The notes under the pieces: generated by a model
What the model was told of the DNA's origin: nothing
Databases searched by the model: none
Seen by the model: the letters and a program-made list of their open reading frames with translations, nothing else
Source of the DNA: Escherichia phage vB_EcoM_PTE-Eco09
DNA length: 64,000 nt
Reading direction: 5' to 3' (one strand)
Sequence record: PQ306574.1
Shown here: positions 1-64,000 of the stretch, piece after piece
Layout: the number at the start of each line of letters is the position of its first letter
How positions within the stretch are numbered: the stretch's first letter is position 1
Program-made: the position numbers and the translations under genes

Positions 1-17
1 GCTTTCGCCCCCTTTAA

Positions 18-3000
18 TTAGTCTTCCCAGATAAAGTCTACGGTACGAGTCAGATTATTGGCGATGATTTTAACATTACCAACCTTGATCCAGTCACGAA
101 CCGTCATAGAGTTCATTAAACCACCTTCTGCAACAACTGCCCCGATTTCCTGAGCGGTAGGCTTATTCTGTTTGGTGTAAATTTCACCCCATGCGGTCCA
201 TTGACCACCAGTACCGGAACGGATATAATGTTTATGAGTACCATCAGGGGACCAAAGCTGGGTAAGCCCGTCCGCGTCAGTACCCCATTGCATCAGAGTA
301 CCGTTTTTCTTCTCTGGATAAGTTTCTTTGATGTTCTGGGTAGTAACTCGCATATTCCAGAAACCGATGTTACCGATTGCCGGAGCGGTTGCCGCGCTAG
401 CTTCATGCTTAACAGAAACAATAGGCGCATTATCCATAGTCAGCTTGCCGACCATTGTATCGCCAGCATTCTTAACAAACCGACGGTTAAGAACTTCGTC
501 GGCGTTTCCTGCGTGTACGATCTGATATTTCTGTCCGGCGATCTCTGTAGTTAACGTTTGAGAACCTGCCTTGATGTTAACACTTCCACCGTGACCGATA
601 TTCAGCGTACCATCTGGGGAACGAGTCATTGCCGGATTAGACTGGTCAACAATGTATAAACCGCCTTGTTTCGCATACAGGTTACGACCTGCAATAAAGT
701 CTCTATATGCTGTCGCGTCGCCATTGTGTTTCATAGCAAAGGCGTAATGCTCAACGACTCCACCATCATTGATTTTACCGAAAGAGATAGCATCACTATC
801 AACAACTTGCGCTGTTCCAGTACCACCAACGATAATAGACCAAGAGTTTTTCATTCCTTCCGATGCGGTTGTGCCATGCAGAGTAATTCCGGTGTGACCG
901 TCAACTCCACGATCACCCAACACCAGATGACCATTACTCGGAACATCGGTCGAGTTCTTAGTCACAGACAGAGTTTCAAAGGAACCTGATTTTAAGCACT
1001 CTAAATCGCCCTTCACGTTAACGTTTTTATTAAACGTGTAATTGCTCTCTATGGTCTGATCAATGTCTCTACGCGCCCATTTAGAGGCCTCTACGTTACC
1101 CAATTTCAAACTATTCTGAGCGGTTGCCATCTTAGGTAAGAAATTAGCAAGTGCGTAGTTTAATCCTTTAGGGGTAACAGCAATTCCGTCATGCTGGTAG
1201 TTTCCTAGTTCTTGAGTAGAACCTTGCAGATTATCACCAACAAAACAGTTTTCCTGAGTAGCAACTTTCAAGAATCCACGACGCGCTTCGGTTGCTTTCC
1301 ATGTATCCTCTGTCTGAACAACATATTTGAAGTTCTTCGGAGAAATTGCTACATTGTCCATAATACCAGCCACGGTTTCGGCGTGAGTACCAACTCGGAT
1401 AATACCTTCTTTACCTTCGGTGGCCTTTTTGCCTTGCAGCTTTTTAGGCGTGATGATTGTAGTATCATCTTGACCAGCGTCAGTAAGCTGAGTAGTCGCA
1501 ACTTTAGCGACACCTTTTGTATCTTCGGTTGCATCCAGACCGCTGATCATGATACCTTGCCACAAATCACCAGTAAGGTTAAGCCCCTGAGTCGGATCTA
1601 CTTTCAAACGCTGTGCATTCTCAAAGAAGGTTTTAATCTTCAATGGGGTAGAAATGCGATCATCGTCACGACCTGCGTCAAATTCCGGCTGAGTTGCAAT
1701 TTCTGCTAAACCGTGTAAAGTTTCCGTTGCGCGGCGAGTATGCAACTTTTTAGGCGTGATGATATGGTTATCACTTTGACCTAAGTTTGTTTCTTCCTGA
1801 GTTGCAATTTCAGCGATACCAGTGCGCGATTCGGTAGCAGTACGTTTCGTTAGCGTGCGAGTCGTGATTAGTAAAGCATCTTGCGGGGTTGATTCTGTAG
1901 CCCCTTGCACTTCCGCGTCAGTTGCCAGATAGCCAACACCACGGGAAGTTTCGGTCGCCTTGACTTCGTTGATGTTTTGTGGCGTAACAATTTTAGCATG
2001 GTCGTTGATGTTATAGATCCCTGTACCAGCTTCGCCACGTCGAGCGGCAGCACTACCGCCAACCTGAACAATTTCAGCAATACCAGCGAGATCTTCGGAA
2101 GCGCGACGTTCTTCTAATTTCTTAGGAGTTATTGCGCGAGTATCGTCTAAACCTTCATTGGTTTCGTGCTGGGTTGCAATTTCCATCACACCACGACGGG
2201 CTTCGGTAGCAACACAGTCATTTAACTTTTTGGGTGTAACGATAACATCATCCAGGAAGTTGGAACCAGTATCTTGATGCGTTTCCGCTTGAGTCGCAAT
2301 GCGAGCAATACCGCGTCGAGTTTCGTTGGCTGTTTTATTAGACAGCATTTTTGGTGTTACAGCAACTTCGTCGCTAGGATTCTCTTCATGGTTTTTATTC
2401 GTTTCAGTCTGGGTAGCCAGTGCAATTACACCAACACGATCTTTACGAGTCGGATCTACTCGTTCTACAATCGGGTGAGCATGTGCCACCAACCAGTATT
2501 TCTTACCATCATCACCTTCTGAATAAGAGAACTCCAGATAAGGTACATAATCATTTGCAGCGTTGAAAGACAATTCAGACACTCCAGTCCATGTATCGGT
2601 CCCATTGAATGGGTACTCGCTACGCTTAGGAAACTGAACCATGTTTTTCTGCATAAGGATTTTTGTATCCTCTTCTGAGGTAATGATTCGGCAAGTCTGG
2701 TTTCCGTGCATATACTGCATAGAAACTTGAATACGATCACCCGGCTCGACATTGGTCGGCAGCGTCAGAGTAACATCACGACCACCAAATACAGCAACAT
2801 AGCTATTAGGTTGCAAGCGAGTGTCATTGATGATCGGTTTAAGACGAACAGACTGATCACCATCCCACAAACGCCATAAGTTTTCCGTCTTGTCAAAGAT
2901 GAATACACCATGACCGCTACGCTTACCGATAATCTCTTTTAGACCGGACGTGCCAATTGATTGTTCTTCTGCGTGCTCATGAACTTTAACCGTAACGTGG

Positions 3001-3758
3001 TTGGTTGCGGTTAATCCGTCAAGGTCTGTAGTCTGGATCATGTCGCCATTGTTGGCAAACTTAGGAAGCACTAAGGTAATATTACCCAACGAACTACGAC
3101 GAAATACCTGATCACCATTCTGCATTTGAATAGCATCAATCGCTGGCTGTGCGTACACACCGCGTGGCTCTGTTCCTGTCTGATAAACATGCCAACGATT
3201 ACGAACAAAGATGAAATAGTTCATTGCATACGGGGTAGTGCAATACCATTTTCGGTTGTACACATTACCGTTATGGTAAAACTCATGTCCTGTACTCAAA
3301 AACGATAATTCGTTAACACCACACTTGCCACCGATATCTTTTACTGTTATAGTGTCTCCCTCTGCTGGTTTAGTTGGCATAGAGAAAGTCAAGTTTGCAA
3401 ATTGACCATCTGCTGCGATATAATCACCAGACTGTAAAGGAGTATCACCGGAAGTTGCTGCAATATAATCCCAACGTGGGTCCGTGCGCAGTGCTTGCCA
3501 TTTAGTCGGGTCAAAATCACCTGCTGGCTTTGTGATATCTTCTTTTGCATAATACGGACGGTTTTGATAGATTGTAGTTCCGTATTGATCATAACCGCGA
3601 GTTGTGTCATACTGAGTAATGCCATTATGGTAATTGAAAAATTCAACGTTGACCGCATCCGTTGATGTGTTTTTATCTGCGTATGCTACATTGACGACCT
3701 TTTCATTACCAGCGTCAAAGCCAAATGTGGCCTTGAAATGTTGAGAAAAATCTGCCAT
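18..3758 (-). CDS. 34: long tail fiber proximal subunit (gp34-like)
   Basis: 1246-aa ORF; motifs IGGKxGVN, LPKFANNGD, ENLWRLWDGD, VQFPKRSEYP and C-terminal ...NVKIIANNLTRTVDFIWED match the T4 gp34 pattern as recalled; divergent from rnh as in T4. Confidence 0.85.
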   Translation of the reverse strand: MADFSQHFKATFGFDAGNEKVVNVAYADKNTSTDAVNVEFFNYHNGITQYDTTRGYDQYGTTIYQNRPYYAKEDITKPAGDFDPTKWQALRTDPRWDYIAATSGDTPLQSGDYIAADGQFANLTFSMPTKPAEGDTITVKDIGGKCGVNELSFLSTGHEFYHNGNVYNRKWYCTTPYAMNYFIFVRNRWHVYQTGTEPRGVYAQPAIDAIQMQNGDQVFRRSSLGNITLVLPKFANNGDMIQTTDLDGLTATNHVTVKVHEHAEEQSIGTSGLKEIIGKRSGHGVFIFDKTENLWRLWDGDQSVRLKPIINDTRLQPNSYVAVFGGRDVTLTLPTNVEPGDRIQVSMQYMHGNQTCRIITSEEDTKILMQKNMVQFPKRSEYPFNGTDTWTGVSELSFNAANDYVPYLEFSYSEGDDGKKYWLVAHAHPIVERVDPTRKDRVGVIALATQTETNKNHEENPSDEVAVTPKMLSNKTANETRRGIARIATQAETHQDTGSNFLDDVIVTPKKLNDCVATEARRGVMEIATQHETNEGLDDTRAITPKKLEERRASEDLAGIAEIVQVGGSAAARRGEAGTGIYNINDHAKIVTPQNINEVKATETSRGVGYLATDAEVQGATESTPQDALLITTRTLTKRTATESRTGIAEIATQEETNLGQSDNHIITPKKLHTRRATETLHGLAEIATQPEFDAGRDDDRISTPLKIKTFFENAQRLKVDPTQGLNLTGDLWQGIMISGLDATEDTKGVAKVATTQLTDAGQDDTTIITPKKLQGKKATEGKEGIIRVGTHAETVAGIMDNVAISPKNFKYVVQTEDTWKATEARRGFLKVATQENCFVGDNLQGSTQELGNYQHDGIAVTPKGLNYALANFLPKMATAQNSLKLGNVEASKWARRDIDQTIESNYTFNKNVNVKGDLECLKSGSFETLSVTKNSTDVPSNGHLVLGDRGVDGHTGITLHGTTASEGMKNSWSIIVGGTGTAQVVDSDAISFGKINDGGVVEHYAFAMKHNGDATAYRDFIAGRNLYAKQGGLYIVDQSNPAMTRSPDGTLNIGHGGSVNIKAGSQTLTTEIAGQKYQIVHAGNADEVLNRRFVKNAGDTMVGKLTMDNAPIVSVKHEASAATAPAIGNIGFWNMRVTTQNIKETYPEKKNGTLMQWGTDADGLTQLWSPDGTHKHYIRSGTGGQWTAWGEIYTKQNKPTAQEIGAVVAEGGLMNSMTVRDWIKVGNVKIIANNLTRTVDFIWED

Positions 3759-3792
3759 TATTGGGTCTCCTGTTATAATATGAAATTATTTA

Positions 3793-4374
3793 TTGTGTGA
3801 GGTGTTTGTTGTGGCAAAAACAAAATTTTGGGATATCGAGACACAGAAAGCGATAAAAGGTAGATTCTATCATGTCGATGGAATATTATACCATTTAAAG
3901 GATTCTGTAGCTGCTGGATTCCGAAAAGAAGGGTCCATATACAAAAAAGGTGATGTGGTAAGGGTATGTCTCCATAAAGAAGGATATTTATACTTTACAT
4001 TTTACAACAATGGTCATAAACTTAATCTGTTTGTACATAGAGTTGTCTGGTTTTTAGAGTATGGTACTCAGGTTGAACGAATAGATCACATAGACCAAGA
4101 CAAAACTAACAATAGACCGTCAAACATGAGAGAAGCAACCGAACAGCAAAATCAGTTTAACGTCTCAAAGAAAAAGGCTTGCCATAGCAAATATAAAGGT
4201 GTATCATTATCACCAAGCAAGAAAAAGCCGTGGAAGGCGTATATTGTTATCAATCGAAAGAATATACATCTAGGATACTTTGAGACAGAAGTTGAGGCGG
4301 CTAAGGCTTATGACCGTGCAGCACATGAAATAGTTGGCGAGTATGCTTATTTAAATTTTCCAAAAAGAGGATGA
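3793..4374 (+). CDS. HNH homing-endonuclease-like protein with AP2-type DNA-binding domain
   Basis: HNH-like block (IDHIDQDKTNNRPSNMRE) followed by AP2-like block (KPWKAYIVINRKNIHLGYFETEVEAAKAYDRAA); no in-frame ATG at 5' end, probable TTG/GTG start (3793/3802/3811) after SD GAGGTG. Confidence 0.55.
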   Translation: MCEVFVVAKTKFWDIETQKAIKGRFYHVDGILYHLKDSVAAGFRKEGSIYKKGDVVRVCLHKEGYLYFTFYNNGHKLNLFVHRVVWFLEYGTQVERIDHIDQDKTNNRPSNMREATEQQNQFNVSKKKACHSKYKGVSLSPSKKKPWKAYIVINRKNIHLGYFETEVEAAKAYDRAAHEIVGEYAYLNFPKRG

Positions 4375-4380
4375 TATATT

Positions 4381-4566
4381 ATGGTTAAAGTTGATTTGTC
4401 AGAAGGTGCAAAATGGGTAGTTGACAGAATCCCTGATAAGGATTACAATTATTTCCGCGCCGAATTAAACAATGCAATTCTGCGAGTTATGGAGAAGTAC
4501 GGGTATGACCGTGAAGTATCTAACTCGTTTGGCGAATATGTTGTTGTGAGAGTGGAGAGAACTTAA
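4381..4566 (+). CDS. hypothetical small protein
   Basis: 61-aa ORF tightly packed between HNH gene and rnh, ATG start; no recognisable domain. Confidence 0.4.
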   Translation: MVKVDLSEGAKWVVDRIPDKDYNYFRAELNNAILRVMEKYGYDREVSNSFGEYVVVRVERT

Positions 4567-4568
4567 TT

Positions 4569-5516
4569 ATGACGTATAACCCATTTACAAAAACGACCGC
4601 TACACTTAATGATTTCTTCGATGATCCAGAAGATAAACTGCCGGAAGGTGTGCATTTGATTGATATGTCGCAGCTTATGATTGCTACTATCTCACATACC
4701 TTTAAACCGGAAGATCCTATTAATGAAGGTATGATCCGTCATCTTATCCTTGACACCATGCGTTATAATATGACAAAATTCAAAGAGCAATACCCAATTA
4801 CGGTACTTGCCTTTGATTCAAGCAAAGGTTACTGGCGACGTGATATCGCCCCTTACTATAAACGCAACCGTAAGGAAAAACGAGACGCAGATCCGCGTGA
4901 TTGGGAGATGATCTTTGCTGCGATCAATAAGATCACCGAAGAGTTTAAAGAGAACATGCCTTATCACGTTATTAAGGTTGACAAAGTTGAAGCGGATGAT
5001 ATAATCGCTGTATTAACTAAAAAGTTTTCTGTAGAAGGTCGCCAGGTGCTAATCAACTCCGGCGATGGTGACTACACACAGTTGCACAAATACAAAAATG
5101 TGAAACAGTGGGCACCAGTACAGAAAGCGTGGAAGAAATGCAAATATGGTAGCCCTTACAAAGACCTTATGGTAAAATGTGTTAAGGGTGACGCAAAAGA
5201 CGGTGTAGCTTCTATCAAGTGCCGTAGTGATTTCATTATCTCACGACTGGAAGGAGAACGAGCTAAACCAATTGCAACCAAATGGTTAGAGCAAATTTTC
5301 GATGCCGAAGATCCAAAGTCTTTGATGACAGAGGAAGAAGCACGACGCTTTGACGAAAACCGCGAACTTATTGATTTTGAATTTATTCCTGATAACATCG
5401 AATATGAAATTTTGTTAGCATGGGAAAAATCTAAACCAGCACCACGCGGTAAAATTTATAACTATTTTGTAACAAATGCGTTAGTTAAAATGTTGCAGAA
5501 AATTGGTGAGTTCTAA
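4569..5516 (+). CDS. rnh: RNase H (5'-3' exonuclease / flap endonuclease)
   Basis: 315-aa ORF; strong similarity to recalled T4 RNase H (YWRRD..YYK.NR, MPY..., EADD.IAVL.KKFS.EG, GDGD(Y/F)TQLHKY.NVKQW, IPDNI, PPRGKIY.YFV). Confidence 0.9.
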   Translation: MTYNPFTKTTATLNDFFDDPEDKLPEGVHLIDMSQLMIATISHTFKPEDPINEGMIRHLILDTMRYNMTKFKEQYPITVLAFDSSKGYWRRDIAPYYKRNRKEKRDADPRDWEMIFAAINKITEEFKENMPYHVIKVDKVEADDIIAVLTKKFSVEGRQVLINSGDGDYTQLHKYKNVKQWAPVQKAWKKCKYGSPYKDLMVKCVKGDAKDGVASIKCRSDFIISRLEGERAKPIATKWLEQIFDAEDPKSLMTEEEARRFDENRELIDFEFIPDNIEYEILLAWEKSKPAPRGKIYNYFVTNALVKMLQKIGEF

Positions 5517-5526
5517 GGGTTGACAC

Positions 5527-6126
5527 ATGAAAGAACTTGAATTAAAATACTATGCACACTCACAAATTGGCGTCGAAACCATCTGTGATTTGTGGGTGGC
5601 AATGTATGACGGGTACAATCTCTTAGACCGAGATAACATATTAAAACACGAATTTTATTATGATACCGAAGATCATGCGCTACGTCAAAAAGGAATTTAT
5701 GCACGACTTGACTGTAGAAAATCAGAGATCATGGTCAAAATGGGTGATAATGAATCTGGACTATTCAACCGCGAGGAAATGACATTTTCAAATTGGGATG
5801 AGTTCGTCCATTTTATTGATAGTCTAGGGGTAAACTCCGACTATATCACTGCAATAATGCAAGTAATGACATATCGCAAGTCATTGACTCTAGATATGGG
5901 TTGTGGTATAGTGGAAATGTGCAAAGACACTTTCTATTATGGCAAAGTAGGCGAAGGATTGGGAAACACTGCTCATTATGAACTTGAGTTCGAGTTAAAA
6001 TCAGGTGATGAAAAAGCACTTGACATTATCCGAGAAATGATGCTAGAATATGTTGGTGACGATTTAAGTCCTAGCGAAATTTCAAAAGCTGAACGTGGTT
6101 TTCAATTAATGACGAAAGAGGGTTAA
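5527..6126 (+). CDS. CYTH-like (triphosphate tunnel metalloenzyme) domain protein
   Basis: 199-aa ORF beginning MKELELKYY (ExExK signature) with C-terminal acidic HYELEFELK motif; inserted between rnh and dsbA-like gene relative to T4 order. Confidence 0.45.
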   Translation: MKELELKYYAHSQIGVETICDLWVAMYDGYNLLDRDNILKHEFYYDTEDHALRQKGIYARLDCRKSEIMVKMGDNESGLFNREEMTFSNWDEFVHFIDSLGVNSDYITAIMQVMTYRKSLTLDMGCGIVEMCKDTFYYGKVGEGLGNTAHYELEFELKSGDEKALDIIREMMLEYVGDDLSPSEISKAERGFQLMTKEG

Positions 6127-6131
6127 ATATT

Positions 6132-6407
6132 ATGACTGAACAGAAAAAAGAAAAAGTAGTATTCGATGAAAATGTACACGGAAATACCCTGGCACAACTG
6201 ATTAAAGAAGCCAGCGATCAGAAAACCATTCAAGAAGCATATGGCGATAAGATCAAAGAGATCAAACAGCGTGCTAAAGAAGAATTAGGCGTAGATGGTA
6301 AAATGTGGGGCATTCTGTTTAAACTGTATCACCAGCAACAGCGCGAAACCTTCGAAGCAGAACGCGACGAAGCGGTAGAACTCTATGATCGGGTGTTCAA
6401 TGCTTAA
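6132..6407 (+). CDS. dsbA: DsbA-like dsDNA-binding protein (by synteny)
   Basis: 91-aa basic/acidic ORF in the position of T4 dsbA between rnh and 59; assignment by size and synteny only. Confidence 0.35.
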   Translation: MTEQKKEKVVFDENVHGNTLAQLIKEASDQKTIQEAYGDKIKEIKQRAKEELGVDGKMWGILFKLYHQQQRETFEAERDEAVELYDRVFNA

Positions 6408-6654
6408 TGAACATGCGGTAAAAGCCGCGAATAAAACAGCAAACGGTCTTGCAATCGAAAAACTGGTTGTTGAAGAGGGATTGACTTATCTTGAAGCGAC
6501 AACGCAGTTTGTAGAGGAAAACTCTATCGAATATGGTCACTATCAGAAGTATATTCCGGTGTCCATTATTGACAAGATCACACAAGAATGTATAGTAAAT
6601 AGAACACTCAGGAAGGGAGTGATCGACGAACCAACCAACACTCTCGATATTTAA
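6400..6654 (+). CDS. 33: gp33-like late transcription accessory protein (by synteny)
   Basis: ORF immediately upstream of gene 59, overlapping previous ORF; alternative start 6385; assignment by position only. Confidence 0.3.
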   Translation: MLNEHAVKAANKTANGLAIEKLVVEEGLTYLEATTQFVEENSIEYGHYQKYIPVSIIDKITQECIVNRTLRKGVIDEPTNTLDI

Positions 6655-6663
6655 GGGGTATGT

Positions 6664-7344
6664 ATGATCAGAAACCGTCTTCCTCCAGATCCAGATATGC
6701 GAATTAATGCTAAATCTGTGTATATGTTATATTGCATGATGAAAGCTCATATGAACGGGCGTTATGATTGCGTAAAATACAATTGGAGGATGCGGTTGTC
6801 TGATGCCGCATTCAATAAACGCAGAGATAAGTATTATTTCGCAAAATTAGCGGAAAAGTACAATCTAAGAGAATTATACTTCCTATTCCTAAGCAATCTG
6901 GTAGCTAATACCGATGCATGGGTAGGTGAAATCACCGATGTTGACGCATACGGGTTTTACATGGAGTACATCGGTAAAATCACTGATGCGGCAACACGAT
7001 TTGACGATGACATTAAAAGTCTTGTATACTTCTCAGAGAAACGCGGGGTTACTCTTAAAGAGCTAATTACATATAATCCCGCAACCGAAACTAGCGGTAT
7101 CTTTAAACTACTGCAAAATCGGATTATATCGTTTGAGTCGTTTATGTTGTTAGATAGCTTTCTAAATATAATCGACGAACACGACAAGGTAGCCAAAGAC
7201 TTGATTTGGCAAACTTATAGTGTTAAAATGAAGGCGTACAAGAAACTACTTGTTATTGACGCCGCAAAAGCAAGAGCATTATTTGTTAAAGTAGTTAAAG
7301 AGTGTAAAGAAATATCTCAATTAAAAGCCGAAACAAATAGTTGA
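6664..7344 (+). CDS. 59: helicase loader gp59
   Basis: 226-aa ORF; N-terminus (GKSVYxLYxMxKxHMNGxYDxxKYNWxMRxSDAAxxKRRDKYxFxKLxEKYxLxEL...SNLVANxDAWxG) matches recalled T4 gp59. Confidence 0.85.
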   Translation: MIRNRLPPDPDMRINAKSVYMLYCMMKAHMNGRYDCVKYNWRMRLSDAAFNKRRDKYYFAKLAEKYNLRELYFLFLSNLVANTDAWVGEITDVDAYGFYMEYIGKITDAATRFDDDIKSLVYFSEKRGVTLKELITYNPATETSGIFKLLQNRIISFESFMLLDSFLNIIDEHDKVAKDLIWQTYSVKMKAYKKLLVIDAAKARALFVKVVKECKEISQLKAETNS

Positions 7345-7368
7345 CAAGTAAATTTAAATCTGTATAAT
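7341..7368 (+). promoter_or_regulatory. sigma70-like promoter (TTGACA-16-TATAAT) upstream of gene 32
   Basis: TTGACA at 7341-7346, TATAAT at 7363-7368, followed by AT-rich leader before gene 32 (possible translational operator region). Confidence 0.5.
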
Positions 7369-7404
7369 AGTCTAGTAAATTAATCAAAAGAAGGAATAGT
7401 GAAT

Positions 7405-8373
7405 ATGTTTAAACGCCAAGATTCTTCCAAACTGCAAGCTCAACTGGCCGCACTGAAAGGTGGCAACGGTTTCTCCAAAGAAGATCCGAAAGAGTGGAAG
7501 ATTAAGACTGATGCAGCAGGTAACGGTGAAGCCCTGATTCGCTTCCTGCCGTCTAAGACAGAAGACGGTCTGCCGATTGTGAAACTGGTAAACCATTCCT
7601 TCAAAGTTAATGGCAAATGGTATTGGGAAAACTGCTCCAGCACCCACGGTGATTTTGATTCTTGCCCTGTGTGCAAATATATTAACGAAAAAGACTTGTA
7701 CAATACCGATAAAACCGAATGGCAACTGATTAAGCGTAAAGCGTCTTACTACGCAAACATTCTGGTACTGAAAGATCCTCAAGCACCAGAAAATGAAGGT
7801 AAGGTATTCAAATTCCGCTTCGGTCAGAAAATTTATGATAAGATCGTTGCAATGGTGAACGTGAATACCGATATGGGCGAAGTTCCGGTCGATGTAACTT
7901 GTGTGTTCTCTGGTGCTAACTTCCTCCTGAAAGCTAAGAAGGTTGATAAACACCAGAACTATGATGATTCTCGTTTCATGCAGCAATCACAGCTTCCGAA
8001 AATTGAAGACGAAGCATATCAGAAATATCTGATGGAAAACATGGTTGATCTGAGTGAGATTGTAGCGCCTAGCCAGTTTAAACCGTTCGATGAACTGGAA
8101 ACCAAATTTAAGAAAACTATGGGCGTTTCTATGGTAGCTGGTGCTGCGGCTTCCAGTGCTGCGGCAGCGATTAACAGCCAGCTTGACGATTTTGACGCAC
8201 AGATGAATGCATTCGATTCTGGTATGACCGCAGCTAACACTGTAGTTGGTATTAACGCAGCTAGCACGGCGTTAGATTCTTCCGCTGATGACCTGATGGC
8301 ATCTCTGGACCTGGGTGGCGGTACTTCCTCCGCTTCTGATCTGGATGATCTTGACGCTCTGTTAGGGATGTAA
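7405..8373 (+). CDS. 32: single-stranded DNA-binding protein gp32
   Basis: Strong match to recalled T4 gp32 (LPSKxEDG, VNHxFKxNGKWYxExCSSTHGDxDSCPVCxYI, [29 protein letters not shown]); ATG at 7405 preceded by SD AAGGAA. Confidence 0.95.
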
Positions 8374-8384
8374 TGAATTTTACA

Positions 8385-8408
8385 GCCTCCCTCCGGGAGG
8401 CTTTTTTA
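8385..8408 (+). terminator. intrinsic terminator after gene 32
   Basis: GCCTCCC-TCC-GGGAGGC hairpin followed by TTTTTTA. Confidence 0.7.
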
Positions 8409-8433
8409 TTGCCTAAAATTTTATGAAAAGGTG

Positions 8434-8461
8434 TTGACATGCTTATGTGGTAATGTATAAT
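8434..8461 (+). promoter_or_regulatory. early sigma70-like promoter (TTGACA-16-TATAAT) with conserved leader
   Basis: TTGACA 8434-8439, TATAAT 8456-8461, then conserved GCACACATCGAAACA leader and SD. Confidence 0.6.
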
Positions 8462-8491
8462 GCACACATCGAAACAATGGAGGATAAAAAT

Positions 8492-9706
8492 ATGTTAGTA
8501 CGTCAAGCGCATGAAATTGAATGGACTAAGGAGAAACATAATTGTAGAGCGAAAAGCCCAACAGATTTTTATGGTAAAATTTTAGAAATATGTAAAACAG
8601 AAAATTTAGTTTTTGTCGGCTTTGTTGGGGAATGGGAAGGAAACAAAACAAAAATAAAACTTATCTGCGAACATGGTCATGAATGGATATGTTCGATAGA
8701 TAAATTTGTAAGTAAAGGAACAAGATGTTCTCATAAACAATGTAAAGGTAAACGAATATCTAAAAAATTGTCTATATCCGAAACGGAATACAAAACGAGA
8801 ATTTTAGAAATATGTGAAACTGAAAATCTAATTTTCTTAGGTTTTGTTGGTGAATGGAAAGGGTGTGATACTAAAATTCGCATAAAATGCAAATACGGTC
8901 ATGAATGGGATGTATCTATATATAGCTTCACAAAAATGAATACCAGATGCCCTACATGCGCAGGACAGAACAGGACAAAAGACGAATACAAAACGAGAAT
9001 TTTAGAAATATGTGAAACTGAAAATATAATTTTCTTAGGTTTTGTTGGTGAATGGAAAGGATGCCGCACAAAAATAAAACTTAGCTGCAAACACGGTCAT
9101 GAATGGATATCTTCCATATTATGTTTTGTGTATCAAAATACTCGCTGTCCTGTATGTGTTGGTAGATTGTCTATCGACGATAGAATGATACAGATTAATC
9201 AAGTTTGCAATTCTTTAGGTTATGTAATAATTAAGATCCACGAAGAATGGAAAAACACAGAAACTAAAATTGATGTTAAATGTTTATGTGATTATATATG
9301 GACAACAACAATACATAGAGTCATACATGGGACTACAGGTTGCAGAAAGTGTGCTACACATGGATACAATACAAAAAAATCGGGGACTCTTTATATACAG
9401 AAATTAACCAACGATGATTCCTTTGTTGGTGTGAAATTTGGAATAACAAACAGAGACACGAATGAACGAATGAAAAACCAATCATCAAAGTCTAAATTCG
9501 ACCATGAGATCTTTTATGAATTGACTTTACAAGACGGTCAAAAGATCTTAGAATTAGAGAACAAGATCAAGAAAGCGATGAAAGGTAAAACTTCCTATAT
9601 CTCAAAAGAAGATATGCCGGATGGCTGGACCGAAACAGTAGCGCCGTCTGAATTGAGCACTATCATGTATATCGTAAAAACTTTTGAAAAAGAGTTGACA
9701 GCGTAA
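8492..9706 (+). CDS. protein with three tandem Cys/His zinc-ribbon-like repeats and C-terminal T5orf172/GIY-YIG-superfamily-like domain
   Basis: Repeated block YKTRILEICETENxIFLGFVGEWKGCxTKIxxxCKxGHEW...TRCPxC three times; C-terminus LYIQKL...FVGVKFGITNRDTNERMK resembles T5orf172; occupies the segG position between 32 and frd. Confidence 0.5.
   Translation: MLVRQAHEIEWTKEKHNCRAKSPTDFYGKILEICKTENLVFVGFVGEWEGNKTKIKLICEHGHEWICSIDKFVSKGTRCSHKQCKGKRISKKLSISETEYKTRILEICETENLIFLGFVGEWKGCDTKIRIKCKYGHEWDVSIYSFTKMNTRCPTCAGQNRTKDEYKTRILEICETENIIFLGFVGEWKGCRTKIKLSCKHGHEWISSILCFVYQNTRCPVCVGRLSIDDRMIQINQVCNSLGYVIIKIHEEWKNTETKIDVKCLCDYIWTTTIHRVIHGTTGCRKCATHGYNTKKSGTLYIQKLTNDDSFVGVKFGITNRDTNERMKNQSSKSKFDHEIFYELTLQDGQKILELENKIKKAMKGKTSYISKEDMPDGWTETVAPSELSTIMYIVKTFEKELTA
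8578..9150 (+). repeat. intragenic tandem repeats (about 200-225 bp units, 3 copies)
   Basis: Near-identical stretches such as ACGAGAATTTTAGAAATATGTGAAACTGAAAAT...TTTCTTAGGTTTTGTTGGTGAATGGAAAGG at about 8801 and 8999, and a diverged copy at about 8578. Confidence 0.7.
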
Positions 9707-9722
9707 CGCAATAGTGTATAAT
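9695..9722 (+). promoter_or_regulatory. early sigma70-like promoter
   Basis: TTGACA 9695-9700 (inside 3' end of upstream CDS), TATAAT 9717-9722, conserved GCACATATCGAAACA leader. Confidence 0.55.
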
Positions 9723-9751
9723 GCACATATCGAAACAACGGAGGATTAACA

Positions 9752-10081
9752 ATGTTTTTGAATGCCACCCTTTCCCAGAAAAGTGATAAAATCGAACTTC
9801 TGTATGTCATTGCTGATGTGGACGTACAACGAAGAAATATAGATTTAAAAATTCACAAATATTATACTATGAGCGAATATCATGAAATAGAGATCCCACA
9901 TAGTGTGTATCCTGCATTATTGTTAGGAAAAGGAAATCTAAGTGAATATTCTTTGAAAGTCATCAAAGATTCTAAATCAATGCTTGCTCATATGGAAAAA
10001 GATTTTCTTGATGAAGTTTCCGCGCTAGTTATTAAACTGAAAGAAGAAACAGCACCGCTTTTCATGGAACAAAAAGGTTGA
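9752..10081 (+). CDS. hypothetical protein
   Basis: 109-aa ORF with own promoter and SD GGAGGA; no recognisable domain. Confidence 0.45.
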   Translation: MFLNATLSQKSDKIELLYVIADVDVQRRNIDLKIHKYYTMSEYHEIEIPHSVYPALLLGKGNLSEYSLKVIKDSKSMLAHMEKDFLDEVSALVIKLKEETAPLFMEQKG

Positions 10082-10105
10082 CGCCGAACACAGATGATGT
10101 ATAAT
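10078..10105 (+). promoter_or_regulatory. early sigma70-like promoter
   Basis: TTGACG 10078-10083, 16-bp spacer, TATAAT 10100-10105, leader ACAAACATCGAAACA. Confidence 0.55.
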
Positions 10106-10136
10106 ACAAACATCGAAACAAAGAGAGGACTATATT

Positions 10137-10466
10137 ATGTGGACAGTAGAAAAAATCGTTGACGAATCAACCGAAATTGTCTCGTGTGGCACTATTGAAG
10201 AATGTCTTAAAGCCGCTAACCGTGAATGTATTACGGTTTATGAATCCCGTCGCGGTGATGGTAGCTTGATTCAAAGTGATTATCGTTACACCGCACATAA
10301 AATTGTATTCCGTTTCTGGGAAAACGGTGTCAATGTCGGTGTCAGCTTACTGAAAATGTGGCGTGATTATTCCGAACGCTACTATGTTTCTCCTGATGAT
10401 GGTAATGAATTTAAGACAGCAATCACAGAAGAAAATGTAAACGAAAACTATTTCAAACTGATTTGA
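10137..10466 (+). CDS. hypothetical protein
   Basis: 109-aa ORF downstream of promoter; no recognisable domain. Confidence 0.45.
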   Translation: MWTVEKIVDESTEIVSCGTIEECLKAANRECITVYESRRGDGSLIQSDYRYTAHKIVFRFWENGVNVGVSLLKMWRDYSERYYVSPDDGNEFKTAITEENVNENYFKLI

Positions 10467-10481
10467 TGGGAGATTTATATT

Positions 10482-11051
10482 ATGATTCAATGTGTATTTG
10501 CTATTGGTGACACTAAAATGTCAGATGAAAATTGGGCTTTTGGTTTTAAAGGCGGTTTACCGTGGGGGCGTCCAATTAAAAAGGACATGGAAAACTTTAA
10601 AATGCGCACTATGGGAGATGTTGATCTTGCGGCGGTTGTAATGGGACGTAATACCTTTGAAAGTCTGCCTAAAGCACTGGAAGGTCGTCTTAATGTGGTT
10701 ATTAGTACCGATGCCAGCAAGCCGACACCGAAAGCCAAAAACGGCGACCAGCCTAATGTGTATACTGGAATTGAATTAAAGGATCTGTTAAAAGTCCTGG
10801 AGAAAACGCAAGGTTTGGTAAGTGTTATCGGTGGACCTTCCCTGATTGAAAAAGCGGTTGACTTTGCGGATCGTATTGTGTTAACATATGTTCAACGAGC
10901 AGGAATTAATGATCCGTTCGAATATGATGTTGGTATCTCTAAGGAAATGATTCAGGAATTATATTTTGACTTTGCAACAAAAGAAGAACATAATTACTTC
11001 CTTGATGATTACCTGATCAGCGAACAAATTTTAGAACGTAAGAAGGCGTAA
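10482..11051 (+). CDS. frd: dihydrofolate reductase
   Basis: 189-aa ORF in frd position before td; N-terminal region resembles recalled T4 Frd / DHFR fold (GLPWGR, MGRNTFESLP, GRLNVVIS). Confidence 0.8.
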   Translation: MIQCVFAIGDTKMSDENWAFGFKGGLPWGRPIKKDMENFKMRTMGDVDLAAVVMGRNTFESLPKALEGRLNVVISTDASKPTPKAKNGDQPNVYTGIELKDLLKVLEKTQGLVSVIGGPSLIEKAVDFADRIVLTYVQRAGINDPFEYDVGISKEMIQELYFDFATKEEHNYFLDDYLISEQILERKKA

Positions 11052-11144
11052 CATGAAAATTCTGACAGATTATGAGTGCAAACATTGTGGTGAATCTTTG
11101 ATGTTTGCTGGTAGTCGGTGCTTACATTGCGGACGGGAACAATA

Positions 11145-11414
11145 ATGAAAGTCGGTATTATTCAATTATGGACGGCTACCAGTGAAAACTACGCAGTAGC
11201 CGTAGATTATTACGGTTTACAATATCTCTATGATGAAGCGAGCGCATCATGGCTTCCTGTGCAAGAAAATAGCGATATCTCAAGACCTGCTACTATATTC
11301 GACCGTGGCGTTGTCTTTATCGATATTGACGAGACAGTAGCAAAACTGCGTAAGAAAGCAATCAACAAGAAAAAGGTGATGTGGGATGAAAGAATATTTG
11401 AAACTATTGCGTGA
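11145..11414 (+). CDS. hypothetical protein (frd-td intergenic ORF)
   Basis: ORF with ATG at 11145 overlapping td start; no recognisable domain. Confidence 0.35.
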   Translation: MKVGIIQLWTATSENYAVAVDYYGLQYLYDEASASWLPVQENSDISRPATIFDRGVVFIDIDETVAKLRKKAINKKKVMWDERIFETIA

Positions 11415-12606
11415 TGTTCTCGATAATGGCTGGCCTCGTGAAGATCGAACGGGGGTAGGTACGCTCTCTAAATTCGGCGCAGAGATGCGAATTGACTTAA
11501 GCAAGGGTTTCCCATTACTGACCACTAAAAAGATGGCTACAGCCTCTGTAATTGGCGAATTGCTATGGTTTATGGAGGGATCACTTGACCGCCGTCGCTT
11601 ACAGGAAATTACACGCGGTAAGTTTGACGAAGAAGCCTTCGACATTTGGCGCGGCAACTGTCTTGATATGAAAGAAAAGAATCCTTTGCGATTCAATGGT
11701 TATAATGTCGGCAATATGTATGGTATGGCGTGGCGACGCAAACCGATTCATCCACACGGTGAAATCAAAATTAAGCGCGTTAAGAGCAAATATACACATA
11801 CATTTAAGCACCCGTGGGTAGAAGACTTTACGCCAACCAATGAAACAGAAGACCGTTTATGTGCTATCTGGCGTGGTATGCGTTATGAAGAGTTTGATTA
11901 TATTCTGGTAGCAGACCACTGGAAGACTCAATCTAATTTTGTTAATGATGCATATTGCTTGTGGGGATTCCAGGAATGGGTAGATGATGGTTATTTCGGT
12001 TATCTGCTTGATAGTGATTATCTGGGTGGGGATATTATAGCACCGGATACCACGATGTTTGTTAGTATGGACGTAGACACATCAAGCACTAAAGACGATG
12101 AAGAATATGTCTATCGCCCGAAGATTTGGGAAGACCAGTTACAAAACGTGATCGAACAAATTAAAAACAATCCAACGGATCGCCGGATCATTATTGACTC
12201 ATGGAACGTACAAGGAACACATAATGCTGTATTAGGTGTATGTCATCCTTTCGTGCAATTCTACGTCAATGAAGGTAAACTGTCTTGTATGTGGTTTCAG
12301 CGAAGCGTAGACAGCTTTTTAGGCTTGCCCTTTAACGTCGCCAGCTATGCGCTGTTAACTCACATCATAGCGAAAATGTGTGATCTTGAGGTAGGAGAAC
12401 TGATTTTCTCTGGTGGAGATACTCACATTTACAAAAACCATTTTGATCAAGTCATGGAACAGTTAAGCCGTGTTCCGTTTGATAAACCAACAATTGAGTT
12501 GCCGGAATTTAAATCTTTAGATGAGGTATTGACAAAGACTCCGAAAGACTTTAAAATTCACAACTATCAAAGCCATCCAGCGATCACCGCTCAAATGGCA
12601 GTATAA
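11386..12606 (+). CDS. td: thymidylate synthase with large in-frame insertion
   Basis: Canonical ThyA blocks (DRTGVGT, FPLLTTKK, ELLWF, DRRIIIDSWN, CHPFVQFYV, LSCMWFQRSVD, FLGLPFNVASYALL, GDTHIYKNH) but 406 aa versus about 264-286 aa for typical enzymes. Confidence 0.9.
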   Translation: MKEYLKLLRDVLDNGWPREDRTGVGTLSKFGAEMRIDLSKGFPLLTTKKMATASVIGELLWFMEGSLDRRRLQEITRGKFDEEAFDIWRGNCLDMKEKNPLRFNGYNVGNMYGMAWRRKPIHPHGEIKIKRVKSKYTHTFKHPWVEDFTPTNETEDRLCAIWRGMRYEEFDYILVADHWKTQSNFVNDAYCLWGFQEWVDDGYFGYLLDSDYLGGDIIAPDTTMFVSMDVDTSSTKDDEEYVYRPKIWEDQLQNVIEQIKNNPTDRRIIIDSWNVQGTHNAVLGVCHPFVQFYVNEGKLSCMWFQRSVDSFLGLPFNVASYALLTHIIAKMCDLEVGELIFSGGDTHIYKNHFDQVMEQLSRVPFDKPTIELPEFKSLDEVLTKTPKDFKIHNYQSHPAITAQMAV

Positions 12607-12609
12607 ACA

Positions 12610-12629
12610 AAGGGGGCGAAAGCCCCCAA
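12610..12629 (+). other. GC-rich hairpin with GAAA loop (GGGGGCGAAAGCCCCC) between td and nrdA
   Basis: Perfect 6-bp G/C stem with GNRA-type loop; no U-tract on + strand, T-tract on - strand. Confidence 0.5.
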
Positions 12630-12674
12630 TATGGAGGATAAACTTGTTCCTGCTAAAATATGAAGTGAGGTAAT

Positions 12675-14918
12675 ATGATTAAAAATGTTGTTAAGTCTTC
12701 CGGTCTGACTGTTCCGTTTGAAAAAGAAAAAGTAATGAAAATTCTGGAAGCGGCAGCCGAAGGTCATAACGTTGATCCATATGAATTGTTTGATATGGTT
12801 GAACCACTTCTGACAGAAGGTATGTCTACCAATGATATCCAGAAAGTATTGATTAAGGTCGCCGCAGATAACATCACGGTAGAAACACCCGATTATCAAT
12901 ATGTAGCAAGTAACCTTGCAATGTTCGCGCTTCGTAAATCAGTATACGGTCAATTCCAACCTATTGATTTTTATAGCCATATTGAGCGTAATATTGCAAC
13001 CGGAAAATATGATCGCGAAATTCTGCAAAAATATTCCCGTGAAGAAGTGGAATATCTGGAGAAATTCATCGACCATAAACTTGATTTTAAAATGACCTAT
13101 GCTGGTGCGATGCAGTTAAAAGAGAAATATCTTGTTCAGGATCGCAGCACTAAGAAAATCATCGAAACACCGCAATTTGCGTATATGCTGATCGGTATGT
13201 GCTTGCATCAAGAAGAGACCGAAAATCGACTTGAACATGTGATTGATTTTTATAATGCGGTTGCGAATAAGCAAATCTCTCTGCCTACTCCGATTATGGC
13301 AGGTGTGCGTACCCCAACACGCCAATTTAGTTCGTGTGTGGTGATTGAAAGTGATGACTCATTGCAGGGTATTAATGAAACCGCAAATGCAATCATCAAG
13401 TATATTAGCAAGCGTGCTGGTATCGGTATCAACGCTGGCATGATTCGCGCGGAAGGATCTAAGATCGGGCATGGTGAAGTTCGTCATACTGGAGTTATCC
13501 CATTCTGGAAACATTTTCAGACTGCCGTTAAGTCATGCTCACAAGGCGGTATTCGTGGCGGGGCGGCGACTCTCTATTACCCAATGTGGCATTTAGAGTT
13601 TGAAAGTCTGATTGTGTTAAAGAACAATAAGGGGGTGGAAGATAACCGCATTCGTCATCTTGATTACGGCGTACAGATTAATAACCTGATGGTAGAGCGA
13701 TTCCTTAAACGGGATTACATTACTCTGTTTAGTCCAGATGTTGCAGGTGGCTTGTTGTGGGATCTATACTTCCGAGATGAGGAAGGTTTCCGCCAGCTTT
13801 ACGAAAAACTGGAAAAAGATCCGAGTGTTCGTAAAACTCGTGTTAAAGCCGAAGACCTGTTTTTAGCGGTGGCAATTGAACGTTTTAACACTGGTCGAAT
13901 CTACCCAACGTTCACAGACAACATGAACAATCACGGGGCGTTTATTCGTAATGTAGCACCGATTAAACAATCTAACCTGTGTTGTGAAATTGCTCTGCCA
14001 ACAAAACCGATGGGTCGTGATGATTCAGAGATCAGCCTATGCACTTTGGCAGCATATGTTTTAGGTAATTTCGATATCGAAAATATGGAAGAAGTAGAAC
14101 GCATTGCTATGGTTATGGTGCGTGCACTTGACAACCTGTTAGATTATCAGGATTATCCTGTAGAACAAGCTCTGACAGCCAAAAAACGTCGCTCTCTGGG
14201 TGTTGGTGTGACTAACTTTGCATCGTATCTAGCAGATAATTTCTTCACATATGAAGACGCTAGCGAGTTTACGCATAAAACGTTTGAACGCTTGCAATAT
14301 GCTCTGATTAAGGCTAGTGTGCGACTGGCTAAAGAGAAGGGTGCTTGCGAACTGATGCACGAAACACGCTATGGTCGCGGTGAACTTCCTATCGACTGGT
14401 ACAAAAAGACAGTAGATGAACTGGTTGATCCGGTGTATGAGATGGATTGGGAAGAACTGCGCGAAGACCTGAAAAAATATGGCATTCGTAACAGTACGCT
14501 TTCGGCGCTGATGCCCTGTGAGTCATCTTCTCAGGTGTCTAACAGCACAAACGGTATTGAACCGCCTCGCGGGATTGTATCGGTTAAAGGATCGAAAGAA
14601 GGGCAATTTAATCAGGTTATTCCGAACGTAGAGAATAATGCTGATGTTATTGACCTGCTTTGGACACTGATCAAGAAAGGTAACAAGCCCTATCTGACAC
14701 TGGCAGCGATCATGCAGAAGTTTGTAGATCAGGCGATTAGTTCCAATACATCCTATGATCCAAGCACTTATAAGACTGGTAAAGTCGATATTGCTGATGT
14801 GTTAGATGATATGTTGTTCGCTCAACATTACGGTCTGAAAACCCTGTATTATGCGAACGTTCGCGACGGTGCAGATGGTACGGAAGACGCTAGCGAGTGC
14901 TCATCTTGCAAGCTGTAA
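12675..14918 (+). CDS. nrdA: aerobic ribonucleotide reductase large subunit
   Basis: 747-aa ORF with class I RNR alpha features and C-terminal Cys pair (ECSSCKL). Confidence 0.95.
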   Translation: MIKNVVKSSGLTVPFEKEKVMKILEAAAEGHNVDPYELFDMVEPLLTEGMSTNDIQKVLIKVAADNITVETPDYQYVASNLAMFALRKSVYGQFQPIDFYSHIERNIATGKYDREILQKYSREEVEYLEKFIDHKLDFKMTYAGAMQLKEKYLVQDRSTKKIIETPQFAYMLIGMCLHQEETENRLEHVIDFYNAVANKQISLPTPIMAGVRTPTRQFSSCVVIESDDSLQGINETANAIIKYISKRAGIGINAGMIRAEGSKIGHGEVRHTGVIPFWKHFQTAVKSCSQGGIRGGAATLYYPMWHLEFESLIVLKNNKGVEDNRIRHLDYGVQINNLMVERFLKRDYITLFSPDVAGGLLWDLYFRDEEGFRQLYEKLEKDPSVRKTRVKAEDLFLAVAIERFNTGRIYPTFTDNMNNHGAFIRNVAPIKQSNLCCEIALPTKPMGRDDSEISLCTLAAYVLGNFDIENMEEVERIAMVMVRALDNLLDYQDYPVEQALTAKKRRSLGVGVTNFASYLADNFFTYEDASEFTHKTFERLQYALIKASVRLAKEKGACELMHETRYGRGELPIDWYKKTVDELVDPVYEMDWEELREDLKKYGIRNSTLSALMPCESSSQVSNSTNGIEPPRGIVSVKGSKEGQFNQVIPNVENNADVIDLLWTLIKKGNKPYLTLAAIMQKFVDQAISSNTSYDPSTYKTGKVDIADVLDDMLFAQHYGLKTLYYANVRDGADGTEDASECSSCKL

Positions 14919-14926
14919 AATAAGTG

Positions 14927-14955
14927 TTGACGCGGGGAGAAATCCCCGCTATAAT
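14927..14955 (+). promoter_or_regulatory. PeSL-type early promoter (stem-loop in spacer)
   Basis: TTGACG 14927-14932, spacer CGGGGAGAAATCCCCGC (palindrome), TATAAT 14950-14955. Confidence 0.6.
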
Positions 14956-14986
14956 ACAACCATCAAAAACAAGTGAGGATTTTATT

Positions 14987-15154
14987 ATGACCAAATTAAA
15001 ATGTGTTGCTGTAGATTTTGAGCTAGCTGATAGCTTTGTTGTTGGTGATGAATATGATGCTCGACATGATGGGACTTGCTACTACGTCGAGGATGAATAC
15101 GGTGTAGAATGGGCGATTCTTCCTGATGATAAATGTTTTGAGGTTGTCGGATAA
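14987..15154 (+). CDS. hypothetical small acidic protein
   Basis: 55-aa ORF after PeSL promoter and SD GTGAGGA. Confidence 0.4.
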   Translation: MTKLKCVAVDFELADSFVVGDEYDARHDGTCYYVEDEYGVEWAILPDDKCFEVVG

Positions 15155-15330
15155 TGGCTACTGTATGGTTATTGATTGCAATAAGCAATTCAATGTATAA
15201 TTACGGAAATATGTCAAGCATTGAGTTTGCAACAAAGCAGGATTGCGTTAAAGCTCGCGAGATTATCCGCGAAGACAATAAACGCTTTATGAATCTATAT
15301 TGCGTTGAAAAACAAAAGGTGAACTAATGG
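15154..15330 (+). CDS. hypothetical small protein with N-terminal hydrophobic segment (paralog 1)
   Basis: MATVWLLIAISNSMYNYGNMSSIEFATKQDC...; start overlaps upstream stop. Confidence 0.3.
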
Positions 15331-15494
15331 CTACATTATGGTTATTGCTTTCCGTTAGCGTAGGCGTATATAATAAAGGAACTGTTACCAGCGTAGAGTT
15401 TTCATCATATCAAAATTGTTTTGAAGCTGTGCAGGAATTGCAGCAGGATAGCGAAATAAACAGAAATACTAAGTTCTTTTGTGTTAAAAAGTGA
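15327..15494 (+). CDS. hypothetical small protein with N-terminal hydrophobic segment (paralog 2)
   Basis: MATLWLLLSVSVGVYNKGTVTSVEFSSYQNC...; tandem paralog of previous ORF, start overlaps its stop. Confidence 0.3.
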   Translation: MATLWLLLSVSVGVYNKGTVTSVEFSSYQNCFEAVQELQQDSEINRNTKFFCVKK

Positions 15495-15502
15495 TAGTGA
15501 GG

Positions 15503-15562
15503 TGAATTAATCCTTCTTCTGGATACCTGATAAATAATGGTATACAGAAAAGAGGATTAATT
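15503..15562 (+). promoter_or_regulatory. inverted repeat sequestering the RBS of the downstream HNH gene
   Basis: GAATTAATCCT (15503-15513) pairs with AGGATTAATTC (15552-15562); 3' arm contains SD GAGGA, ATG at 15564. Confidence 0.5.
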
Positions 15563-15563
15563 C

Positions 15564-16211
15564 ATGAACTTACAAAAACTACATGACGCAATCATAGAAA
15601 AAGCAAAGACGAGAGGAACCGTTGAAGGGTATAAGGAAACACATCATATTTTACCGCGATCTATGGGTGGCGGTGATGAAGTTGATAACCTGATTGAGTT
15701 GACAGCAAAAGAACATTTCGTGATTCATCATCTGCTAGCAAAAATTCATGGTGGACCTATGGCACAAGCATTTGGTATGATGTGTTTAGCAAAAAATGCG
15801 AAGACCAATAAAAGAGATTATATTGTTTCGTCTAGGGTATATGAACAAGCTAGGGTACTTATCTCTGAACAAAGAAAGGGCAAACCTATGAAAGAAGAAA
15901 CGCGAAGAAAGATTAGCGAATCTTCGAAAGGTGTGTTGAAATCAGAAGAGACAAAAGCTAAAATGCGTAAGCCAAAAACAAAGGAGCACGCGTTAAACAT
16001 TTCAAAAGCTAGAATGGGCAGTAAAAATCCTATGTTTGGGAAACCATCGCCAACTAAAGGAATACCACATAGTGAGGAAATGAGAAAGCTGATTGCACAA
16101 AGGACAAAGGAAGCAACAATGGCAGATCCTTGTCCGCATTGCGGTAAAATTACCAATAAAGGCAATTCTCTACGATGGCACTTTGATAACTGTAAAATGA
16201 GGAATATGTGA
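15564..16211 (+). CDS. mobE: HNH homing endonuclease with NUMOD3-like repeats (mobE-like position)
   Basis: HNH motif (THHILPRSMGGGDEVDNLIELTAKEHFVIHH) and repeated K/R-rich NUMOD-like motifs; located between nrdA and nrdB as T4 mobE. Confidence 0.7.
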   Translation: MNLQKLHDAIIEKAKTRGTVEGYKETHHILPRSMGGGDEVDNLIELTAKEHFVIHHLLAKIHGGPMAQAFGMMCLAKNAKTNKRDYIVSSRVYEQARVLISEQRKGKPMKEETRRKISESSKGVLKSEETKAKMRKPKTKEHALNISKARMGSKNPMFGKPSPTKGIPHSEEMRKLIAQRTKEATMADPCPHCGKITNKGNSLRWHFDNCKMRNM

Positions 16212-17378
16212 ATGGGAAATACGGTATTTAATCGTGAACACGTTGATATTATGAATGAACCGATGTTTCTGGGCAGCGGTTTAGGTATCGCTCGTTATGA
16301 CATTCAGCGTCATCAAGTATTTGAAGAATTAATTGAAAAATCTCTGTCATTTTTTTGGCGCCCCGAAGAAATTTCACTTGCAACCGACCGCATTCAATAT
16401 CTTAATATGGGTGACGTTGAAAAGCGTTTCTTTACTGAAAACTTGAAGTATCAGACATTACTTGATTCTATTCAAGGTCGCGCACCGTCCGCAGCATTTG
16501 GTCCAATTGTATCTGATCCAACTCTCGATACATGGTTGCAAACATGGACATTCAGCGAAACGATTCATAGCCGAAGCTATACACACATTATGCGTAACTG
16601 TTTCATTGATCCGGCTAGTGAGTTCGACCAGATCATCGATAACCCTGCTATCATGAAGCGAGCGGAATCTATCGGGAAATATTATGATGATGTTCTTTAT
16701 TGGATTCGTAAGTATGAGAATGCAAAAGAAGATCTCCGCTATTGGGAAGAACGAGACGACCAGACAGCATTAGATGATGCAAGAAGATTTTTTGAAGATA
16801 CAAAACGAGATCTGATGGCTTCGATTTATCTGTGTGCACACTGCGTAAATGCACTGGAAGCAATCCGTTTTTATGTGTCCTTTGCATGTACTTTCAGCTT
16901 TGCCGAACGTGGTTTACTGGAAGGTAACGCGAAGATCATGAAATTTATTGCGCGTGATGAACAACTTCACTTAAAAGGAACACAATACATTATTCGTCAA
17001 TGGCAAACGGGGGTTGATGGTGATGAGTGGAAACAGATTGCGGAAGAACTTGAAGGCGAAGCAACGAAAATCTTTCTGGATGTTGTCGAGCAAGAAAAAG
17101 AATGGGTAGACCACCTATTCGCAATGGGGGCAATTCCTAACCTGTCACCGGAAATTCTGAAAACCTATGTAGAATACCTGGCAGATTCCCGTATGCGTGC
17201 TGCCGGACTGAAAAGCCCGTTTAGTGTTCGTCGTCATCCGTTACCGTGGATGCGTAAATGGTTGAACTCTGACGAAGTACAGAATGCAGCGCAGGAAGTA
17301 GAGATTATGTATCTGGTATCTCAGGTTAATACCGATTTAACAGACGACGACTACAACCGATTCGGGAAATATCTATGA
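16212..17378 (+). CDS. nrdB: aerobic ribonucleotide reductase small subunit
   Basis: 388-aa ORF with class I RNR beta di-iron/tyrosyl-radical-type fold features; position after nrdA. Confidence 0.9.
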   Translation: MGNTVFNREHVDIMNEPMFLGSGLGIARYDIQRHQVFEELIEKSLSFFWRPEEISLATDRIQYLNMGDVEKRFFTENLKYQTLLDSIQGRAPSAAFGPIVSDPTLDTWLQTWTFSETIHSRSYTHIMRNCFIDPASEFDQIIDNPAIMKRAESIGKYYDDVLYWIRKYENAKEDLRYWEERDDQTALDDARRFFEDTKRDLMASIYLCAHCVNALEAIRFYVSFACTFSFAERGLLEGNAKIMKFIARDEQLHLKGTQYIIRQWQTGVDGDEWKQIAEELEGEATKIFLDVVEQEKEWVDHLFAMGAIPNLSPEILKTYVEYLADSRMRAAGLKSPFSVRRHPLPWMRKWLNSDEVQNAAQEVEIMYLVSQVNTDLTDDDYNRFGKYL

Positions 17379-17851
17379 TATATTTTGTCGATTTAGATTT
17401 TACGATCACAGATCCAACGCATCGACTAGCAAAGATGCCAACCGAAAATCTTGATAAAGTCGAGTCATGGATCGAATATAACAAAGCATGTGGGGGAGAT
17501 TCCCCCATTTACGATGTAATTCGTGTTATTAATGCTCTTTCCGACAACGGGCATTTGATTTACATCCTCACAGGACGAAGTTCACATGCTTACATGGAAA
17601 CAATTGATTGGTTAATTTCTAACGGGGTGTGTTTTGATAAAATCTTTATGAGAGGCCGTACCGATTCCCGTAAAGACTATCACATCAAATTAGAGGTAAT
17701 TAAATCCTTTGATAAAGATGAAGTTGTCGGAGTCTTTGAGGATAACCCAGAAGTGATTAAAGTTTTGCGTGAAAATGGTTATCGTGTCTTTGACGTAGGA
17801 AATCACAAAGATAAGACGCGAGCGGATATTGCAAATCACGGTCATGATTAA
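17375..17851 (+). CDS. HAD-superfamily phosphatase (nucleotidase / 3'-phosphatase-like)
   Basis: N-terminal DxDxT motif (FVDLDFTIT), later ILTGRS and EDNPEV blocks typical of HAD hydrolases; start overlaps nrdB stop. Confidence 0.55.
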   Translation: MIYFVDLDFTITDPTHRLAKMPTENLDKVESWIEYNKACGGDSPIYDVIRVINALSDNGHLIYILTGRSSHAYMETIDWLISNGVCFDKIFMRGRTDSRKDYHIKLEVIKSFDKDEVVGVFEDNPEVIKVLRENGYRVFDVGNHKDKTRADIANHGHD

Positions 17852-17863
17852 TGTTTGTTCAAA

Positions 17864-17888
17864 GTCGCCCATAGTGGCGACTTTTTTG
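17864..17888 (+). terminator. intrinsic terminator
   Basis: GTCGCC-CATAGT-GGCGAC hairpin followed by TTTTTTG. Confidence 0.7.
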
Positions 17889-17898
17889 TTATTGGGTG

Positions 17899-17927
17899 TT
17901 GACAATCGGATCGGGGTATAGCATAAT
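17899..17927 (+). promoter_or_regulatory. PeSL-type early promoter
   Basis: TTGACA 17899-17904, 17-bp spacer, CATAAT 17922-17927, leader GCACCCATCGAAACGGAGG. Confidence 0.55.
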
Positions 17928-17951
17928 GCACCCATCGAAACGGAGGAACAT

Positions 17952-18170
17952 ATGGAAACAGAAGAACAAGTCATTGCATATTTTCATCGTAAAAAGATGA
18001 AACTTAGAATCGAAAAGCAGTACATCAATCACTACATTGACCGAGTTCACTTAACAAGTACACCTTACCTATTCCGGTTGATAAACCCTAGAAAACGGTG
18101 GGAGAAGTTGGATAGAAACACAAAAATAATTGATAAGCTCACCCAGTGGTGGAATGAATACAACAAGTAA
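17952..18170 (+). CDS. hypothetical protein
   Basis: 72-aa ORF after PeSL promoter. Confidence 0.4.
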   Translation: METEEQVIAYFHRKKMKLRIEKQYINHYIDRVHLTSTPYLFRLINPRKRWEKLDRNTKIIDKLTQWWNEYNK

Positions 18171-18177
18171 AAAGTAG

Positions 18178-18206
18178 TTGACACTGAATAACTGGGGTAG
18201 TAAGAT
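18178..18206 (+). promoter_or_regulatory. PeSL-type early promoter
   Basis: TTGACA 18178-18183, 17-bp spacer, TAAGAT, leader ACTCCCATCGAAACGAAA, SD GGAGAATCAAA. Confidence 0.5.
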
Positions 18207-18239
18207 ACTCCCATCGAAACGAAACAAAGGAGAATCAAA

Positions 18240-18458
18240 ATGAAATTTACTTGCACCGACTCTATCAGCAAGCACTTTGTAGTAGGCGAAGTATACGAAT
18301 CTACTACCATTCGCCAGCGTGACCTGATGGGTCGCCTTTACAATCAGCCAGTATTCATTATTGGCGAAGAATTGTTCTACATTGAAAACCGTCCGTGGGT
18401 TGCTTTCAATAAACGAGGACGCAAGGTAGCAAAATTCGAACTTGTCATTAAAAAGTAG
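18240..18458 (+). CDS. hypothetical protein
   Basis: 72-aa ORF after promoter/leader/SD cassette. Confidence 0.4.
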   Translation: MKFTCTDSISKHFVVGEVYESTTIRQRDLMGRLYNQPVFIIGEELFYIENRPWVAFNKRGRKVAKFELVIKK

Positions 18459-18487
18459 TTGACAGCATGAAACGGGGGTAGTAATAT
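18459..18487 (+). promoter_or_regulatory. PeSL-type early promoter
   Basis: TTGACA 18459-18464, spacer with GGGGGTA...TACCCCC palindrome spanning the -10 (TAATAT), conserved leader. Confidence 0.5.
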
Positions 18488-18525
18488 ACCCCCATCGAAA
18501 CGAAATACACTTTAAGGAGAATCAA

Positions 18526-18675
18526 ATGAACAACTTTGACGCGGTACTGAAAATGGCAATCGAAACTTACGCGGAGATCTCCGGCGAGAAAGTAGAGGAC
18601 ATTATCAAAGAATGTCAGAACTTTGAAAGCCAGACAGCCAAGAATGTTCAAATGTTGATGTTTGCGGTTGCATAA
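18526..18675 (+). CDS. hypothetical small protein
   Basis: 49-aa ORF (MNNFDAVLKMAIETYAEISGEK...) after SD GGAGAATCAA. Confidence 0.3.
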   Translation: MNNFDAVLKMAIETYAEISGEKVEDIIKECQNFESQTAKNVQMLMFAVA

Positions 18676-18683
18676 AAAAGCAG

Positions 18684-18712
18684 TTGACAGCATATCACGG
18701 GAGTAGTAAGAT
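18684..18712 (+). promoter_or_regulatory. PeSL-type early promoter
   Basis: TTGACA 18684-18689, 17-bp spacer, TAAGAT 18707-18712. Confidence 0.5.
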
Positions 18713-18745
18713 ACTCCCATCCCAAAACAACTAAGGAGTATCAAG

Positions 18746-19144
18746 ATGATTAAATTTCAAACTCGCAAAGACGTTCTGGACTTCGTTAAAGTTTTCGGTT
18801 ACGCTGCATTGCAACATGCAATGGACAAAATGACCATCTCCCCAGATCAGACTATGCTGATCCGTATGGTTAAAGCAACCGCCTACAAAAACGACATTAC
18901 CCTCTCAGAAATCAACGACGGTAATACTGTCCGCGAGGTAATTGTTTCTTTCGAATCACCGAAAATTGGAGGTTTTCATACCACGATGTTAGGTGAAATC
19001 ACTGTCACTGTATACGGGCAAGGTGGCGGAGTGTTTACCGTCAAAGAAGCAATGGAAAACGGAACACTGAACAAAGAAAAACTGGAATTTGTCCTGAAAA
19101 TCATCAATGAGCGTAACGAAGCTCGCGATATTCTGGAAAGTTAA
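18746..19144 (+). CDS. hypothetical protein
   Basis: 132-aa ORF after promoter cassette; followed by terminator. Confidence 0.45.
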   Translation: MIKFQTRKDVLDFVKVFGYAALQHAMDKMTISPDQTMLIRMVKATAYKNDITLSEINDGNTVREVIVSFESPKIGGFHTTMLGEITVTVYGQGGGVFTVKEAMENGTLNKEKLEFVLKIINERNEARDILES

Positions 19145-19150
19145 TAAGGT

Positions 19151-19176
19151 GGGCGGGAGAAATCCCGCCTTTGTTG
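19151..19176 (+). terminator. intrinsic terminator
   Basis: GGCGGGA-GAAA-TCCCGCC hairpin followed by TTTGTTG. Confidence 0.65.
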
Positions 19177-19194
19177 TGACGTGAGGAAAGGATA

Positions 19195-19656
19195 ATGATT
19201 AATGAGCTAATAGAAAACTATGGATTCGTTAAATATTCATGTTTAGAGTGTAAAGATGGTGACGTGATTCTACCGCCTCAGAAGAACCGTTTAAATGTTC
19301 TTTACGCTATTTCGGTTGATGATGAACTGGTATACATTGGTCAGACTGTCAATCTCAGAAAGCGGATCAATTATTAACGGACTAGCATTAACAGACAAAC
19401 ACCAACAGCGGATACTCGCAAGAGTAAGAATATTCATAAGGCGCTAGAGGAAGGTAAGACAGTAACATTCTATTACCGCCAGTGCTTTGAGTTATATATT
19501 GAGAATCCAACGGGTAAAGATATTATAAGCACTGCCGATATCGAAGAACCTGTTTTGATCACCAAATTTAAACCAGAATGGAACACAAATTATGTCAACA
19601 AAAGAAAACAACAAAAAAGTTTTAGCATTGTTCAAAAATCTGATGGCACTATGTGA
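19195..19656 (+). pseudogene. GIY-YIG endonuclease-like ORF interrupted by an in-frame TAA
   Basis: First 60 codons contain LYAIS...LVYIGQT...LRKRINY; TAA at 19375-19377; same frame stays open another 92 codons containing ...EEPVLITKFKPEWN (GIY-YIG C-terminal Glu/Asn region). Confidence 0.45.
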
Positions 19657-20761
19657 CGGATCTGATACGTTCTATTACAAAGATGAAATTACGGCGATGC
19701 AAACCCGTATGCGCATTTTTAGCTATCTGTACTTGAGCAAACCTGAAATGTGGAATAAACCAGATGCGTTAGAGTGTCGCGGGATCATGTTTGAAATTGA
19801 CGATAAAGGTCGTCCGGTCCGCATCGCATCTCGTCCTATGGAGAAGTTTTTTAATTTGGGTGAGAATGATCGCGCTCGCTTTAAGCCGGAAGATGTGGAA
19901 ATGGTCATGGACAAAATGGACGGTAGTCTAGTAAGCACATACATTGATAACGGCTATGTTCAGTTGAAGTCTAAAGCGGCCTTGTACTCAAGCCAGGCAG
20001 AGAGAGCAAACGGTCTTCTGTATTCAGAGAAGTATGCGGATCTACGCGCTAAGATTGCTGATATTGGGTCTGATTATACTTTCAACTTTGAATATACAGC
20101 GCCCAGCAACCGAATTGTTGTAGAATATTCTGAACCGTCGCTAACACTTCTGAATGTACGCCATAACGTCACAGGAGAGTACGTACCGCATCAAATGCTA
20201 TTTTCTGACGCAATCCTACGTCCTCATCTGGTAAATGCGTTACAGGTTGATTCAGCGCGTTTTAGCAATATTCTTGATGAAGTTCGGACCGCAGAAGGTA
20301 TCGAAGGAATTGTTGCACGCACTAAAGACGGTCAAATGTTCAAAGTGAAGAGTGAATGGTATATTGGTGTGCATAACATTAAAAACACATCGATGTTTCC
20401 TAATAACCTGATCTACTATGTCGTAGAAAGCGAAACCGATGATTTGCGTGCTGCATATGAAGGCGAACCGGAAGCACTGGAACGAATCGAGCTATTCGAG
20501 GAAGCATTCAGGTCTATTCTTCGCAATGCCTTCACGACAGCAACAGAATTTTATAACGCACACGCGGGAGAAGACAGAAAGACATATGCATCAAATGCGA
20601 CTATCGAATCACGTAAACATGGTGATGCACAAGCATATATTTTCATGTGTCTGATGATTGCATTTGATGGTCTTGATTATGACCGTATTCTGGATTCAAT
20701 GAAAACTTACTATCTACGGAATTATAAGAAACTTATTCCGGCTGATAAGATTGATTGGTAA
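19592..20761 (+). CDS. rnlA: RNA ligase 1
   Basis: Strong match to recalled T4 Rnl1/gp63 (PDALECRGIMFE, PVRIASRPMEKFFNL, DGSLVSTY, NFE(F/Y), NRIV, LLNVR.N.TGEY, LRP.LV, NIEG.VA, DGS/Q.FK.KS.WY, DRKTYA, FLKNYKK.IP). Confidence 0.9.
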   Translation: MSTKENNKKVLALFKNLMALCDGSDTFYYKDEITAMQTRMRIFSYLYLSKPEMWNKPDALECRGIMFEIDDKGRPVRIASRPMEKFFNLGENDRARFKPEDVEMVMDKMDGSLVSTYIDNGYVQLKSKAALYSSQAERANGLLYSEKYADLRAKIADIGSDYTFNFEYTAPSNRIVVEYSEPSLTLLNVRHNVTGEYVPHQMLFSDAILRPHLVNALQVDSARFSNILDEVRTAEGIEGIVARTKDGQMFKVKSEWYIGVHNIKNTSMFPNNLIYYVVESETDDLRAAYEGEPEALERIELFEEAFRSILRNAFTTATEFYNAHAGEDRKTYASNATIESRKHGDAQAYIFMCLMIAFDGLDYDRILDSMKTYYLRNYKKLIPADKIDW

Positions 20762-20767
20762 TAATAA

Positions 20768-20791
20768 GCGGGGCTAGTTCCCCGCCTTTTG
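20768..20791 (+). terminator. intrinsic terminator
   Basis: GCGGGG-CTAGTT-CCCCGC hairpin followed by CTTTTG. Confidence 0.6.
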
Positions 20792-20805
20792 TCGTTGGGG
20801 GTAAT

Positions 20806-21129
20806 ATGTCAAAGCTGATATACATTGTTATCATCTCTGTGTTGCTAGGGGTAGGTGGTAATATGTGGTGGGAAAATAAAAAGGAGGTAGATCGACTGAA
20901 TCAGGAATTTACAGAGTATAAGAAAAAGACAGATGAAAAGATGAAGGTCGTAGACTCACTACAAAAGGAGATGTACGGAATAAGAACTAAGTTTGCAGAA
21001 GAACAAAACAAAGCAATGAAAGACGCTACACGAGGCTATGTAGTAGCACAAAAACCAAAGTTGGTAGAGAAACAGCTTAATGATTCATTTAAGGAGTTTA
21101 CCGAAGAATTAAAGGAGGCTACTAAATGA
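20806..21129 (+). CDS. hypothetical membrane/coiled-coil protein
   Basis: N-terminal hydrophobic segment (LIYIVIISVLLGVGGNMWW) then charged coiled-coil-like region. Confidence 0.4.
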   Translation: MSKLIYIVIISVLLGVGGNMWWENKKEVDRLNQEFTEYKKKTDEKMKVVDSLQKEMYGIRTKFAEEQNKAMKDATRGYVVAQKPKLVEKQLNDSFKEFTEELKEATK

Positions 21130-21578
21130 GCATAGAAATATTGCCTACACAAGAGCAGATAAGCAATTTTAATCTGGTTGATTATCTGTGGATAGGTGCA
21201 AGCATTATTATCCTGATGGTGTTTTCAATTTTCGTGATACACTGGATGTTTAAGAAAGCACATAAGAATTTTCAGACCTCCATAATCCATGTCTTCGCTT
21301 TGCCTATTGTATTTGCGCTTTCTTCGTGTACAATGGACCATTATTCACAGGAACCGAAAGTACATCCTCCACTACCAGCACCAATAGAAAAAGTTGACAT
21401 TGACCTGAAAGTGGATACAATAGACGGTAAACCTAGAGTTTCTATGTCGTGGGAGGACTCCCAAAAATTCAGAGTCTGGCTTGCGGATATTAAGAGATAT
21501 ACACTTGAAAGTAAGTTGATCATGTGTTATTATCGAAAAGAACTTAATGAGGAACGGTGCAAACCGAAGGAGAAATAA
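21126..21578 (+). CDS. hypothetical membrane protein
   Basis: 150-aa ORF with hydrophobic helices near N-terminus; start overlaps upstream stop. Confidence 0.4.
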   Translation: MSIEILPTQEQISNFNLVDYLWIGASIIILMVFSIFVIHWMFKKAHKNFQTSIIHVFALPIVFALSSCTMDHYSQEPKVHPPLPAPIEKVDIDLKVDTIDGKPRVSMSWEDSQKFRVWLADIKRYTLESKLIMCYYRKELNEERCKPKEK

Positions 21579-22456
21579 TGCCGAAATGTGAAGTGATTTT
21601 AACCGTTGGTTGTTCTGGGTCCGGTAAAACTACATGGGCGATGGAAACATGTAAACGGTTTAGTAATTATCGTAATGTGAATCGTGATGATCTTCGTCTT
21701 ATGTTGTTTGGTGTTGACTCACATTTGAAATACAAGTATACTAAGGAAAAAGAAAAGCTGGTAGAGTCTATTCAGAGAATGATTGCTCGTGAGACTCTAT
21801 CACGCGGATTGAGTATCATTATCTCCGATACCAACCTGAAAGAAAAACATCGTGTATTCTACAAAGAACTTGCAAAAGAATTTAACGCGGTGTATACTGA
21901 ACAAGTGTTCAATGAATCATTTGAGACACTAAAGAAACGTAATTTCTATCGCGGTGAGAAAGCAATTCCACTTTCTCATTTGCGCAACCAATTTTATCTG
22001 ATGCAGGAATATATGGGTCAAGAAGTATACAAACCGAATACCATGCTGCCAAAGGCAGTGATCTTTGATATTGATGGGACATTAGCGGATAAGGGCGGTC
22101 GTCATCCGTTTGACTGGACAAAGGTCAAAGAAGATAAACCTCGTCCGCAAGTGGTCGAAATGCTTAAACTGTATCGTGATAATGGTTATCGTATCATTAC
22201 ATGCTCAGGGCGTGAGGATGTTTGCGAAGAAGATACTCTGCAATGGTTGCGTGAACAGGGTATTGAACCGAGTGATCACTTTCAACGTGAAACTAATGAT
22301 CGTCGTCCTGATCATGAAGTGAAGAAAGAGATCTTCTTCTCTGAAATTGCACCGCGTTATCATGTTGTTTTGGCGGTAGATGACCGTGATCAAGTGGTTG
22401 ACATGTATCGCTCAATTGGTGTAGAATGTTTTCAGGTTAACTACGGAGACTTTTAA
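21578..22456 (+). CDS. pseT: polynucleotide 5'-kinase / 3'-phosphatase
   Basis: P-loop GCSGSGKTTWA, NRDD, SDTNL, AVPL..LR.Q, HAD-type AVIFDIDGTLA, VVEM, VSGRE, VKKEIF, AVDDRDQVVDMYRSIGVECFQV...GDF match recalled T4 Pnk. Confidence 0.9.
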   Translation: MPKCEVILTVGCSGSGKTTWAMETCKRFSNYRNVNRDDLRLMLFGVDSHLKYKYTKEKEKLVESIQRMIARETLSRGLSIIISDTNLKEKHRVFYKELAKEFNAVYTEQVFNESFETLKKRNFYRGEKAIPLSHLRNQFYLMQEYMGQEVYKPNTMLPKAVIFDIDGTLADKGGRHPFDWTKVKEDKPRPQVVEMLKLYRDNGYRIITCSGREDVCEEDTLQWLREQGIEPSDHFQRETNDRRPDHEVKKEIFFSEIAPRYHVVLAVDDRDQVVDMYRSIGVECFQVNYGDF

Positions 22457-22659
22457 TGTTTACCGATAAACTCAAGCAATTAGGCGAAGCACTTGCTAAA
22501 CGTGGTTTTAGTGTTGATATTGAACCAGCGCCAGTTATGCCGTTTAGCGATGAACGTCGCAGTGTATATGTCATCATGAGAAATAATCATGGTGTGAATA
22601 CATTCAATGTAAAACAGTATAGCGACGGATCAGTAGAATACTTTCGCGTATACGGTTAA
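22456..22659 (+). CDS. hypothetical protein
   Basis: 67-aa ORF, start overlaps pseT stop. Confidence 0.35.
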   Translation: MFTDKLKQLGEALAKRGFSVDIEPAPVMPFSDERRSVYVIMRNNHGVNTFNVKQYSDGSVEYFRVYG

Positions 22660-22680
22660 TTAATATGTGAGGATTATATT

Positions 22681-23187
22681 ATGTTGTCACAAACTTACAT
22701 GCAGATCGCCTATCTGATCGCAAAGAACTCTAAATGTGTTTCGTGGAAGGTAGGCGCACTGATCGAAAAAGACGGGCGAATCATTTCTACTGGATTTAAC
22801 GGAACTCCAGCAGGGCAAGTAAATTGTAGCTGTCATGCACATAAAAACGGTTGGCTGGATGATGACGGCAAAATGATCCCAGAAAAACGACCAGAGCATA
22901 GTGCATGGTCACAGAAAAACGAGATCCACGCTGAATTAAATGCTATTTTGTTTGCTGCCCGTAGCGGTGTATCGATTGAAGGCGCTAGTATGTGGTGTAC
23001 TGCTTCACCGTGTCCAGATTGCGCTAAAGCAATTGCAAACAGTGGAATTAAATATCTATACTATTGCGACACATATGATCGAAATGGTGGGCGTGATTGG
23101 GCTGATATTCTGAATAATGCAGATATTACAATCACGCGTATTCCAAAAGCATTATTGACTGATTTGAAGGGTATTGATAATGACTGA
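22681..23187 (+). CDS. cd: dCMP deaminase
   Basis: CCSWKVGA.IEK.GRIISTG(Y/F)NG.PAG, SEWS.KNEIHAELNAILFAAR.G.SIEGA.M, SPCPDCAKAIA.SGIK match recalled T4 Cd and cytidine/dCMP deaminase zinc motifs. Confidence 0.9.
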   Translation: MLSQTYMQIAYLIAKNSKCVSWKVGALIEKDGRIISTGFNGTPAGQVNCSCHAHKNGWLDDDGKMIPEKRPEHSAWSQKNEIHAELNAILFAARSGVSIEGASMWCTASPCPDCAKAIANSGIKYLYYCDTYDRNGGRDWADILNNADITITRIPKALLTDLKGIDND

Positions 23188-23494
23188 ACAAGTTGATAAT
23201 ATCGCACTTCGTGAAGCACTAAAGAAAATGTTTTCGGTCGGTACTCACTCTTTTCAGTTTACTAAGAAAGATGGTACTGTCCGTGAGATGATCGCCACGC
23301 GAGATCCGGCACTGATGCCGTTTGAAACATACGAAAAGTGGTTAGTTCCGAATGTTGAAAAACCGCGTAAAGAATCAGAAACATCTTTGCCAGTATATGA
23401 AATTGCAGTTGAAGGTTTCCGTAGTTTTGGGCTTGATAGTCTGATTAATGTAGACGGGCTGACTCCAGCGCAGATCGTCGAAATTTATAAATAA
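23174..23494 (+). CDS. hypothetical protein
   Basis: 106-aa ORF overlapping cd stop. Confidence 0.4.
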   Translation: MIMTEQVDNIALREALKKMFSVGTHSFQFTKKDGTVREMIATRDPALMPFETYEKWLVPNVEKPRKESETSLPVYEIAVEGFRSFGLDSLINVDGLTPAQIVEIYK

Positions 23495-23535
23495 TTCATC
23501 ATTAAACTGTATTGATTTGAAGAGGTAATAAAATT

Positions 23536-23859
23536 ATGACCGTTAAAACTCCTAAAGCACTTGGTGACTATGTGATCATTGAAGCTAAAGCAGAAAGCGC
23601 AGGGACAGAAGTAAAAAGCTCTATGGGGATCATTATTGAGCAAAAGCGCACTATGGGCGAGATTCCGCTGGTAGGTAAGATTATTGATATCGGTGAAACG
23701 GTAGATAAAGAATTGCTGGGTAAAACTGTTTTACTGCCACATGGCAAGATGAATAAAGTTCCTCATCCAGACGTTATTAACGGCGTTAAGAAGGAAGAAG
23801 AGATCGACCTGAAATGGACTGTAACACACAAACAGAATATTGTGGTAGTTTACGGTTAA
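23536..23859 (+). CDS. 31: head assembly co-chaperonin (gp31-like)
   Basis: 107-aa ORF; GDYVIIEAK...GIII..K...GEIP..GKII..G..V and KVPHPD resemble recalled T4 gp31; position after cd. Confidence 0.7.
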   Translation: MTVKTPKALGDYVIIEAKAESAGTEVKSSMGIIIEQKRTMGEIPLVGKIIDIGETVDKELLGKTVLLPHGKMNKVPHPDVINGVKKEEEIDLKWTVTHKQNIVVVYG

Positions 23860-23870
23860 TGATTTTAAAC

Positions 23871-23899
23871 GGCGGGAAATAATCCCGCCTATATTTTGG
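23871..23899 (+). terminator. intrinsic terminator
   Basis: GGCGGGA-AATAA-TCCCGCC hairpin followed by T-rich tract. Confidence 0.6.
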
Positions 23900-23940
23900 C
23901 TATATGATTTTGTAAGTTATTGATTATTAAGGAATTTTAT

Positions 23941-24108
23941 TATGAAAACTATGAATGTAAACATCCACGAAATCCATACCGAAGTATTCACCGAAGAAGA
24001 CCAGTTTGGTGTATGGGTAAATCCTCATTCGATTACTATCGATATTCCTAATGACGATTATGATCCGTTCTCTCTGATTAGCGAGATTAGTTTTAATGAC
24101 TTCTGAAA
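23941..24108 (+). CDS. hypothetical small acidic protein
   Basis: 55-aa ORF with SD; overlaps start of next gene. Confidence 0.25.
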
Positions 24109-24575
24109 TTGATATCTATGCGGGTGGACCTTATCCATCGGGTGAATTGAGTAATTTCAATAAAAGACCATTCCGTCTATTTGGTTGCGATATTAACAGC
24201 ACAGAAGGATTTTTACAGGGGCTAAGATTTAAGAACCCTCAGAGACAAAGAGAAATCTTTTTGATGCACGGTGGCAAAGCAAAAAGAACCGGAAGAACTG
24301 AAAAGATTGAGAATCACCTGTTATATTTTCAGGGTCGCCAGATTCATCGAATGAGTGAGCATTATTACAGACTGGTACATCTGGCATTTGTTACGATGGC
24401 ACGGAATAACCCAGAATTTTGTAAAGCATTACTCGCTACCGGAAATAAGAAATTACGTCATAGTATAGGTGGAACTGATCCGTTAAAGACTATATTGACT
24501 GAATCGGAATTTTGTAGTATCCTCAATGATATTCGTGAACGTTTAACAAAACGAGGTGAAAATGTCAATTCTTAA
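24096..24575 (+). CDS. NADAR-domain protein (YbiA-like)
   Basis: GGPYPSGELSNFNKRPF...STEGFLQGLRF...MHGGKAKRTGR...CKALLATGNKKLRHSIGG resembles NADAR/YbiA signature blocks (SNF, SEHYFQAxKF, LLAT). Confidence 0.6.
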   Translation: MTSEIDIYAGGPYPSGELSNFNKRPFRLFGCDINSTEGFLQGLRFKNPQRQREIFLMHGGKAKRTGRTEKIENHLLYFQGRQIHRMSEHYYRLVHLAFVTMARNNPEFCKALLATGNKKLRHSIGGTDPLKTILTESEFCSILNDIRERLTKRGENVNS

Positions 24576-26058
24576 TATCATTAATCAGCTTGCAGCAACA
24601 GACAAAACATCGCTGAAAGAAAAGATTCTGAAAGAATCAGCAAGCAATGAAACGCTGAAAGAATGCTTTTATCTGGCATATTGCAAACAGGTTACGTTTG
24701 GCGTAAAGAAATACGATAAACCGTCTCGCTATTCGTCTGTATTGTCTTTATCCGGTGCATTACAGGTCTTTAAAAATAAACTTGCCACGCGTCAAGTAAC
24801 TGGTAATGCAGCATTACAACTAGTTACCGATACTCTGACTTGCTTGTCAGAGGATGATGCTAAAGTTGCAATGATGGTCCTGAATCGTGATCTGGAATGC
24901 GGCTGTTCCGCTACCACTGCAAACAAGGTATGGAAGAAACTGATCCCCCAGCAACCGTGCCACCTTGCATCGTCATGTTCTGATAAGACTATTGCTAATA
25001 TCAAGTATCCGGCGTATGCACAACTTAAAAGCGATGGCGCTCGTGGTATGGCTGATATTGACGGGGAAACATTAGCAATCTATACCCGCTCAGGTAATAC
25101 CTATCAAGGGCTTGATGATTTGTTTGCGGTTTTAGAGCGTCTACGAGGCCGTGGAATTGTTCTAGATGGCGAATTGGTATATATGCCTACCCTTTCGCAA
25201 ACACCAGCGCAGAACTTCGTTGAAAGCGTTTATGATGGTACTCTGTCATGGATATTTGAAGAAGAGGAAATGCCATTAACGCCAGTAGCGGAAGCAGTGA
25301 AAGAATCCGTTGTTGCAGATCGTCAGACCGGAAATGGTATCCTCAACAAATCACTTAAAGGAACTATTCCAAAAGAAGAAGCCCAATGTATTGTTTACAC
25401 TGTCTGGGATGTTATCGACCGTGATGTGTATTACGGAAACGAGAAAGCAACGAAGCAATATAAAGATCGATTCGAAGAACTAAAACAGATTGTTGAAGAA
25501 CTTAACGATCCTCGTGTTCAGATCATCGAAAACACTGTAGTTAACAATATCGATGAAGCTCGCGAAGTATATCATCGTTATGTCAACATGGGCTTAGAAG
25601 GTATTATCCTTAAAAATTTACATGGTGTATTTGAAGATCGCCGTAGTAAAGATCAGGTTAAATTTAAAGAAGTGATTGACTTCGACGCGGAAATTGTTGA
25701 TGTATATCCGCATAGTAAAGACCCCAATAAGGTAGGCGGTTTTACTGTCCGTAGTGCGTGCGGACGAATGATGACTAACACCGGATCGGGATTAACCGAC
25801 ACTACAACCGAAAAAGGTGATGATGGTATCGAACGTGTAATTCCGTTCGATCGTCGAAATGAACTCGACCGAGAAATGTTATGGGCTGACCGTCATAACC
25901 TGATTGGAAAAGTCATTGAGATGACATGCAACGGGTATATCCGCAGCAAATCACGTAAAGAAGATGAACCGGAGTTCTCTTTATTTCTCCCAATCATCAA
26001 ACGTATTCGCTACGACAAGACCACTGCAAATACAGTAAAAGAGGTATTCGATGTGTGA
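24562..26058 (+). CDS. 30: ATP-dependent DNA ligase
   Basis: Long matches to recalled T4 ligase (LTGNAA, RDLECG, ANKVW..LIP.QP..LASS, PAYAQLKADGAR, GIVLDGELVY, ASNGI.NKSLKGTI.KEEAQC, IENQVVNN.DEA, GLEGIILKN, RSK..FKEVID.D..IV..YPH.KDP.K.GGF, GSGL, LFLPI..R.R.DKT.ANT). Confidence 0.9.
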   Translation: MSILNIINQLAATDKTSLKEKILKESASNETLKECFYLAYCKQVTFGVKKYDKPSRYSSVLSLSGALQVFKNKLATRQVTGNAALQLVTDTLTCLSEDDAKVAMMVLNRDLECGCSATTANKVWKKLIPQQPCHLASSCSDKTIANIKYPAYAQLKSDGARGMADIDGETLAIYTRSGNTYQGLDDLFAVLERLRGRGIVLDGELVYMPTLSQTPAQNFVESVYDGTLSWIFEEEEMPLTPVAEAVKESVVADRQTGNGILNKSLKGTIPKEEAQCIVYTVWDVIDRDVYYGNEKATKQYKDRFEELKQIVEELNDPRVQIIENTVVNNIDEAREVYHRYVNMGLEGIILKNLHGVFEDRRSKDQVKFKEVIDFDAEIVDVYPHSKDPNKVGGFTVRSACGRMMTNTGSGLTDTTTEKGDDGIERVIPFDRRNELDREMLWADRHNLIGKVIEMTCNGYIRSKSRKEDEPEFSLFLPIIKRIRYDKTTANTVKEVFDV

Positions 26059-26527
26059 TAATGAAGGGGCGAAAGCCCCTAAACCTAAAAAATTGTCAAA
26101 GAAAGAGCAACGCCAGATCCTGAAAATGAAATATGGTGGACGTTGTGCCTATTGTGGCGAGGAACTAGGGGATCGCTGGCACGCGGACCACATCAAACCA
26201 GTATTGCGACGCTCAAAGGTAGTCTATGATGAAAATGGACGAATTGCCCGTAATGATGATGGATCATGGAAATATAAGGTTGTAGGAATGCATAAACCGG
26301 AGCATGATATACTTGATAACATGAATCCGGCGTGTGTGCAATGCAATCTTTATAAAAGCTGTATGGGCTTAGAATACTGGCGTAAGTGTATACGCGAGAA
26401 CTTCCAGAAGTACATTCAGCGCAATATGGGATTGCGAGCGGCTAAACGCTTTGGCTTGCTGTCAATCCACGACCAGCCAGTAGAATTTTATTTCGAAAAG
26501 TACGATCGCGAGCATCAAGAAAAATAA
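26051..26527 (+). CDS. HNH endonuclease
   Basis: Cys pairs and HNH core: CAYCG...WHADHIKP...N...CVQCN. Confidence 0.65.
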   Translation: MCDNEGAKAPKPKKLSKKEQRQILKMKYGGRCAYCGEELGDRWHADHIKPVLRRSKVVYDENGRIARNDDGSWKYKVVGMHKPEHDILDNMNPACVQCNLYKSCMGLEYWRKCIRENFQKYIQRNMGLRAAKRFGLLSIHDQPVEFYFEKYDREHQEK

Positions 26528-26539
26528 TTCAAAAAGTTG

Positions 26540-26568
26540 TTGACAGGGGATCGGTGATCCCCTATACT
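26540..26568 (+). promoter_or_regulatory. PeSL-type early promoter
   Basis: TTGACA, spacer GGGGATCGGTGATCCCC (perfect palindrome), TATACT, leader ACACACATCAAAACGAAACA, SD GGAGAATCAAAA. Confidence 0.6.
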
Positions 26569-26613
26569 ACACACATCAAAACGAAACACACTTTCTTAAA
26601 CGGAGAATCAAAA

Positions 26614-26925
26614 ATGAAATACATCGTAACGCTGCCAATGATTGACTTCGACGGAACCATGAACACCCAGAAGACCATGAGCGCGGAGAACCAACTGAAA
26701 AACGCTACCCTGATTCGTGAAGTTCGCAAGGCACTGGCAAAAGAATTTAACACCAAAATTCATTCTGTAACTGGCGAACGTTTCGCGGATCATCTTGATA
26801 TCAACATCAAACCAGTGCGCAACGGTGTTATCTCTGTAACAACCAGCCGCCCACATGCTGACGCTGATAATCTGACCGCTCGCGCAGAAGATGTAATTAT
26901 GACCGTTATCATGGAAAAACTTTAA
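26614..26925 (+). CDS. hypothetical protein
   Basis: 103-aa ORF after PeSL cassette. Confidence 0.45.
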   Translation: MKYIVTLPMIDFDGTMNTQKTMSAENQLKNATLIREVRKALAKEFNTKIHSVTGERFADHLDINIKPVRNGVISVTTSRPHADADNLTARAEDVIMTVIMEKL

Positions 26926-26933
26926 AAAAGTTG

Positions 26934-26962
26934 TTGACAGGGGATCACCGATCCCCTATACT
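26934..26962 (+). promoter_or_regulatory. PeSL-type early promoter
   Basis: TTGACA, spacer GGGGATCACCGATCCCC, TATACT. Confidence 0.6.
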
Positions 26963-26996
26963 ACACACATACCAACGAGATATAGGAGAATCAAAA

Positions 26997-27164
26997 ATGT
27001 TCCAGACTAAAGCAGAATGCGAAGCATACATTGTAGCAAACCACGGCGAAGATTATCTGAAATTTGACATTGTAGTAGCACAGAAGATCACCGGAATGGT
27101 TGCAAAATATCTGGGTGTTAAAGAAGGTTACTATCCGAGCAACGCACCGGAAATCAACAAATAA
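26997..27164 (+). CDS. hypothetical small protein (duplicated family, copy 1)
   Basis: MFQTKAECEAYIVANHGEDYLKFDIVVAQKITGMVAKYLGVKEGYYPSNAPEINK; near-identical copy at 30281. Confidence 0.5.
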   Translation: MFQTKAECEAYIVANHGEDYLKFDIVVAQKITGMVAKYLGVKEGYYPSNAPEINK

Positions 27165-27167
27165 TAG

Positions 27168-27196
27168 TTGACAATGATTAAAGGGAGTAGTAAGAT
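27168..27196 (+). promoter_or_regulatory. PeSL-type early promoter
   Basis: TTGACA 27168-27173, 17-bp spacer, TAAGAT, leader ACTCCCATCAAGACAACAAAC, SD GGAGAATCAAA. Confidence 0.5.
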
Positions 27197-27228
27197 ACTC
27201 CCATCAAGACAACAAACGGAGAATCAAA

Positions 27229-27408
27229 ATGAAAGCTATCGAAGTTCAGAAGTACATGGAAATCATCGTTGAAGGTAAAGCACATACAGTATTGACTACC
27301 CACGTAGGATATGATAAAAATGTGCATATGCTGGTAGACAATATCGGCTGGATGAAGTTTAATCCTAACGAGAACGTACAAGCTCAAGAAATGACCATCC
27401 CTTTCTAA
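27229..27408 (+). CDS. hypothetical small protein
   Basis: 59-aa ORF (MKAIEVQKYMEIIVEGKAHTVLTTHVGYDKNVHMLVDNIGWMKF...) after cassette. Confidence 0.4.
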   Translation: MKAIEVQKYMEIIVEGKAHTVLTTHVGYDKNVHMLVDNIGWMKFNPNENVQAQEMTIPF

Positions 27409-27420
27409 GAGGAATATATT

Positions 27421-27699
27421 ATGATGCGAATTACTGCAACGCTGGATAAGACACACAAAGAAAGATTTTTCGGTATGATCTTAAAAACGCCGATTTTCGA
27501 TAATTACCTTTATGTTGACTATGAAGGTCACATTAGCTATAAATGTAAAAATGATATTCGTGATTCCTTTGGTGATAAATCACAATCTGATATTCATGAC
27601 CACTGGTGGAACCATGACGAACCTTTACGAGTTATCGCAGTTGATGTAAAAACAACAAAAGAAGCTGATAAGGTAGTGAATGATTATGAGCAAATTTAA
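27421..27699 (+). CDS. hypothetical protein, HxxHW-motif family member 1
   Basis: 92 aa; shares YLYVDYEG...IxY, HDHWW and VIAVDV blocks with ORFs at 28123, 28446 and 29147. Confidence 0.45.
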   Translation: MMRITATLDKTHKERFFGMILKTPIFDNYLYVDYEGHISYKCKNDIRDSFGDKSQSDIHDHWWNHDEPLRVIAVDVKTTKEADKVVNDYEQI

Positions 27700-27943
27700 A
27701 GAATACAAAGCATATCAACAGATCCTGCGAGTATACGCACCAGAGTTCGCCGAAAAGATGATGGAAGATGCATCAAAATGCCCGTCCTTTTCTGGAAACA
27801 AAAACCATTATTCTACTCGTATTGTATCATGGAAAGAAACATGCTACACTCAACAGTGGATAAACGTTTTCTCAAAAACAATTGGTTGGAATGGTGTTAA
27901 TTATGGGTATTCAGAGTCAATTCAAAGATTATCGAGTGTATAA
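27680..27943 (+). CDS. hypothetical protein (FKxY...ADKMMxEASxCxSF family, copy 1)
   Basis: 87 aa; paralogous to following ORF. Confidence 0.4.
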   Translation: MIMSKFKEYKAYQQILRVYAPEFAEKMMEDASKCPSFSGNKNHYSTRIVSWKETCYTQQWINVFSKTIGWNGVNYGYSESIQRLSSV

Positions 27944-28121
27944 AGAAATCTGTGCTGTATTTGATGAGAAAACAGCAGATAAAATGATGAAAGAAGCGTC
28001 ACAATGTTCATCTTTTGTTGATAACAAAGATTTAAGAGTAAATGAGATCGTGTGCTGGAGCGACACGAAACATGAAATTGTATGGCGTACCGTGTACTAT
28101 AGCCGCGACCGAGGATTATAA
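27903..28121 (+). CDS. hypothetical protein (FKxY...ADKMMxEASxCxSF family, copy 2)
   Basis: 72 aa from ATG 27903; MGIQSQFKDYRVYKEICAVFDEKTADKMMKEASQCSSF parallels previous ORF. Confidence 0.4.
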   Translation: MGIQSQFKDYRVYKEICAVFDEKTADKMMKEASQCSSFVDNKDLRVNEIVCWSDTKHEIVWRTVYYSRDRGL

Positions 28122-28122
28122 A

Positions 28123-28431
28123 ATGAAATTAACTAAAAAGATTTTCCCAGAATTGCGTAACTGTCTGTTACTGGTTACTGAATATAAGCCGTATACGATC
28201 TACTTGTACGTTGATGAAAATCTGAAAATCCGTTACTATGATTATACGTCTCCAGTGATGCAATCATTTTCTCACTCGATAGCAAATAACTGTATGAATC
28301 ACAATCATTGGGTATCAAAAACGGATGACGATGCGTCAGAAGTTGTAGTGGTTGCATGGAATCTATCACCAGCGGAAGCAGATCAAGCACGCATTCAGCA
28401 TTACGCGAAAAACAACGGTCAAACTTTATAA
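28123..28431 (+). CDS. hypothetical protein, HxxHW-motif family member 2
   Basis: YTIYLYVDENLKIRYYDY...NHNHW...VVVVAWNL; SD GAGGA. Confidence 0.45.
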   Translation: MKLTKKIFPELRNCLLLVTEYKPYTIYLYVDENLKIRYYDYTSPVMQSFSHSIANNCMNHNHWVSKTDDDASEVVVVAWNLSPAEADQARIQHYAKNNGQTL

Positions 28432-28445
28432 GTGAGGAAAATATT

Positions 28446-28724
28446 ATGTTCAAAGTAGGTGATAAGTTTATTCTTAGTCGTGATATTCTCCCTAATCTGA
28501 AAGGTTGTATCATCAATCCTAGTAAAAATTCATGGTTTTATCTGTTTATCGACGACAAACTGAATGTACGCGCAGAATATAAAGAAGGTCTTCGTACTGG
28601 TCTAGGTTTCTTTCACGATCATGATCATAGCCATTGGCTAAACGGTGGATTCGAAGCAACGGTGCTAGCGGTTGATGTGACTTACACGAACATCATAGAA
28701 AAATATCAAAAAATTATTTTATAA
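28446..28724 (+). CDS. hypothetical protein, HxxHW-motif family member 3
   Basis: WFYLFIDDKLNVRAEY...HDHDHSHW...VLAVDVT; SD GTGAGGA. Confidence 0.45.
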   Translation: MFKVGDKFILSRDILPNLKGCIINPSKNSWFYLFIDDKLNVRAEYKEGLRTGLGFFHDHDHSHWLNGGFEATVLAVDVTYTNIIEKYQKIIL

Positions 28725-28730
28725 AAAGTA

Positions 28731-28759
28731 TTGACACCGGATCGGGGATATAGCATAAT
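28731..28759 (+). promoter_or_regulatory. PeSL-type early promoter
   Basis: TTGACA, spacer CCGGATCGGGGATATAG, CATAAT with GGGGATAT/ATATCCCC palindrome spanning -10. Confidence 0.55.
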
Positions 28760-28805
28760 ATCCCCATCGAAACGAGATACACTTTCTAACTAGGAGAATC
28801 AAATT

Positions 28806-29093
28806 ATGGCATACATTACTATCACTCTGAAAGTTAACAAATTCGCTCACGCTGCACACGAAACCGATAATGCAATCCGTAACAACAAGTTCGCACGTCT
28901 GGTACGCGATGCGGTAGCTAAAGAGTTCAACTTCAAATTTGCAGATGGTAAAGTTATCACTAAATGGACTCATGACGGCGAAACTAAAGTAGAACTTGCT
29001 GATAACTTCGCAAATCAGGAATATGCACACCGTCGCATTAATGAAATTATCAGCGATGAACTCTACTACGGTGTACAGGAAGGACTGTTTTAA
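28806..29093 (+). CDS. hypothetical protein
   Basis: 95-aa ORF after PeSL cassette; followed by terminator. Confidence 0.45.
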   Translation: MAYITITLKVNKFAHAAHETDNAIRNNKFARLVRDAVAKEFNFKFADGKVITKWTHDGETKVELADNFANQEYAHRRINEIISDELYYGVQEGLF

Positions 29094-29098
29094 TATAC

Positions 29099-29124
29099 GG
29101 GGCGTTAAGCCCCACCCCTTTTCA
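29099..29124 (+). terminator. intrinsic terminator
   Basis: GGGGC-GTTAA-GCCCC hairpin then CCCTTTTC. Confidence 0.55.
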
Positions 29125-29146
29125 TCCAACTATTGAGGATAATACT

Positions 29147-29455
29147 ATGAAAGATAATATCTTTGAATTTACCCGCGAAAATCTCCCAATGTTCCGAAAG
29201 TCTCTGCTTAAACTAGAGAACAGTAATTATGATGTATATTTTTACATCACCGAAGACCTAGAGATCCTTTACGCAGATTATCCAGGTCCGATCCGTACCT
29301 TCGAAGAAGCATCGCAGTATAAAAATGTTCACGGTCATGAGCACTGGTTACGAGAAAACCCAGGTCGCAAGAAAGCACGCGTTAAAGTGATTGCGATTGA
29401 CGTAACACCAGCATACGCCGACCGGATTGCACTGAATGATTATTTGTCTAAATGA
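29147..29455 (+). CDS. hypothetical protein, HxxHW-motif family member 4
   Basis: YDVYFYITEDLEILYADY...HGHEHW...VIAIDVT. Confidence 0.45.
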   Translation: MKDNIFEFTRENLPMFRKSLLKLENSNYDVYFYITEDLEILYADYPGPIRTFEEASQYKNVHGHEHWLRENPGRKKARVKVIAIDVTPAYADRIALNDYLSK

Positions 29456-29462
29456 TTTTATT

Positions 29463-29487
29463 AGCCGACCTTAGTGTCGGCTTTTTT
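29463..29487 (+). terminator. intrinsic terminator
   Basis: AGCCGAC-CTTAGT-GTCGGCT hairpin followed by TTTTTTA. Confidence 0.7.
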
Positions 29488-29512
29488 ATTGCATAAAATT
29501 TTAAAAAAGTTG

Positions 29513-29541
29513 TTGACACCAGATCACGCCTATAGCATAAT
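29513..29541 (+). promoter_or_regulatory. PeSL-type early promoter
   Basis: TTGACA 29513-29518, 17-bp spacer, CATAAT 29536-29541, conserved leader and SD. Confidence 0.55.
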
Positions 29542-29581
29542 ACACCCATCGAAACGAGATACCACTTAGGAGAATCAAACA

Positions 29582-29851
29582 ATGGCGCTGACTAAAACCA
29601 CTACCAACTTTGCAAAACGTCACGGCTTCGACCTTGAAATCAATAGCTTTAACGATTACACCCTTCTGTGTGTATATGAAATCGAAAATGATTGCGAGTG
29701 GATGTTCAGCTATCGCGTAAACGAAGACGGATCTTTCACTTGGAACGGAAATATCTATCTTGCACAGGAAGTAAAAGAAGAACTACCGGCGACTATCAAA
29801 GATGAGAAGCATTTACGTCAAGTTTTAAAATTTATTTCTGAAAATATCTAA
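29582..29851 (+). CDS. hypothetical protein
   Basis: 89-aa ORF after cassette. Confidence 0.45.
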   Translation: MALTKTTTNFAKRHGFDLEINSFNDYTLLCVYEIENDCEWMFSYRVNEDGSFTWNGNIYLAQEVKEELPATIKDEKHLRQVLKFISENI

Positions 29852-29859
29852 AAAAGTTG

Positions 29860-29888
29860 TTGACACCAAAGTAAGAACATAGCATAAT
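29860..29888 (+). promoter_or_regulatory. PeSL-type early promoter
   Basis: TTGACA 29860-29865, 17-bp spacer, CATAAT 29883-29888. Confidence 0.55.
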
Positions 29889-29921
29889 ACACACATACCG
29901 AAACGAACTGGAGAATCAAAA

Positions 29922-30203
29922 ATGAAATTCATCAAAGCAACCGAAATCCTGAAAAACAAAGAAGCATACATCGGAAACATCGTTGGTATGAACATTCGCG
30001 GCGCTGGTAGCCAGTGGACCAAACTGGTTGATGTTAAAGCTAAAGGCGATAAAATTGAGTTCACTGTAAAAATGCTTACTCATAACGCACATATGGGTAT
30101 CAAGACAAAAACGATGGCAGCAGATAAAAGCATCAACTATCAGGATCTGGGCGATTGGCTGAACTGGTGCAAAATACACAACATCGAAACTAATCACGAA
30201 TAA
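29922..30203 (+). CDS. hypothetical protein
   Basis: 93-aa ORF after cassette. Confidence 0.45.
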   Translation: MKFIKATEILKNKEAYIGNIVGMNIRGAGSQWTKLVDVKAKGDKIEFTVKMLTHNAHMGIKTKTMAADKSINYQDLGDWLNWCKIHNIETNHE

Positions 30204-30217
30204 TTTTAAAAAAGTTG

Positions 30218-30246
30218 TTGACGGGGATCGGGAGATCCCCTATAAT
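30218..30246 (+). promoter_or_regulatory. PeSL-type early promoter
   Basis: TTGACG, spacer GGGATCGGGAGATCCCC, TATAAT. Confidence 0.6.
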
Positions 30247-30280
30247 GCACACATACCAACGAGATATAGGAGAATCAAAA

Positions 30281-30448
30281 ATGTTCCAGACTAAAGCAGA
30301 ATGCGAAGCATATATCATTGAAACCCACGGCGAAGATTATCTGAAATTTGACATTGTAGTAGCACAGAAGATTGTAGGGATGGTTGCGAAATACCTCGGA
30401 GTTAAAGAAGGTTACTATCCTAGCAACGCACCAGAAATTAACAAATAA
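30281..30448 (+). CDS. hypothetical small protein (duplicated family, copy 2)
   Basis: MFQTKAECEAYIIETHGEDYLKFDIVVAQKIVGMVAKYLGVKEGYYPSNAPEINK; differs from 26997 copy at a few residues. Confidence 0.5.
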   Translation: MFQTKAECEAYIIETHGEDYLKFDIVVAQKIVGMVAKYLGVKEGYYPSNAPEINK

Positions 30449-30462
30449 TTTTATAAAAAGTG

Positions 30463-30491
30463 TTGACAGGGGAGGATAACTCCCCTACAAT
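30463..30491 (+). promoter_or_regulatory. PeSL-type early promoter
   Basis: TTGACA, spacer GGGGAGGATAACTCCCC, TACAAT. Confidence 0.55.
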
Positions 30492-30531
30492 ACAACCATC
30501 AAGACGAGATACCACTTAGGAGAATCAAACA

Positions 30532-30783
30532 ATGGCTAACATCGAAACCGCAAAGAAAATCGCTAAAGACCTGAACGTTAAAGGCTTCCGTAAACTGAAA
30601 TTACAGCGTGTACGCTACACCATCGGCAAACAGTGCTCTTTCATGAGCGAAGAAGTTGCTAACAGCCTGATTGATAACCTGATTGCGGCTGGCTGGGAAG
30701 TTGCGGATCTGAAAACTTGCCGCGAACTGGCTAAAAAAGGTCTTTTAGATTCTGTTACTATCAAACCAATGGGGGCAGCGTGA
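30532..30783 (+). CDS. hypothetical protein (first gene of coupled operon)
   Basis: 83-aa ORF after cassette. Confidence 0.45.
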   Translation: MANIETAKKIAKDLNVKGFRKLKLQRVRYTIGKQCSFMSEEVANSLIDNLIAAGWEVADLKTCRELAKKGLLDSVTIKPMGAA

Positions 30784-31025
30784 AAAGAAAATTAATTAAA
30801 CGCAATAAGGAATTTCTTAATAACTGCATTAAGGCCGCTAATGGTTGGCCTTTGTGCCTCTTCCTTTATGATTGGTATTCTAAACAATCAGTTGAGGAAG
30901 CACGACACTATAAGAAGATCAGAAAAGAATCACACACAAAACAAGGTCGCATTAACGGACTTTACTTAATGTGGCACGGTAAAGAACCGACTAAAATCTG
31001 TGCTGGGTTAAAGGGTCGTATATGA
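30780..31025 (+). CDS. hypothetical basic protein
   Basis: 81-aa ORF, GTG start overlapping upstream stop. Confidence 0.35.
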   Translation: MKRKLIKRNKEFLNNCIKAANGWPLCLFLYDWYSKQSVEEARHYKKIRKESHTKQGRINGLYLMWHGKEPTKICAGLKGRI

Positions 31026-31738
31026 AACAAAAATTAATATTCTGCAACTTTGACGGATCGGGAATAATGGGGCTAGAATGGGCTAAAGCAGGTCATAAGG
31101 TAGTCTGCTTTAATGCGGATGACGCCGACCACGGTACATACAAAAAGTATAATACCAGATTTGAACATCCAAACATTACCTATGTAAACACATGGATTGA
31201 TTTGAATTGGCTGGAAAGAGCAATGGACCTTGAATGGGGGAAACCGGATATTATCTTTGCATTCCCACCGTGCACCAATTTAGCTGTTAGTGGCGCTGCG
31301 CACTTTGAACGAAAGAAACTAGAACAAGGACCATTGATTCAAGTTCATGATGTAAGGGCAGCTAAAATAACCGCTTATTTGGGTGAATGGCTAGGAGTTC
31401 CCTACATGATAGAGAATCCTGTAAGCGTTATCTCTAGTATGTGGCGTAAGCCTGATTACATGTTCCATCCGTGGGAATATGGCGGTTATTTGCCGGAAGA
31501 TGATAAACATCCTACTTTTCCTGAGTATATCGCCGCCCGTGATATGTACCCGAAAAAGACTTGCTTATGGACCGGACAAGGCTTTATAATGCCAGAAAAG
31601 AAACCGTTGCAGATTAATAAAGGGTACAGTAAACAGCATTCTAAGCTAGGCGGGAAAGGAACGAAAACAAAGACTATCAGGTCACTTACCCCGCGAGGAT
31701 TCGCAAAGGCAGTATTTGAAGCCAATAAGGATCTATGA
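31022..31738 (+). CDS. short DNA (cytosine-5)-methyltransferase-like protein
   Basis: Motif I-like FCNFDGSG, motif IV-like FPPCTNLAVSGA (PC catalytic dipeptide, T instead of Q), motif VI-like IENPVS; only 238 aa, no obvious target-recognition domain. Confidence 0.5.
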   Translation: MKQKLIFCNFDGSGIMGLEWAKAGHKVVCFNADDADHGTYKKYNTRFEHPNITYVNTWIDLNWLERAMDLEWGKPDIIFAFPPCTNLAVSGAAHFERKKLEQGPLIQVHDVRAAKITAYLGEWLGVPYMIENPVSVISSMWRKPDYMFHPWEYGGYLPEDDKHPTFPEYIAARDMYPKKTCLWTGQGFIMPEKKPLQINKGYSKQHSKLGGKGTKTKTIRSLTPRGFAKAVFEANKDL

Positions 31739-32067
31739 TGAGATTGTTTAAGTATTCGCTAACGTCAAATTACGATAAACAAGGTCATTGCATCCGTTGC
31801 CCTGATTGTCATAGCCATAACATCGAAAGCAAGATCACCGATCATATTGATGGACTTTGGTCGCCAGCAAGTGAAATAGAATACTATTGCGCTGATTGTG
31901 GAATTGTAGTAGCATATTGGGCATACGGATCATATGATCCATACTTCCAGATGGGAGAGCGTTCAATCCCTGCGCTTATCTGGAGAATTAAGAACAATAT
32001 CCGGCATTCATGGGATGAGTTCTTAAAAGATATTGATTTACGTGATGACCCATTCAGGAGACTATAA
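31735..32067 (+). CDS. zinc-ribbon protein
   Basis: CIRCPDCHSHN...CADCG Cys4 arrangement; start overlaps upstream stop (ATGA). Confidence 0.4.
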   Translation: MMRLFKYSLTSNYDKQGHCIRCPDCHSHNIESKITDHIDGLWSPASEIEYYCADCGIVVAYWAYGSYDPYFQMGERSIPALIWRIKNNIRHSWDEFLKDIDLRDDPFRRL

Positions 32068-32068
32068 C

Positions 32069-32587
32069 ATGAACCGTTTAACGCCTAAACGCCGTTACTA
32101 TACCAATACTAAAAACTTTGTCATCTCTGTTTATGATGCATGGTTAGAAGATGGCTATATCAACATGAACCCAGATTATCAGCGTCCTTTAGTATGGGAC
32201 ACCGAAAACAAACGTATGTTTATTGAAAACCTGATTAATGATTTTCCGGTTGGTGCTATCGCAATGGCTAAGATTGATGATGGCTCTCGCTATGAGATCG
32301 AAATCGTGGACGGTAAACAGCGTTTAAACGCAATATTCTCCTTTATGAAGGATGAGTTTAGCATTGCTTGTAATGATGATTCTATGTTGTATTACAGTGA
32401 TTTTACGCCAGCAGAAAAGCGACGTTTCCGAAATCTCGGACTACCCGCGATCATGATGGAAGAGAGCACACGAGAAGACCGATTAGAGTATTTCTACAAA
32501 ACAAACTTTTTCGGTGTACCTCAATCGGAAGAACATCGCCAGCATGTGATTGCATTATTGCAAGATGAACAATTAAAAAATAACTAA
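32069..32587 (+). CDS. DUF262 / ParB-like nucleotide-binding domain protein
   Basis: NPDYQRPLVW and VDGKQRL (DGQQR-type) motifs typical of DUF262/ParB-Srx fold; ATG 1 nt after upstream stop. Confidence 0.5.
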   Translation: MNRLTPKRRYYTNTKNFVISVYDAWLEDGYINMNPDYQRPLVWDTENKRMFIENLINDFPVGAIAMAKIDDGSRYEIEIVDGKQRLNAIFSFMKDEFSIACNDDSMLYYSDFTPAEKRRFRNLGLPAIMMEESTREDRLEYFYKTNFFGVPQSEEHRQHVIALLQDEQLKNN

Positions 32588-32594
32588 AAAGTTG

Positions 32595-32623
32595 TTGACA
32601 GGGGATCGGTGATCCCCTATAAT
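32595..32623 (+). promoter_or_regulatory. PeSL-type early promoter
   Basis: TTGACA, spacer GGGGATCGGTGATCCCC (identical to 26546 copy), TATAAT. Confidence 0.6.
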
Positions 32624-32659
32624 GCACACATACCGAAACGAACTACTAAGGAGTATCAA

Positions 32660-32872
32660 ATGGCTAACATCGAAATCATCATTACCGACGTAACTTATGA
32701 CCGCATTAACGAAATCGGTACTGCATTACTGGAAGATGGAACAACTCGTACCATCAACTACGCAGAATACGTTGAAATGCGTGGTTGTATTAAACGAGTA
32801 GGAAAATATATCCTGATTGAAAAAGACTATTCAGGATACACCTTAGAGCAATTGCTTGATGGTGCATTATAA
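32660..32872 (+). CDS. hypothetical small protein
   Basis: 70-aa ORF (MANIEIIITDVTYDRINEIG...) after cassette; followed by terminator. Confidence 0.4.
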   Translation: MANIEIIITDVTYDRINEIGTALLEDGTTRTINYAEYVEMRGCIKRVGKYILIEKDYSGYTLEQLLDGAL

Positions 32873-32878
32873 TAAAAA

Positions 32879-32900
32879 GGGGCGTTAAGCCCCGTTTTCA
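32879..32900 (+). terminator. intrinsic terminator
   Basis: GGGGC-GTTAA-GCCCC hairpin followed by GTTTTCA. Confidence 0.6.
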
Positions 32901-32939
32901 TAAATATAGGTTTATAGGTTATCAACTAGAGGATATAAA

Positions 32940-34991
32940 ATGTTTAACTTAGAAATCGACGATCTAATGATTGAATCTTTCGAGAAATGGCTGTTGACGG
33001 AAGAGGAAGAAAACTTTGGCAGTATTGCTCCTGTACAGTGCTTAAAGCCTAAGCAGAATCCTAAACAGCTTTTTGCAGTACAGACACGCGATAAAGATGT
33101 GATTGTCCGTCTTTGCAACTTCACCAACAAAACACCTAAAATCATTCGTATGGGTGACAAGACCGCACATGTTGTACTGTGCGAAATGAACAAAAGCGGT
33201 CGTATTGTACAGCTTAAAAATGGTCTAGGCGATAACCCGATTGCAGTTATGTCAAGTGCTTTTGATGTGGTTATGGAAACAGCCCGTAAAGCGCAATTAG
33301 ACGCTGTTATGTTCCGTTTTAACGTATCCCGCATGAAAGGTAAGACCGAACTGGTTAAGCGCGTTATAGAGCGTTTGGTGCGTCGTACACCGAAGTTTGA
33401 AGTATTCCAGCAGGAAGTAATGACCAGCAAAAAGATCGCTTTAGTTGTTGTCAAGCGTCGCGGTATGGCGATTGATAAGATTAAAGGGATTAAACTTGAT
33501 GATTCCTTGTTCACTAAAGTAGAAAGTGATTTAGGTGATCGCTGGGTATCTAAGGCTACTGGTGAATCTCTGACTAAAGATGAGGCATATGCGGCTAGTC
33601 TTGTGTCAGAAGAAGAACGAAACGCGGAAGCGGAACAACGCGTAGCGGCTAAATCTCGTTTGACTAAAGAAGAAATGCTGAAAACTCAAGCGACCTATAA
33701 CAGCGACTATGTGAATCATCCAGAAAAAATTAATCTTAAACCGGAAGAAGATATCACCGAAGCCGAACCTAAGAAACAGTTTAATACTCTGATTGATCGT
33801 CAAGCCTTAGAACGTTCAACCGCCCGTTCTCTGAATGACTGGACAAGTGATATTATCACTCGCTATGGTTTCATGCGTACTATTTTTGAAAGCGAAGCCG
33901 ATGCAAAATACGCAGTAAGCGAACTGGTAAAAGTTCAGGATCAATATGATCCGTTGTCTGCGGAAGTTATCGCAGCATCAATCAAACGCTTAAAAGAAAT
34001 CATGAGCGAGGAAGTATTCGAAAACAAGATCACCGCCCGGGCAATGGATCGAGTAGACCAGTCTATGCCAGCAGATGTAAAAGCTGAAATGCTGCGTAGT
34101 CATATCACCCAGATTAAAACCGATGCCCTACGTAATGTTGCGTCCGGTATGTTTGAAGCAATTGCTAGCAACATGGGTGAAATGATGGCAGATATTGATC
34201 TTGATCTGCCAGGCGCGGAAGGTTTTGTGTTGAGCGAATATGCCGATGCAGCATACATCAATATGAACAACTTCCTAACTGATCGTAAGCTGGAAGAGTT
34301 TGAAGGCATCGCAGATCCAGAAGAATTGGTCAAGATGTGCGATGCACTGGATAATGCCTTCTCCAACTATGGCGTTAAACTTGATCCGGGTACTATTCTG
34401 TATCGTGGTATGGACTTCCGGTCGCAAATGTGGGAAACTGCACGTAAGCAAAAAGCGTTTTACTTTAAAAACTATGTGAGCACTTCCCTTGCACCTAACA
34501 TTTTTGGCGGCTGGAATGCAAACGTGGCTAGTGCCGTTGCTGGTGTTGATTCTATGGCTGGCTCTCGCGGTGAAGGTGGCGCTAATGTTGCTTTCTCCAT
34601 TGCTGGCGCGGAAAACATCCCTGTATTGCCAGTAGGTAACAAAGCATTTGCTTACAAAGAATGCGAGATTTTACTTCCTCGCGGTGTTGTGTTATCCTTT
34701 GATACGGTAACTCGTGCTACGGCATCGACGGATTCACAAGAAACTTATTACATTGAGGCACATATTATGAACAAAAATGAACTGGCAGCATTACAAGAAT
34801 CTGGCGAGATGATCGCGGACGGTGATGCATTCATCCGTGAAGGTGTTATTAAACCTGCTTCTGACCTGTCTTTCTCCAGCTTTATTACCGAAGCTAAAAC
34901 CGAACGTAAGAAAGCAGATAAGGCAACTCTACGTCAGCTTATCGCTGATCTGGTATCTGTAGACGCAATGCCAGATAAATTTAAAATGTAA
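32940..34991 (+). CDS. alt: ADP-ribosyltransferase Alt-like
   Basis: 683 aa (T4 Alt about 682); C-terminal ART triad R (LYRGMDFR), STS (YVSTSL), ExE (KECEILLPRG); position next to baseplate gene 54. Confidence 0.8.
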   Translation: MFNLEIDDLMIESFEKWLLTEEEENFGSIAPVQCLKPKQNPKQLFAVQTRDKDVIVRLCNFTNKTPKIIRMGDKTAHVVLCEMNKSGRIVQLKNGLGDNPIAVMSSAFDVVMETARKAQLDAVMFRFNVSRMKGKTELVKRVIERLVRRTPKFEVFQQEVMTSKKIALVVVKRRGMAIDKIKGIKLDDSLFTKVESDLGDRWVSKATGESLTKDEAYAASLVSEEERNAEAEQRVAAKSRLTKEEMLKTQATYNSDYVNHPEKINLKPEEDITEAEPKKQFNTLIDRQALERSTARSLNDWTSDIITRYGFMRTIFESEADAKYAVSELVKVQDQYDPLSAEVIAASIKRLKEIMSEEVFENKITARAMDRVDQSMPADVKAEMLRSHITQIKTDALRNVASGMFEAIASNMGEMMADIDLDLPGAEGFVLSEYADAAYINMNNFLTDRKLEEFEGIADPEELVKMCDALDNAFSNYGVKLDPGTILYRGMDFRSQMWETARKQKAFYFKNYVSTSLAPNIFGGWNANVASAVAGVDSMAGSRGEGGANVAFSIAGAENIPVLPVGNKAFAYKECEILLPRGVVLSFDTVTRATASTDSQETYYIEAHIMNKNELAALQESGEMIADGDAFIREGVIKPASDLSFSSFITEAKTERKKADKATLRQLIADLVSVDAMPDKFKM

Positions 34992-35007
34992 TTTTAAGAA
35001 ATAATGG

Positions 35008-35036
35008 TTGACTCAAACGGGGACTAGTTTTATACT
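35008..35036 (+). promoter_or_regulatory. PeSL-type promoter doubling as terminator hairpin for alt
   Basis: TTGACT, spacer CAAACGGGGACTAGTTT, TATACT; stem AAACGGGGACTAGT/ACTAGCCCCGTTT followed by TCTG. Confidence 0.5.
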
Positions 35037-35068
35037 AGCCCCGTTTTCTGTTATATGGGAGGCTTAAA

Positions 35069-35893
35069 ATGTTCAAGAAATTACAGGATTTTCGTATTTC
35101 AGAAGAATCACGCGAATCAATGATGGAACGTATGGATAATTACATCGAAACATATGACATTGAGGGGATTAATGGTTACATGATCACTGAGATGATCAGT
35201 GATCAGATTAACTTTGATGATTATGTGAAGGTTATCCGCTTCCTTGAGCGCGAGACACAAGATTATGGATTTGTCAAGAAAATCATTAATGTGATGTATG
35301 AAGTACACTCCGAAGAATTTGGAGATAATGTATTCAAACATTACAAACATAACAACATAACCCCAGCAGAATATAATGCAATCTGTGATTATGTGTCTGA
35401 ACAATACGAATGGGTAAATGGTGCTCTCTTAGGGGAAGAAGACATGACCGATGAGATATCAGAGATTGTCGATTTGATGGATTGCGTCATGGATAAAACC
35501 GAAAAGTTAAACGGTACTCTTTATCGAGGTCAACATCTTGACATTCAGACAATAGAGCGTATCATTGAAGATAAGGAGTTTACCTTTAAAAACTTTGTAT
35601 CTACCAGCATGACACCGATCATATTTGGAGGATGGCTATCAAACAGCACTAGCCTTTATTGTGAGAATCGATATGAATCAATGACCGGAAAGATGCAACA
35701 TTCTTGTAATGTATCATGGGTAATTGACGTAAAAGATCATAAAGGTTTTGTTGTTGGGTCAATTGCATGGAACCCTTGCGAATGTGAAGTAATTTTACCG
35801 CGAGGGACTTGCGTCAAGGTAAACGACGTAGTAGAATCTTTCGGCGATGAGAATCGTAGACAATTTACAATTTTCGGTGAGGTGACTAAATGA
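35069..35893 (+). CDS. second ADP-ribosyltransferase (Alt/Mod-like paralog)
   Basis: 274 aa; R (LYRGQHL), STS (FVSTSM), ExE (CECEVILPRG); catalytic region similar to C-terminus of upstream Alt. Confidence 0.7.
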   Translation: MFKKLQDFRISEESRESMMERMDNYIETYDIEGINGYMITEMISDQINFDDYVKVIRFLERETQDYGFVKKIINVMYEVHSEEFGDNVFKHYKHNNITPAEYNAICDYVSEQYEWVNGALLGEEDMTDEISEIVDLMDCVMDKTEKLNGTLYRGQHLDIQTIERIIEDKEFTFKNFVSTSMTPIIFGGWLSNSTSLYCENRYESMTGKMQHSCNVSWVIDVKDHKGFVVGSIAWNPCECEVILPRGTCVKVNDVVESFGDENRRQFTIFGEVTK

Positions 35894-36402
35894 AAATGAT
35901 TAAACTGATTGGTCTTGCGGCTTTGGTTGCTATGCTTAATGGGTGCGCTGTACATGAACTGGCACTGGCATCTAAGAATACACACGAGTTTGTACGGTCA
36001 TGTGAACGATGGCAGAAAGAGTCACGTTTTCCATTTAATAGCGTTGAAGATTGCGTGATTGACTACCTTGAAAAGAAAGACGCCTCATTACAGCGTTTAG
36101 GTCGTCAACCGGAATCAGCAGAACAGATCGCAAAGATTAAGGCAGATAAAGAAGCAGAGAAGAAACGCATTTACGAATATTATTATGGTCGTGAAAATTC
36201 AATTGAAGAAATGAATCGCAAAGCAATGGAAGATGCCGACCGTCGTAGACAATTTGGAGTATGTGTAATCGGGACGGAAGCAGCATATCAAGATGATCTT
36301 AATAGTGCGTATGATAACGGAGACTACGAAAAAGTTAAAATGCTGCGGTCTAAAGAATACCGTTATAAGCTACGTAAACAATGCGAACAGTTATTAAAAT
36401 AA
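35890..36402 (+). CDS. putative lipoprotein
   Basis: Signal peptide with lipobox-like LNGC (MKMIKLIGLAALVAMLNGC), charged remainder. Confidence 0.5.
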   Translation: MKMIKLIGLAALVAMLNGCAVHELALASKNTHEFVRSCERWQKESRFPFNSVEDCVIDYLEKKDASLQRLGRQPESAEQIAKIKADKEAEKKRIYEYYYGRENSIEEMNRKAMEDADRRRQFGVCVIGTEAAYQDDLNSAYDNGDYEKVKMLRSKEYRYKLRKQCEQLLK

Positions 36403-36403
36403 T

Positions 36404-36432
36404 AAAAGGGGGTATAATCCCCCTTTACATTT
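36404..36432. terminator. bidirectional terminator between convergent genes
   Basis: GGGGGTATAATCCCCC hairpin flanked by AAAA upstream and TTTACATTT downstream. Confidence 0.6.
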
Positions 36433-37360
36433 AGAATAACCTAGTAATAGAGTTGACTATCCTACCACCAACACCCTGTAATCTTGACAATGCACTACCA
36501 GCAAAGGTCAACGAACTTTTTTTACCCTCACCAACAGTATTTTGAATAAGATTTATTGCCTTATCCTCAATCCATTCTCGCGCGGCTTGCTCTCCTACTG
36601 CACCAGTTTGCATAGAACGATATGCGAAAGTAACATCGAATGTTGTGATCTCGTTGTTATTTTCATAACTCAATTCAGGAGAACTAACACCAACTGGAAT
36701 ACATCCACTAAACATCATAATTGTATGTGGTACACCCATTCGGTTATGTAAGTTAACCTGAATATCGGCTTCAACGTCAACAGGAAGCGCACGAAGCCCT
36801 GTAACGGGGTCTTCTACTGAGTTAACCCAATCCTGCATCGCACGGTAATTTGATGCGCTAGCGTCCATTCTAAAGCTCAACACAATCGGATCAAAATCAC
36901 GTCCGGTAATTCGAATGTTTGGCGCATTGTGGTTACGGTCCATTTCATAATTCAATCTGTTTTCTGGAACCTTAACAGCATACACCAGAAGACCGCTTGT
37001 CTTATATGCCATATTGAACCAATCCATGACATATGTACCAACTTCAAATTGCCCCAAAAGAGATTGAACTACTCGTGATGACATTGCACCCAACAAATAT
37101 TTTTTAACACCGGACGAGCTAACAGCTTTACGCACACCACCAATAGCAAGATTTGCTACCGCGTCAGTATAATCCCCACGAGTAATACCAAAATAATCAT
37201 TTAGTTTACCTGGTATAATATCATATACAGCACCACCAAAATTTTCTAGAATTTGCTGCGTCTTGCTACTAGGAACGGTGGCAAACGCCACCGAAAATAG
37301 ATTAGAACGCTGGAAGTCTAGATTAGCGGCTTGTTCATTGAAATCGTTTAAATCAAACAT
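36431..37360 (-). CDS. 54: baseplate tail tube initiator (gp54-like)
   Basis: 309 aa (T4 gp54 about 320); first gene of the 54-48-29-28-27-51 block adjacent to alt; assignment mainly by synteny and size. Confidence 0.65.
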   Translation of the reverse strand: MFDLNDFNEQAANLDFQRSNLFSVAFATVPSSKTQQILENFGGAVYDIIPGKLNDYFGITRGDYTDAVANLAIGGVRKAVSSSGVKKYLLGAMSSRVVQSLLGQFEVGTYVMDWFNMAYKTSGLLVYAVKVPENRLNYEMDRNHNAPNIRITGRDFDPIVLSFRMDASASNYRAMQDWVNSVEDPVTGLRALPVDVEADIQVNLHNRMGVPHTIMMFSGCIPVGVSSPELSYENNNEITTFDVTFAYRSMQTGAVGEQAAREWIEDKAINLIQNTVGEGKKSSLTFAGSALSRLQGVGGRIVNSITRLF

Positions 37361-38418
37361 TATAATTGACTCCCAAATACAGTACCACGGGAAAGAGTAA
37401 GAATCTCCCTGAACGATACTTCCAAAACAAAAGTGCTCGGTAAATTAGGAGATATTGCAAGCCCACCAAATTTACCATCTGGGGATTTATCAAGTCTTAC
37501 GTTAGAAATTTGCGCTGGTCCGAAAACATCACTTCTTCCCTCATATTCAGAACGTTTTCCAAAGTTTGATATCATCCATATAGTAGGATTCGATACAGTG
37601 GTTACGTTTGTCAAAAAGTCAGTTATTCCCTCAAATACAGTACCCGTTGTATCAGCACCTTCTGGAACCGTTTTAGAAAGAATTGTCTTTTTATACCATG
37701 CGTCAACTTCCGCTTTTAATTGTTTTGCGGTACTGGAAATACCACTAGACCCATAAGATAACTCTACAAACGTCTCATAGATAATCAGGATATTTCGTAG
37801 GTCTTCAATACTGCGTGGGGTTAAGTTCCAAACATAGTTTTTAGTTCTAGGATCTGCCCCAGCATACATGCTACGAGCGGTATTATAGATTTGCTCGTTT
37901 TTATCCGCAAGATAACCACCCGTCAAACTTTCCAACCCACCAAATACTGCGGTCGATGCCATAGTAGATAATGCGCCAGAAATAGTGCCACCGCCACGCG
38001 TAACGAGAGATTCACCAACATCATTAAACTTGTGACTTACCGCATCAACATCTGATTGACTACGAGGAAGTAGAATATTAGCAACGGCCTCACGTTCAAA
38101 TCCAACTCCCCTATTACTCGTATATTCTGCCTTACCACCATTAGAAATAGATAGACCAAACCCCTTGATCGTGTTTCCTTTATTTCTGAAATCTCGTAGA
38201 GAGTCGGTAACACGACTTTTATAATCATAGGCAGTAAACAACAAGCCGTTATTATAAAGGTCATTTATGTATATACCAGATGAATCATTGCCGCTAGCTC
38301 GTTCAGATGGAAATTGAGCGGTTAAAGTTGACTTGTCTTGTTTTTGAGTAAAACCAGCAGACGCTTTGACGCCTTTGTTAAAGGCGTCTTTAGCATCATC
38401 CAAAATTTGAATTTTCAT
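37360..38418 (-). CDS. 48: baseplate tail tube cap (gp48-like)
   Basis: 352 aa (T4 about 364); synteny. Confidence 0.6.
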   Translation of the reverse strand: MKIQILDDAKDAFNKGVKASAGFTQKQDKSTLTAQFPSERASGNDSSGIYINDLYNNGLLFTAYDYKSRVTDSLRDFRNKGNTIKGFGLSISNGGKAEYTSNRGVGFEREAVANILLPRSQSDVDAVSHKFNDVGESLVTRGGGTISGALSTMASTAVFGGLESLTGGYLADKNEQIYNTARSMYAGADPRTKNYVWNLTPRSIEDLRNILIIYETFVELSYGSSGISSTAKQLKAEVDAWYKKTILSKTVPEGADTTGTVFEGITDFLTNVTTVSNPTIWMISNFGKRSEYEGRSDVFGPAQISNVRLDKSPDGKFGGLAISPNLPSTFVLEVSFREILTLSRGTVFGSQL

Positions 38419-38419
38419 A

Positions 38420-40105
38420 TTAAACTATTCCTTTCTGTAATAGACCGGGAGAAGGTGTACTAGTTTGAGGTCTGGTTATCTGAACCGTTCTATTATTGTT
38501 ATAGATCTGCGTGTTTGCAACGTTGGCAGTATTAGTAACAGTATTATCGTTTCTAATATTTTGTAGCTGACCTTGTTCTATAGACTTAGCTTGTTTTGCT
38601 GTATCGGTTTCATCCGGTGGCGGTGGAGTAACAGCAGGTGCGTTCTTAGTAATACGAATCTTGTCGTATTGGTCAAGAAGTTCTTTAATTTTCTGTCTGT
38701 CTGTAGAAAGAAGGTCTGGATTGTCCAACACTTTACGCTGTTCATTAACATCATTATCAAGCGCAGCTAATTTATCTGGAAGAGTACCCGGTTTTACGGT
38801 CTTTAACATAGAGATATTTCGAACCATGTCACCCTCAACGTCAATAGTGATATTGCTACTCTTTCTATAGGCATCATCACTAACAGATTTTAGCTCTTTC
38901 ATCCTAGTAACTTCATATTTTTCCTGTTCAGTTAAAATAGGCTCTACTTGCATACTTGCCATACTGCTATATTGCTGATTAGCAAGTTTTGCTTGAGTCT
39001 GCATACCTTTCTGAATTTCTTCTTCTTTCTTCATACGGGCGTACAACTCTTTTTCTCGTTCATCCATTTTAACACCGCTACGCGCTTGTGCTTGTTTTAA
39101 AGCACCATATTCCAGAGTATCAGCCAACGAACCCATACCAGGAATAGAACGAAGTACCGACGCAAGACCTTTAGTTATTATTCTATCAAGCTGAAAAAAC
39201 GCATCAACCAACACATCAGCCAAACCACTAACAAGCTCGGTTACAAGTTCACCATATTCTTTATTTTCCCAATAGTTTTGTATACTTTCAACGGAAGTTA
39301 AAACTTTATCTAATGTAGAACCCCAATTTCCTGCCTTCCTCATAAACTCGCCAAAGTTCTCGTCAAACTGCTTACTCCAGTATCTAAAATGAATCATTAG
39401 AGTATCAACAGCAACAACGATCCCCAGAAGAATAGCTCCCCATTTGACAACCTCAAACATTGCGGTCACCGTCATTTTAAACAGCATAGAGAATATCTTG
39501 TTGGATACACCAACAGTCTCTTTAAATCCACCGCGAACCGCTTTGAGTAGCAGTTGCATATTATTGTCACGGTCGCTATTCTTATCTTTCTTTTTCTTTT
39601 TATTATCGTCTTTAGGCTTCTTAGGTAACGTAGGGTAGTTATCGTTATTTTGTTGTTCCGGTACACTCGGCAAAACTGGTTGCGGTGATGGCATAGTTTG
39701 TTCCGGCTGTTTATCATCCTTGATGGCATTTTCGATTGCATCGAGACCACTGGTGATCTTAGAAACGACGCTGAATCGACGTTCCATCATGACACCAAAA
39801 CCGCGTAATTTCTCATTCATTTGAGAAGAAAAGCTATTCAACTTCTGCAATTCTTCATAGGTTTTTTGAGTATTGCCAGCGGTAGATTGTGTGTTTTCTG
39901 CCGTTAATTCGTTGGCTGCGGTGTTATCCTCCACCGCTCCAATAACTTCATTAGATTTTTGTTCTACTGTCTCCGCCACCAATTCACTTGCAGCTTGAAG
40001 ATTATCAATAGAATCAAGTTTATCTAATTTGTTAAGTTTATCAATCGGGTTTTCTTCCGCTTCCTTGCGCATCCCGCGAAATGATGTTAATGCGTCATTA
40101 TTCAT
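38420..40105 (-). CDS. 29: baseplate hub / tail length determinator (gp29-like)
   Basis: 561 aa (T4 about 590), coiled-coil-rich with hydrophobic central segment; synteny. Confidence 0.6.
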   Translation of the reverse strand: MNNDALTSFRGMRKEAEENPIDKLNKLDKLDSIDNLQAASELVAETVEQKSNEVIGAVEDNTAANELTAENTQSTAGNTQKTYEELQKLNSFSSQMNEKLRGFGVMMERRFSVVSKITSGLDAIENAIKDDKQPEQTMPSPQPVLPSVPEQQNNDNYPTLPKKPKDDNKKKKKDKNSDRDNNMQLLLKAVRGGFKETVGVSNKIFSMLFKMTVTAMFEVVKWGAILLGIVVAVDTLMIHFRYWSKQFDENFGEFMRKAGNWGSTLDKVLTSVESIQNYWENKEYGELVTELVSGLADVLVDAFFQLDRIITKGLASVLRSIPGMGSLADTLEYGALKQAQARSGVKMDEREKELYARMKKEEEIQKGMQTQAKLANQQYSSMASMQVEPILTEQEKYEVTRMKELKSVSDDAYRKSSNITIDVEGDMVRNISMLKTVKPGTLPDKLAALDNDVNEQRKVLDNPDLLSTDRQKIKELLDQYDKIRITKNAPAVTPPPPDETDTAKQAKSIEQGQLQNIRNDNTVTNTANVANTQIYNNNRTVQITRPQTSTPSPGLLQKGIV

Positions 40106-40623
40106 GATAGGAGATCCAATATGTTAATGCCACCATAGATAGTACCTTCTGGAGTATCTAAGGCAACGGTTTTTCTTAATCCTGTAGCCCAATTCATAAT
40201 AAACGCTGGGAATTTATGAAAGTCTACACTAGGATCGTGATAGTGATTGCTTAGGAAATTTGCATCATCATGTGTATATTCAGAAGAGAGCATAGGAGGC
40301 GTGAACTTGAATTTCTCGCCATTAAATTCAAACTCCGATTCTGTACAGATATAAACATCATCCAATCGCAAACCATCTTTTTCTTCTAGGCATTTGCCAT
40401 TAAAAGAGCATAAGTGAAGCATAACATATTCTGCTTCGGCTGCATTTAGTCCTGGGTGAATGGAATCAAGTAGAATTTTTAAAGTATCTTCACAGCTACG
40501 AACATCTTTTAATAATCTGTGCTGTTTGATCCCCATTTTAGGGATCTTGATATGTTTCCCGTTAACGGTAATATTTTTAACAGGAACAACAAATTTTAGA
40601 GATGGTTTAGTATCAGTCATCAT
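40102..40623 (-). CDS. 28: baseplate hub distal subunit (gp28-like)
   Basis: 173 aa (T4 about 177); synteny. Confidence 0.55.
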   Translation of the reverse strand: MMTDTKPSLKFVVPVKNITVNGKHIKIPKMGIKQHRLLKDVRSCEDTLKILLDSIHPGLNAAEAEYVMLHLCSFNGKCLEEKDGLRLDDVYICTESEFEFNGEKFKFTPPMLSSEYTHDDANFLSNHYHDPSVDFHKFPAFIMNWATGLRKTVALDTPEGTIYGGINILDLLS

Positions 40624-41729
40624 ATTTTACCTTCAAATTGTACATCTTTCAAAATCTCACTATGACTAAACATGTGAATATGTGTTAATGATTGTTCTCG
40701 ACAAATTTCATGAACAACTTCATCGACAATAAAATCGGTGCGAATTTGCTGTTTAGCATCAAAGAATCTTAGCTTTTGTGCTGGACGTAGAGAGAAATTA
40801 CCATGACACACCGCGCTGGCATAGGAATCAAATTGTCCAAAAGTTGCCAGTTTAGAACCTTCAAGATACGCGTTTTTATATGTCAAATTACCATAAGCGC
40901 CACCATGAGCAAAATGAGCTATGTTATCACCATTACCCACTACAATCTTGTTATACTGCTTCGTGATGAAATCAATTGTTGTGTAAGTGACATTAGCGAA
41001 TGAGTTTTTTGTTACCGCATTACTCTTAGTATCCCACTCAAAGTTAAACACCATCAAATATTCGCTCATATCCATGAATTGTCCTGTTAGGGTAGGCTCG
41101 GTGACGATAGCAGGAATTGGATCACCCTGCATCAGTAGTTTATGATCGGTGATCTTGATCCCGTCAAAGTCCTCCCAACAATAAACGAACGATTCGTTGT
41201 CTACACTCTGACCATGCGTTCTCACATATTCAAAATAATCGTTAACGGTGTTCACCCACGGACACTTAGGAATGAATACGTTTACTCCCGTAATGGCAGG
41301 TTTCCACAATGGAACATTTTTATAGATCGCGTCTATCATACTGGTGATGTTATTCACCGCGTTAGTGTCGGTAGCGCGAGAAAACTTTAGATTCAGCGTT
41401 TCATGGTAGCTCTTTAACTGGAAGGTTATTATATTATCGGCCTTAGAGTCAACCGTCACATTACTATGCGCGATACCATATATCCGGTTGAATACTTGTT
41501 CAGTATTAGCCGTTGATAATGAAATTTGTATAATCTCTGTTCCTGCTAATTTCGTATGAAGCGCCTTAGAATCATATATTTGTAACAATCCTTCATTGAC
41601 ACCACGAAGAGAATCACGTAATGTCATTGTAATGAAGGTAGCACCCAATTCAACAAATCTATTTTCCAAAAATGCTTCATAATCTTGATATAGCTTTATA
41701 GAGACGTTAGGAAATCCGGGTCTTTGCAT
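40620..41729 (-). CDS. 27: baseplate hub subunit (gp27-like)
   Basis: 369 aa (T4 about 391); synteny. Confidence 0.6.
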   Translation of the reverse strand: MQRPGFPNVSIKLYQDYEAFLENRFVELGATFITMTLRDSLRGVNEGLLQIYDSKALHTKLAGTEIIQISLSTANTEQVFNRIYGIAHSNVTVDSKADNIITFQLKSYHETLNLKFSRATDTNAVNNITSMIDAIYKNVPLWKPAITGVNVFIPKCPWVNTVNDYFEYVRTHGQSVDNESFVYCWEDFDGIKITDHKLLMQGDPIPAIVTEPTLTGQFMDMSEYLMVFNFEWDTKSNAVTKNSFANVTYTTIDFITKQYNKIVVGNGDNIAHFAHGGAYGNLTYKNAYLEGSKLATFGQFDSYASAVCHGNFSLRPAQKLRFFDAKQQIRTDFIVDEVVHEICREQSLTHIHMFSHSEILKDVQFEGKI

Positions 41730-42480
41730 TATTTGCCTCTTTAACGTCTTTTTCTACTAATGTTAGGGCGATATTTCTTTCTACTGGCAACATATCCATT
41801 AGATCACCAAACGAATAACTACTTTTCACAAGCAGATGATTAATCCTATAAAAAGTAAAAAGCTCATCTGGATTAAGGATTAGTTTATATAACCCCAACA
41901 AATCGGTATATCTTAATTCGTGTGTATCACAGCATTTGATCTTCTGCTCAATCAAAATGGTGTGCATTTTCTTTACTATGGTTTCAAATTCTGAGAAGGA
42001 TATCGAATCTATAACCTGATCGCGCACTTCCTCCGGCAATTCGGTCCATGCATACTCATTATCACCATCAGAAACGCTCTCAATCGCTTCTAGAAACGTT
42101 TTTGCGTAGTCGGTTGATGGTTTCACATACTTAAACTTAATTTTAAGTCCAGCCGTTTCTAGGACGATTGGTTGCAGTGCCGGAACAGCAAGGTTTAACA
42201 ATATTCGCTTTTCCTTACCGCAGGTCGGACACTTAAAAGAAAGTGGTAATTTTGTTTTACCTATTGAGCTAGTAAAAACGTTCAGGAAAATATATTCTCG
42301 GAATATCGGGTCCACATCAGGGTATAATTCCTCCAACAATTCATCTAGAATCAATTGTTCCTCCGATGGATTGCCCTTCATATCAGCCGAAACTAAAAGA
42401 AAATCACGATAATCTTTTACAGTGAATGGCTTAAAACGTTTAGCCCCGCCATCTGGCATTTTAATTCGTATAACATTCAT
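41707..42480 (-). CDS. 51: baseplate hub assembly catalyst (gp51-like)
   Basis: 257 aa (T4 about 249); synteny; TATAAATA late promoter 21 nt upstream. Confidence 0.55.
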   Translation of the reverse strand: MNVIRIKMPDGGAKRFKPFTVKDYRDFLLVSADMKGNPSEEQLILDELLEELYPDVDPIFREYIFLNVFTSSIGKTKLPLSFKCPTCGKEKRILLNLAVPALQPIVLETAGLKIKFKYVKPSTDYAKTFLEAIESVSDGDNEYAWTELPEEVRDQVIDSISFSEFETIVKKMHTILIEQKIKCCDTHELRYTDLLGLYKLILNPDELFTFYRINHLLVKSSYSFGDLMDMLPVERNIALTLVEKDVKEANNAKTRIS

Positions 42481-42500
42481 AATACAATCCCCCTTTCGGG

Positions 42501-42508
42501 TATTTATA
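42501..42508 (-). promoter_or_regulatory. T4-type late promoter (TATAAATA) for gene 51
   Basis: TATTTATA on + strand = TATAAATA on - strand just upstream of gene 51 start. Confidence 0.55.
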
Positions 42509-42540
42509 AAATACTAAATAATTTCTATGTATCATAAGAG

Positions 42541-43179
42541 GTGTATACTATGCAACATATTTTCAAGATTAAGTTAGGTGATAAGACGATCACCGCTAGA
42601 GCATTCACCTATGAAGAATTTCAGAAACTAGTAGAATATAAGAGCACCGGACGTCTTAAGGAAGCGGTATTAGACATTATCAATGATTGCACAGGAATTA
42701 ACGCATTAGAGTTAGAGAAATGCGAGGCTGAATACCTATTCCTTATGCTATGGTGTCATAGCCTAGCAAAAGAAAATTTCAAATCTACGTGGGTGTGTGG
42801 AGTATGTAACAAAGAGAAAGAATATAATCTTAATGTTGAACGGACACAGATCCCAGACACAGAACCATATCTGTTAGATTTAGGAGGGGTTAAAATCAAA
42901 TTCCGTCCTCCGCGTTTTACAGAAGATGACGATATCATGCAGATGGTAATTGCTTGTATTGATTATATTGTCATTGATAATCAGGAATTTGATATTCATG
43001 ACCTAAACGAACAAGACTTCGACACCATACTAAGTATGTTGACAACAGAACACGTAGAGACTATCATCGATGAATTGACAGGTCCACAAATCACACTGGC
43101 AGTACCGATCAAGTGTGATTGCGGGGAGTCCGGTATTCATTCGATCAGGGGTCTTAATGAATTTCTGACGATCCTTTGA
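42541..43179 (+). CDS. 26: baseplate hub subunit (gp26-like)
   Basis: 212 aa (T4 about 208), divergent from gene 51 and directly upstream of confirmed gene 25. Confidence 0.6.
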   Translation: MYTMQHIFKIKLGDKTITARAFTYEEFQKLVEYKSTGRLKEAVLDIINDCTGINALELEKCEAEYLFLMLWCHSLAKENFKSTWVCGVCNKEKEYNLNVERTQIPDTEPYLLDLGGVKIKFRPPRFTEDDDIMQMVIACIDYIVIDNQEFDIHDLNEQDFDTILSMLTTEHVETIIDELTGPQITLAVPIKCDCGESGIHSIRGLNEFLTIL

Positions 43180-43186
43180 GGTAGTT

Positions 43187-43573
43187 ATGACAACAGTTAA
43201 CCAGATGTACACTGACTTAAACCTAGAGTTTAAGCTAGCATGGAACAACGATATTAAAAAGAACACAGGGATTAAAGCGATTAAAGATTCCATATTGCTG
43301 ATCATAACCACGGCTAAGGGATCTCGCCCGTTTGATCCGAACTTTGGATGCGATCTAAACCGCGCACTATTCGAAAACATCAACCCATTGACTGTGGATA
43401 CCTTGTCTAAGAACATAACCGAATCGATAAGAAACTACGAACCACGAGTAAAAAGGCTTGACGTAGACGTCACTCCGCAGTATGATGAGAACTCGATTAT
43501 AGTAACGGTTTATTTTTCTGTTATAGACAATCCAGATGAGTTAGAACAACTTAGAGTTAGATTGTCTAAATGA
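43187..43573 (+). CDS. 25: baseplate wedge subunit gp25
   Basis: Strong match to recalled T4 gp25 (IITT.KGSRPFDP.FGCDL...LFEN..PLT.DT....I..S.RNYEPR...L.V.V.P.YD...I.V...FSVIDNPD..EQ). Confidence 0.9.
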   Translation: MTTVNQMYTDLNLEFKLAWNNDIKKNTGIKAIKDSILLIITTAKGSRPFDPNFGCDLNRALFENINPLTVDTLSKNITESIRNYEPRVKRLDVDVTPQYDENSIIVTVYFSVIDNPDELEQLRVRLSK

Positions 43574-43588
43574 TTGAGGTGTTTTATT

Positions 43589-43996
43589 ATGGATCTGAAT
43601 GAACTAAAAGACCAGCTTGACGCTGACGTCAAGATCGACGCAACAAAGCTACAATGGGAAGCACTTAATAACCCTGTAGTTTACTCTAAATGGCTGCGTG
43701 TGTATAGTGAAGCAAAGCGCGAGATCATTGCGCTGGAAGCAAAGAAAAAGAAAGCCACAAAAAATAAACTTGACTTTTACACTAATCGTAGTGATGAATG
43801 GTGTAGAGTGGAGTACGCCACATCAGAATTGAAAGTTGTGATGGCGGCAGATGATGATATCCTACCATTGGATACAAAAATTGCTTATTATCAAATGGTT
43901 ATGGATTTTGCTGGCAAGGCTCTTGATATAATCAAATCACGAGGATTCGCGATCAAGAATGCTATAGAGTTGCGTATGCTTGAGTCTGGAAAGTAA
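43589..43996 (+). CDS. uvsY: recombination mediator UvsY
   Basis: Matches recalled T4 UvsY (D.TKLQ.EA.NN...YSKWL, DEW, LDF...ALD.IKSRGFAIK, E.GK at C-terminus); ATG 43589 after SD GAGGTG. Confidence 0.85.
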   Translation: MDLNELKDQLDADVKIDATKLQWEALNNPVVYSKWLRVYSEAKREIIALEAKKKKATKNKLDFYTNRSDEWCRVEYATSELKVVMAADDDILPLDTKIAYYQMVMDFAGKALDIIKSRGFAIKNAIELRMLESGK

Positions 43997-44008
43997 GACA
44001 CTAAATAT

Positions 44009-44200
44009 ATGCAGGAGGAAGGATTTATGACTTGTATTTGTGCTGTATGTAAACAGCCAATCGAAATGGCGTTGGCTGTTAAAATCGAAAATCATGTTGT
44101 TCATCCGGGATATTGCGAAGAATTTGCAAGCCGGAATCATTTGAGCGAATCAAGTGCAGAAGAACAAGAACAACTGGTAGAAACTACTTTGATTCTCTAA
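44009..44200 (+). CDS. hypothetical Cys-rich small protein
   Basis: 63-aa ORF with CICAVCKQ...C motif after uvsY. Confidence 0.35.
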   Translation: MQEEGFMTCICAVCKQPIEMALAVKIENHVVHPGYCEEFASRNHLSESSAEEQEQLVETTLIL

Positions 44201-44238
44201 AGGAATTTGTTGATAACCGATTTTAATTGGTTTATTTC

Positions 44239-44264
44239 GCCCCATCAATGATGGGGCTTTTTTG
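44239..44264 (+). terminator. intrinsic terminator
   Basis: GCCCCAT-CAATG-ATGGGGC hairpin followed by TTTTTTG. Confidence 0.7.
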
Positions 44265-44278
44265 TATCCGATGATTTA

Positions 44279-44515
44279 TTAAAAATCCTCTTCCGGCTCC
44301 TCTTCCGGCTCATTTTCACTCTCTAACTGTTTTCTTCGACCTGCGATTGCATCACGAATAGAGATATCATCTGACGGTTTGAGATCGGTCTCTTTCTTGC
44401 GCTTTTCATAATATTTTTCAAGCTCGTCCAAACCTTCCATAGTATTACAAGAATAGATTTTATTCATGAAACCATCAATAACCGCCTCGGCTAAGAATCG
44501 TTTAAAACTAATCAT
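44279..44515 (-). CDS. uvsW.1: UvsW.1-like small acidic protein
   Basis: 78-aa ORF immediately downstream of uvsW (T4 UvsW.1 about 76 aa); assignment by position and size. Confidence 0.4.
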   Translation of the reverse strand: MISFKRFLAEAVIDGFMNKIYSCNTMEGLDELEKYYEKRKKETDLKPSDDISIRDAIAGRRKQLESENEPEEEPEEDF

Positions 44516-44536
44516 TTTTAATCTCCGTAAAAATAA

Positions 44537-44556
44537 GGGGCATACAGCCCCTATTT
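44537..44556 (-). terminator. hairpin/attenuator between uvsW and uvsW.1
   Basis: GGGGC-ATACA-GCCCC hairpin with T-rich flank on - strand. Confidence 0.45.
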
Positions 44557-44557
44557 A

Positions 44558-46060
44558 TTAAATTTCGATTGTTTTGGTTGAATAATCGAATTTATCTTCG
44601 TTGTACACTCGAACCCTTTCTATGCCGTGCTTAGTTGCGTAATTGAGATGACTATATTGCTTCTTAGCGGTCTTACTCTTTGTCTTTATACCCAACAAAT
44701 CAATAATATCCCATACATAAGCAATATCCTTAGAACCATGCTTACGCAATGCACGACCAATACTTTGACGAACAATAGTAGACTCTTTGACAGGATGACC
44801 GAAAATTACATGGTGTAAGTTCTTGATAGAAACGCCAGTAGAGAAAACGCCGTAGGAGGCGACGCAAATGATCCCGGTCTCTCCTTCCGCTAATTTTTTG
44901 AACTCGTCTCGTTCCGCAGTCTTAACCCCACCATCAATGTAGTAAACCTTATCATGTACCTTCTGTAAGGCTTCATACATCATTTTTCCGTGTTTAGTGT
45001 TGCGAAACATTAAAAAGACGTTTTCGTTCTTCTTAGCGAGTTTTAGTGCCAAATTACACACAAACTTATTCCGTCTGCCGTGTGAAGTTATATATTTGAT
45101 CTCTTCCGCGTATTCTTTCCCCTTAATAGCCGCGCATTCATCATCAGCATATTTTAGGAATAGACAGTTGATTTTCAGTTTTGTAACTTGTCCTTCATCC
45201 ATAAGACGATCAATACTTACGATCCTAGATATATCTCCAAACAATCCAACGTATTGCAAAGCATTACACTTACCCTCACGAGGTGAACCAGTCATACCAA
45301 TCTTAAATTGGCAATGAGTCATATCATTTACAATATTTTGAAGGTTTTTAGCGGTTGCTTTGTGACATTCATCGACAATAACCATTCCGTATTGCTGGAA
45401 CCACTCTTTAGGCATCTTACATGCAGATTGCCAAGTTGAAACAGTTATCAATCGTTCCCCCGGATGTTTTTGGCTACCACTCATCATTGTATGGATAGCC
45501 TCAAAAGGGAATAGCCTATAATCAATGAAGTCATCACGCATCTGGAGAACAAGAGAAGTAGTTGGAACAATGATTAACACCTTTCCCTCGTAGTTTTCCA
45601 GATACCATCGAGATAATAAACAAGCAATCAAACTTTTACCAGCAGAAGTAGGCAAAACTAACATTCTACGACGATTATGTATACCCTGAAATACAGCTTC
45701 ACTTTGATACCAGTGAGGGGTGATCTTATTAGCGCCAGAATATATCGCCAACGAACCGATCCAACTGTCAATGTCTTCTTTAGTGATTTTCTCCTTTTCC
45801 AGAAGACGGGGATCAATCCAAACAGAATAGCTCATATTCTTAGCAAAGATACCCAAAGTTTTGATCAGTCCGATAGGAAGAGTGTTTTCATAGGTAAATA
45901 GCCGGATTCGCCCATCCCATTGCCCGTAGCGATAACGAGGATTAAATCTTGCACCTTCAATCTCAAAAGAAAAATAGTCTCGTAGTTCCATAGATATTGA
46001 ATCAGAGCATTCAATTTTAACAAAACTATAATTCATAAAATGCACATGAATATCTTGCAT
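44558..46060 (-). CDS. uvsW: DNA helicase UvsW
   Basis: Extensive match to recalled T4 UvsW (HWYQ, NRRR.L.LPTSAGKSLI, YLENYEGK.LIIVPTT, DEC, GSPR.GK.N..QYVG.FG.I, KLKIN, HG..NK..., VASYGVFSTG.S.KNLHHV, KHGSK.IA.VWD.ID, Y.HLNY..KHGI.R). Confidence 0.9.
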   Translation of the reverse strand: MQDIHVHFMNYSFVKIECSDSISMELRDYFSFEIEGARFNPRYRYGQWDGRIRLFTYENTLPIGLIKTLGIFAKNMSYSVWIDPRLLEKEKITKEDIDSWIGSLAIYSGANKITPHWYQSEAVFQGIHNRRRMLVLPTSAGKSLIACLLSRWYLENYEGKVLIIVPTTSLVLQMRDDFIDYRLFPFEAIHTMMSGSQKHPGERLITVSTWQSACKMPKEWFQQYGMVIVDECHKATAKNLQNIVNDMTHCQFKIGMTGSPREGKCNALQYVGLFGDISRIVSIDRLMDEGQVTKLKINCLFLKYADDECAAIKGKEYAEEIKYITSHGRRNKFVCNLALKLAKKNENVFLMFRNTKHGKMMYEALQKVHDKVYYIDGGVKTAERDEFKKLAEGETGIICVASYGVFSTGVSIKNLHHVIFGHPVKESTIVRQSIGRALRKHGSKDIAYVWDIIDLLGIKTKSKTAKKQYSHLNYATKHGIERVRVYNEDKFDYSTKTIEI

Positions 46061-46064
46061 CACA

Positions 46065-46796
46065 TCACCTTTTAACAAGTTTTCCAAGAACAAAACCATC
46101 AGGAGGGGTGTCACCGCGTTTCACGACCTTATTAACTACCCCGTTGTTATACCACTTACTACCAGTATGAAAATCGTTAAGCCTTGCTACACGCTCGGCG
46201 AGAGCACCGGACTCACGATCCTTTTGGACTTGTCTTAGACACATTTCCCTGTTAGCGGCTTTGCGTTCCTCCGTCCATTCTATATGGTCCCACCCAACAT
46301 GTAAATTACCCTTGACGAATCCGTCAGGTGGAGTTTCTCCATCTCGAACTCGTATAGATTTAACACCGTCGTTGTACCATGTGCTGCCGGAAACACTATC
46401 TCGCATACCTACTATTGCTTTTTTTAGTTTTCCAGTTTTCATATCACGTTCTACGCGCTCTTTGGCAGAAGAAGACATTTTAGCGCGTACAGAGTCTGAG
46501 TATACCTGGTCTCCGTCATAACGACCGCCAGTAACTACATTATAATAATTGGGATCTTTTACAATGTCAACAGTGACAAGTTCTTTTTCGTATAGGTAAG
46601 CATCTTGCTCGGTATCAAACATTTTTAATATGCGCTTCTCGAAGTTCTCAATGCCATATTTTTCAAATGCAGCACGAAGAAGGTCACCAGACCCCATATA
46701 TCCATCATGCATATTGTTAGTAGAATGTTTACCTATATACAATTTGCCGTTTACAAGATTCTTTATCTCATAAACATAATGAAATCTTTTAGCCAT
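46065..46796 (-). CDS. GIY-YIG homing endonuclease (Seg-like)
   Basis: N-terminal FHYVYEIKNLVNGKLYIGKHS GIY-YIG motif; C-terminal repeated DNA-binding modules (GSTWYNDGVKSIRVRDGETPPDGFVKG / GSKWYNNGVVNKVVKRGDTPPDGFVLG). Confidence 0.75.
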   Translation of the reverse strand: MAKRFHYVYEIKNLVNGKLYIGKHSTNNMHDGYMGSGDLLRAAFEKYGIENFEKRILKMFDTEQDAYLYEKELVTVDIVKDPNYYNVVTGGRYDGDQVYSDSVRAKMSSSAKERVERDMKTGKLKKAIVGMRDSVSGSTWYNDGVKSIRVRDGETPPDGFVKGNLHVGWDHIEWTEERKAANREMCLRQVQKDRESGALAERVARLNDFHTGSKWYNNGVVNKVVKRGDTPPDGFVLGKLVKR

Positions 46797-46868
46797 AGTA
46801 AAAATCTCCGTATGCAATAAATACAGTATACAAATATTTATACAAACACCCCCAATCAGGAGAATAAC

Positions 46869-47597
46869 ATGTTTGATAAAGAATATTTCGAAGAACTCCG
46901 CGCTATTGCGGCGTCCGACGACAAAGAATCACAGAAAGCCACTAAAACAGAATTAGCGGACTACGCAAAACAATTTGATATAAAGGTCAAAAAGACGCTC
47001 TCGCTAGAGAACATGATCGAGTTCGTAGAAACAGAATTAACTAAACTGGCTTCCGAAATGGAAGAAGAAACTCCGGCAGAAGGAACCAGTATTAACGATC
47101 TTATTCTGGCAGCAGACACCGCAGATGATAAAGTGGTATTCGACGAAGTTGATCCGTCTCTGGTTGAAGCAATGAAAGAACCAGAACAAAAAGAAGAACC
47201 AATTACAATTGAAGTTGTAGAAGAAGCCAAACCACACACAGTACCAGTTACAATTGAAGTTGTAGATGTACCGGAAGTTAAAGTGGAATCTCCGGTAGCC
47301 AACCTTTTCTCTGACGAAGCAGATCATCGTTCCCCAGCACATGACACTGATTCATTTTGCGATCTTACTGGCTTCCGTCCGACCATTTGCTTGATCGGTG
47401 GCGGTCGTGGTTACTACTCCTGCCCGTGGTGGATTTTCGACTGGATCGTTAATACTCCAGATTGGAAGAAGTATCCAGAGCGTTTCCCGCACGCGTATGT
47501 ACACGACACCCTCAAGTCACTGATCTATTATATCAAACGCGATGGGTCTGTCAAGGTGCGAGAGACTAAACATAGCCAATTCCACACACTCAAGTAA
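46869..47597 (+). CDS. acidic repeat protein with Hoc-like C-terminal WW(I/V)FD motif (possible Inh-like capsid protein)
   Basis: 242 aa; internal repeat PITIEVVEEAKP/VPVTIEVVDVPEV; C-terminal GYYSCPWWIFDWIVN resembles Hoc C-terminal IGWWVFDEIVK; occupies the inh position between uvsW side and hoc. Confidence 0.4.
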   Translation: MFDKEYFEELRAIAASDDKESQKATKTELADYAKQFDIKVKKTLSLENMIEFVETELTKLASEMEEETPAEGTSINDLILAADTADDKVVFDEVDPSLVEAMKEPEQKEEPITIEVVEEAKPHTVPVTIEVVDVPEVKVESPVANLFSDEADHRSPAHDTDSFCDLTGFRPTICLIGGGRGYYSCPWWIFDWIVNTPDWKKYPERFPHAYVHDTLKSLIYYIKRDGSVKVRETKHSQFHTLK

Positions 47598-47862
47598 TTT
47601 TTGGGTGATAAAAGTTGTGAAATATTTGTTATAATTTTAATTGTAGTTCCGTTATGCAATTAAAAAGAGGATACTACATGTCTAACAAAATCAATGTATT
47701 ACATCAAACAGAACAAATACCCAGACGAGATCGATACTATTTCGGCCTCGTTGCATCACTATTCTAATACTCATGTATTGGAATCTCGCAATGGTTATCT
47801 GGTTGATGGCAATCAACTATTTCAATTAATTAAATTCGGATTTTCTATGGGAGTGGCTTTAT

Positions 47863-49077
47863 ATGGCTTTCACAGTATCAATTAAATCTGACAAAAGATG
47901 TTTTCTTGCTGGAGATGGTTTCACCTTAACGGCGACTGTAGCGGGTGACGAACCATTACCCAGCAATTTGACATATACATGGACAAAAGACGACCAACCA
48001 CATGAAAATAGCACAGCTACGCTATCTGTAGTAGGTGCAACAAGTGAAAATGCGGGTAGCTATAAAGTAACGGTACAGGATACCGATACGATGGAATCAG
48101 TAGAATCTGAAGTTTTCCTCATGGAAGAAGCTGAATTAATCGTAAATATCACCGAACCGCAGCATTTCTACGTATCATCACAAACAGACGTAGAATTACA
48201 TGCAACAGTAAAATTTTCTGGTGGGAAGACTCCAGCAGACAACTATGAACTACATTATAGTTGGAGTAAGGGCGAAGACGTTATAGACACAACACAGGAT
48301 ATTACGATCCAAAAATTTACAGCAGATAAAAACGGCGTGTATACTGTAAAAGTGTGGGGTGAGTCGGAAGATTCAGCCGCTAGCGCATCGACTAAAATCA
48401 TGCTGGCAACAATGAACGTAGATCAGGATGTGGTGGAATCAAAGACCGTGGCACTAGGTAAGGAGATCTTACTTAATTATGTTGTGTCAGAGGACATTGT
48501 AGGCGATTCTAGCGGTATGCCTAAATTGACGATCAAACATAACTGGTATTTGCAGCGCGAAGGGCAACCGTCACCGACTCTGATCGGTAGTGAGGACGGC
48601 GAAGCACTGGAAGGATTTTCTATCATGCCAGACGGTCATCTGTTCAAAGAGAGTGCTACTTACGATGACACAGCCAAATTCTGGTGTGTTGCTAAACTAT
48701 ATCAACAGATTGAAGATGAACCAGTAGAAGTTGCAACAAGTACAAGTAGAAAATGTTCAATGGAAGTTGTTAAAATGTTTCGTTACGTACACCCGATCCC
48801 GTGGCGCAAAACTTCATTTATCTACATTGGATGGTGGGTATTTGACGAGATTGTTAAATTCAATGAGGCTGGGTTAGAGTGGCGTGACCGAGAAGTTTAT
48901 TCTACCAGCAAGTACGCCAAAGATCTGGAGACAATCGCGGCAGCGGAAGAAAAATATAGTGATTGCACTTGCATGGAATCTCGCAATGGTTTCATGTATC
49001 ATTCCAAAGAGTTACATAAACTGGACCGAGATACGTTAGAGCGAGTTCTACGCATTCGTGAAACGCATCCTGCTTAA
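47863..49077 (+). CDS. hoc: highly immunogenic outer capsid protein Hoc
   Basis: Ig-like repeat signatures (LTYTWTKDD...AGSYKVTVQD) and C-terminal capsid-binding region matching recalled T4 Hoc (YVHP.P.R.S..YI.GWWV.DEI.K..E.G..W......ESRNG...H). Confidence 0.8.
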   Translation: MAFTVSIKSDKRCFLAGDGFTLTATVAGDEPLPSNLTYTWTKDDQPHENSTATLSVVGATSENAGSYKVTVQDTDTMESVESEVFLMEEAELIVNITEPQHFYVSSQTDVELHATVKFSGGKTPADNYELHYSWSKGEDVIDTTQDITIQKFTADKNGVYTVKVWGESEDSAASASTKIMLATMNVDQDVVESKTVALGKEILLNYVVSEDIVGDSSGMPKLTIKHNWYLQREGQPSPTLIGSEDGEALEGFSIMPDGHLFKESATYDDTAKFWCVAKLYQQIEDEPVEVATSTSRKCSMEVVKMFRYVHPIPWRKTSFIYIGWWVFDEIVKFNEAGLEWRDREVYSTSKYAKDLETIAAAEEKYSDCTCMESRNGFMYHSKELHKLDRDTLERVLRIRETHPA

Positions 49078-49088
49078 TGAAATCTATC

Positions 49089-49115
49089 AGCCATCCTTCG
49101 GGGTGGCTTTTTTGT
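49089..49115 (+). terminator. intrinsic terminator after hoc
   Basis: GCCATCC-TTCG-GGGTGGC hairpin (UUCG loop) followed by TTTTTTGTTTTT. Confidence 0.7.
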
Positions 49116-49124
49116 TTTTAGTGC

Positions 49125-49152
49125 TTGACAGAGCGATTTAGATGCCTATAAT
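49125..49152 (+). promoter_or_regulatory. sigma70-like promoter (TTGACA-16-TATAAT)
   Basis: TTGACA 49125-49130, TATAAT 49147-49152. Confidence 0.5.
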
Positions 49153-49279
49153 GGCACGCATCGACATGCTACTGTCCATAGTGAGGCGAATAAAATATTA
49201 TGAATATGGGGGTTGAAATGGCGTTGATAACTGTTACTGTATTATTCGTTGTTGTGTTTATGAATGTATGAGGTGAAGT

Positions 49280-49477
49280 ATGAATGAGATTGTACGATTG
49301 ATCAAAGAAGCACCAATCGAGATGTATTTTCTGGCTTTGGTTGCAACAATGGTCTATCAGCTAGTCGCATGTCATGTGTGGAAGTCGGAAAATGCTTTTA
49401 TCCGGTTTTTTGGTACTGTCATGATCCAGTTTCCGGTACTGATCACTATCCTGTTAATCGTCAATGGGGCGAAGTGA
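49280..49477 (+). CDS. hypothetical small membrane protein
   Basis: 65-aa ORF with two hydrophobic segments. Confidence 0.4.
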   Translation: MNEIVRLIKEAPIEMYFLALVATMVYQLVACHVWKSENAFIRFFGTVMIQFPVLITILLIVNGAK

Positions 49478-49752
49478 TGGACAAGAAAACAGCGTTAATG
49501 GTTTACATGCTACGAGAAGACCACGGTCTTAATTTTGTTGATATTGCTAAAAAGATTGGCGGGATCAGCGGACAAGATGCGGCTAAGGCATGGTTGATGG
49601 TAAAAGATGCACGCGAGGCTTACGCCAGCCGCGAAAAGGTTGTTTATCGTAAACACCATATCAACAAAAAATTTAAAAATAAAGTTCAAAAACGTGTTGA
49701 CAAGCCAAATAACACTGTTATAATGGACGCATTCAAACGGGCAATGTCCTGA
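49477..49752 (+). CDS. hypothetical basic protein
   Basis: 91-aa ORF, ATG overlapping upstream stop (TGATG). Confidence 0.4.
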   Translation: MDKKTALMVYMLREDHGLNFVDIAKKIGGISGQDAAKAWLMVKDAREAYASREKVVYRKHHINKKFKNKVQKRVDKPNNTVIMDAFKRAMS

Positions 49753-49798
49753 TTTGTAATTAATATTCTGAATAACTAATCAATAGAGGTGACTAATT

Positions 49799-50236
49799 AT
49801 GAAATTCCGTAAAAACCACGTAGCAATGAAAAAGGCAATGTTCGAAGCATTCAAAGCAGTTGATCAGGGCGGTGTTACTCTGATTGAGCAAATTAATGTT
49901 GATGTTTGGCAATCTCCGGCGATCACCTGCTCCCGTCTTGCTACGGCTGGCCTTCTGAAAGTTCACAGCTCTACCGCATACGACGAAGCATTGCAAGTCA
50001 TTAAGGCTTTTGCGGGAGACGTTACCAGCAAGTGGGTCTATGTGAATAAAGGTGAAATTGCGGTTGCTCACGTAGGCAACAATATTCAGATGGAAATCAA
50101 GATTAAGGAAGGGTCTAAACGCAATCAGATGCTTGTTCGATTCCAACCATACAAAACTAACGTAGTGCCGGATGATCTGATCATCTCTAAGAGTAATGTT
50201 ACCATTCGCCGAAATCAGATCGTTATCAACAAATAA
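49799..50236 (+). CDS. hypothetical protein
   Basis: 145-aa ORF with SD GAGGTG; followed by terminator. Confidence 0.45.
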   Translation: MKFRKNHVAMKKAMFEAFKAVDQGGVTLIEQINVDVWQSPAITCSRLATAGLLKVHSSTAYDEALQVIKAFAGDVTSKWVYVNKGEIAVAHVGNNIQMEIKIKEGSKRNQMLVRFQPYKTNVVPDDLIISKSNVTIRRNQIVINK

Positions 50237-50244
50237 TTAACATT

Positions 50245-50271
50245 AGCCGTCCTTCGGGGCGGCTTTTTTGT
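50245..50271 (+). terminator. intrinsic terminator
   Basis: AGCCGTCC-TTCG-GGGCGGCT hairpin followed by TTTTTTG. Confidence 0.7.
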
Positions 50272-50322
50272 ATATGTTATTAACATAATTTTAGTTTACA
50301 TGTGCACAATATTAATACTGTT

Positions 50323-50497
50323 TGATTAAATTATGATCAAAACGAAGAAAGATCTTTAGAACATAGAAAATGTATCTTTGGTTAATTATTAATCACTACA
50401 TATTGTAACACAAATGTTATACTCCGTAGGAGTTCGCGAAGCGATATCCTTTTGTGTAGTTTTTACATGTATGATTAAATTATGATCAAAACGAAGA
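50323..50497 (+). repeat. pair of 26-bp direct repeats in a 380-bp non-coding region
   Basis: TGATTAAATTATGATCAAAACGAAGA at 50323-50348 and 50472-50497, each preceded by TTTACATGT and containing TGAT/ATCA dyad elements. Confidence 0.7.
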
Positions 50498-50650
50498 CTT
50501 ATCTTATAGAATAATAAAAATTTGTTTCGAACATTTATTAATCAATTACTGGAAGTGTTTTTAATGCTCGCTGTGCTCGCTTCCGCTACGCGGATACTTG
50601 TATTTGTTATTAACTTGTAGTATGATATTGCTTTCTATGGAGGAAATATT

Positions 50651-51238
50651 ATGTTTGACCAGTTACAAGATCTATTTGGAGTAAAACCACTTCGTAGATG
50701 TGCTTTAATCGGCTCTAGAAAAGCGCCTAGCGACATTTTGATAATGGCTAGTACCATTGGGAGGGTATTGTCAGAAAATCGCGTTGTAGCGCATTCTGGA
50801 GGGGCTTACGGTATGGACAATGCTTTCATGAAGTATTACGATCCAGAGTATAGAAAAATTTTCATTCCAAATTGGAAGTTTTATGACCACAAGCATAACG
50901 GTCATGATGTGATTGCATGGCAAACCTTAGAACAAAAAAATCTGGCGATGGATGAATTAGAACACGTTTATGATAATCCTCGTTCTATACCGTTATACAT
51001 GCAAAATCTGTTTTCTAGAAATGTTGCTCAAGTCTTAGGTGAGACACTTGATGATCCTGTAGATTGTGTGATATTCTGGGCGAAAGAAGTTAATGGAATC
51101 GTTTCTGGAGGAACTAGAATTGCTGTTTATGTTGCCCGTAGACATGGGATACCATGTTTTAACTTATATCATCAAGAAAATAGATCCGCCGTCGAAAAAA
51201 TCTTGGGCGGATCTGACTTGTCTTGGTTAGATATTTAG
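50651..51238 (+). CDS. DprA/Smf-like Rossmann-fold (SLOG superfamily) protein
   Basis: ALIGSRKAP, VAHSGGAYGMDNA, LFSRNVAQVLG and IVSGGTRIAVYVARRHGIPCF blocks parallel DprA signature (GSR ... SGxAxGxD ... FxxRN ... SGxxxTAxxA ... G). Confidence 0.5.
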   Translation: MFDQLQDLFGVKPLRRCALIGSRKAPSDILIMASTIGRVLSENRVVAHSGGAYGMDNAFMKYYDPEYRKIFIPNWKFYDHKHNGHDVIAWQTLEQKNLAMDELEHVYDNPRSIPLYMQNLFSRNVAQVLGETLDDPVDCVIFWAKEVNGIVSGGTRIAVYVARRHGIPCFNLYHQENRSAVEKILGGSDLSWLDI

Positions 51239-52480
51239 TTAAGCGTTGTCAATCTCAAGCGGTGGCAGTTCGATTCCTAAAATGTAGGACATTTCTGAAC
51301 GTCCAGCCATTTTACCCCAATCGTCACCCTTGATGACCTGGTGTTCTTCCTGATCAACTTTTGATGTATATGGGTTGACAGAGAGTGAATAACGATTCAT
51401 AATAGCTACATGATGCTGGAAGCTATTAGGGTCAATTACACTCTTATACGCGCCAGCGCCGTCGGCTTCTGTATATGGGGAGTAGAACAGAGAACCTACA
51501 CTCTCCATATCACCGATCATGTGCTTACAACCAACGAGCATATAATCGAAAGGTGTTGTCGTGTCTGCGTACACTTCCAGACCGCAACGTAGACGACCTT
51601 CGCTTAGAGCATTGTCGGTTTCTTCCATCCAACCGGAAGATTGCAGGAGGCCAACCACGCGAGAAGACGCCAAAACGTATGTACCAGCAAAGGAGGAAGT
51701 CCGCAACATTTGATTGCTCATTTCGCAAGCATAGCGGTAAAGTTCACGCGCTTGTGTTGGTGCATCCTGAACGCTAACGAGAGAAAGTACGCCATCAGGG
51801 GTGATCCCTTTAATTTTATAGCGAGATGATACAGTGATCAACTTCTGAATAATATCTTTGTTGATCTCTTCGGAAGCAACAGTAGCCAGAAGATCAATTA
51901 CAGAGTTTTCAGAGTTGATTTGGCTTGCCTCAAGATCCTGCATCAATTCGGTCGTGAATGAGGTTTTCAGTTTACGAGAACCTACATTAACTTGCCACTT
52001 GTCAAACTGCATAGAGGTAGACGCAATTTCGGTGTTTTTATCTTCAAAGTATTCTACCGATGCACAATCGCTATAGAAACGAATTTTGTTTGTCATTACG
52101 CCTTTAAAGATCGCAGCTTCTGGAGTTGCGGCATCTTCACCGACTGTACCAGCGGTCACAACTTCGTATACAACATCGCCTGATTTGAATAGTGCGCCTT
52201 CGTCATAAGATTTTTCTTTTGAAAACTCTTCAATCTCTGTGCGATCACCAACCGCGCCACCGTAGGTTGCAGCAGTTCGGAAAGTCATCTGACCATCATG
52301 ATTAAGATAACGTAGGCCGTACAATGCAGATACTGGTTGATCCGTTGGCTGGATTGCTACCAGATCAGAGAAAATCAGGTTGTTTACCGCGCGAGTTAAT
52401 GATAATAGTTGCGGTCGCGCTGTCTGGTTAGCTACTGAGGAAGTAGATTCCCGCAACAGTTCAGTAAAAATATGAGTCAT
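51239..52480 (-). CDS. 24: head vertex protein gp24
   Basis: Matches recalled T4 gp24 (ELLRESTS...RP.L..LTRA...LI.SD.VA.Q.T.QPV.A.YG..YLN, KWQ..V.SRKLKT..T.EL.QDLEA, DLLAT....EINKDI.Q.LITVS.RYK..GIT, LYR..CEM, SIFY.PYTE, NPYT, DKMAGRS); ATG taken at MTHIF (52480). Confidence 0.85.
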   Translation of the reverse strand: MTHIFTELLRESTSSVANQTARPQLLSLTRAVNNLIFSDLVAIQPTDQPVSALYGLRYLNHDGQMTFRTAATYGGAVGDRTEIEEFSKEKSYDEGALFKSGDVVYEVVTAGTVGEDAATPEAAIFKGVMTNKIRFYSDCASVEYFEDKNTEIASTSMQFDKWQVNVGSRKLKTSFTTELMQDLEASQINSENSVIDLLATVASEEINKDIIQKLITVSSRYKIKGITPDGVLSLVSVQDAPTQARELYRYACEMSNQMLRTSSFAGTYVLASSRVVGLLQSSGWMEETDNALSEGRLRCGLEVYADTTTPFDYMLVGCKHMIGDMESVGSLFYSPYTEADGAGAYKSVIDPNSFQHHVAIMNRYSLSVNPYTSKVDQEEHQVIKGDDWGKMAGRSEMSYILGIELPPLEIDNA

Positions 52481-52517
52481 GTTTATGAATCCTGTATTTG
52501 CCTTAATGGATATATCA

Positions 52518-52525
52518 TATTTATA
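52518..52525 (-). promoter_or_regulatory. T4-type late promoter (TATAAATA) for gene 24
   Basis: TATTTATA on + strand about 40 nt upstream of gene 24 ATG on - strand. Confidence 0.55.
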
Positions 52526-52564
52526 CAAAAAGAAAAAGGAATCCAAAGGATTCCAAAAATAAAC

Positions 52565-52717
52565 TTACTTCTTCCTAGAAACATTATCAACGCTACGGTT
52601 AACTTTGTTTACCAGATTAATTGCATGATCAGAACGAATAATTGCATAAGCTAATGCTAACATCAATTCGTTGTATTCCTTACGAGTCATAACATAGCTG
52701 TTTTCTTTCTTACTCAT
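52565..52717 (-). CDS. hypothetical small protein
   Basis: 50-codon ORF (MSKKENSYVMTRKEYNELMLALAYAIIRSDH...) with strong SD AAGGAGG 5 nt upstream of ATG. Confidence 0.35.
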   Translation of the reverse strand: MSKKENSYVMTRKEYNELMLALAYAIIRSDHAINLVNKVNRSVDNVSRKK

Positions 52718-52974
52718 GCATTCCTCCTTATGGAGAATTTTGGGTTAGTTCAGGGAACAGCGTACCAAAACCAAAAATTACCGCTAGCGTCACGCTGGAA
52801 TGCCATAACAAGGTCCGTCATACACCAGATCTTGTATATCTATCAAATCTATCCGACCCAACATCAGCATGAACGCTCATTTCATTCATTGGTCCCTTTG
52901 CCATGCAGTTACTACGAAAATTGGTGGAATTGTTTGTTGTGTGTATCTATTTTCGCTCCCAATAGAATATAGGC

Positions 52975-53108
52975 TTGCAACCTTATTTATGACGGGTTAT
53001 AATACGCAAAAAGGGAAGACCCTTTCGAGTCTTCCCTTTGGAATTAACACTTTACACTGTCATAAGGTTTATGATAGGTCGGGTATTGCACCCGACCGGA
53101 GTTTTTCA
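52975..53108 (+). ncRNA. candidate small RNA (promoter to terminator unit, antisense to gene 23 3' region)
   Basis: TTGCAA (52975-52980)-17 bp-TATAAT (52998-53003), then about 95 nt with two stable hairpins, the second (GGTCGGGT...ACCCGACC) followed by GGAGTTTTT; no ORF with RBS inside. Confidence 0.3.
53005..53036 (-). terminator. intrinsic terminator downstream of gene 23
   Basis: GGGAAGAC...GTCTTCCC hairpin followed on - strand by TTTTTGCG. Confidence 0.6.
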
Positions 53109-53121
53109 GGAATTGCTTATA

Positions 53122-54705
53122 TTAGCAACCTTTAACCCAAACACGACGGAAGTATGCGTTTTTACCTACGCTGTCTTTGCTCAACATACCGGAGGTGATG
53201 CGAGCGGACGGTGACTGGGATTTGCTGTCTGCAAACGGGTTAATACCGATGCCGTAGCGAGTCTTGAAGCCAAGAACCGGGTGGAAAGACTGCGGGTCAG
53301 TTGCACGCAGCGGAGTCAGAGCAACATACGGAGCATAGTAGATACCAGCATCCATTTCGTTATCGCCTTTGTAACCTACGGTGAAGTAGTCCTGACGAGC
53401 ATACTGGTCGATGAATACTTTGTACTTACCAGCCAGAACACCAGCGAAAACAGCTTTAGTGGTGTCGGTATTCAGACCCTGTGCAGCACCCTGCATAGCA
53501 AGACTGATACCCTGATCAGCAGAAGCCAGAATGTTTACAACGTTACGGGAAGCGATAATAAAGTTACCAGCACCGCGACCAGTCTGACGAGCGATTTCAG
53601 CAGCTTCTTTGTCGATCTGGTAGATCAGAGATTTGAAGGATTCACCAGCCCAACGAGCACCGCGAGTATCGATCGGGTCTTGCAGGTCAAATACACCAGC
53701 TTTAGAACCAACGGTCTGAGTCATACCAGTCTTACCAACCTGAGCGGTAAAGTTGATCACATCAACGATTTCGCGGTTGATTTCCAGCAGAACTTCGTTA
53801 GCCAGGATAGCATTCAGTTCGGCATCAGCATCCATACCGTGTACAGCACGCAGATCCTGCGCAACTTCGATAGAGTAACGAGCTTTCAGTTGGCGAGATT
53901 TCGCTTCAACAACCTGTTTGTCAATACGCATTGACATTTCGTTCCACGGGTTATTCTGAGAACCATTAAACCCTTGCTGCAATTCAGCGATGGAAGTAGC
54001 CATACCAGCAGCAATTTCAGCCAGTTCGCCTTTTTCGATCAGCTTCATTACGCATTCATCAAGGGTATCTCCCGCCTGAGTAGGTGTTACGGTAGAACCT
54101 TTAACGTTTTGCAGATATGCAATACCAGTCTGTTCGAATACGTGATATACAATATCACCTTCGTTGATTGCTTGGCTGTTTTGCAGTTTCTGGAATGCAG
54201 TACCAGTCGGAGAGCTTGCGGTTGCGTCTTTAGCGGCAAGAGAGCTATGATATACATCCGGCGCAAACATCGGGTGGAATGCTTCGCGAGCATCGGATTT
54301 CAGCGGATCGCCACCGTATACAGAACGGATTGCAAAGATCTGGCTAGTCGGAGTGCTCATCGGCTGAACGCCACAAATATCAAATGCGATCAGGTTAGGG
54401 ATAGCACGGCGAACCATACCGATAACAGCCGGACCTACGTTGGTGATTGCACCAGTGGTCTGACCTGCGGCGATTTTGGATGCATCGTAACCGTGGTCGC
54501 CAGCAACTTCTGCTTCGGTGATAAAGCCACCAAATGCTTCAACAACTTTTTCATCCTTATAGATCGGGTCTACAGCAAAATCCGCTTCCTGAGATTCCAG
54601 AATTTTAGCAACCAGTTTCTGCTTAGACGCAGTTGCGATTTCCGGCAGTTTTTCGTTCTCCAGCAGCGGGGACCATTTTTCCATCAGTTCTTTGGTAGTT
54701 TTCAT
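53122..54705 (-). CDS. 23: major capsid protein gp23
   Basis: Strong match to recalled T4 gp23 (KW.PLLE.E.LPEIA, GGDHGY.A..IAAGQT.GA.T..GPAV.GMVRRAIPNLIAFDICGVQPM..PT.Q.FA.R.VYG.DP). Confidence 0.95.
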   Translation of the reverse strand: MKTTKELMEKWSPLLENEKLPEIATASKQKLVAKILESQEADFAVDPIYKDEKVVEAFGGFITEAEVAGDHGYDASKIAAGQTTGAITNVGPAVIGMVRRAIPNLIAFDICGVQPMSTPTSQIFAIRSVYGGDPLKSDAREAFHPMFAPDVYHSSLAAKDATASSPTGTAFQKLQNSQAINEGDIVYHVFEQTGIAYLQNVKGSTVTPTQAGDTLDECVMKLIEKGELAEIAAGMATSIAELQQGFNGSQNNPWNEMSMRIDKQVVEAKSRQLKARYSIEVAQDLRAVHGMDADAELNAILANEVLLEINREIVDVINFTAQVGKTGMTQTVGSKAGVFDLQDPIDTRGARWAGESFKSLIYQIDKEAAEIARQTGRGAGNFIIASRNVVNILASADQGISLAMQGAAQGLNTDTTKAVFAGVLAGKYKVFIDQYARQDYFTVGYKGDNEMDAGIYYAPYVALTPLRATDPQSFHPVLGFKTRYGIGINPFADSKSQSPSARITSGMLSKDSVGKNAYFRRVWVKGC

Positions 54706-54738
54706 GTTCTTTAAACCTTGTTTGTTGTTAACCTAAAG

Positions 54739-54746
54739 TATTTATA
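54739..54746 (-). promoter_or_regulatory. T4-type late promoter (TATAAATA) for gene 23
   Basis: TATTTATA on + strand about 34 nt upstream of gene 23 ATG. Confidence 0.6.
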
Positions 54747-54764
54747 AAGTAGATTTGAATTACA

Positions 54765-55559
54765 TTAGATGAAATTCAGGTAGCGGGATACGCCGGAATC
54801 TACAGTTGCCTTTTTCTCTGATTCTTCGACAGCTTCTGCAATAACATTCAGCTTGTCGGCATCAGTATTTAGTGATTCTTCAATCTTCGCTGGTTTGTCT
54901 TCTTTCTTAGCAACCATTTCGACAATTGCAGTTAATTTCTTATCGAAAGTTTCGCTATATTCCAGACCTTCAATCAGCGCGGTTACTTTTTCTTTCTGAG
55001 TATCGGAAAGATCACGAGTGCTTTCATTGATCGCTTGTTCTCGCTTCATGCCACGAATTTCGCTTTCAAGTTGCAGTTTGGCATCAAAGAGTTCAGAGGT
55101 TTTTTCTTTTTCTTCTTTGAGTGCTTCGTCAAGTTCAGCAACAACGTCTACAGATTCTTCCGGTACTACAACATTGTGAGTAACGAAAACATCTTTCAGA
55201 GAACCAATCAGGGATTCGCACAGATCCGCTTTAATATTACGGGTGACGGCTTCTTTATTTTCTGCCAGCCATTTAGCGCCTAAGTGATTCAGGAATTTGT
55301 CTGCATCTTCGTACAGTTTGGTTTCAATCTCGGTGCGTGCTTCTTCGACCTTTGATTCTACCAGTTCATCGGCTTTAGCGGCGATTTTTTCAATGTGGCT
55401 TTCTGCCAGAGCAACAGCATTAGCTTTTACCGCCTGAGCGTAGATAGTACCAAAATTTTCTTTTACTTCCGGCGACAGTTCGACGGATTCAAACAGGTCA
55501 TCGAGAGCAACGTCTACGGTGATCTGTTTTGCTTCTTCGAGCAGCATTTCTTTAAGCAT
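54765..55559 (-). CDS. 22: prohead core scaffold protein gp22
   Basis: 264-aa Glu/Lys/Ala-rich coiled-coil protein (T4 gp22 about 269 aa) between 21 and 23. Confidence 0.75.
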   Translation of the reverse strand: MLKEMLLEEAKQITVDVALDDLFESVELSPEVKENFGTIYAQAVKANAVALAESHIEKIAAKADELVESKVEEARTEIETKLYEDADKFLNHLGAKWLAENKEAVTRNIKADLCESLIGSLKDVFVTHNVVVPEESVDVVAELDEALKEEKEKTSELFDAKLQLESEIRGMKREQAINESTRDLSDTQKEKVTALIEGLEYSETFDKKLTAIVEMVAKKEDKPAKIEESLNTDADKLNVIAEAVEESEKKATVDSGVSRYLNFI

Positions 55560-55590
55560 GGTTATAACCTTCTTGTTGATAACGACGTTA

Positions 55591-56286
55591 TTATTTATAG
55601 CGTTTAGATAACGCTTCTGCGAGCGCCATAAACGCGCTATTATTCGATTCTACGATGTTTTGTTGTGAGGCTGTAGGGTTAGTCACTTTTTCGGTTTTGT
55701 CGCTTTCTGGTGCGTCTGACGAGCTAGAATCGCTATCCGTTGACTCAACCACCGGAGTTACCCACGCATCAGGTGCGCTCGGACCCCATACAACATCAAC
55801 ACCAACCGTCAACACAAAACCTTCCTGTACAATATTGTATCCGCGACCGGAGTCTTTCAACCGACCCAACCCACGGGAGGAAACGCCAGGAATCCAGCCA
55901 GCGCGAATCAGTGCAGCAAGTTTATCACCTGCGCCTTTATCCCCTTCAATAACACGGGCTTTACCCATCACGTTATTACCTTCCCACCATAATTTTTCAA
56001 TTATGATGCAAGCATTAGATGGATCTGGCATTGCTCTTGCTGGGTGATTAAGTTCGCCTAGAGCTTGATGTGTCTCAACTTGTTCATGTATGTATTTAGT
56101 AACCGCATTTTCTAGAACACTGCGAGGATACCAGCGTTTATTGCGGTTTACTGTTTCGGCTTGCAGGAAAATCCCTTGAATATAGAGATTTCCTGTAGCC
56201 TTATCATCAAATGATTCAAGCAATGACGAACTACCGCGAGCACAAGGAACGCCCCATTGTTCGATCAGTAATTCGTTCTTTTCCAT
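55591..56286 (-). CDS. 21: prohead core protease gp21
   Basis: LLIE.WG, N.NKR.YP, GELNHP blocks match recalled T4 gp21; position between 68 and 22. Confidence 0.8.
   Translation of the reverse strand: MEKNELLIEQWGVPCARGSSSLLESFDDKATGNLYIQGIFLQAETVNRNKRWYPRSVLENAVTKYIHEQVETHQALGELNHPARAMPDPSNACIIIEKLWWEGNNVMGKARVIEGDKGAGDKLAALIRAGWIPGVSSRGLGRLKDSGRGYNIVQEGFVLTVGVDVVWGPSAPDAWVTPVVESTDSDSSSSDAPESDKTEKVTNPTASQQNIVESNNSAFMALAEALSKRYK
55592..55599 (-). promoter_or_regulatory. T4-type late promoter (TATAAATA) for gene 22
   Basis: TATTTATA on + strand about 33 nt upstream of gene 22 ATG, within the 3' end of gene 21. Confidence 0.5.
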
Positions 56287-56297
56287 GTTGTTTCCTG

Positions 56298-56705
56298 TTA
56301 TAATCCTAACGCCTTACGTTTACGCATTGCTTTTTTGCGCTTACGTTCCGCATGACGTTCGATAGATGGATTTGCACGTTTGGTTTTTGCAGCACGACGG
56401 GCAATTTGACGGCGTTTAGCTTTGCTTAGGCCAGTAGTCATGTAAGCATTACGCTCACGGGTTTTGCGATCTTTCTTACGTGCAACTTCCCCGCGTGCGT
56501 TTACATGTTTAACCATTGCTTCATTTACAGTAATTCCGTCGATGATAGACAGCATTGCTACCGCCAGTTCCGGCTCATCCTCGGAGATACCTTCAACGAT
56601 TTTCAATAGTTCTTCTGACTCAAACATAGCCAACATGTCCAATTTTTCCTGTGCTTCCGGCAGAAAAGTTTCTAAGTCAGCTTTAGGAGTAAAATCTTTA
56701 ATCAT
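56298..56705 (-). CDS. 68: prohead core protein gp68-like
   Basis: 135 aa (T4 about 141), basic C-terminus; synteny. Confidence 0.6.
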   Translation of the reverse strand: MIKDFTPKADLETFLPEAQEKLDMLAMFESEELLKIVEGISEDEPELAVAMLSIIDGITVNEAMVKHVNARGEVARKKDRKTRERNAYMTTGLSKAKRRQIARRAAKTKRANPSIERHAERKRKKAMRKRKALGL

Positions 56706-56717
56706 GTTGGCTTCCTA

Positions 56718-56957
56718 TTATTCGTCGTCTTCTTTATCTTTTTTATCGTCTTTGCGATCTTCGTCTTCGTCGTCCTCATAATCCATATCTTCATCATCGC
56801 GGTCTTTTTCTTCTTCGCCTTCGATCATGATACTGGATGCGATTTCGACACGCTGAGATTCGATGATCTGGGCTTTTTTAGCCTCCATGATCTTATCAAA
56901 TTCTTTTTCGATCAGCGTTAGATCGCGAGTTTTAATTGCTTCGATAAATTGTTTCAT
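56718..56957 (-). CDS. 67: prohead core protein gp67-like
   Basis: 79-aa ORF with highly acidic C-terminal tail (T4 gp67 about 80 aa); synteny. Confidence 0.6.
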   Translation of the reverse strand: MKQFIEAIKTRDLTLIEKEFDKIMEAKKAQIIESQRVEIASSIMIEGEEEKDRDDEDMDYEDDEDEDRKDDKKDKEDDE

Positions 56958-58523
56958 TTAAAAATCCTCTATTTCATCGGGAGTTTGTTTAAAGCGCGGA
57001 TCGTTCGCTTCTTCTTCGATCTGTTTCTTCTCGGTGTCCATCTGGTCATCGGTATATTTCAGAATGTCACGCATCACTGTCTGGTTAGAGAAATATTTAC
57101 CAATGTAAGGTGTAATACGTTCGATTAGACCGATTCGACGTTCTAAAATTTCCGCGTCTTTAACTTCTGTATAATAAGAGTCCCGATGGAAAACCACCTT
57201 GATATTATTTATTTCACGATCCCAATCGTCTTCCGTAATTACATTTTTGAGAATCAGATTATATTTCAGAGGATCGCGCAATACTTCCGAAAACTGTGAT
57301 TGCAGAGTTCTAATGAATTTCGAAAATTCCAACTCATCGCGAGTAATTTCTGAACCGTCACCACCGATCACCATATTAGCATCGGAGAGATTACTGCGTG
57401 ACAATGGCACACGCAACGCTTCATACAATTTACGGTTAAAGTAGCGAATATCATCGATATCACTCATACCGGATGCACCGGGTAAAGTAGTAACGTCGGT
57501 GATTGCTTTACCATCTCGACGCTGTAACCAGTAGTCCTCTGTCATTGATAGATTTGCTTGCTGGTTTTTAAGTTTACCAGTCGATGCATCATAAACAACG
57601 CGGTTTTTAAAAGACTGTGCCACTGAGTTCATGTGCTGTGCAGCCTTGCGGTTGTTCATGTTTCCGGTATCAATAAAGAACACTCGGCGTTCCGGTGCAC
57701 GCGTGATACGATAAACGACCATTGCGTCTTCCAACAATTTAAGCTGGTTTGCTGGCTTAACAGCCCGATGCAAATAACCAATGATATATTTATCATCGCA
57801 ATCCATCAAGCCGCTGTGAGCGTATGTAATAGCACTACGCGGGATTTTAACGCGACTATTAGGAGAGAATACTTGACCACCTGCGCAATAAGAGCTATTG
57901 CCTACAGTGTAAATGAAATATTCTTTCGTTGCTTTATAAATTTTACCTTCCGGTGTGTCTTCTGTAATGATCTCTCGAACGTATTCAAGATTACGTGGGT
58001 CAAGCTGGCGTAATTCTACGATACCATCTTTTGGATTTTTGCCGATGATTTTATGGAAGAAAATACGCGAATCGACATACCAGCGACGGAACATATCCTG
58101 ACCGCGCCTATCAAACTGGATAGTGTTTAAAAGATCTTTAAATTCTTCATGAATGCGCTCTTTTACAGATTCACTAAAGCCAGTCGCCTCAAGATTTAAT
58201 GAAACAACTTCATGACCTTCTTCAAATACAATCGCATCGTTAACGATATTTTGTACAGCGTTTTCGACTTCATGGTTATTCATCAAACCGCGATATGTGT
58301 TAACTAATTGCTTAGTTGTGCTGATTTTCTGGTCGGTGCTGTAAAATTGCTGGGTAAGAGAGTTCCACGCGCTAGCAGGTAAATTATCATTAATTTCTAC
58401 TTCCGTAGCACCATCATTGTTTTTAGGTGCGGCGATAGACTCTGCTTTATCTTTAATTTGTTCTTCGTATTTGTCGTTGTCAAAATCAGCCCAACGCGCA
58501 AGCATTTTTAATCTACTAAACAT
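56958..58523 (-). CDS. 20: portal vertex protein gp20
   Basis: 521 aa (T4 about 524); position upstream of 67/68/21; portal-sized acidic protein. Confidence 0.8.
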   Translation of the reverse strand: MFSRLKMLARWADFDNDKYEEQIKDKAESIAAPKNNDGATEVEINDNLPASAWNSLTQQFYSTDQKISTTKQLVNTYRGLMNNHEVENAVQNIVNDAIVFEEGHEVVSLNLEATGFSESVKERIHEEFKDLLNTIQFDRRGQDMFRRWYVDSRIFFHKIIGKNPKDGIVELRQLDPRNLEYVREIITEDTPEGKIYKATKEYFIYTVGNSSYCAGGQVFSPNSRVKIPRSAITYAHSGLMDCDDKYIIGYLHRAVKPANQLKLLEDAMVVYRITRAPERRVFFIDTGNMNNRKAAQHMNSVAQSFKNRVVYDASTGKLKNQQANLSMTEDYWLQRRDGKAITDVTTLPGASGMSDIDDIRYFNRKLYEALRVPLSRSNLSDANMVIGGDGSEITRDELEFSKFIRTLQSQFSEVLRDPLKYNLILKNVITEDDWDREINNIKVVFHRDSYYTEVKDAEILERRIGLIERITPYIGKYFSNQTVMRDILKYTDDQMDTEKKQIEEEANDPRFKQTPDEIEDF

Positions 58524-58539
58524 TATTCACCTCGAATTG

Positions 58540-58562
58540 GGAGAAATTAGGCGGGGAACTTC
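58540..58562 (-). terminator. hairpin between gene 19 and gene 20
   Basis: GCGGGGA-ACTTC-TCCCCGC hairpin. Confidence 0.4.
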
Positions 58563-58581
58563 TCCCCGCATGATAATATAT

Positions 58582-59076
58582 TTATTCTACCCAATCGATA
58601 GCAAAAGTAACTTCAAACGTTTCAACTTCGTTGTTTTGTTCCCAATCGAGGGTTACTTCACCAACGTTGGTCGGGAAAATACCGTACAATGTTTTTTCGC
58701 TAGTTGATTCGGTGTTACGGTTAAGTTGACGAACAATAGCTTGTTTCTTATATTGTGCAGGAGTTGCACCAGTGATCGCCGAACCAGTGCCGTGTGTCTG
58801 ATCGCTCCATGCAACGATAGCATCACGGATCTTGTGTGCGTCATCGTTGAATACAGTGATGGTCCAGTCGTCGTATACACGGTCGCCAGCGATGTTAATT
58901 TTACGGTTTTGATAGCCTATAGCAATTTTTTCTACGGTAGCAGCCGGGACAGTCGCAGCCTTACACATCAGCTTAAAGTTTTGCCCCAGATACGGGATCT
59001 CAACTTCAAACAGGTTAGGACGAGCAAAATCGCCAGACTCGAAACCGCGTGTAATATCATTCAAATCGAGTGCCAT
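58582..59076 (-). CDS. 19: tail tube protein gp19
   Basis: Strong match to recalled T4 gp19 (FESGDFARPNLF.VEI.YLGQNF...CKA...PA..VEKI..G..NRKIN.AGDR..DDWT.TV.ND.AH, AEYKK.AIVRQ, WPTNVGE..LDW..NNE..TFEVT). Confidence 0.9.
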   Translation of the reverse strand: MALDLNDITRGFESGDFARPNLFEVEIPYLGQNFKLMCKAATVPAATVEKIAIGYQNRKINIAGDRVYDDWTITVFNDDAHKIRDAIVAWSDQTHGTGSAITGATPAQYKKQAIVRQLNRNTESTSEKTLYGIFPTNVGEVTLDWEQNNEVETFEVTFAIDWVE

Positions 59077-59096
59077 AATTGATATTCCTTAATAGA

Positions 59097-59120
59097 GCGG
59101 GGATTTTCTCCCCGCTTGAT
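59097..59120 (-). terminator. hairpin/attenuator between gene 18 and gene 19
   Basis: GAGCGGGGA-TTTTC-TCCCCGCTT hairpin downstream of gene 18 stop. Confidence 0.45.
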
Positions 59121-59149
59121 TTAACTTTTAATCTATGCTAATTTACTGA

Positions 59150-61153
59150 TTATGCCTGGTTAGCTGGACCGATAATTTCGTCAAAATCAGAACCAGTTGC
59201 AACAGCAGTGAAATTGAGCATGATATAGTTGATCGATTTTGCTGGTTTGATGAACATACTAGCAACAAATTCGTTACGATCAATTACATCCGGCGTGTTA
59301 TTCGTGGTGTCGCATTGTACTCGGAAGTCATAAATGCCACCCAGAGAGCGAATCGTGCTGAGATATTGCGAAACCTCCATACGGAAGGAAGCGCGAGTAA
59401 AGTTATCGTTGTTTTCAAACAGTTTGTATTTGCTTGAATCGCCGATATTCTTTTTCAGCATGTTAAACAGACGACGAACGTTAATGCGGTCAAACGGGCT
59501 AGGAACAGTCGTAGCGGTTTTATCACCCATCAGGATAAAACCTTCACCACCAGCACCGATTACCGGGTTAATTGCGGCCTGATACAGACGATCGCGGTGC
59601 GCCTTGCGAGGCTCAATTGCCAGTTTAACCACGTTCATGATCTGACCACGGTTATAACCTGCCGGACTCATCCACGGCTGGGATACAGCATCAGTACGAG
59701 CGCACAAACCAGCAATATCAGCAGCCAACGGAACCCAACGGTTTACGTCGTTGTATTTGTCATACTGATATTTGTAGTTACCATCAATAACCGCGTAAGT
59801 GGTATTAATGTTCATGTTGTTTTCATTATAGTTTCCTGAACCTTCGCGCCATGCAATCAGGTTATCAATTGCGGTAGTCACCGGAATATTAACAACAGTG
59901 CTACGCGGCGGAGAAACCATTACTAAGCAATCCTGACGCTCATCACCGATGGAAACAGCATGTTTCTGTACGGTAGAGAACGCATCGCCTTCGCCAGCAC
60001 ATGCACCAGCGATCAACAGGTTTACGTGAATAGATTCTCGTTCAGCAAACAGATCCCAACCTTGCATCATCGCACCGATGAACGGATCAGCACCAACTCC
60101 ACCAGTCGTTGCTTCGTTAGCAGAAACACCACCAGCAAGAGAGATAATACCACTGAAACCATCTACCCACCCTTGAGCGGTTGCATAGATGTACTGGCTA
60201 GAACCACGAGCAAAGAAGTCGTCCATGTAGATAGAATTGCCGTATACGTCTTTATCCCCTTTCAGAGTAGACAGTACATAGGATTCTACCACAACACCAT
60301 CACGACGAACAATAAATGCATATTGATTATCATTCTGCGGTGCATATGGAATCAGGTTGCGTGCTGCGGCACGAGTTCCGCCGAACGGATACATAGTTAA
60401 TTCAGGTGCTACCGCGCCACTGAACGCGCTACGTGCCAGAATTTCAACTTCCAGCGAGTTGCCAATCTCACCAGCATAGATCGCGCTTACCGCTGGCATA
60501 TCATACTTCTGGAGTTTAGTCAAGAAAGTCTGATTTGTGATATTGGCGCGGGAAGTTTCCAGATCCGTTAACAGAAGACCGGAATCAGTAACAATTTTAG
60601 TTACTGACAGCGCCGCACTACCGTTACCTGACGAAGAAGTGAACTCTGCCGTCCAACCGCCATCAAGTTCTGGATATACACCGATTGCTTTAGCGTGAGC
60701 GATAATTTTACCAGATGGGATAAATACGCCCTTAACTTTACCATCACCATCAACTTTAGTTACTTTACCAGCAGTTTCAATATCTTGACGGTTATGTTTA
60801 ATCTTGATGGTATCGCCTACTTCATAGTTTGAACCTTCGTTTGTGATTTCAAACTCGATGTTACCAGCTAGGGCAGTTGCGTTTTTCGCTTTTTCTTTAT
60901 TCAATACACGAACAACACGCAGGTCATTGCCATACTGGAGGAAGTTAGCCCCGCTCATGAAATAGTCTGCGGTGTTATTATCCGGCTGACCAAATTTATT
61001 AACTAATTCAACTTCATTAGTTACTTGAATAATCTGGAAAGCTGGACCCCATTGGAATTTACCTACCAGTGCAGCGCGACCAGTCGCAGATTGCACAATG
61101 GTAGTGGAGAGAGTAGTTTCTTTCGTTTCGAAACCCGGTGATAATAGAGTCAT
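59150..61153 (-). CDS. 18: tail sheath protein gp18
   Basis: 667 aa (T4 about 659); position between 17 and 19. Confidence 0.85.
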   Translation of the reverse strand: MTLLSPGFETKETTLSTTIVQSATGRAALVGKFQWGPAFQIIQVTNEVELVNKFGQPDNNTADYFMSGANFLQYGNDLRVVRVLNKEKAKNATALAGNIEFEITNEGSNYEVGDTIKIKHNRQDIETAGKVTKVDGDGKVKGVFIPSGKIIAHAKAIGVYPELDGGWTAEFTSSSGNGSAALSVTKIVTDSGLLLTDLETSRANITNQTFLTKLQKYDMPAVSAIYAGEIGNSLEVEILARSAFSGAVAPELTMYPFGGTRAAARNLIPYAPQNDNQYAFIVRRDGVVVESYVLSTLKGDKDVYGNSIYMDDFFARGSSQYIYATAQGWVDGFSGIISLAGGVSANEATTGGVGADPFIGAMMQGWDLFAERESIHVNLLIAGACAGEGDAFSTVQKHAVSIGDERQDCLVMVSPPRSTVVNIPVTTAIDNLIAWREGSGNYNENNMNINTTYAVIDGNYKYQYDKYNDVNRWVPLAADIAGLCARTDAVSQPWMSPAGYNRGQIMNVVKLAIEPRKAHRDRLYQAAINPVIGAGGEGFILMGDKTATTVPSPFDRINVRRLFNMLKKNIGDSSKYKLFENNDNFTRASFRMEVSQYLSTIRSLGGIYDFRVQCDTTNNTPDVIDRNEFVASMFIKPAKSINYIMLNFTAVATGSDFDEIIGPANQA

Positions 61154-61184
61154 TAGAATTTCCTCATCTTTTTATGCATTATCG

Positions 61185-64000
<2,816 letters not shown>

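Follow-up and report, generated by a model that had tools for sequence, protein, structure and literature searches.

The region described here is the alt region of a Krischvirus, in which two neighbouring mono-ADP-ribosyltransferases of the R-S-ExE type (Alt/VIP2/C3 clade) are probably separated in time by a composite terminator-promoter, a judgement that applies to the whole explanation, that is to the gene identities, the inferred timing and the packaging taken together. The pair itself is real: the two neighbouring ADP-ribosyltransferases (ARTs) that an earlier, sequence-only reading had placed at 32940–35893 of the window (the whole 64,000-nucleotide stretch of DNA that was analysed) are found as open reading frames at exactly these coordinates, and both belong to PF03496 and to PHROG ART families. 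The same reading had seen the R, S-T-S and E-x-E catalytic elements in both frames, and LYRG, STS and E-C-E are indeed present in each. The locus contains the following features:

32879..32898, plus strand: hairpin GGGGC-GTTAA-GCCCC plus GTTTT, an intrinsic terminator 5′ of alt (terminator scan)
32899..32906, plus strand: CATAAATA, a late-promoter-like octamer that agrees with the T4 late consensus TATAAATA at 7/8 positions and lies 34 nt from the alt ATG
32940..34991, plus strand: alt, T4 Alt orthologue, 683 aa (phrog_802, PF03496, BLASTP, RB49p184, synteny)
34212–34769, plus strand: Alt catalytic domain, roughly residues 425–610 (R489, S514-T-S516, E574-x-E576)
35008..35036, plus strand: predicted sigma-70-type early promoter TTGACT-17-TATACT, 10/12 (promoter scan)
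35015..35049, plus strand: hairpin AAACGGGG(A)CTAGT-TTTAT-ACTAGCCCCGTTT then a T-run, a putative terminator/attenuator for transcripts through alt (RNA fold)
35057..35062, plus strand: Shine-Dalgarno GGGAGG of the short ART, 6 nt from its ATG (direct reading of the sequence)
35069..35893, plus strand: short ART, 274 aa, equivalent to RB49p183 (PF03496, phrog_15144, motifs, AF2/Foldseek)
35890..36402, plus strand: 170-aa open reading frame, predicted lipoprotein (ORF list; phrog_16112, function unknown)
36405..36426, no single strand: bidirectional terminator hairpin AAAGGGGGTATAATCCCCCTTT (terminator scan of both strands; annotated terminator in G37-3)

The phage is an RB49-like, T4-type coliphage of the genus Krischvirus, with 99% identity to phage AV108, and the two genes correspond to RB49p184 (alt) and RB49p183, the latter bearing the RefSeq note 'similar to C-terminal part of T4 Alt protein'. 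The complete RB49 genome has three ART genes, namely Alt, the short ART and the ModB-like p014 (RB49p014). The short ART lies directly 3′ of alt on the same strand, beside late baseplate genes, and the order alt, short ART, lipoprotein, gene 54 is kept in relatives down to 41–47% identity. The position of alt is also conserved, adjoining genes 54-48-29, which are on the opposite strand, in a T4-like synteny.

Sequence comparisons identify the 683-aa frame as a full-length T4 Alt orthologue. It matches phrog_802 with an E-value of 9e-180, covering profile positions 2–674 of 674, and T4 Alt by BLASTP with 26% identity over 695 aa (E 7e-60), the N-terminal domain included; the N-terminal fragments alt.-1/alt.-2 of T4 also match the window Alt. 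The Pfam family PF03496 (ADPrib_exo_Tox) is found with 37.2 bits against a cut-off of 23.4, and the catalytic motifs are R489 (LYRG), S514-T-S516 and E574-C-E576; these residues, like their counterparts in the short ART, do not vary in any of the homologues. NCBIfam returned no family for either Alt or the short ART.

The 274-aa frame had been said to resemble only the catalytic part of Alt, and both alignment and profile do place it on the C-terminal catalytic half, its residues 7–268 corresponding to Alt profile positions 329–602 of 674. It consists of N-terminal helices and a complete R-S-E catalytic domain, and lacks the N-terminal ~330 aa and the C-terminal ~75-aa tail of Alt. The matches are to phrog_15144 (E 3e-197) and PF03496 (59.8 bits, cut-off 23.4; residues 82–266), no profile search put the frame in a different family, and the motifs are R153 (LYRG), S178-T-S180 and E238-C-E240. 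A sequence search against PDB chains gave marginal matches only (E 0.07–0.4, a PAAR-linked ART toxin and SpvB), so a fold search was needed. The ART fold with its NAD-binding cleft, examined for the short frame only, was modelled with AF2 (pLDDT 81.8, pTM 0.79), and Foldseek matched the model to Vis, C3bot, Certhrax and CDTa/iota with probability 1.0, E-values of 2e-10 to 1e-8 and target-normalised TM scores of 0.6–0.73. Both the predicted fold and the NAD-site motifs are intact; residues 181–208 are of low confidence in the model and correspond to a conserved loop after STS (PIIFGGW...NSTSLYCENRY). An E-x-E motif implies arginine specificity, as established for the C3/iota/VIP2 clade. Host RNA polymerase alpha is a known target of T4 Alt (PMC9503650).

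As judged by sequence comparison, the short ART is an old Alt paralogue that has kept the helical linker and the catalytic domain, with an intact active site and under strong purifying selection. When the two catalytic domains are aligned, as the sequence-only reading had suggested, both keep the R-S-E motifs but their identity is only about 25%, which marks the duplication as old; of the short ART and the complete window Alt only the catalytic core can be aligned (37% identity over 109 aa, E 1e-16). A recent tandem duplication of alt was rejected owing to the same low identity of the neighbouring domains. Alt-type catalytic domains form four deep clades with 25–32% identity between them, and the short ART is a deep clade of its own.

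The place downstream of alt holds alt duplicates in varied states in other phages: T4 has alt.-1/alt.-2, which are fragments of the Alt N-terminus, RB14 carries a full-length alt.-2, and in a T-even metagenomic contig the second copy is split into frames of 273 and 415 aa. The short ART might by comparison be what remains of a tandem alt duplication, decaying and with no function of its own, in the manner of alt.-1/alt.-2 of T4. This reading is effectively refuted, and we give it almost no credence, as a remnant would hardly show dN/dS values in the range 0.03–0.10 (0.026 with RB49 and 0.105 with a relative of 83% identity), a stable length of 272–288 aa, catalytic residues none of which varies even in homologues as distant as 41% identity, a confidently predicted ART fold, its own conserved promoter, Shine-Dalgarno and terminator, and presence in each of the 58 Krischvirus records found.

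The promoter lies in the 77-nt spacer between the two genes, where the sequence-only reading had proposed a PeSL-type promoter embedded in the alt terminator hairpin; TTGACT-17-TATACT does overlap the hairpin at 35015–35046 and its T-run. PeSLs (promoter-early stem-loops) have a stem-loop between the −35 and −10 elements or over the −10 (Arbiol et al. 2010, PMC2839356), the commonest arrangement being that in which it overlaps the −10 (Fig. 2 legend, PMC2839356), and both promoter and terminator activity were shown experimentally for other PeSLs (PMC2839356). The spacer has the sigma-70 promoter (TTGACT at 35008–35013, a 17-nt spacing and TATACT at 35031–35036), an AT-rich stretch 5′ of it (34989–35007, 16 of 19 bases A/T), an overlapping stem-loop, and a Shine-Dalgarno with start codon, and the −10 hexamer sits in the hairpin loop and 3′ arm. 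The hairpin is a 13-bp bulged stem followed by TTTTCT and folds with −18.9 kcal/mol (z −6.1), a value reached by none of 200 shuffles. Arbiol et al. (2010) count 51 PeSLs in RB49, and the main text of their paper does not mention ORF183/184 (PMC2839356). The window has 12 further intergenic elements of the PeSL kind; the conserved flanking sequences of their main family (AAAAAGTTGTTGACA ... CATCGAAACGA) are absent from the short-ART promoter. A search of Rfam with 32500–36600 (E <= 0.1) found no RNA family.

In six lineages the spacer element has stayed in place, and the synonymous sites of their coding sequences have reached saturation. Across these lineages neither the TTGAC of the −35, nor any base of the −10 hexamer, nor the distance between the two varies, and the same bulged hairpin is found (−17.8 to −18.9 kcal/mol), with the stem pair beside GGGG:CCCC being C:G, T:A or A:T, i.e. 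compensatory. The 42-nt spacer core has 6 differing positions between the window and the divergent relative L007, at a pS of about 0.78 for synonymous sites. Another promoter-like match, inside the short frame (35538, TTGACA-16-TATCAT), was treated as chance because the region contains 13 such matches, within the expectation from shuffles (10.7 ± 3.0).

Different signals precede alt. The terminator at 32879–32898 closes the preceding early transcription unit, which has its promoter at 32595. Its hairpin is kept in RB49 and in G37-3, where the record annotates it as a terminator, and has positional equivalents in T4 and L007; Nolan et al. (2006) reported a terminator 5′ of alt in five of six T4-like genomes. 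The octamer that follows, CATAAATA, is one of two such sites in the window, and aligns column for column with TATAAATA 5′ of T4 alt, while L007 has AATAAATA at this position. The clear late genes of the window are preceded by the canonical late octamer, whereas that of alt is only 7/8. From its sequence and position, CATAAATA would act as the late promoter of alt.

On the other side, the stop codon of the short ART overlaps (ATGA) the start of the 170-aa frame, which has a signal peptide with L-x-G-C plus four further invariant Cys, and is annotated 'putative lipoprotein' in phage W115. All six lineages have it in this place and show no variation at G18-C19. It is probably co-transcribed with the short ART. 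The terminator at 36405–36426 separates this ART operon from the convergent late gene 54.

We propose that alt would be transcribed late from its (C/T/A)ATAAATA element, as in T4, and that Alt would be packaged via N- and C-terminal parts that are absent from the short enzyme, and injected with the DNA. Transcripts arriving through alt would be stopped by the spacer hairpin. Host RNA polymerase would start at about 35043, inside the 3′ arm of that hairpin, so the transcripts made from there would be without the 5′ arm and thus escape termination. The short ART and the lipoprotein gene would then be a two-gene early operon, ending at the terminator at 36405–36426, and the short enzyme would ADP-ribosylate arginines of host proteins as early as the first minutes of infection, adding targets to those of Alt, which is injected, and of the one ModB-like enzyme that the genome encodes at another place. 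By sequence features and analogy, Alt appears to be late and packaged and the short enzyme early and unpackaged, with some late expression of the latter by read-through being possible.

The short ART could also be made late and packaged into the capsid as a second such enzyme, with read-through from alt as its main source and the overlapping promoter minor or inactive, as might be expected from its location directly 3′ of alt, on the same strand and near late baseplate genes, from a promoter of only 10/12, and from the fact that many phage ARTs are head-packaged (PMC9503650). We consider this unlikely, as the short ART is without the ~330-aa N-terminal domain (PF26846-type in relatives) and without the conserved C-terminal ...DGD...ETG...MP-KF tail, which is kept by all full-length Alt proteins and by the C-terminal halves of second copies. 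Additionally, a strong hairpin with a T-run lies between alt and the short ART, and the TTGAC, the −10 and the 17-nt spacing have remained unchanged despite saturated synonymous sites, which is unexpected for a non-functional promoter.

The preferred reading, with an early short enzyme, can be taken a step further, though tentatively and with rather less than even confidence: the short enzyme may be an Alt-derived ART that is dedicated to the early phase, is not packaged and has targets of its own, and that fills the slot of T4 ModA or neutralises a host defence. The ModA slot would be open to it because Krischvirus has only one Mod gene; as for defence, T4 Alt neutralises the host system Mokosh type I. 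If this were true, the unusually conserved terminator-promoter would enforce a late/early split between paralogous enzymes, and one ART fold would be used twice per infection cycle, once as an injected protein and once as a protein made early. A replacement of a missing Mod system by the short ART was rejected, as RB49 has the ModB-like p014 and only a ModA-like second copy is absent.

The window had also been said to encode both ADP-ribose writing and, through a NADAR-like gene, possible erasing activities. This is only literally true, as the erasing gene belongs to the gp30.3 family, for which experiments have shown an action on DNA marked by host DarT1 and not a reversal of arginine modification by Alt-type enzymes. 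It was located by Pfam scans of 20 candidate frames:

24096..24575, plus strand: gp30.3/AdfN-like protein (PF08010 Phage_30_3), 8.4 kb upstream, outside the ART locus

The match to PF08010 is at E 9.5e-38 (129.6 bits, cut-off 36), and that to PF08719 (NADAR) at E 0.0093 with 16.7 bits, below the 35.1-bit cut-off. NCBIfam gave no family for this protein, and phmmer with E. coli YbiA gave no match. T4 gp30.3 is AdfN, an anti-DarT1 DNA ADP-ribosylglycohydrolase that is treated as a NADAR protein (PMC11257639), and its role on DNA was confirmed by transposon sequencing (bioRxiv 10.1101/2025.11.20.689424). It is very improbable that the two ARTs and gp30.3 form a writer/eraser circuit, with gp30.3 removing Alt-type marks from host proteins, even though all three genes are within one 64-kb window and NADAR ADP-ribosylglycohydrolases are relatives of the Phage_30_3 family (PMC11257639). 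The family strips the ADP-ribose put on DNA by host DarT1, not that on protein arginine (PMC11257639), the gene is 8.4 kb away, beside the ligase gene and in a separate transcription unit, and the gp30.3–ligase linkage is also found in T-even phages whatever their alt copy number.

The gene pair, its paralogy and the promoter-terminator class are already known from the literature and RefSeq, with ORF183 recorded as an alt paralogue since 2003–2006. What is added here is evidence that the short gene is of old origin, has remained intact and evolves under purifying selection, that its terminator-promoter shows far stronger conservation than the synonymous sites around it, that the short ART and the lipoprotein gene form a conserved putative operon, and that the NADAR-like gene is reassigned to another conflict, that with host DarT1 on DNA. 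Phage ARTs are drawing new attention through RNAylation by ModB, the anti-Mokosh role of Alt and the DarT/NADAR conflicts, and Krischviruses have found use in phage therapy; a second Alt-type enzyme that is strongly conserved throughout the genus and probably has an early promoter would be a reasonable target for work on host takeover and counter-defence.

The closest known system is RB49 ORF183 (RB49p183, NP_891754.1; PHROG 15144), which is the same gene, with 99.3% amino-acid identity, 274 aa and a location between alt and gene 54, and is listed as the paralogous duplication of alt RB49ORF183c by Nolan et al. (2006). There is no difference of substance, and the window represents another Krischvirus isolate or contig, closest to AV108. 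With T4 Alt, the capsid-packaged arginine ADP-ribosyltransferase, the window alt shares synteny, the upstream hairpin and the late-promoter-like octamer, and the short frame shares the catalytic half (31% identity over 181 aa, E 9e-23). However, the window Alt is only 26% identical overall, and the short frame is without the N-terminal domain and C-terminal tail and has a predicted sigma-70 rather than a late promoter. Of 1217 Straboviridae records with a match, about half contain two Alt-like places. The second copies of T-even phages (RB14 alt.-2, Bp7 alt′, 44RR ORF187/188 and the T4 alt.-1/alt.-2 remnants) are likewise alt-derived and directly 3′ of alt, but are full-length, split or N-terminal fragments, whereas the Krischvirus copy is a stable gene for the catalytic half only.

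A similar comparison can be made with T4 ModA/ModB, which are small and early; the short ART is also small, is not expected to be packaged, and is probably early, acting after the injected Alt. It groups with Alt-type domains, and no significant BLAST or phmmer match was found between it and T4 ModA, T4 ModB or RB49p014. As there is no such sequence relationship, and as RB49p014 is a separate ModB-like gene, the short ART would be at most an analogue of ModA/ModB and not a member of their family. The C3, Vis, Certhrax and iota/CDTa toxins (PF03496) have in common with it the fold and the R, S-T-S, (E/Q)-x-E architecture, though at 15–21% identity, and the short ART differs from them in its phage origin, in the additional helices at its N-terminus and in the long, conserved loop that follows STS. 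Lastly, the PeSL cassettes of RB49/phi1 (Arbiol et al. 2010; Comeau et al. 2014) have the same order of an AT-rich stretch after the stop codon, sigma-70 promoter, stem-loop, Shine-Dalgarno and start. In contrast to these, the spacer described here is without the flanking sequence common to most PeSLs of the window, precedes a conserved gene of predictable function instead of an ORFan, and has been inherited vertically with its gene in six lineages rather than being visibly shuffled.

The two adjacent ADP-ribosyltransferase (ART) genes that the sequence-only reading described appear in the ORF list at exactly the coordinates it gave, and with their surroundings they make up the following locus:

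32879-32893, terminator hairpin upstream of alt
32899-32906, CATAAATA, a late-promoter-like octamer 34 nt ahead of the alt ATG
32940-34991, + strand, alt, 683 aa
34992-35068, spacer, TAA-ttttaagaaataatgg-TTGACT-c-AAACGGGG-A-CTAGT-TTTAT-ACTAG-CCCCGTTT-tctgttatat-GGGAGG-cttaaa-ATG
35015-35046, spacer hairpin followed by a T-run, fold -18.9 kcal/mol, z -6.1
35069-35893, + strand, short ART, 274 aa
35890-36402, + strand, predicted lipoprotein ORF, its ATG overlapping the short ART stop (ATGA)

Megablast assigns the window to the genus Krischvirus (RB49-like coliphages), with the locus common to 58 records and phage AV108 99.0% identical over 3.7 kb. The T4-type neighbours are unmistakable, genes 54, 48 and 29 (baseplate/tail) converging from the right of the ART locus, and a long series of small early ORFs lies to its left. 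The RB49 RefSeq counterparts are RB49p184, labelled "alt, Alt-like RNA polymerase ADP-ribosyltransferase", and RB49p183, and the pair of alt and its paralogue, with the ART annotation, is already known (Nolan et al., RefSeq, PHROGs). Several other ORFs of the window can be recorded here. Two genes upstream of alt, a 184-aa ORF (32033-32587, +), "hypothetical" in RB49, has, of the domains of GmrSD type IV restriction enzymes, just the N-terminal one (DUF262/ParB-like; PF03235, E 7e-20), and a Pfam search of the RB49p189 homologue (31022-31738, +), named 'DNA methyltransferase' in RefSeq, gave zero matches at E <= 0.01. Among the early genes, a CYTH-domain protein (5527-6126, +; E 8e-7) and a stand-alone HAD phosphatase of PNKP type (17375-17851, +; E 3e-13) are candidates for nucleotide or RNA-end metabolism.

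Both proteins score above the PF03496 (ADPrib_exo_Tox) gathering score of 23.4 (Alt 37.2 bits, short ART 59.8) and match PHROGs named for Alt-like ARTs (Alt phrog_802, E 9e-180; short ART phrog_15144, E 3e-197). The R / S-T-S / E-x-E triad, also found in T4 Alt, is present in each as had been read, at R489, S514-T-S516 and E574-C-E576 in Alt and at R153, S178-T-S180 and E238-C-E240 in the short ART. That the short ORF resembles only the catalytic part of Alt is likewise borne out, since only the catalytic core aligns pairwise (37% identity over 109 aa, E 1e-16) and its residues 7-268 fall on positions 329-602 of the Alt profile, which has 674. None of the searches run (Pfam, PHROG, NCBIfam) assigned it to any other family, so its placement among the ARTs stands. 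The AlphaFold2 model of the short ART (pLDDT 81.8, pTM 0.79) matches the solved structures of Vis, C3bot1/2, Certhrax, CDTa and iota toxin with probability 1.0, E 2e-10 to 1e-8 and target-normalised TM 0.6-0.73. In the C3/iota/VIP2 clade and T4 Alt the E-x-E ARTT motif goes with an arginine acceptor, and by analogy this form of the motif predicts arginine as the acceptor here. The loop after S-T-S, PIIFGGW..NSTSLYCENRY (short ART residues 181-208; window 35609-35692), hardly varies within the family and is in part common to Alt, though its pLDDT is about 50; it is probably the phosphate-nicotinamide/substrate-recognition loop, a candidate specificity determinant.

The short ARTs form a small family (272-288 aa; identities 98, 83, 63, 48, 44 and 45%), and every contig with a member keeps the order alt, short ART, a 159-170-aa ORF, gene 54. 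All catalytic residues are invariant throughout, together with three positions in the NAD-site helices, Y108, N117 and L120; comparison with RB49 gives a dN/dS of 0.026, and comparison with the 83% relative 0.105. The orthologue turned up in 58 records of cultured phages, every one a Krischvirus, at >=96% identity. Judged from this conservation and from the divergence of its catalytic domain (below), the short gene is functional and old rather than a relic.

The 159-170-aa ORF position is occupied in the window by the predicted lipoprotein ORF, found in relatives at L001:7090-7575, L007:6828-7307, L012:2683-3186, L013:1333-1821 and L014:2712-3224. Its product has a signal peptide, and the L-x-G-C and four further Cys are invariant; every lineage has the ORF, yet it diverges fast, the window and RB49 alleles being only 30% identical; DNA similarity to RB49 and most Krischviruses ends at about 35950. 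The protein may act at the surface or in superinfection exclusion.

A promoter scan and RNA folding confirm that a PeSL-type promoter (TTGACT-17-TATACT) is embedded in the hairpin after alt, its -10 hexamer occupying the loop and 3' arm. This arrangement is the PeSL as defined in RB49 and phi1 in 2010, and promoter and terminator activities were demonstrated experimentally for other PeSLs (PMC2839356). Our own scan found twelve further intergenic elements of this kind, with -35 hexamers starting at:

14927, 17899, 18178, 18459, 18684, 26540, 26934, 27168, 28731, 30218, 30463, 32595

These have sigma-70 promoters, a G/C-rich hairpin that lies between the two hexamers or covers the -10, common flanks AAAAAGTTGTTGACA ... 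CATCGAAACGA and small ORFs downstream, and are the classic PeSL family of RB49-type hyperplastic regions; the spacer element, in contrast, lacks the common flanks. Across six lineages in which coding synonymous sites are saturated (pS about 0.75-0.78), the spacer blocks TTGAC, AACGGGG, AGTTTTATACT and CCCCGTTTTCT are invariant, and the pair adjoining GGGG:CCCC varies (C:G, T:A or A:T) while the same bulged hairpin folds in all six. New transcripts would start about 7 nt past the -10 box (near 35043), within the 3' arm, and would be unable to form the hairpin, and the one element would both end incoming transcription and launch new transcription.

Upstream of alt, the hairpin and CATAAATA align with the hairpin and TATAAATA upstream of T4 alt. 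TATAAATA is the T4 late-promoter consensus; its canonical form precedes the obvious late genes of the window, and the equivalent position reads AATAAATA in the divergent relative L007. The match at seven of eight octamer positions, with this analogy, makes late expression of alt plausible. The short ART lacks the N-terminal domain of Alt (~330 aa) and its C-terminal tail (~75 aa), including the conserved terminal ...MP-KF... motif, which is retained also in the C-terminal halves of T-even second copies; because both parts are absent, we infer that it would stay unpackaged.

The sequence-only reading had also paired ADP-ribose writing with possible erasing. A NADAR-related gene does exist: ORF 24096-24575 belongs clearly to Phage_30_3 (E 9.5e-38), its NADAR match being sub-threshold, and lies 8.4 kb from the ART locus in a different transcription unit. 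T4 gp30.3, however, is AdfN, which by stripping ADP-ribose from DNA is necessary and sufficient against host DarTG1, and the mark it erases is thus one that the host writes on DNA (PMC11257639). As the family acts on DNA, we rejected the ORF as an eraser of Alt-type marks, and by analogy with AdfN it is no partner of the Alt-type protein ARTs. Searching the complete RB49 genome with T4 Alt, ModA, ModB, the two window proteins and the family profile gave three ART genes in all: alt, the short ART and the ModB-like RB49p014, which adjoins srd. RB49 also carries, outside the window, the macrodomain gene tk.4 (NC_005066.1, 50040-50495), recently named adfM (anti-DarTG2) in T4, so both of the known DNA-ADP-ribose erasers, plus three ART writers, are present in the genus.

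ORFs, profiles, motifs and fold thus uphold the adjacent ART pair and its interpretation, apart from the functional side of the NADAR remark. Our tentative reading, given somewhat less than even credence, is that the short ART derives from Alt but is made early, stays unpackaged and has targets of its own, held temporally apart from Alt by the conserved terminator-promoter; if true, this would be of moderate interest only. A literature search found no functional study of a Krischvirus ART. Recent work shows T4 Alt contributing to escape from Mokosh type I and finds that one Alt variant cannot stand in for another, which makes target diversification or counter-defence a plausible role, by analogy, for extra Alt-type enzymes.

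Comparison of the catalytic domains separates four deep clades (T-even Alt; T-even second copies of the RB14 alt.-2 type; Krischvirus Alt; Krischvirus short ARTs), with 25-32% identity between clades. The short gene is therefore equally distant from the adjacent Alt and from T4 Alt, making the duplication an ancient one. Two Alt-like places occur in about half of 1217 matching Straboviridae records, and alt duplicates recurrently occupy the position downstream of alt. In T4 this position holds N-terminal fragments only (alt.-1, alt.-2), whereas RB14 has a full second alt copy. On a T-even-like metagenomic contig (GAIO21-1 scaffold_11; L009:3086-7248) a 697-aa alt is followed by a second copy split over two ORFs with a 4-nt overlap, one of 273 aa holding just the N-terminal domain and one of 415 aa carrying the ART domain. 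This copy is either a duplicate broken by a frameshift or a genuine pair of genes, and is intermediate between RB14 alt.-2 and the alt.-1/alt.-2 remnants of T4.

Follow-up and report, generated by a model that had tools for sequence, protein, structure and literature searches.

The T4 capsid offers 155 sites for Hoc, at the hexamer centres. A second head-region protein, Inh, is among the least understood of the conserved ones in T4-type phages; its label rests on T4 genetics of the 1970s, from which the annotation as an inhibitor of gp21 was inherited. To our knowledge, Inh is missing from current parts lists of the T4 head, and our literature search found no accessible primary paper on its function or on a gp21-inhibition assay. 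A KEGG-style scheme places it among head-internal proteins (PMC13072308). For Hoc, a recent structural study of T4 described W309/W310 and E355-N358 as capsid contacts, showed Arg300 in contact with Asp336 of gp23* and found some Hoc sites unoccupied in the wild-type phage (Fokine et al. 2023, PMC10385173). Inh goes unmentioned in that paper, which does report second Hoc-like proteins and fusions of the anchor to non-Ig partners, namely the 1174-aa and 314-aa Hoc proteins of phage Muldoon and an anchor-GDSL lipase in PG7. Phi1 ORFan168.1 and RB49 ORF168.2 have been treated as orphan ORFs near a plastic hoc locus (Arbiol et al. 2010, PMC2839356).

Here we analyse the corresponding locus of Escherichia phage vB_EcoM_PTE-Eco09 (PQ306574.1), within a window of 64,000 nucleotides, the whole stretch of DNA under study. 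Our main reading, to which we give a probability of about 85%, is that the locus represents the inh-hoc block of late genes in an RB49-like Krischvirus, in which the C-terminal domain of Inh would be an old paralog of the Hoc anchor and a 63-aa ORF the scar of a second hoc gene. Both inh and hoc are already known genes and the pseudogene is of an ordinary kind; what is useful is a testable structural link for Inh.

Layout of the locus and identity of Inh

The window belongs to a Krischvirus (RB49-like) genome of the T4 type and shows the gene order uvsW – Seg-like endonuclease – inh – remnant – hoc, with all features described here on the + strand. The 242-aa protein, the short ORF and Hoc, singled out by an earlier sequence-only reading, were all present where it had placed them and carry the motifs it had named. 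A terminator-like hairpin (49089-49108) closes the inh-remnant-hoc unit and is followed on its 3′ side by a perfect match to an early-type promoter at 49125-49152; no + strand terminator was detected in the interval from inh to hoc.

The hoc gene (47863-49077) encodes a 404-aa protein with three Ig-like domains (residues 1-304) and a C-terminal capsid-binding domain (residues ~305-404, 48775-49074). It matches PDB 3SHS (RB49 Hoc residues 1-304) with an E-value of 1.2e-187, the T4 Hoc C-domain with 3.2e-15 and phrog_1149 with 2e-81. The protein has Ig/PKD Pfam matches and carries both IGWWVFDEIVK and ESRNG, and so combines the Ig-like domains with the WW and ESRNG anchor of a Hoc.

The 242-aa protein (46869-47597) is Inh, which is conserved across T4-type phages. 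It matches phrog_1051 over its full length (residues 1-242, E 1.7e-74), corresponds to RB49p169 inh, and its annotation reads ‘minor head protein, inhibitor of prohead protease gp21’. Precomputed annotations of homologs at 85-95% identity include the Pfam families PF26097 (Phage_Inh_N) and PF26098 (Phage_Inh_C), and the position between uvsW and hoc is that of the Inh family in annotated phage records. Our own Pfam scan, made with a set that does not contain PF26097 and PF26098, gave no match to the protein and detected no Ig or PKD domains. Since such matches are missing and the predicted model has three helices and a disordered linker instead, Inh is not a Hoc; the anchor domain alone is common to the two.

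The AF2 full-length model divides Inh into three parts. The N-terminal helical domain (residues 1-65, 46869-47063) has helices at residues 4-14, 19-34 and 46-65 with a pLDDT of about 80, and is nearly invariant within Krischvirus. It is followed by an acidic, disordered linker of ~95 residues (pLDDT < 50 for residues 67-159, 47067-47345), which is hypervariable among strains, with many indels among Krischvirus Inh proteins. The C-terminal domain (residues 160-242, 47346-47594), referred to below as Inh_C, comprises ~80 residues with an alpha/beta fold and is highly conserved. The calculated pI is 4.66 for the whole protein, 4.05 for residues 63-164 and 9.4 for Inh_C, compared with a near neutral value for the Hoc C-domain. 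The sequence-only reading had called this an acidic repeat protein, a description that suits the overall pI and a single exact 19-nt direct repeat in the linker (copies at 47203 and 47248, encoding ITIEVVE and VTIEVVD), located by direct string search, but goes too far if a tandem array is meant, as TRF found none in inh.

For comparison between families, diverse Inh and Hoc sequences were drawn from annotated phage records. Over the same set of phages, mean column identity was 60% for the Inh C-domain against 44% for the Hoc C-domain. A tblastn query with Inh_C, run at a permissive E-value limit of 10, matched 1477 phage records. In an exhaustive search, 107 clusters at 50% identity matched its profile, almost all of them built in the same way. 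Phage Assk has an Inh with no adjoining hoc. Homology searches with short queries retrieved short proteins only, namely E. coli inh fragments with the 83-aa query and four Inh_C fragments with the A2 profile, and a search of viral contigs for related loci returned two close relatives only. We considered whether the E. coli inh fragment moved together with a homing endonuclease like the Seg-like gene of the window, and rejected this: the neighbouring CapR/T5orf172 protein is unrelated to that gene.

The C-terminal domain of Inh and the Hoc anchor

Profile comparison and structure prediction together indicate that the C-domain of Inh and the capsid-binding domain of Hoc have a common origin and the same fold. 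Alignment of the two profiles by hhalign gave a probability of 97.7% and an E-value of 2e-12 over 59 columns; the C-terminal resemblance noticed in the letters is real and the shared motifs are very probably not coincidental. The Hoc_C HMM matched every Inh at E-values from 5e-9 to 7e-5, with noise beginning at 0.9, and matched the Inh of the window at 1.2e-5 among 1531 ORFs; in reciprocal searches the cross-family matches fell in one register and stood cleanly apart from noise. When the Inh_C profile was compared with the whole PDB, the top match was T4 Hoc 300-359.

The predicted structure points the same way. The AF2 model of Inh_C (pLDDT 87) combines two helices with a four-stranded sheet, which is also the fold of the T4 Hoc C-domain (8T1X). 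Foldseek against the PDB returned 8t1x_X, the T4 Hoc C-domain bound to gp23*, with a probability of 0.98 and TM scores of 0.59/0.58 over 84 columns, and with all next matches at 0.10 or below it is the sole credible match, albeit one not fully independent of the prediction method, the 8T1X Hoc C-domain having been built with AlphaFold help. A structure search of BFVD placed Hoc proteins at ranks 6-30, directly after the Inh proteins. There are also intermediate sequences: Aeromonas phage 50AhydR13PP has VPYWIHDWM in Inh and VPYWVHDWM in Hoc, and the Inh family member P0242 combines GYWIIDEI with RESRNSRF. Inh and Hoc would represent an old paralogy of neighbouring genes, held under strong purifying selection with no decay. 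The earlier proposal of a second protein with a Hoc-type anchor and a different displayed part finds support at the level of homology and architecture.

The two most conserved contact elements of Hoc, the Trp-Trp pair and the E-(S/T)-R-N loop, have aligned counterparts in Inh in a joint alignment. Within GYYSCPWWIFDWIVN (Inh residues 181-195), W187-W188 (47427-47432) align with W309-W310 of T4 Hoc at the start of helix 1. The loop RETKHS (residues 231-236, 47559-47576; family consensus RETRNS) aligns with Hoc ESRNG (T4 355-359), which lies between strands 3 and 4; here the Inh of the window keeps E and has T for S, K for R, H for N and S for G. The RDG motif is not the counterpart of the ESRNG loop; the joint alignment places RETKHS there instead. 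In more distant Inh family members the WW motif is absent. The same alignment shows no Inh counterpart for the Hoc contact residues Tyr293, His295, Arg300 and Trp306: the Y-x-H-P motif of Hoc strand 1 and Arg300 have no equivalent His or Arg in Inh, where the region reads F-x-P...G-x-x-x-G-Y.

What would such a domain do? We consider the chances about even that Inh docks through its C-domain on the gp23 shell, at the hexamer-centre position that Hoc occupies or close to it; once docked, it would tether the acidic linker and the N-domain to the prohead or head. A bolder version, which we regard as tentative and on balance unlikely, holds that Inh is not primarily a soluble protease inhibitor and that nearly all T4-type phages have it as a second occupant of their gp23 shell. 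Its Hoc-type anchor would sit at the hexamer centre, in competition or succession with Hoc (for instance on unexpanded proheads, to which Hoc does not bind), or at a related site, with the hypervariable acidic tether displayed; binding to the shell would then explain the ‘inhibitor of gp21’ phenotype only indirectly. If true, this would also account for the Hoc sites left unoccupied in wild-type T4.

The most serious alternative, to which we assign an appreciable but less than even probability, accepts Inh_C as a true homolog of the Hoc anchor and holds that it has been re-purposed, to bind something else than the outer gp23 hexamer centre, for instance the gp21 protease, proteins of the scaffold or core, the inner surface of the shell or the gp24 vertex. 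This fits the classical annotation as a head-internal inhibitor of the gp21 prohead protease, the lack of conservation of the four Hoc residues listed above, the basic character of Inh_C beside a near neutral Hoc domain, and the occurrence of Inh in Assk without a neighbouring hoc. Against it, the WW and E-S/T-R-N elements kept in enterobacterial Inh proteins are exactly those with which Hoc contacts gp23*, and the build of Inh, with an anchor, a long acidic tether and a small distal domain, parallels that of Hoc.

Far less probable is that the likeness (WW-x-F-D-x-I-V, R-x-G) arose by chance or convergence between unrelated C-terminal regions. In favour of this, BLASTP between the Inh and Hoc of the window is on its own not significant, aligning only WWIFDWIV with WWVFDEIV (8 residues, E 0.056); the PHROG ‘Hoc-like’ match to Inh is weak (E 0.08). 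Pfam keeps the two families apart, Phage_Inh_C being absent from the matches recorded for Hoc proteins. The exhaustive Inh_C profile search, with its shallow profile and harsh E-values, did not retrieve classical Hoc proteins at a library-wide E ≤ 1e-3, and the relationship is therefore remote. Against it stand the hhalign result, the in-register profile matches in both directions, the same predicted fold with the Hoc C-domain as single credible PDB match and Hoc as the next family in BFVD, and the intermediate sequences of 50AhydR13PP and P0242. Our literature search found no statement of a domain common to Inh and Hoc, although the link may nevertheless be published.

The 63-aa ORF and a deleted hoc paralog

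In the sister phages JK32, G2248, SSG23 and others, an intact hoc paralog encoding 846 amino acids lies between inh and hoc. This large gene is carried by 6 of the 58 Krischvirus records, and JK32-type phages accordingly have two Hoc proteins, of 846 and 408 aa. By comparison with these genomes, the 63-aa ORF of the window (47694-47885; RB49p168.2-like, phrog_32100) is a dead remnant of the 846-aa paralog, spanning the junction of an internal deletion of about 2.4 kb. The 5′ remnant (47598-47709), collinear with JK32 L002 3502-3611, keeps the upstream intergenic DNA, the Shine-Dalgarno sequence AAGAGGA (47665-47671), the ATG at 47678 and the first ~11 codons, which encode MSNKINVLHQT where the JK32 gene starts with MSDKINILHQT. 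The 3′ remnant with its spacer (47710-47862) aligns with JK32 L002 ~6003-6169 and keeps the last 36 codons of the large gene (47715-47822, KYPDEI...ESRNGYLVDGNQLF). The former stop codon is now CAA (47823-47825), the spacer beyond is degraded and the terminator hairpin of JK32 is lost. The ATG at 47678 is out of frame with the 3′ remnant, and from it the DNA reads MSNKINVLHQTEQIPRRDRYYFGLVASLF before a stop codon.

The ORF contains ESRNGY (47781-47798), and its similarity to residues 349-387 of Hoc is significant by BLASTP alone (36% identity over 39 aa, E 2e-8); the Hoc C-domain HMM matches it at 8e-11 among 1531 ORFs. It covers only the second half of the Hoc C-domain, without strands 1-2 and the WW helix. 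Its start, ATG 47694, has no Shine-Dalgarno sequence, the strong one serving ATG 47678 in another frame. The first 7 residues are the out-of-frame 5′ remnant and the last 20 read through former intergenic DNA. As a fusion of out-of-frame remnants it would encode at most half an anchor domain, and what makes a functional Hoc-like gene was not found in it: there is no complete anchor, no Shine-Dalgarno sequence of its own and no conserved frame. We also asked whether the ORF derives from a former 3′ end of inh, YYIK occurring in both. A BLASTP search against Inh was empty, and the MYYIKQ of the ORF is the out-of-frame 5′ end of the second hoc.

Related genomes capture an intermediate deletion state. 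In Phi1/ECD7-type genomes the frame of the 63-aa ORF is not preserved, and a 54-aa ORF168.1 and a 46-aa TTG ORF are present instead; Phi1 ORF168.1 matches residues 1-34 of the large Hoc at 76% identity (E 4e-16). The locus differs from that of the window by a nested 75 nt flanked by a CAGAA direct repeat. This suggests a sequential loss, in which the inh-hoc interval of an ancestor would have held a second, large hoc, its 846-aa product built of serial Ig-like domains and the anchor. An out-of-frame internal deletion of about 2.3 kb would have produced the state still seen in Phi1/ECD7, and another deletion of 75 nt between the CAGAA repeats that of RB49 and the window. The end state would be a ribosome-binding site and 11 codons joined out of frame to the last 36, with the stop mutated and the hairpin eroded. 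The duplication and decay of a capsid-binding module proposed earlier thus applies to the 63-aa ORF, as the remnant of a whole 846-aa hoc, and not to the 242-aa protein, a conserved Inh. The idea of a stray module gives way to the loss of an entire second hoc gene, intact in JK32, G2248 and SSG23.

Most likely, the 63-aa ORF is not a gene and arose by chance over the deletion junction, and no functional protein is made from it. It is listed as a gene by several annotators and has a PHROG of its own, and low-level translation is possible. We consider it improbable that RB49-type phages retain it by selection as a functional small protein, such as a mini-Hoc fragment modulating the binding of Hoc itself. 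Such a role could be read from its annotation as RB49p168.2, its membership of phrog_32100 and the fact that about 40 database genomes have the frame open over 63-65 codons, with 97-100% amino-acid identity. The genomes that carry it are, however, 96-98% identical overall, which makes this conservation uninformative, and a start codon with no Shine-Dalgarno sequence, ends made of out-of-frame and read-through DNA, the missing WW helix and strands 1-2 and the different frame in Phi1/ECD7-type phages all speak against function. Weakest of all is the reverse scenario, an ancestral short form from which the JK32-type gene was gained by insertion of an Ig-domain array: the large gene is indeed confined to 6 of 58 records and plasticity is known to concentrate in hoc regions (Arbiol et al. 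2010, PMC2839356), but the short forms hold the start of the large gene (Shine-Dalgarno, ATG and 11 or 36 codons) and also its end (half an anchor), mutually out of frame, and so cannot be a functional precursor, their stop codon and terminator are degraded, and a 75-nt difference between direct repeats is typical of deletion.

Implications and comparison with known systems

The most conserved part of Inh appears to be a Hoc-type anchor, which gives an obscure protein a concrete and cheap test, that of capsid binding. The finding bears on T4-based display and vaccine platforms that take Hoc to be the sole occupant of the 155 hexamer-centre sites. The scar is of more local value, accounting for two long-standing orphan ORFs, Phi1 ORF168.1 and RB49 ORF168.2. 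It would also mean that the ancestry of RB49, whose Hoc was crystallised, includes a phage with two Hoc fibres, and hence that gain and loss of decoration proteins in Krischvirus are recent and ongoing.

The DNA of Phi1 ORFan168.1 and RB49 ORF168.2 is the same as that at 47598-47862 of the window, and where both were previously viewed as orphans (Arbiol et al. 2010, PMC2839356), we read them as what is left of the start and the end of a large hoc that was deleted. Like Muldoon, JK32-type phages have two Hoc proteins; in the window the second has been deleted to a scar. If Inh binds the capsid, it would be another anchor with non-Ig cargo beside the anchor-GDSL lipase of PG7, though far more widespread and divergent than these lineage-specific proteins. 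Compared with T4 Inh (lip, hoc.1; PF26097/PF26098; PHROG 1051), the 242-aa protein is a full-length member of the family with the same position and three-part architecture, and differs in nothing essential, being a strain-specific linker variant with the ITIEVVE/VTIEVVD duplication. Compared with the Hoc anchor (PDB 8T1X, 5VF3; PMC10385173), Inh_C has the same predicted fold at a sequence identity of only about 15-19%, keeps the WW pair and has a loop that aligns with ESRNG; it likewise stands at the C-terminus behind an acidic exposed portion, and inh directly adjoins hoc. In place of the Ig-like domains of Hoc, Inh has a helical domain and a disordered linker; it lacks the YxHP strand and Arg300, its loop in the window is RETKHS and not ESRNG, and binding to gp23* is putative only.

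Layout of the inh–hoc locus

The segment 46700-49300 matched 58 phage records at 90–99% identity by megablast, all of them Krischvirus (RB49, Phi1, JSE and ECD7 among them). A PHROG scan identified inh (46869-47597, + strand; 242 aa; phrog_1051, E 1.7e-74), a 63-aa ORF (47694-47885, +; phrog_32100) and hoc (47863-49077, +; 404 aa; phrog_1149, E 2e-81). In RB49, uvsW, inh (RB49p169) and hoc (RB49p168) are collinear with these, a hypothetical ORF of 65 aa (RB49p168.2) lying between the last two; the RB49p169 record carries the remark ‘similar to T4 lip and hoc.1’. Residues 1-304 of Hoc match the RB49 Hoc crystal structure 3SHS (E 1.2e-187) and residues 297-384 the T4 Hoc C-domain (E 3.2e-15).

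No + strand terminator was found between inh and hoc, and a strong terminator hairpin (49089-49108, +) lies directly 3′ of hoc, followed 17 nt further on by a perfect TTGACA-16-TATAAT early-type promoter match (49125-49152, +), showing that inh and hoc form a single transcription unit. The hairpin and promoter pair (49089-49152, +) resembles the ‘PeSL’ (promoter-early stem-loop) cassettes tied to the plastic hoc locus by Arbiol et al. 2010 (PMC2839356). The 3′ end of inh also contains, on the minus strand, a perfect sigma-70 consensus (47554-47527; TTGACA-16-TATAAT, extended TG); the total number of promoter-like matches in the region is not above shuffle expectation. A gene for a 250-aa GIY-YIG (SegE-like) homing endonuclease (46065-46817, −) is inserted between uvsW and inh, a segment common to only 3 of the 58 Krischvirus records (G5211, FL20 and AV108) and lacking in RB49.

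The 63-aa ORF and a deleted second hoc gene

The 63-aa ORF shares 14 of 39 residues with Hoc 349-387 (BLASTP E 2e-8), well above chance, and its secondary PHROG matches (E 2.9e-6) are to the very end of the C-terminus in Hoc-like families. By tblastn it matches Krischvirus genomes only. In six genomes (JK32, Brandy, SSG23, SFHK24, G2248 and UPWr_E1) the match is the 3′ end of a 2541-nt gene placed between inh and hoc, which the JK32 record lists as another ‘head outer capsid protein’, the second at the locus. [quoted passage not shown]

The retained pieces were defined by aligning the window to both ends of this large hoc gene from JK32. At the 5′ end, the Shine-Dalgarno sequence AAGAGGA (47665-47671, +), the ATG at 47678, the upstream spacer and 11 codons are kept (MSNKINVLHQT vs MSDKINILHQT in JK32). 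Fused directly to this are the last 36 codons, KYPDEIDTISASLHHYSNTHVLESRNGYLVDGNQLF (47715-47822, +), so that ~2.4 kb of the JK32 gene is absent and the two remnants are out of frame. The native ATG at 47678 reads MSNKINVLHQTEQIPRRDRYYFGLVASLF and then a stop. Where JK32 has the stop codon TAA, the window reads CAA, and the Hoc-like frame therefore runs on into hoc; in JK32 and G2248 a terminator hairpin lies 3′ of the large gene, and the window counterpart is 12 nt shorter. The 63-aa ORF starts from an ATG at 47694 that is out of frame with the coding sequence of the 5′ remnant and lacks a ribosome-binding site, and the first 7 and last 20 residues of the ORF are non-Hoc sequence.

The motifs quoted by the sequence-only reading from Inh, the 63-aa ORF and Hoc are all present where it placed them. 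When the three C-terminal segments are aligned jointly, Inh and Hoc share the WW pair; of the anchor, the remnant has no more than helix 2 and strands 3-4, which makes it a pseudogene fragment. Identity as a mini-Hoc was rejected, as strands 1-2 and the WW helix are absent. The 63-aa ORF is an ordinary pseudogene remnant, a scar left where a second hoc gene was deleted. Of the two proposals in that reading, duplication and decay of the anchor holds for this ORF, by deletion of the large hoc, and fails for Inh, which is conserved and anciently diverged; a second protein with a Hoc-type anchor fits Inh, by profiles and fold, and not the half anchor of the ORF.

Phi1/ECD7-type genomes keep 36 codons of the large-hoc 5′ end within the 54-aa ‘ORF168.1’, which matches residues 1-34 of JK32 large Hoc at 76% identity (E 4e-16). 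Compared with these, the window/RB49 type has a further 75 nt deleted between two CAGAA repeats; Phi1/ECD7-type genomes preserve an intermediate deletion state. This explains ORFan168.1, which Arbiol et al. 2010 (PMC2839356) listed as an orphan specific to Phi1, close to the plastic hoc gene. In phage CC31 (comparison locus L008, 3786-4597), the annotation gives two separate ORFs for hoc, of 40 aa (hoc-A) and 232 aa (hoc-B), and the gene is apparently frameshifted or split, another sign of rapid turnover at the locus.

Inh and its C-terminal domain

The full-length model of Inh shows an N-domain of three helices (residues 1-65, pLDDT about 80), then disorder over residues 67-159 (pLDDT below 50) and finally a basic C-terminal domain, Inh_C (160-242, pLDDT above 90, pI 9.4). 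Residues 63-164 are very acidic (pI 4.05), and it is in the disordered stretch alone that Krischvirus strains differ, through indels; in the window a 19-nt direct repeat in this linker encodes ITIEVVE and VTIEVVD. An exhaustive search of 1.84 billion representatives found 107 clusters matching the Inh_C profile. Since nearly all are 160-280 aa with the domain C-terminal, the three-part architecture is a stable family trait.

A piece of Krischvirus inh also occurs chromosomally in 17 of 5426 complete E. coli genomes (82-94% nucleotide identity), corresponding to 46909-47430 in the inh interior and running from the linker into the first part of the C-domain (for example, 7918-8373 of E. coli locus L020). 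On the left the copies end at three different points; on the right they all stop between the codons for W187 and W188. They lie near ycdY/csg, inside a prophage end and beside a serine recombinase, and belong to a ‘hypothetical protein’ of 133-151 aa (a cluster of 281 members) for which PADLOC and Pfam gave nothing convincing. Their hypervariable acidic linkers differ, mirroring variants among phage inh genes, which suggests repeated exchange or repeated capture.

Within the window alone, Inh and Hoc share an 8-residue match (WWIFDWIV/WWVFDEIV, E 0.056) that by itself could be coincidence. The comparison was extended to inh and hoc of 12 further T4-type phages of different genera, where the C-terminal 80 residues of Inh have a mean column identity of 60%, vs 44% for the Hoc C-domain, and the consensus PWWIYDWI..NPDWK...TLKSLIYYI.RDGSV.IRETRNSSF. 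Profile-profile alignment of Inh_C with the Hoc C-domain gave a probability of 97.7% (E 2e-12, 59 columns). In a pool of 1531 ORFs, drawn from the window together with all loci, the Hoc_C HMM recovered every Inh at E 4.9e-9 to 7.4e-5 (window Inh 1.2e-5; noise from E 0.9), and the Inh_C HMM recovered Hoc proteins at E 7.7e-10 to 0.26 (noise from E 1.9). Of all PDB sequences, T4 Hoc 300-359 was the best match to the Inh_C profile, at E 0.23 and in the same register. P0242, a family member retrieved by the exhaustive search, has GYWIIDEI, resembling Hoc, together with RESRNSRF, resembling Inh.

The AlphaFold2 model of residues 150-242 is confident (pLDDT 87.2). Foldseek against 350,542 PDB chains returned 8t1x_X, ‘T4 Hoc C-terminal domain bound to the gp23* capsomer’, as the sole credible match (probability 0.98, TM 0.59/0.58, 84 columns; all others ≤ 0.10), and in BFVD Inh proteins took ranks 1-5, followed at ranks 6-30 almost entirely by Hoc or outer-capsid proteins. 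Together, profiles and models show that Inh_C is homologous to the Hoc anchor, with the same predicted fold; the divergence is true but old, and Inh_C is no recent copy.

The two domains are very close in Aeromonas phages (Inh VPYWIHDWM, Hoc VPYWVHDWM). The 178-aa Hoc proteins of 50AhydR13PP (locus L012, 5262-5798) and avDM9-HANS (locus L016, 4264-4800) have unusually Inh-like anchors: they share with Inh both the motif VPYW[VI]HDWM and an identical 4-residue deletion past helix 1 (Inh_C HMM E 8e-10 and 3e-8). Their sequences suggest an intermediate form or domain exchange between the adjacent inh and hoc.

Inh among proteins with a Hoc-type anchor

The Hoc anchor is a sheet docking in the hexamer-centre groove, with contacts from Tyr293, His295, Tyr304, Trp306, Trp309, Trp310, Gln354 and Tyr360, pairing of His299 and Arg300 with gp23 Asp336, and an E355-S-R-N-G359 loop touching all six subunits (Fokine et al. 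2023, PMC10385173). In the joint alignment, Inh keeps the WW pair (W187-W188) and an aromatic residue at the Tyr304 position, and its loop reads R-E-T-R-N-S (R-E-T-K-H-S in Krischvirus, including the window). Unlike the Hoc anchor, it lacks equivalents of the YxHP strand motif, Arg300 and Trp306, and even the WW pair is missing from the more remote relatives of Inh.

The homology, fold and strong conservation of Inh_C are established, as is the adjacency of inh and hoc. Inh may dock on the gp23 lattice through Inh_C, a reading to which we give a probability of roughly one half, because the retained WW and loop elements are those contacting gp23* in Hoc, and because its design of anchor, acidic tether and small distal domain parallels Hoc. 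The main alternative, to which we give a slightly lower probability, is that the fold was re-purposed for another partner such as gp21, which would fit both the name ‘inhibitor of prohead protease’ that Inh has carried historically and a listing that counts inh as head-internal.

Inh and Hoc are both known families. Pfam holds Phage_Inh_N and Phage_Inh_C, Hoc proteins of the same loci carry Ig-type matches only, and PHROG Hoc-like profiles barely reach Inh (E 0.08). A survey of 650 anchor-domain homologs that highlighted non-Ig fusions makes no mention of Inh (Fokine et al. 2023, PMC10385173), and we found no statement of an Inh–Hoc relationship in the accessible literature, where older T4 work is thinly covered. 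We therefore place Inh, as a new member and a very widespread one, among the proteins carrying a Hoc-type anchor.

Follow-up and report, generated by a model that had tools for sequence, protein, structure and literature searches.

A conserved 73-nt hairpin module in RB49-like T4-type coliphages with a homologue in Escherichia coli prophages

The gap upstream of the DprA-like gene of Escherichia phage vB_EcoM_PTE-Eco09 (record PQ306574.1; the window is the whole 64-kb stretch of DNA analysed, and is that of a Krischvirus, an RB49-like T4-type coliphage) very probably holds a conserved non-coding module twice in tandem, each time as a 73-nt AU-rich hairpin with one or two short GC hairpins 3′ of it (Table 1). 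Full-text literature searches for the sequences of the element, and for Krischvirus transcriptomics or origins, returned nothing relevant, and the 73-nt hairpin appears from its sequence to be previously undescribed. We tentatively favor the view that it is one folded strand of the module that acts, in all likelihood RNA co-directional with the flanking genes.

Table 1. Features of the gap and its flanks, and positions of all hairpin copies
Feature	Position	Strand	Remarks
Intrinsic terminator of the upstream 145-aa ORF	50245–50264	+	Stem, UUCG loop, then T run
Fast-evolving spacer	50265–50320	none	20/56 sites segregating, 17 genomes
Left copy of 17-nt repeat TTGTATATGTTATTAAC	50268–50284		Inside the spacer
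Hairpin copy A, 73 nt	50323–50395	+	Covariance-model match 80.4 bits, E 2e-12
Copy A helix P1	50323–50328 with 50390–50395
Copy A helix P2	50334–50347 with 50371–50384
Extended −10-like box TGTTATACT (candidate)	50415–50423	+	Copy A linker, directed into copy B
Two GC mini-hairpins of copy A	50423–50444	+	TCC-GTA-GGA 50423–50431; TCGC-GAA-GCGA 50434–50444
Hairpin copy B, 73 nt	50472–50544	+	Covariance-model match 73.5 bits, E 4.5e-11
Copy B helix P1	50472–50477 with 50539–50544
Copy B helix P2	50483–50496 with 50520–50533
Direct repeat GCTCGCT-GT-GCTCGCT	50566–50581	+	Copy B linker; kept in L004 as GCTCGCTTTGCTCGC
GC mini-hairpin of copy B, TCCGC-TAC-GCGGA	50582–50594	+	Terminator-like; 3 nt 5′ of −35 box
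Candidate sigma-70-type promoter of DprA-like gene	50598–50626	+	TTGTAT 50598–50603, 17 nt, TATGAT 50621–50626
Shine-Dalgarno GGAGG	50639–50643	+	Precedes ATG at 50651
DprA-like gene	50651–51238	+	Pfam DNA_processg_A match sub-threshold, 22.3 bits vs cut-off 29.6
All four hairpin copies	Window 50323–50395 and 50472–50544; L019 23111–23182; L020 49785–49856	minus for L020

The two exact 26-mers (TGATTAAATTATGATCAAAACGAAGA) that a sequence-only reading had picked out in this gap lie on the + strand at 50323–50348 and 50472–50497, 149 nt apart from start to start, and the TGAT...ATCA dyad that it saw within them is likewise there. Shuffles give an expectation of 0 for this repeat, and no third copy occurs in the 64-kb window even when 3 mismatches are allowed; the likeness between the two copies reaches 38 nt at 89% identity. 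That reading missed both the inverted partner ATTAATCA, found 65 nt 3′ of each 26-mer (50388–50395 and 50537–50544), and the recurrence of the repeat unit at other sites of the genome. The 26-mers are the left (5′) halves of two tandem 73-nt hairpin copies, with the first of them made up of the 5′ arm of helix P1, the internal loop and the 5′ arm of helix P2. Their perfect identity is best explained by gene conversion among copies together with purifying selection, rather than by protein operator sites. The gap also proved to lack a plausible ORF, as had been claimed: the window and its divergent relative L004 have no conserved ORF there, a 2-nt indel between the two shifting the reading frame. 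A hydrophobic 32-aa ORF with a TTG start (50522–50620) was discarded as a gene on account of a frameshift in 16/18 genomes.

Searches with nhmmer and a covariance model recovered exactly four copies of the hairpin in the genome at three loci, namely copies A and B in the gap, copy C upstream of gene 3, and copy D between the homologues of tail-fibre genes 35 and 36. Downstream of the copies lie the DprA-like gene, gene 3 and a tail-fibre gene. The module is directed toward the downstream gene at each of the three loci, with a terminator (or a divergent gene start) on one side and the promoter of the next gene on the other. The copies are mosaics of each other, with 78–81% A+T overall (19–26% G+C), and most have a weak −10-like hexamer resembling TATAC(T/A) 0–4 nt upstream. 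Conservation in relatives, which had been named as a check, is complete: the four copies occupy the same three loci in 58/58 Krischvirus records, and the tandem pair is retained in L004. BLAST with the whole gap finds extra places in each genome, at which only the terminator hairpin is repeated.

Variation of the elements within the genus is one quarter of that at third codon positions (18/277 segregating sites as against 193/738; Fisher p 1e-13), with 5/73 sites segregating in copy A and 1/73 in copy B, which contains the second 26-mer. The 55-nt spacer before them evolves freely, its variability being no different from that of third codon positions. These patterns bear on a selfish reading of the module as a miniature repeat like MITE or ERIC elements, which would spread among intergenic sites and from phage to phage; its hairpin would represent terminal inverted repeats and it would have no phage function. 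It is indeed a multi-copy, intergenic, hairpin-forming element common to unrelated phages, between which a tail-fibre gene and two small genes have moved as well, and the ends of the hairpin look like 7-bp terminal inverted repeats (TGATTAA/TTAATCA). However, the 58 genomes show zero presence/absence polymorphism, with neither empty nor novel sites; even the divergent L004 keeps the tandem pair. No target-site duplication is visible flanking the four copies, and the flanking ORFs and annotations that were looked at included no obvious transposase gene. Moreover, strong purifying selection covers the entire element, and the compensatory changes fall inside the stem rather than preserving identical ends. 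We regard such a selfish origin as very improbable.

The hairpin has an outer helix P1 of 6 bp, which a 5×5 internal loop separates from an inner helix P2 that is imperfect and about 14 bp long. The GC mini-hairpins of the module have 3-nt loops throughout, mostly GAA or GTA. A gap-free alignment accommodates 19 distinct copies of 72–73 nt (one with a 3-nt insertion). In this alignment 86.3% of the P1 and P2 cells are paired, as opposed to 29–52% with slid partners; 6 pairs change on both sides, against 0–1 in the slid controls; and the covariation score is 0.180 versus at most 0.071 in controls, with 0/500 shuffles reaching the observed value, though this covariation rests on about 6 independent lineages because many of the 19 sequences are close relatives. 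The column pair 13/61 alone runs through CG, AU, GU and GC. RNAalifold independently recovered P1 together with the basal part of P2. For the consensus the folding energy is just −0.5 kcal/mol; single copies reach −10 to −19.5 kcal/mol, and the P1/P2 hairpin is the minimum-energy fold in 6/8 copies, copy A included. The 35 G.U cells as against 11 A.C cells favor the + strand, which is also that of the flanking genes. Local hairpins within the 26-mer (columns 1–6/12–17 and 57–62/68–73) were also considered: 80% of their cells are pairable, but their covariation does not rise above the controls, and the long hairpin is preferred over them. For the changes in both 26-mers of G2248, a reading as loss of GATC gave way to the long-hairpin model, in which the copy-A change turns a U.G into a C-G and the copy-B change breaks a pair.

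The same alignment speaks to the operator array that the sequence-only reading had entertained, here taken to mean TGAT-N9-ATCA dyads that would bind a dimeric protein regulating the DprA-like gene. Each unit does contain two 17-bp dyads 56 bp apart, the second being a perfect palindrome, TGATTAATTATTAATCA, in 8/18 genomes, and TGAT[TC]AA is about 37-fold enriched in the region. Nevertheless, the proposal was not upheld, as the half-sites differ within one genome (TGATTA/TGATCA versus TGGTTA/TAACCA, the latter form found in copies C and D) with both arms changing together, and covariation extends beyond the dyads to columns 18–25 with 49–56. No further similar TGAT-N9-ATCA site exists in the window, the remaining copies precede unrelated late genes, and no gene for a DNA-binding protein or regulator was found nearby, leaving operator function highly improbable. 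We also tried and rejected a Type III antitoxin of the ToxI kind, with head-to-tail repeats of about 36–45 nt directly 5′ of an endoribonuclease toxin gene: the unit spacing here is 149 nt, the other copies are single, and the genes downstream are those listed above.

The long hairpin thus preferred also has a homologue outside the genus, with about 80% identity (E 1e-11 to 1e-17), in a family of 35-kb E. coli prophages. These carry one module per genome, and 57/5426 complete E. coli genomes have the homologue. One example is the hicB-integrated prophage of the O55:H7 strain DEC5A (NZ_CP038394, 2752700–2752850). The allele of the 06-00048 prophage has the same flanks as that of DEC5A and a core only 74% identical, which still forms a perfect 11-bp P2. 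The prophage copy sits in the sole large gene-free stretch (1.27 kb) of the 35-kb prophage, and about 350 bp from it are seven iterons of the form (A)GTGTAGGTTT, an AT-rich stretch and TTATCCGCC. The prophage is without recognisable replication genes, its module is directed away from the nearest gene, and its mini-hairpins are not followed by a U tract. The proteins that it has in common with the phage are limited to the tail fibre, two small proteins and a homing-endonuclease domain, and among the early-region proteins of the prophage none with a phage homologue fits the role of a shared binding partner.

Wider searches did not extend this distribution. The gene-free region of the prophage has no match among INPHARED phages or PLSDB plasmids, and a scan of GTDB with a structured pattern gave 36 chance matches in AT-rich genomes and zero homologues. 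In Rfam 15 the stretch 49000–52000 of the window yielded, at E<=10, chance matches of at most 24 bits against gathering thresholds of 80–95, all outside the hairpins, and three prophage loci put to the same search had no match at the gathering threshold. ARAGORN detected no tRNA or tmRNA. BLAST of the conserved core against the 5426 E. coli genomes revealed no chromosomal target, by a method that is blind to short seed pairings.

Several features around the hairpins are conserved in their own right. The upstream terminator shows compensatory changes relative to L004 and has near-identical counterparts at 49089 and 29460. The TGTTATACT box in the copy A linker, a candidate promoter judging by its sequence, belongs to an invariant block (50411–50455), and L004 has TGTTAAAAT at the aligned position. 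In the mini-hairpin region of copy A, TTCGCGAAGCGATATC is unchanged in L004, GCGAAGC occurs at 50436–50442, and a T-rich stretch, CCTTTTGTGTAGTTTTT, follows 3′ of the mini-hairpins. A pair of mini-hairpins with different stems is also present 3′ of copies C and D and of the prophage copies. The L004 counterpart of the copy B mini-hairpin is TCGGC-GTA-GCCGA, whose stem is retained by compensatory changes. The earlier suggestion of a promoter TTGTAT-17-TATGAT next to it stands insofar as the site is present and conserved in L004 as TTGTTT-17-TATGAT in the same place; it has 9/12 matches, below the 12/12 promoter at 49697, and is absent from the promoter-scan list, sigma-70 scans performing at chance level on this AT-rich DNA. 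The first 17 nt of this site are the right copy of the flanking direct repeat, and the TTGTATATGTTATTAAC copy in the spacer resembles a decayed duplicate of the promoter region of the DprA-like gene.

This arrangement recalls the approximately 50 promoter-early stem-loop (PeSL) cassettes of RB49 and phi1, which act both as terminators and as promoters and also bring about the shuffling of genes (PMC2839356). The module could be read as an extended cassette of that type, no more than a stacked-hairpin insulator of transcription with AT-rich DNA upstream of the adjacent promoter, kept alike between loci by recombination and serving as a site for modular shuffling. The copy-B mini-hairpin with TTGTAT-17-TATGAT after it corresponds to the PeSL class with a stem-loop upstream of the −35; the 17-nt repeats at 50268 and 50598 bracket the tandem pair and co-vary in L004; in the Krischvirus contig L055 a promoter and an ORFan are inserted exactly after the mini-hairpins of copy C; and the mosaic nature of the copies fits as well. 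On the other hand, PeSL stem-loops take the form G(n)-loop-C(n) with near-perfect sigma-70 boxes, neither of which the 73-nt hairpin has, and the copy-B mini-hairpin, terminator-like and adjacent to a promoter, is yet not of the G(n)/C(n) kind. PeSL loci vary between close relatives, whereas the four copies are fixed in 58/58 genomes, and copies A and D are already preceded by strong terminators. Further, insulation accounts neither for a 73-nt hairpin of invariant length with compensatory changes nor for the occurrence of its homologue, at 80% identity, in a temperate phage unrelated to this one. We consider this interpretation improbable.

The remaining two explanations, structured RNA and origin, lead the field, and both had been among the options of the sequence-only reading. 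The first, which we tentatively favor, draws on the covariation, the strand bias and the conservation. Under it, the transcript of copy B would start near 50430, driven by the conserved extended −10 box in the copy A linker, or else arise by read-through of the upstream terminator. The functional part would be the long hairpin, which would be recognised or processed in the manner of T7 RNase III sites or else form the body of a small regulatory RNA, and the GC mini-hairpins with U-rich tails might be 3′ stabilisers or weak terminators insulating the next promoter. Several observations weigh against RNA. No conserved promoter was found before copy A, whose upstream 55 nt evolve neutrally; copies C and D are preceded by weak −10-like hexamers only; and none of hairpins A, C and D has a near-consensus sigma-70 promoter before it. 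DNA between a terminator or divergent gene start and the next promoter is not obviously transcribed. The low consensus folding energy, and in the prophage the missing U tract, the orientation away from the nearest gene and the iteron array about 350 bp off, count on the same side, as do the UUCG loops of the phage's own terminators, unlike the 3-nt loops of the mini-hairpins. GNA loops are reportedly exceptionally stable in DNA and not in RNA, according to the mini-hairpin work of Hirao, Yoshizawa and colleagues.

Under the second explanation the module would act through DNA as an origin, with a weak promoter-like box and a 73-bp A+T-rich unwinding element, and the three loci would be the origins of the genus. 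The displaced non-template (+) strand would form the hairpin, via an R-loop as in T4 oriF/oriG or through supercoiling; the folded strand would stabilise the opening and offer a branched or single-stranded site for loading helicase and primase, with the GC mini-hairpins as clamps or ssDNA signals. Its supports include the A+T content (78–81%), the placement of the hairpins in apparently untranscribed spacers between terminator and promoter, and the prophage copy in its 1.27-kb gene-free stretch about 350 bp from seven iterons. To these may be added the TATAC(T/A)-like hexamer 0–4 nt 5′ of most copies, the preference of GNA-type 3-nt loops for DNA hairpins, and the one-strand G.T wobbles, which suit a displaced non-template strand as well as RNA. 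In the coarse pattern of cumulative GC skew, the minimum falls about 2 kb from copy C, and copies A/B are located at a convergent switch. Also in its favor, T4 has at least five origins of about 100 bp, each with a promoter and an AT-rich unwinding element, of which oriE, oriF and oriG are in late-gene regions near strand-switch zones (PMC3016281). Against this, T4 unwinding elements are not sequence-specific (PMC3016281), in contrast to the strong sequence conservation and the covarying pairs of the present element. Its positions agree only loosely with those of the T4 origins: a distance of 6.3 kb separates uvsY from copy A, and copy D, flanked by the homologues of genes 35 and 36, is not within gene 34. 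No initiator protein common to prophage and phage was found, nor any origin mapping for Krischvirus in the literature searched. We regard the origin reading as a serious rival, though a somewhat less probable one than RNA.

T4-type genomes are gene-packed, yet here approximately 330 nt of non-coding sequence are strongly conserved, present in four copies genus-wide, and shared with an unrelated temperate coliphage; this conservation, presence and sharing mark a function not described before. It is conceivable, though we would not call it probable, that the hairpin with its GC mini-hairpins represents a new class of phage element that works via one folded strand and has passed between temperate coliphages and a virulent T4-type genus because it engages an E. 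coli host factor. The class could be a hairpin-based signal for replication initiation or primosome loading, constituting the origins of MotA-less T4-type phages and lying beside an iteron origin in the prophage; just as well, both kinds of phage could be making a new structured RNA directed at the host. If it is RNA, a new structured RNA family is added to well-studied T4-like coliphages and E. coli prophages. RB49-type phages are not known to carry motA. Should the element prove to be an origin module, these would be the first sequence-defined origins for T4-type phages without MotA, and the replication start of such phages would become directly testable because three defined loci are at hand. 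Some 60 deposited Krischvirus genomes, several of them phage-therapy candidates, and 57 complete E. coli genomes hold an unannotated element.

Finally, the module can be set beside several known systems. The ERIC/IRU and MITE-like repeats of enterobacteria are imperfect intergenic palindromes of about 70–130 nt that form RNA hairpins and can affect mRNA stability; they have no sequence similarity to the present element, which is phage-borne, position-fixed, under strong purifying selection and without insertion polymorphism. The RNase III hairpins of phage T7 (R0.3, R1.1 and others) are multi-copy, intergenic, irregular AU-rich hairpins of about 60–70 nt, and the parallels include the succession of lower stem, internal loop and upper stem, the orientation with transcription, the location tens of nt 5′ of a gene start and the similarity between copies. 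The element indeed displays an RNase III-type architecture, about two turns of coaxial helix with an internal loop conserved in register. Unlike the T7 sites, to which it has no sequence relationship, it has strong terminators or a divergent gene start ahead of its copies, which makes its presence in mRNA uncertain. Mini-hairpins of the d(GCGAAGC)/GNA-loop type, said to go back to Hirao, Yoshizawa and colleagues, are matched by its C-GAA-G, C-GTA-G and related 3-nt-loop hairpins; those are biophysical motifs, whereas the element is a genetic family whose folding as DNA is a prediction.

T4 oriF = ori(uvsY) and oriG = ori(34) are likewise modules of about 100 bp with a promoter-like box and an A+T-rich stretch, a description that the hairpins fit as regards an A+T-rich unwinding element, and they too occur several per genome in late-gene regions, with a single-stranded non-template strand (PMC3016281). 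They differ in that they have no sequence in common, require MotA-dependent promoters and contain unwinding elements replaceable by unrelated sequence (PMC3016281), whereas sequence and pairing of the element are conserved and its positions only loosely syntenic with theirs. Closest in setting are the PeSLs (Arbiol et al. 2010, PMC2839356; Comeau et al. 2014, PMC4122927), which are found in the same genus as intergenic composites of stem-loop and early promoter, in an AT-rich context, repeated across the genome and tied to recombination junctions; the 3′ end of copy B with TTGTAT-17-TATGAT looks like a weak one. Neither of these papers (PMC2839356, PMC4122927) mentions the 73-nt hairpin element. 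PeSLs number about 50, are short motifs mostly located in hyperplastic regions, and vary among close relatives, in contrast to the element, which is a fixed four-copy family with a covarying 73-nt AU-rich hairpin and a homologue in a temperate prophage.

The window derives from a Krischvirus, a T4-type coliphage of the RB49/phi1/JSE-like kind, and the interval 49800-51300 is matched by 58 phage records at 95-100% identity. The gap of interest precedes a gene annotated as DprA-like, the product of which gives a sub-threshold Pfam DprA match; hoc, inh, a SegE-like GIY-YIG gene, uvsW, uvsW.1 and uvsY lie farther upstream. The sequence-only reading had described this gap as devoid of a plausible ORF and as bearing two identical 26-bp repeats (TGATTAAATTATGATCAAAACGAAGA) and a candidate TTGTAT-17-TATGAT promoter. 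All of this was borne out: the gap has zero conserved ORFs, the 26-mers recur with a spacing of 149 nt, and the TTGTAT-17-TATGAT sequence is followed by GGAGG and ATG. A hydrophobic 32-aa TTG-start ORF overlapping copy B of the element described below (MFRTFINQLLEVFLMLAVLASATRILVFVINL; annotated in some GenBank records) is without a ribosome-binding site and its frame is disrupted in 16 of 18 genomes by a 1-nt indel at 50558; it is therefore probably not a gene. The terminator at the 5' end of the gap belongs to a recurring UUCG-loop type, AGCC(G/A)TCCTTCGGGG(C/T)GGCTTTTTTGT, with compensatory stem changes, which accounts for the surplus BLAST matches per genome when the whole gap is the query. 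The 145-aa ORF is preceded by TTGACA-16-TATAAT, a sigma-70 promoter that matches the consensus at 12 of 12 positions, carries an upstream TG and is a typical example of the near-consensus early type described in RB49/phi1.

Coordinates of the element copies and associated features (window positions unless a locus is named)
Feature	Position	Strand	Setting
uvsY	43574-43996		farther upstream
UUCG-loop terminators, further copies	29460-29487; 49089-49115		
Sigma-70 promoter	49697-49724		before 145-aa ORF
145-aa ORF, function unassigned (phrog_15652)	49799-50236	+	5' neighbour of gap
Gap	50237-50650		between two + strand genes
Strong UUCG-loop terminator (recurring motif)	50245-50264 (50245-50271)		ends 145-aa ORF
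Copy A (26-mer)	50323-50395 (50323-50348)		in gap
Extended -10 box	50415-50423		reads into copy B
Copy B (26-mer)	50472-50544 (50472-50497)		in gap
32-aa ORF	50522-50620		overlaps copy B
TTGTAT-17-TATGAT	50598-50626		
DprA-like gene	50651-51238	+	3' neighbour of gap
Gene 24 (head vertex)		minus	converges on DprA-like gene
Copy C	L019 23111-23182	+	between divergent small gene and gene 3 homologue (tail completion)
Copy D	L020 49785-49856	minus	between homologues of long-tail-fibre genes 35 and 36
DEC5A gene-free stretch	L097 8940-10213 (NZ_CP038394 ~2752589-2753862)		1.27 kb, with element; the prophage's only large one
Seven iterons, (A)GTGTAGGTTT	L097 ~9530-9650		~350 bp from element
TGATTAATTATTAATC	L097 ~10046		identical to second dyad of copy A

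A third 26-mer was sought across the window with up to 3 mismatches and none was found, chance expectation also being none. Exactly 65 nt to the 3' side of each 26-mer lies an inverted partner, ATTAATCA, and the remainder of the near-identical genome kaaroe (MN850574; loci L019 and L020) yielded two more copies of the unit, C and D, the latter with a terminator 5' and a late promoter (TATAAATA) 3' of it. A genome-wide covariance-model search recovered exactly these four copies, and BLAST found all four in 58/58 Krischvirus records; that they are a mere selfish repeat is very improbable. All copies are built alike: a 72-74 nt hairpin is followed, after a linker of 1-37 nt, by one or two GC hairpins with 3-7 bp stems and 3-nt loops (GAA, GTA, TAC, AAA). 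The stems of these mini-hairpins vary among copies yet remain complementary (TCGC-GAA-GCGA; GUGCC-UAC-GGCAC; GCAACC-GAA-GGUUGC; UCCC-GAA-GGGA; GACGCUC-CCU-GAGCGUC), as in TCCGC-TAC-GCGGA of the window against TCGGC-GTA-GCCGA of L004, a divergent metagenomic relative (DprA-like protein 86% identical) with the same gap architecture and two tandem units. The unit tails are orthologous between L004 and the window phage; hence, the duplication is an old one, and inside each genome the heads of the units have become homogenised. The copies are also mosaics of one another, with A having CAAAACGAAGAAAGATCTTTAGAA in common with C and D while B has TAGAATAATAAAAATTTGTTTCG, and gene conversion thus best explains why the two 26-mers are perfectly identical. 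In L004 the DprA-like start codon further lies ~170 nt more distant from the conserved promoter; the additional stretch (2270-2440), absent from the window, has long complementary segments (GATACCCTAAAA / TTTTAGAGGGTAT, CGCT...AGCG) and may be a structured 5' leader. In one Krischvirus contig (L055 ~2735-2660, minus; IMG/VR 3300045988_033703), the copy C mini-hairpins are followed directly, at CAATTG, by an insertion that comprises a TTGACA-17-TAGATT consensus promoter and an additional small ORF, in what looks like an insertion junction of the promoter-early stem-loop (PeSL) type.

We aligned 19 distinct hairpins without internal gaps and tested a structure with an outer helix P1 (columns 1-6 with 68-73), a 5x5 internal loop and an inner helix P2 (columns 12-25 with 49-62) against partners slid by 1-3 columns and 500 shuffles. 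The named structure pairs 86.3% of cells (slid controls 29-52%), has 6 pairs changed on both sides (controls 0-1) and a covariation score of 0.180 (controls at most 0.071), and 0/500 shuffles reached the observed value. Pair 13/61 occurs as CG, AU, GU or GC, and 15/59 as CG, UA or UG. RNAalifold, without being supplied the model, recovered P1 and the base of P2, albeit with a weak consensus energy (-0.5 kcal/mol), and the tested fold is the minimum-energy structure in 6/8 representative copies (-10 to -19.5 kcal/mol). In this model the 26-mer would comprise the 5' arm of P1, the internal loop and the 5' arm of P2; alternative local hairpins within it gave no gain over controls. On the + strand, G.U pairs outnumber A.C mismatches (35 vs 11), implying that one particular strand folds, and this is the sense strand of the flanking genes at 3/3 phage loci.

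Among 17 genomes, 18/277 sites segregate in the elements (50321-50597), as against 193/738 third codon positions of four flanking genes (Fisher p 1e-13), whereas the spacer 50265-50320 (20/56) is no different from the latter. Several substitutions better the pairing, such as G50381A (U.G to U-A) and the change at 50337 in genome G2248 (U.G to C-G). In G2248 each of the tandem copies carries a substitution at column 15 (50337 and 50486), T to C bettering the pair in A and T to A breaking it in B; both changes abolish the GATC site.

Outside the genus, an IMG/VR pattern scan followed by nhmmer unexpectedly uncovered the same element in ~25 prophage contigs of 17-45 kb (E 1e-11 to 1e-17; ~80% identity across 75-85 nt), and 57/5426 complete E. 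coli chromosomes carry it unannotated. In E. coli O55:H7 DEC5A, it lies in a 35 kb prophage inserted in hicB, which codes for a serine recombinase, tail, capsid, portal and terminase proteins and a Rha regulator, with no recognisable replication genes. Its gene-free stretch also holds, ~350 bp from the element, an AT-rich stretch, TTATCCGCC and at least 8 further GC mini-hairpins with GAA/GTA/TTC/TAC loops, besides TTGACA-17-TATACT and repeated AAGTGAT(T/C) motifs. This stretch probably serves as origin and control region for a prophage family that has no representative in INPHARED or PLSDB. Comparison with the 06-00048 prophage (L098 6003-6075 vs L097 9067-9139) offers a natural experiment that supports the hairpin model: the flanks are identical, while the 73-nt core is only 74% identical, with every stem change compensated in an allele-like replacement limited to the hairpin. 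The 06-00048 core has a perfect 11-bp P2 (z-score -6.7). This replacement is reminiscent of the specificity variants known among control elements of the antisense or origin kind. The CAAAAGAGAGA variant is also found in the L004 unit. The prophage and the Krischvirus have in common a distal tail-fibre protein (40% identity across 894 aa; L139 26614-30039 vs L020 45387-47930), two small function-unassigned proteins (phrog_6147 and phrog_14908; 43-46%; window 29582-29851 and 30532-30783) and a GIY-YIG/NUMOD3 homing-endonuclease domain (window 46065-46817); the two phage types have hence traded genes.

The element is thus a real, strongly constrained non-coding family common to virulent and temperate coliphages, and comparative analysis establishes it as one that evidently works as a folded single strand. 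It is apparently undescribed so far: nothing similar was found in INPHARED outside Krischvirus, PLSDB or GTDB species representatives, no Rfam family matches it, a full-text literature search with its sequences gave no match, and it goes undescribed in the RB49 and phi1 PeSL papers (PMC2839356; PMC4122927). The kind of molecule and its role we infer. Our tentative preference is that it would work as a structured RNA, in keeping with the strand asymmetry of pairing, its co-orientation with downstream genes, the conserved extended -10 box TGTTATACT (TGTTAAAAT in L004), and the terminator-like phage mini-hairpins with U-rich tails; the geometry of the hairpin is also like that of T7 RNase III sites. 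An operator array, which the sequence-only reading had offered beside an origin-like element and a non-coding RNA, can hardly be expected.

Against RNA, the module is placed at 3/3 loci after a terminator or divergent gene start and ahead of the next promoter, the sequence 5' of copy A is unconstrained, and the mini-hairpins have GNA-type loops, which stabilise such hairpins in DNA, whereas phage terminators carry UUCG. These favour an origin or single-stranded-DNA module, a serious though less likely alternative, as do the 78-81% A+T of the hairpin, reminiscent of an unwinding element, the iterons adjoining the prophage copy and a coarse skew pattern, with the cumulative GC-skew minimum ~2 kb from copy C and copies A/B at a convergent switch. 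The element may be likened to T4 origins, ~100-bp modules of a promoter and an AT-rich element that sit in late regions by strand switches, with the displaced non-template strand single-stranded (PMC3016281); however, synteny with oriE, oriF and oriG is only loose. A PeSL-like insulator or recombination cassette is improbable: the 3' end of copy B with its promoter is like a weak PeSL, but the 73-nt hairpin family is no PeSL under the published criteria.
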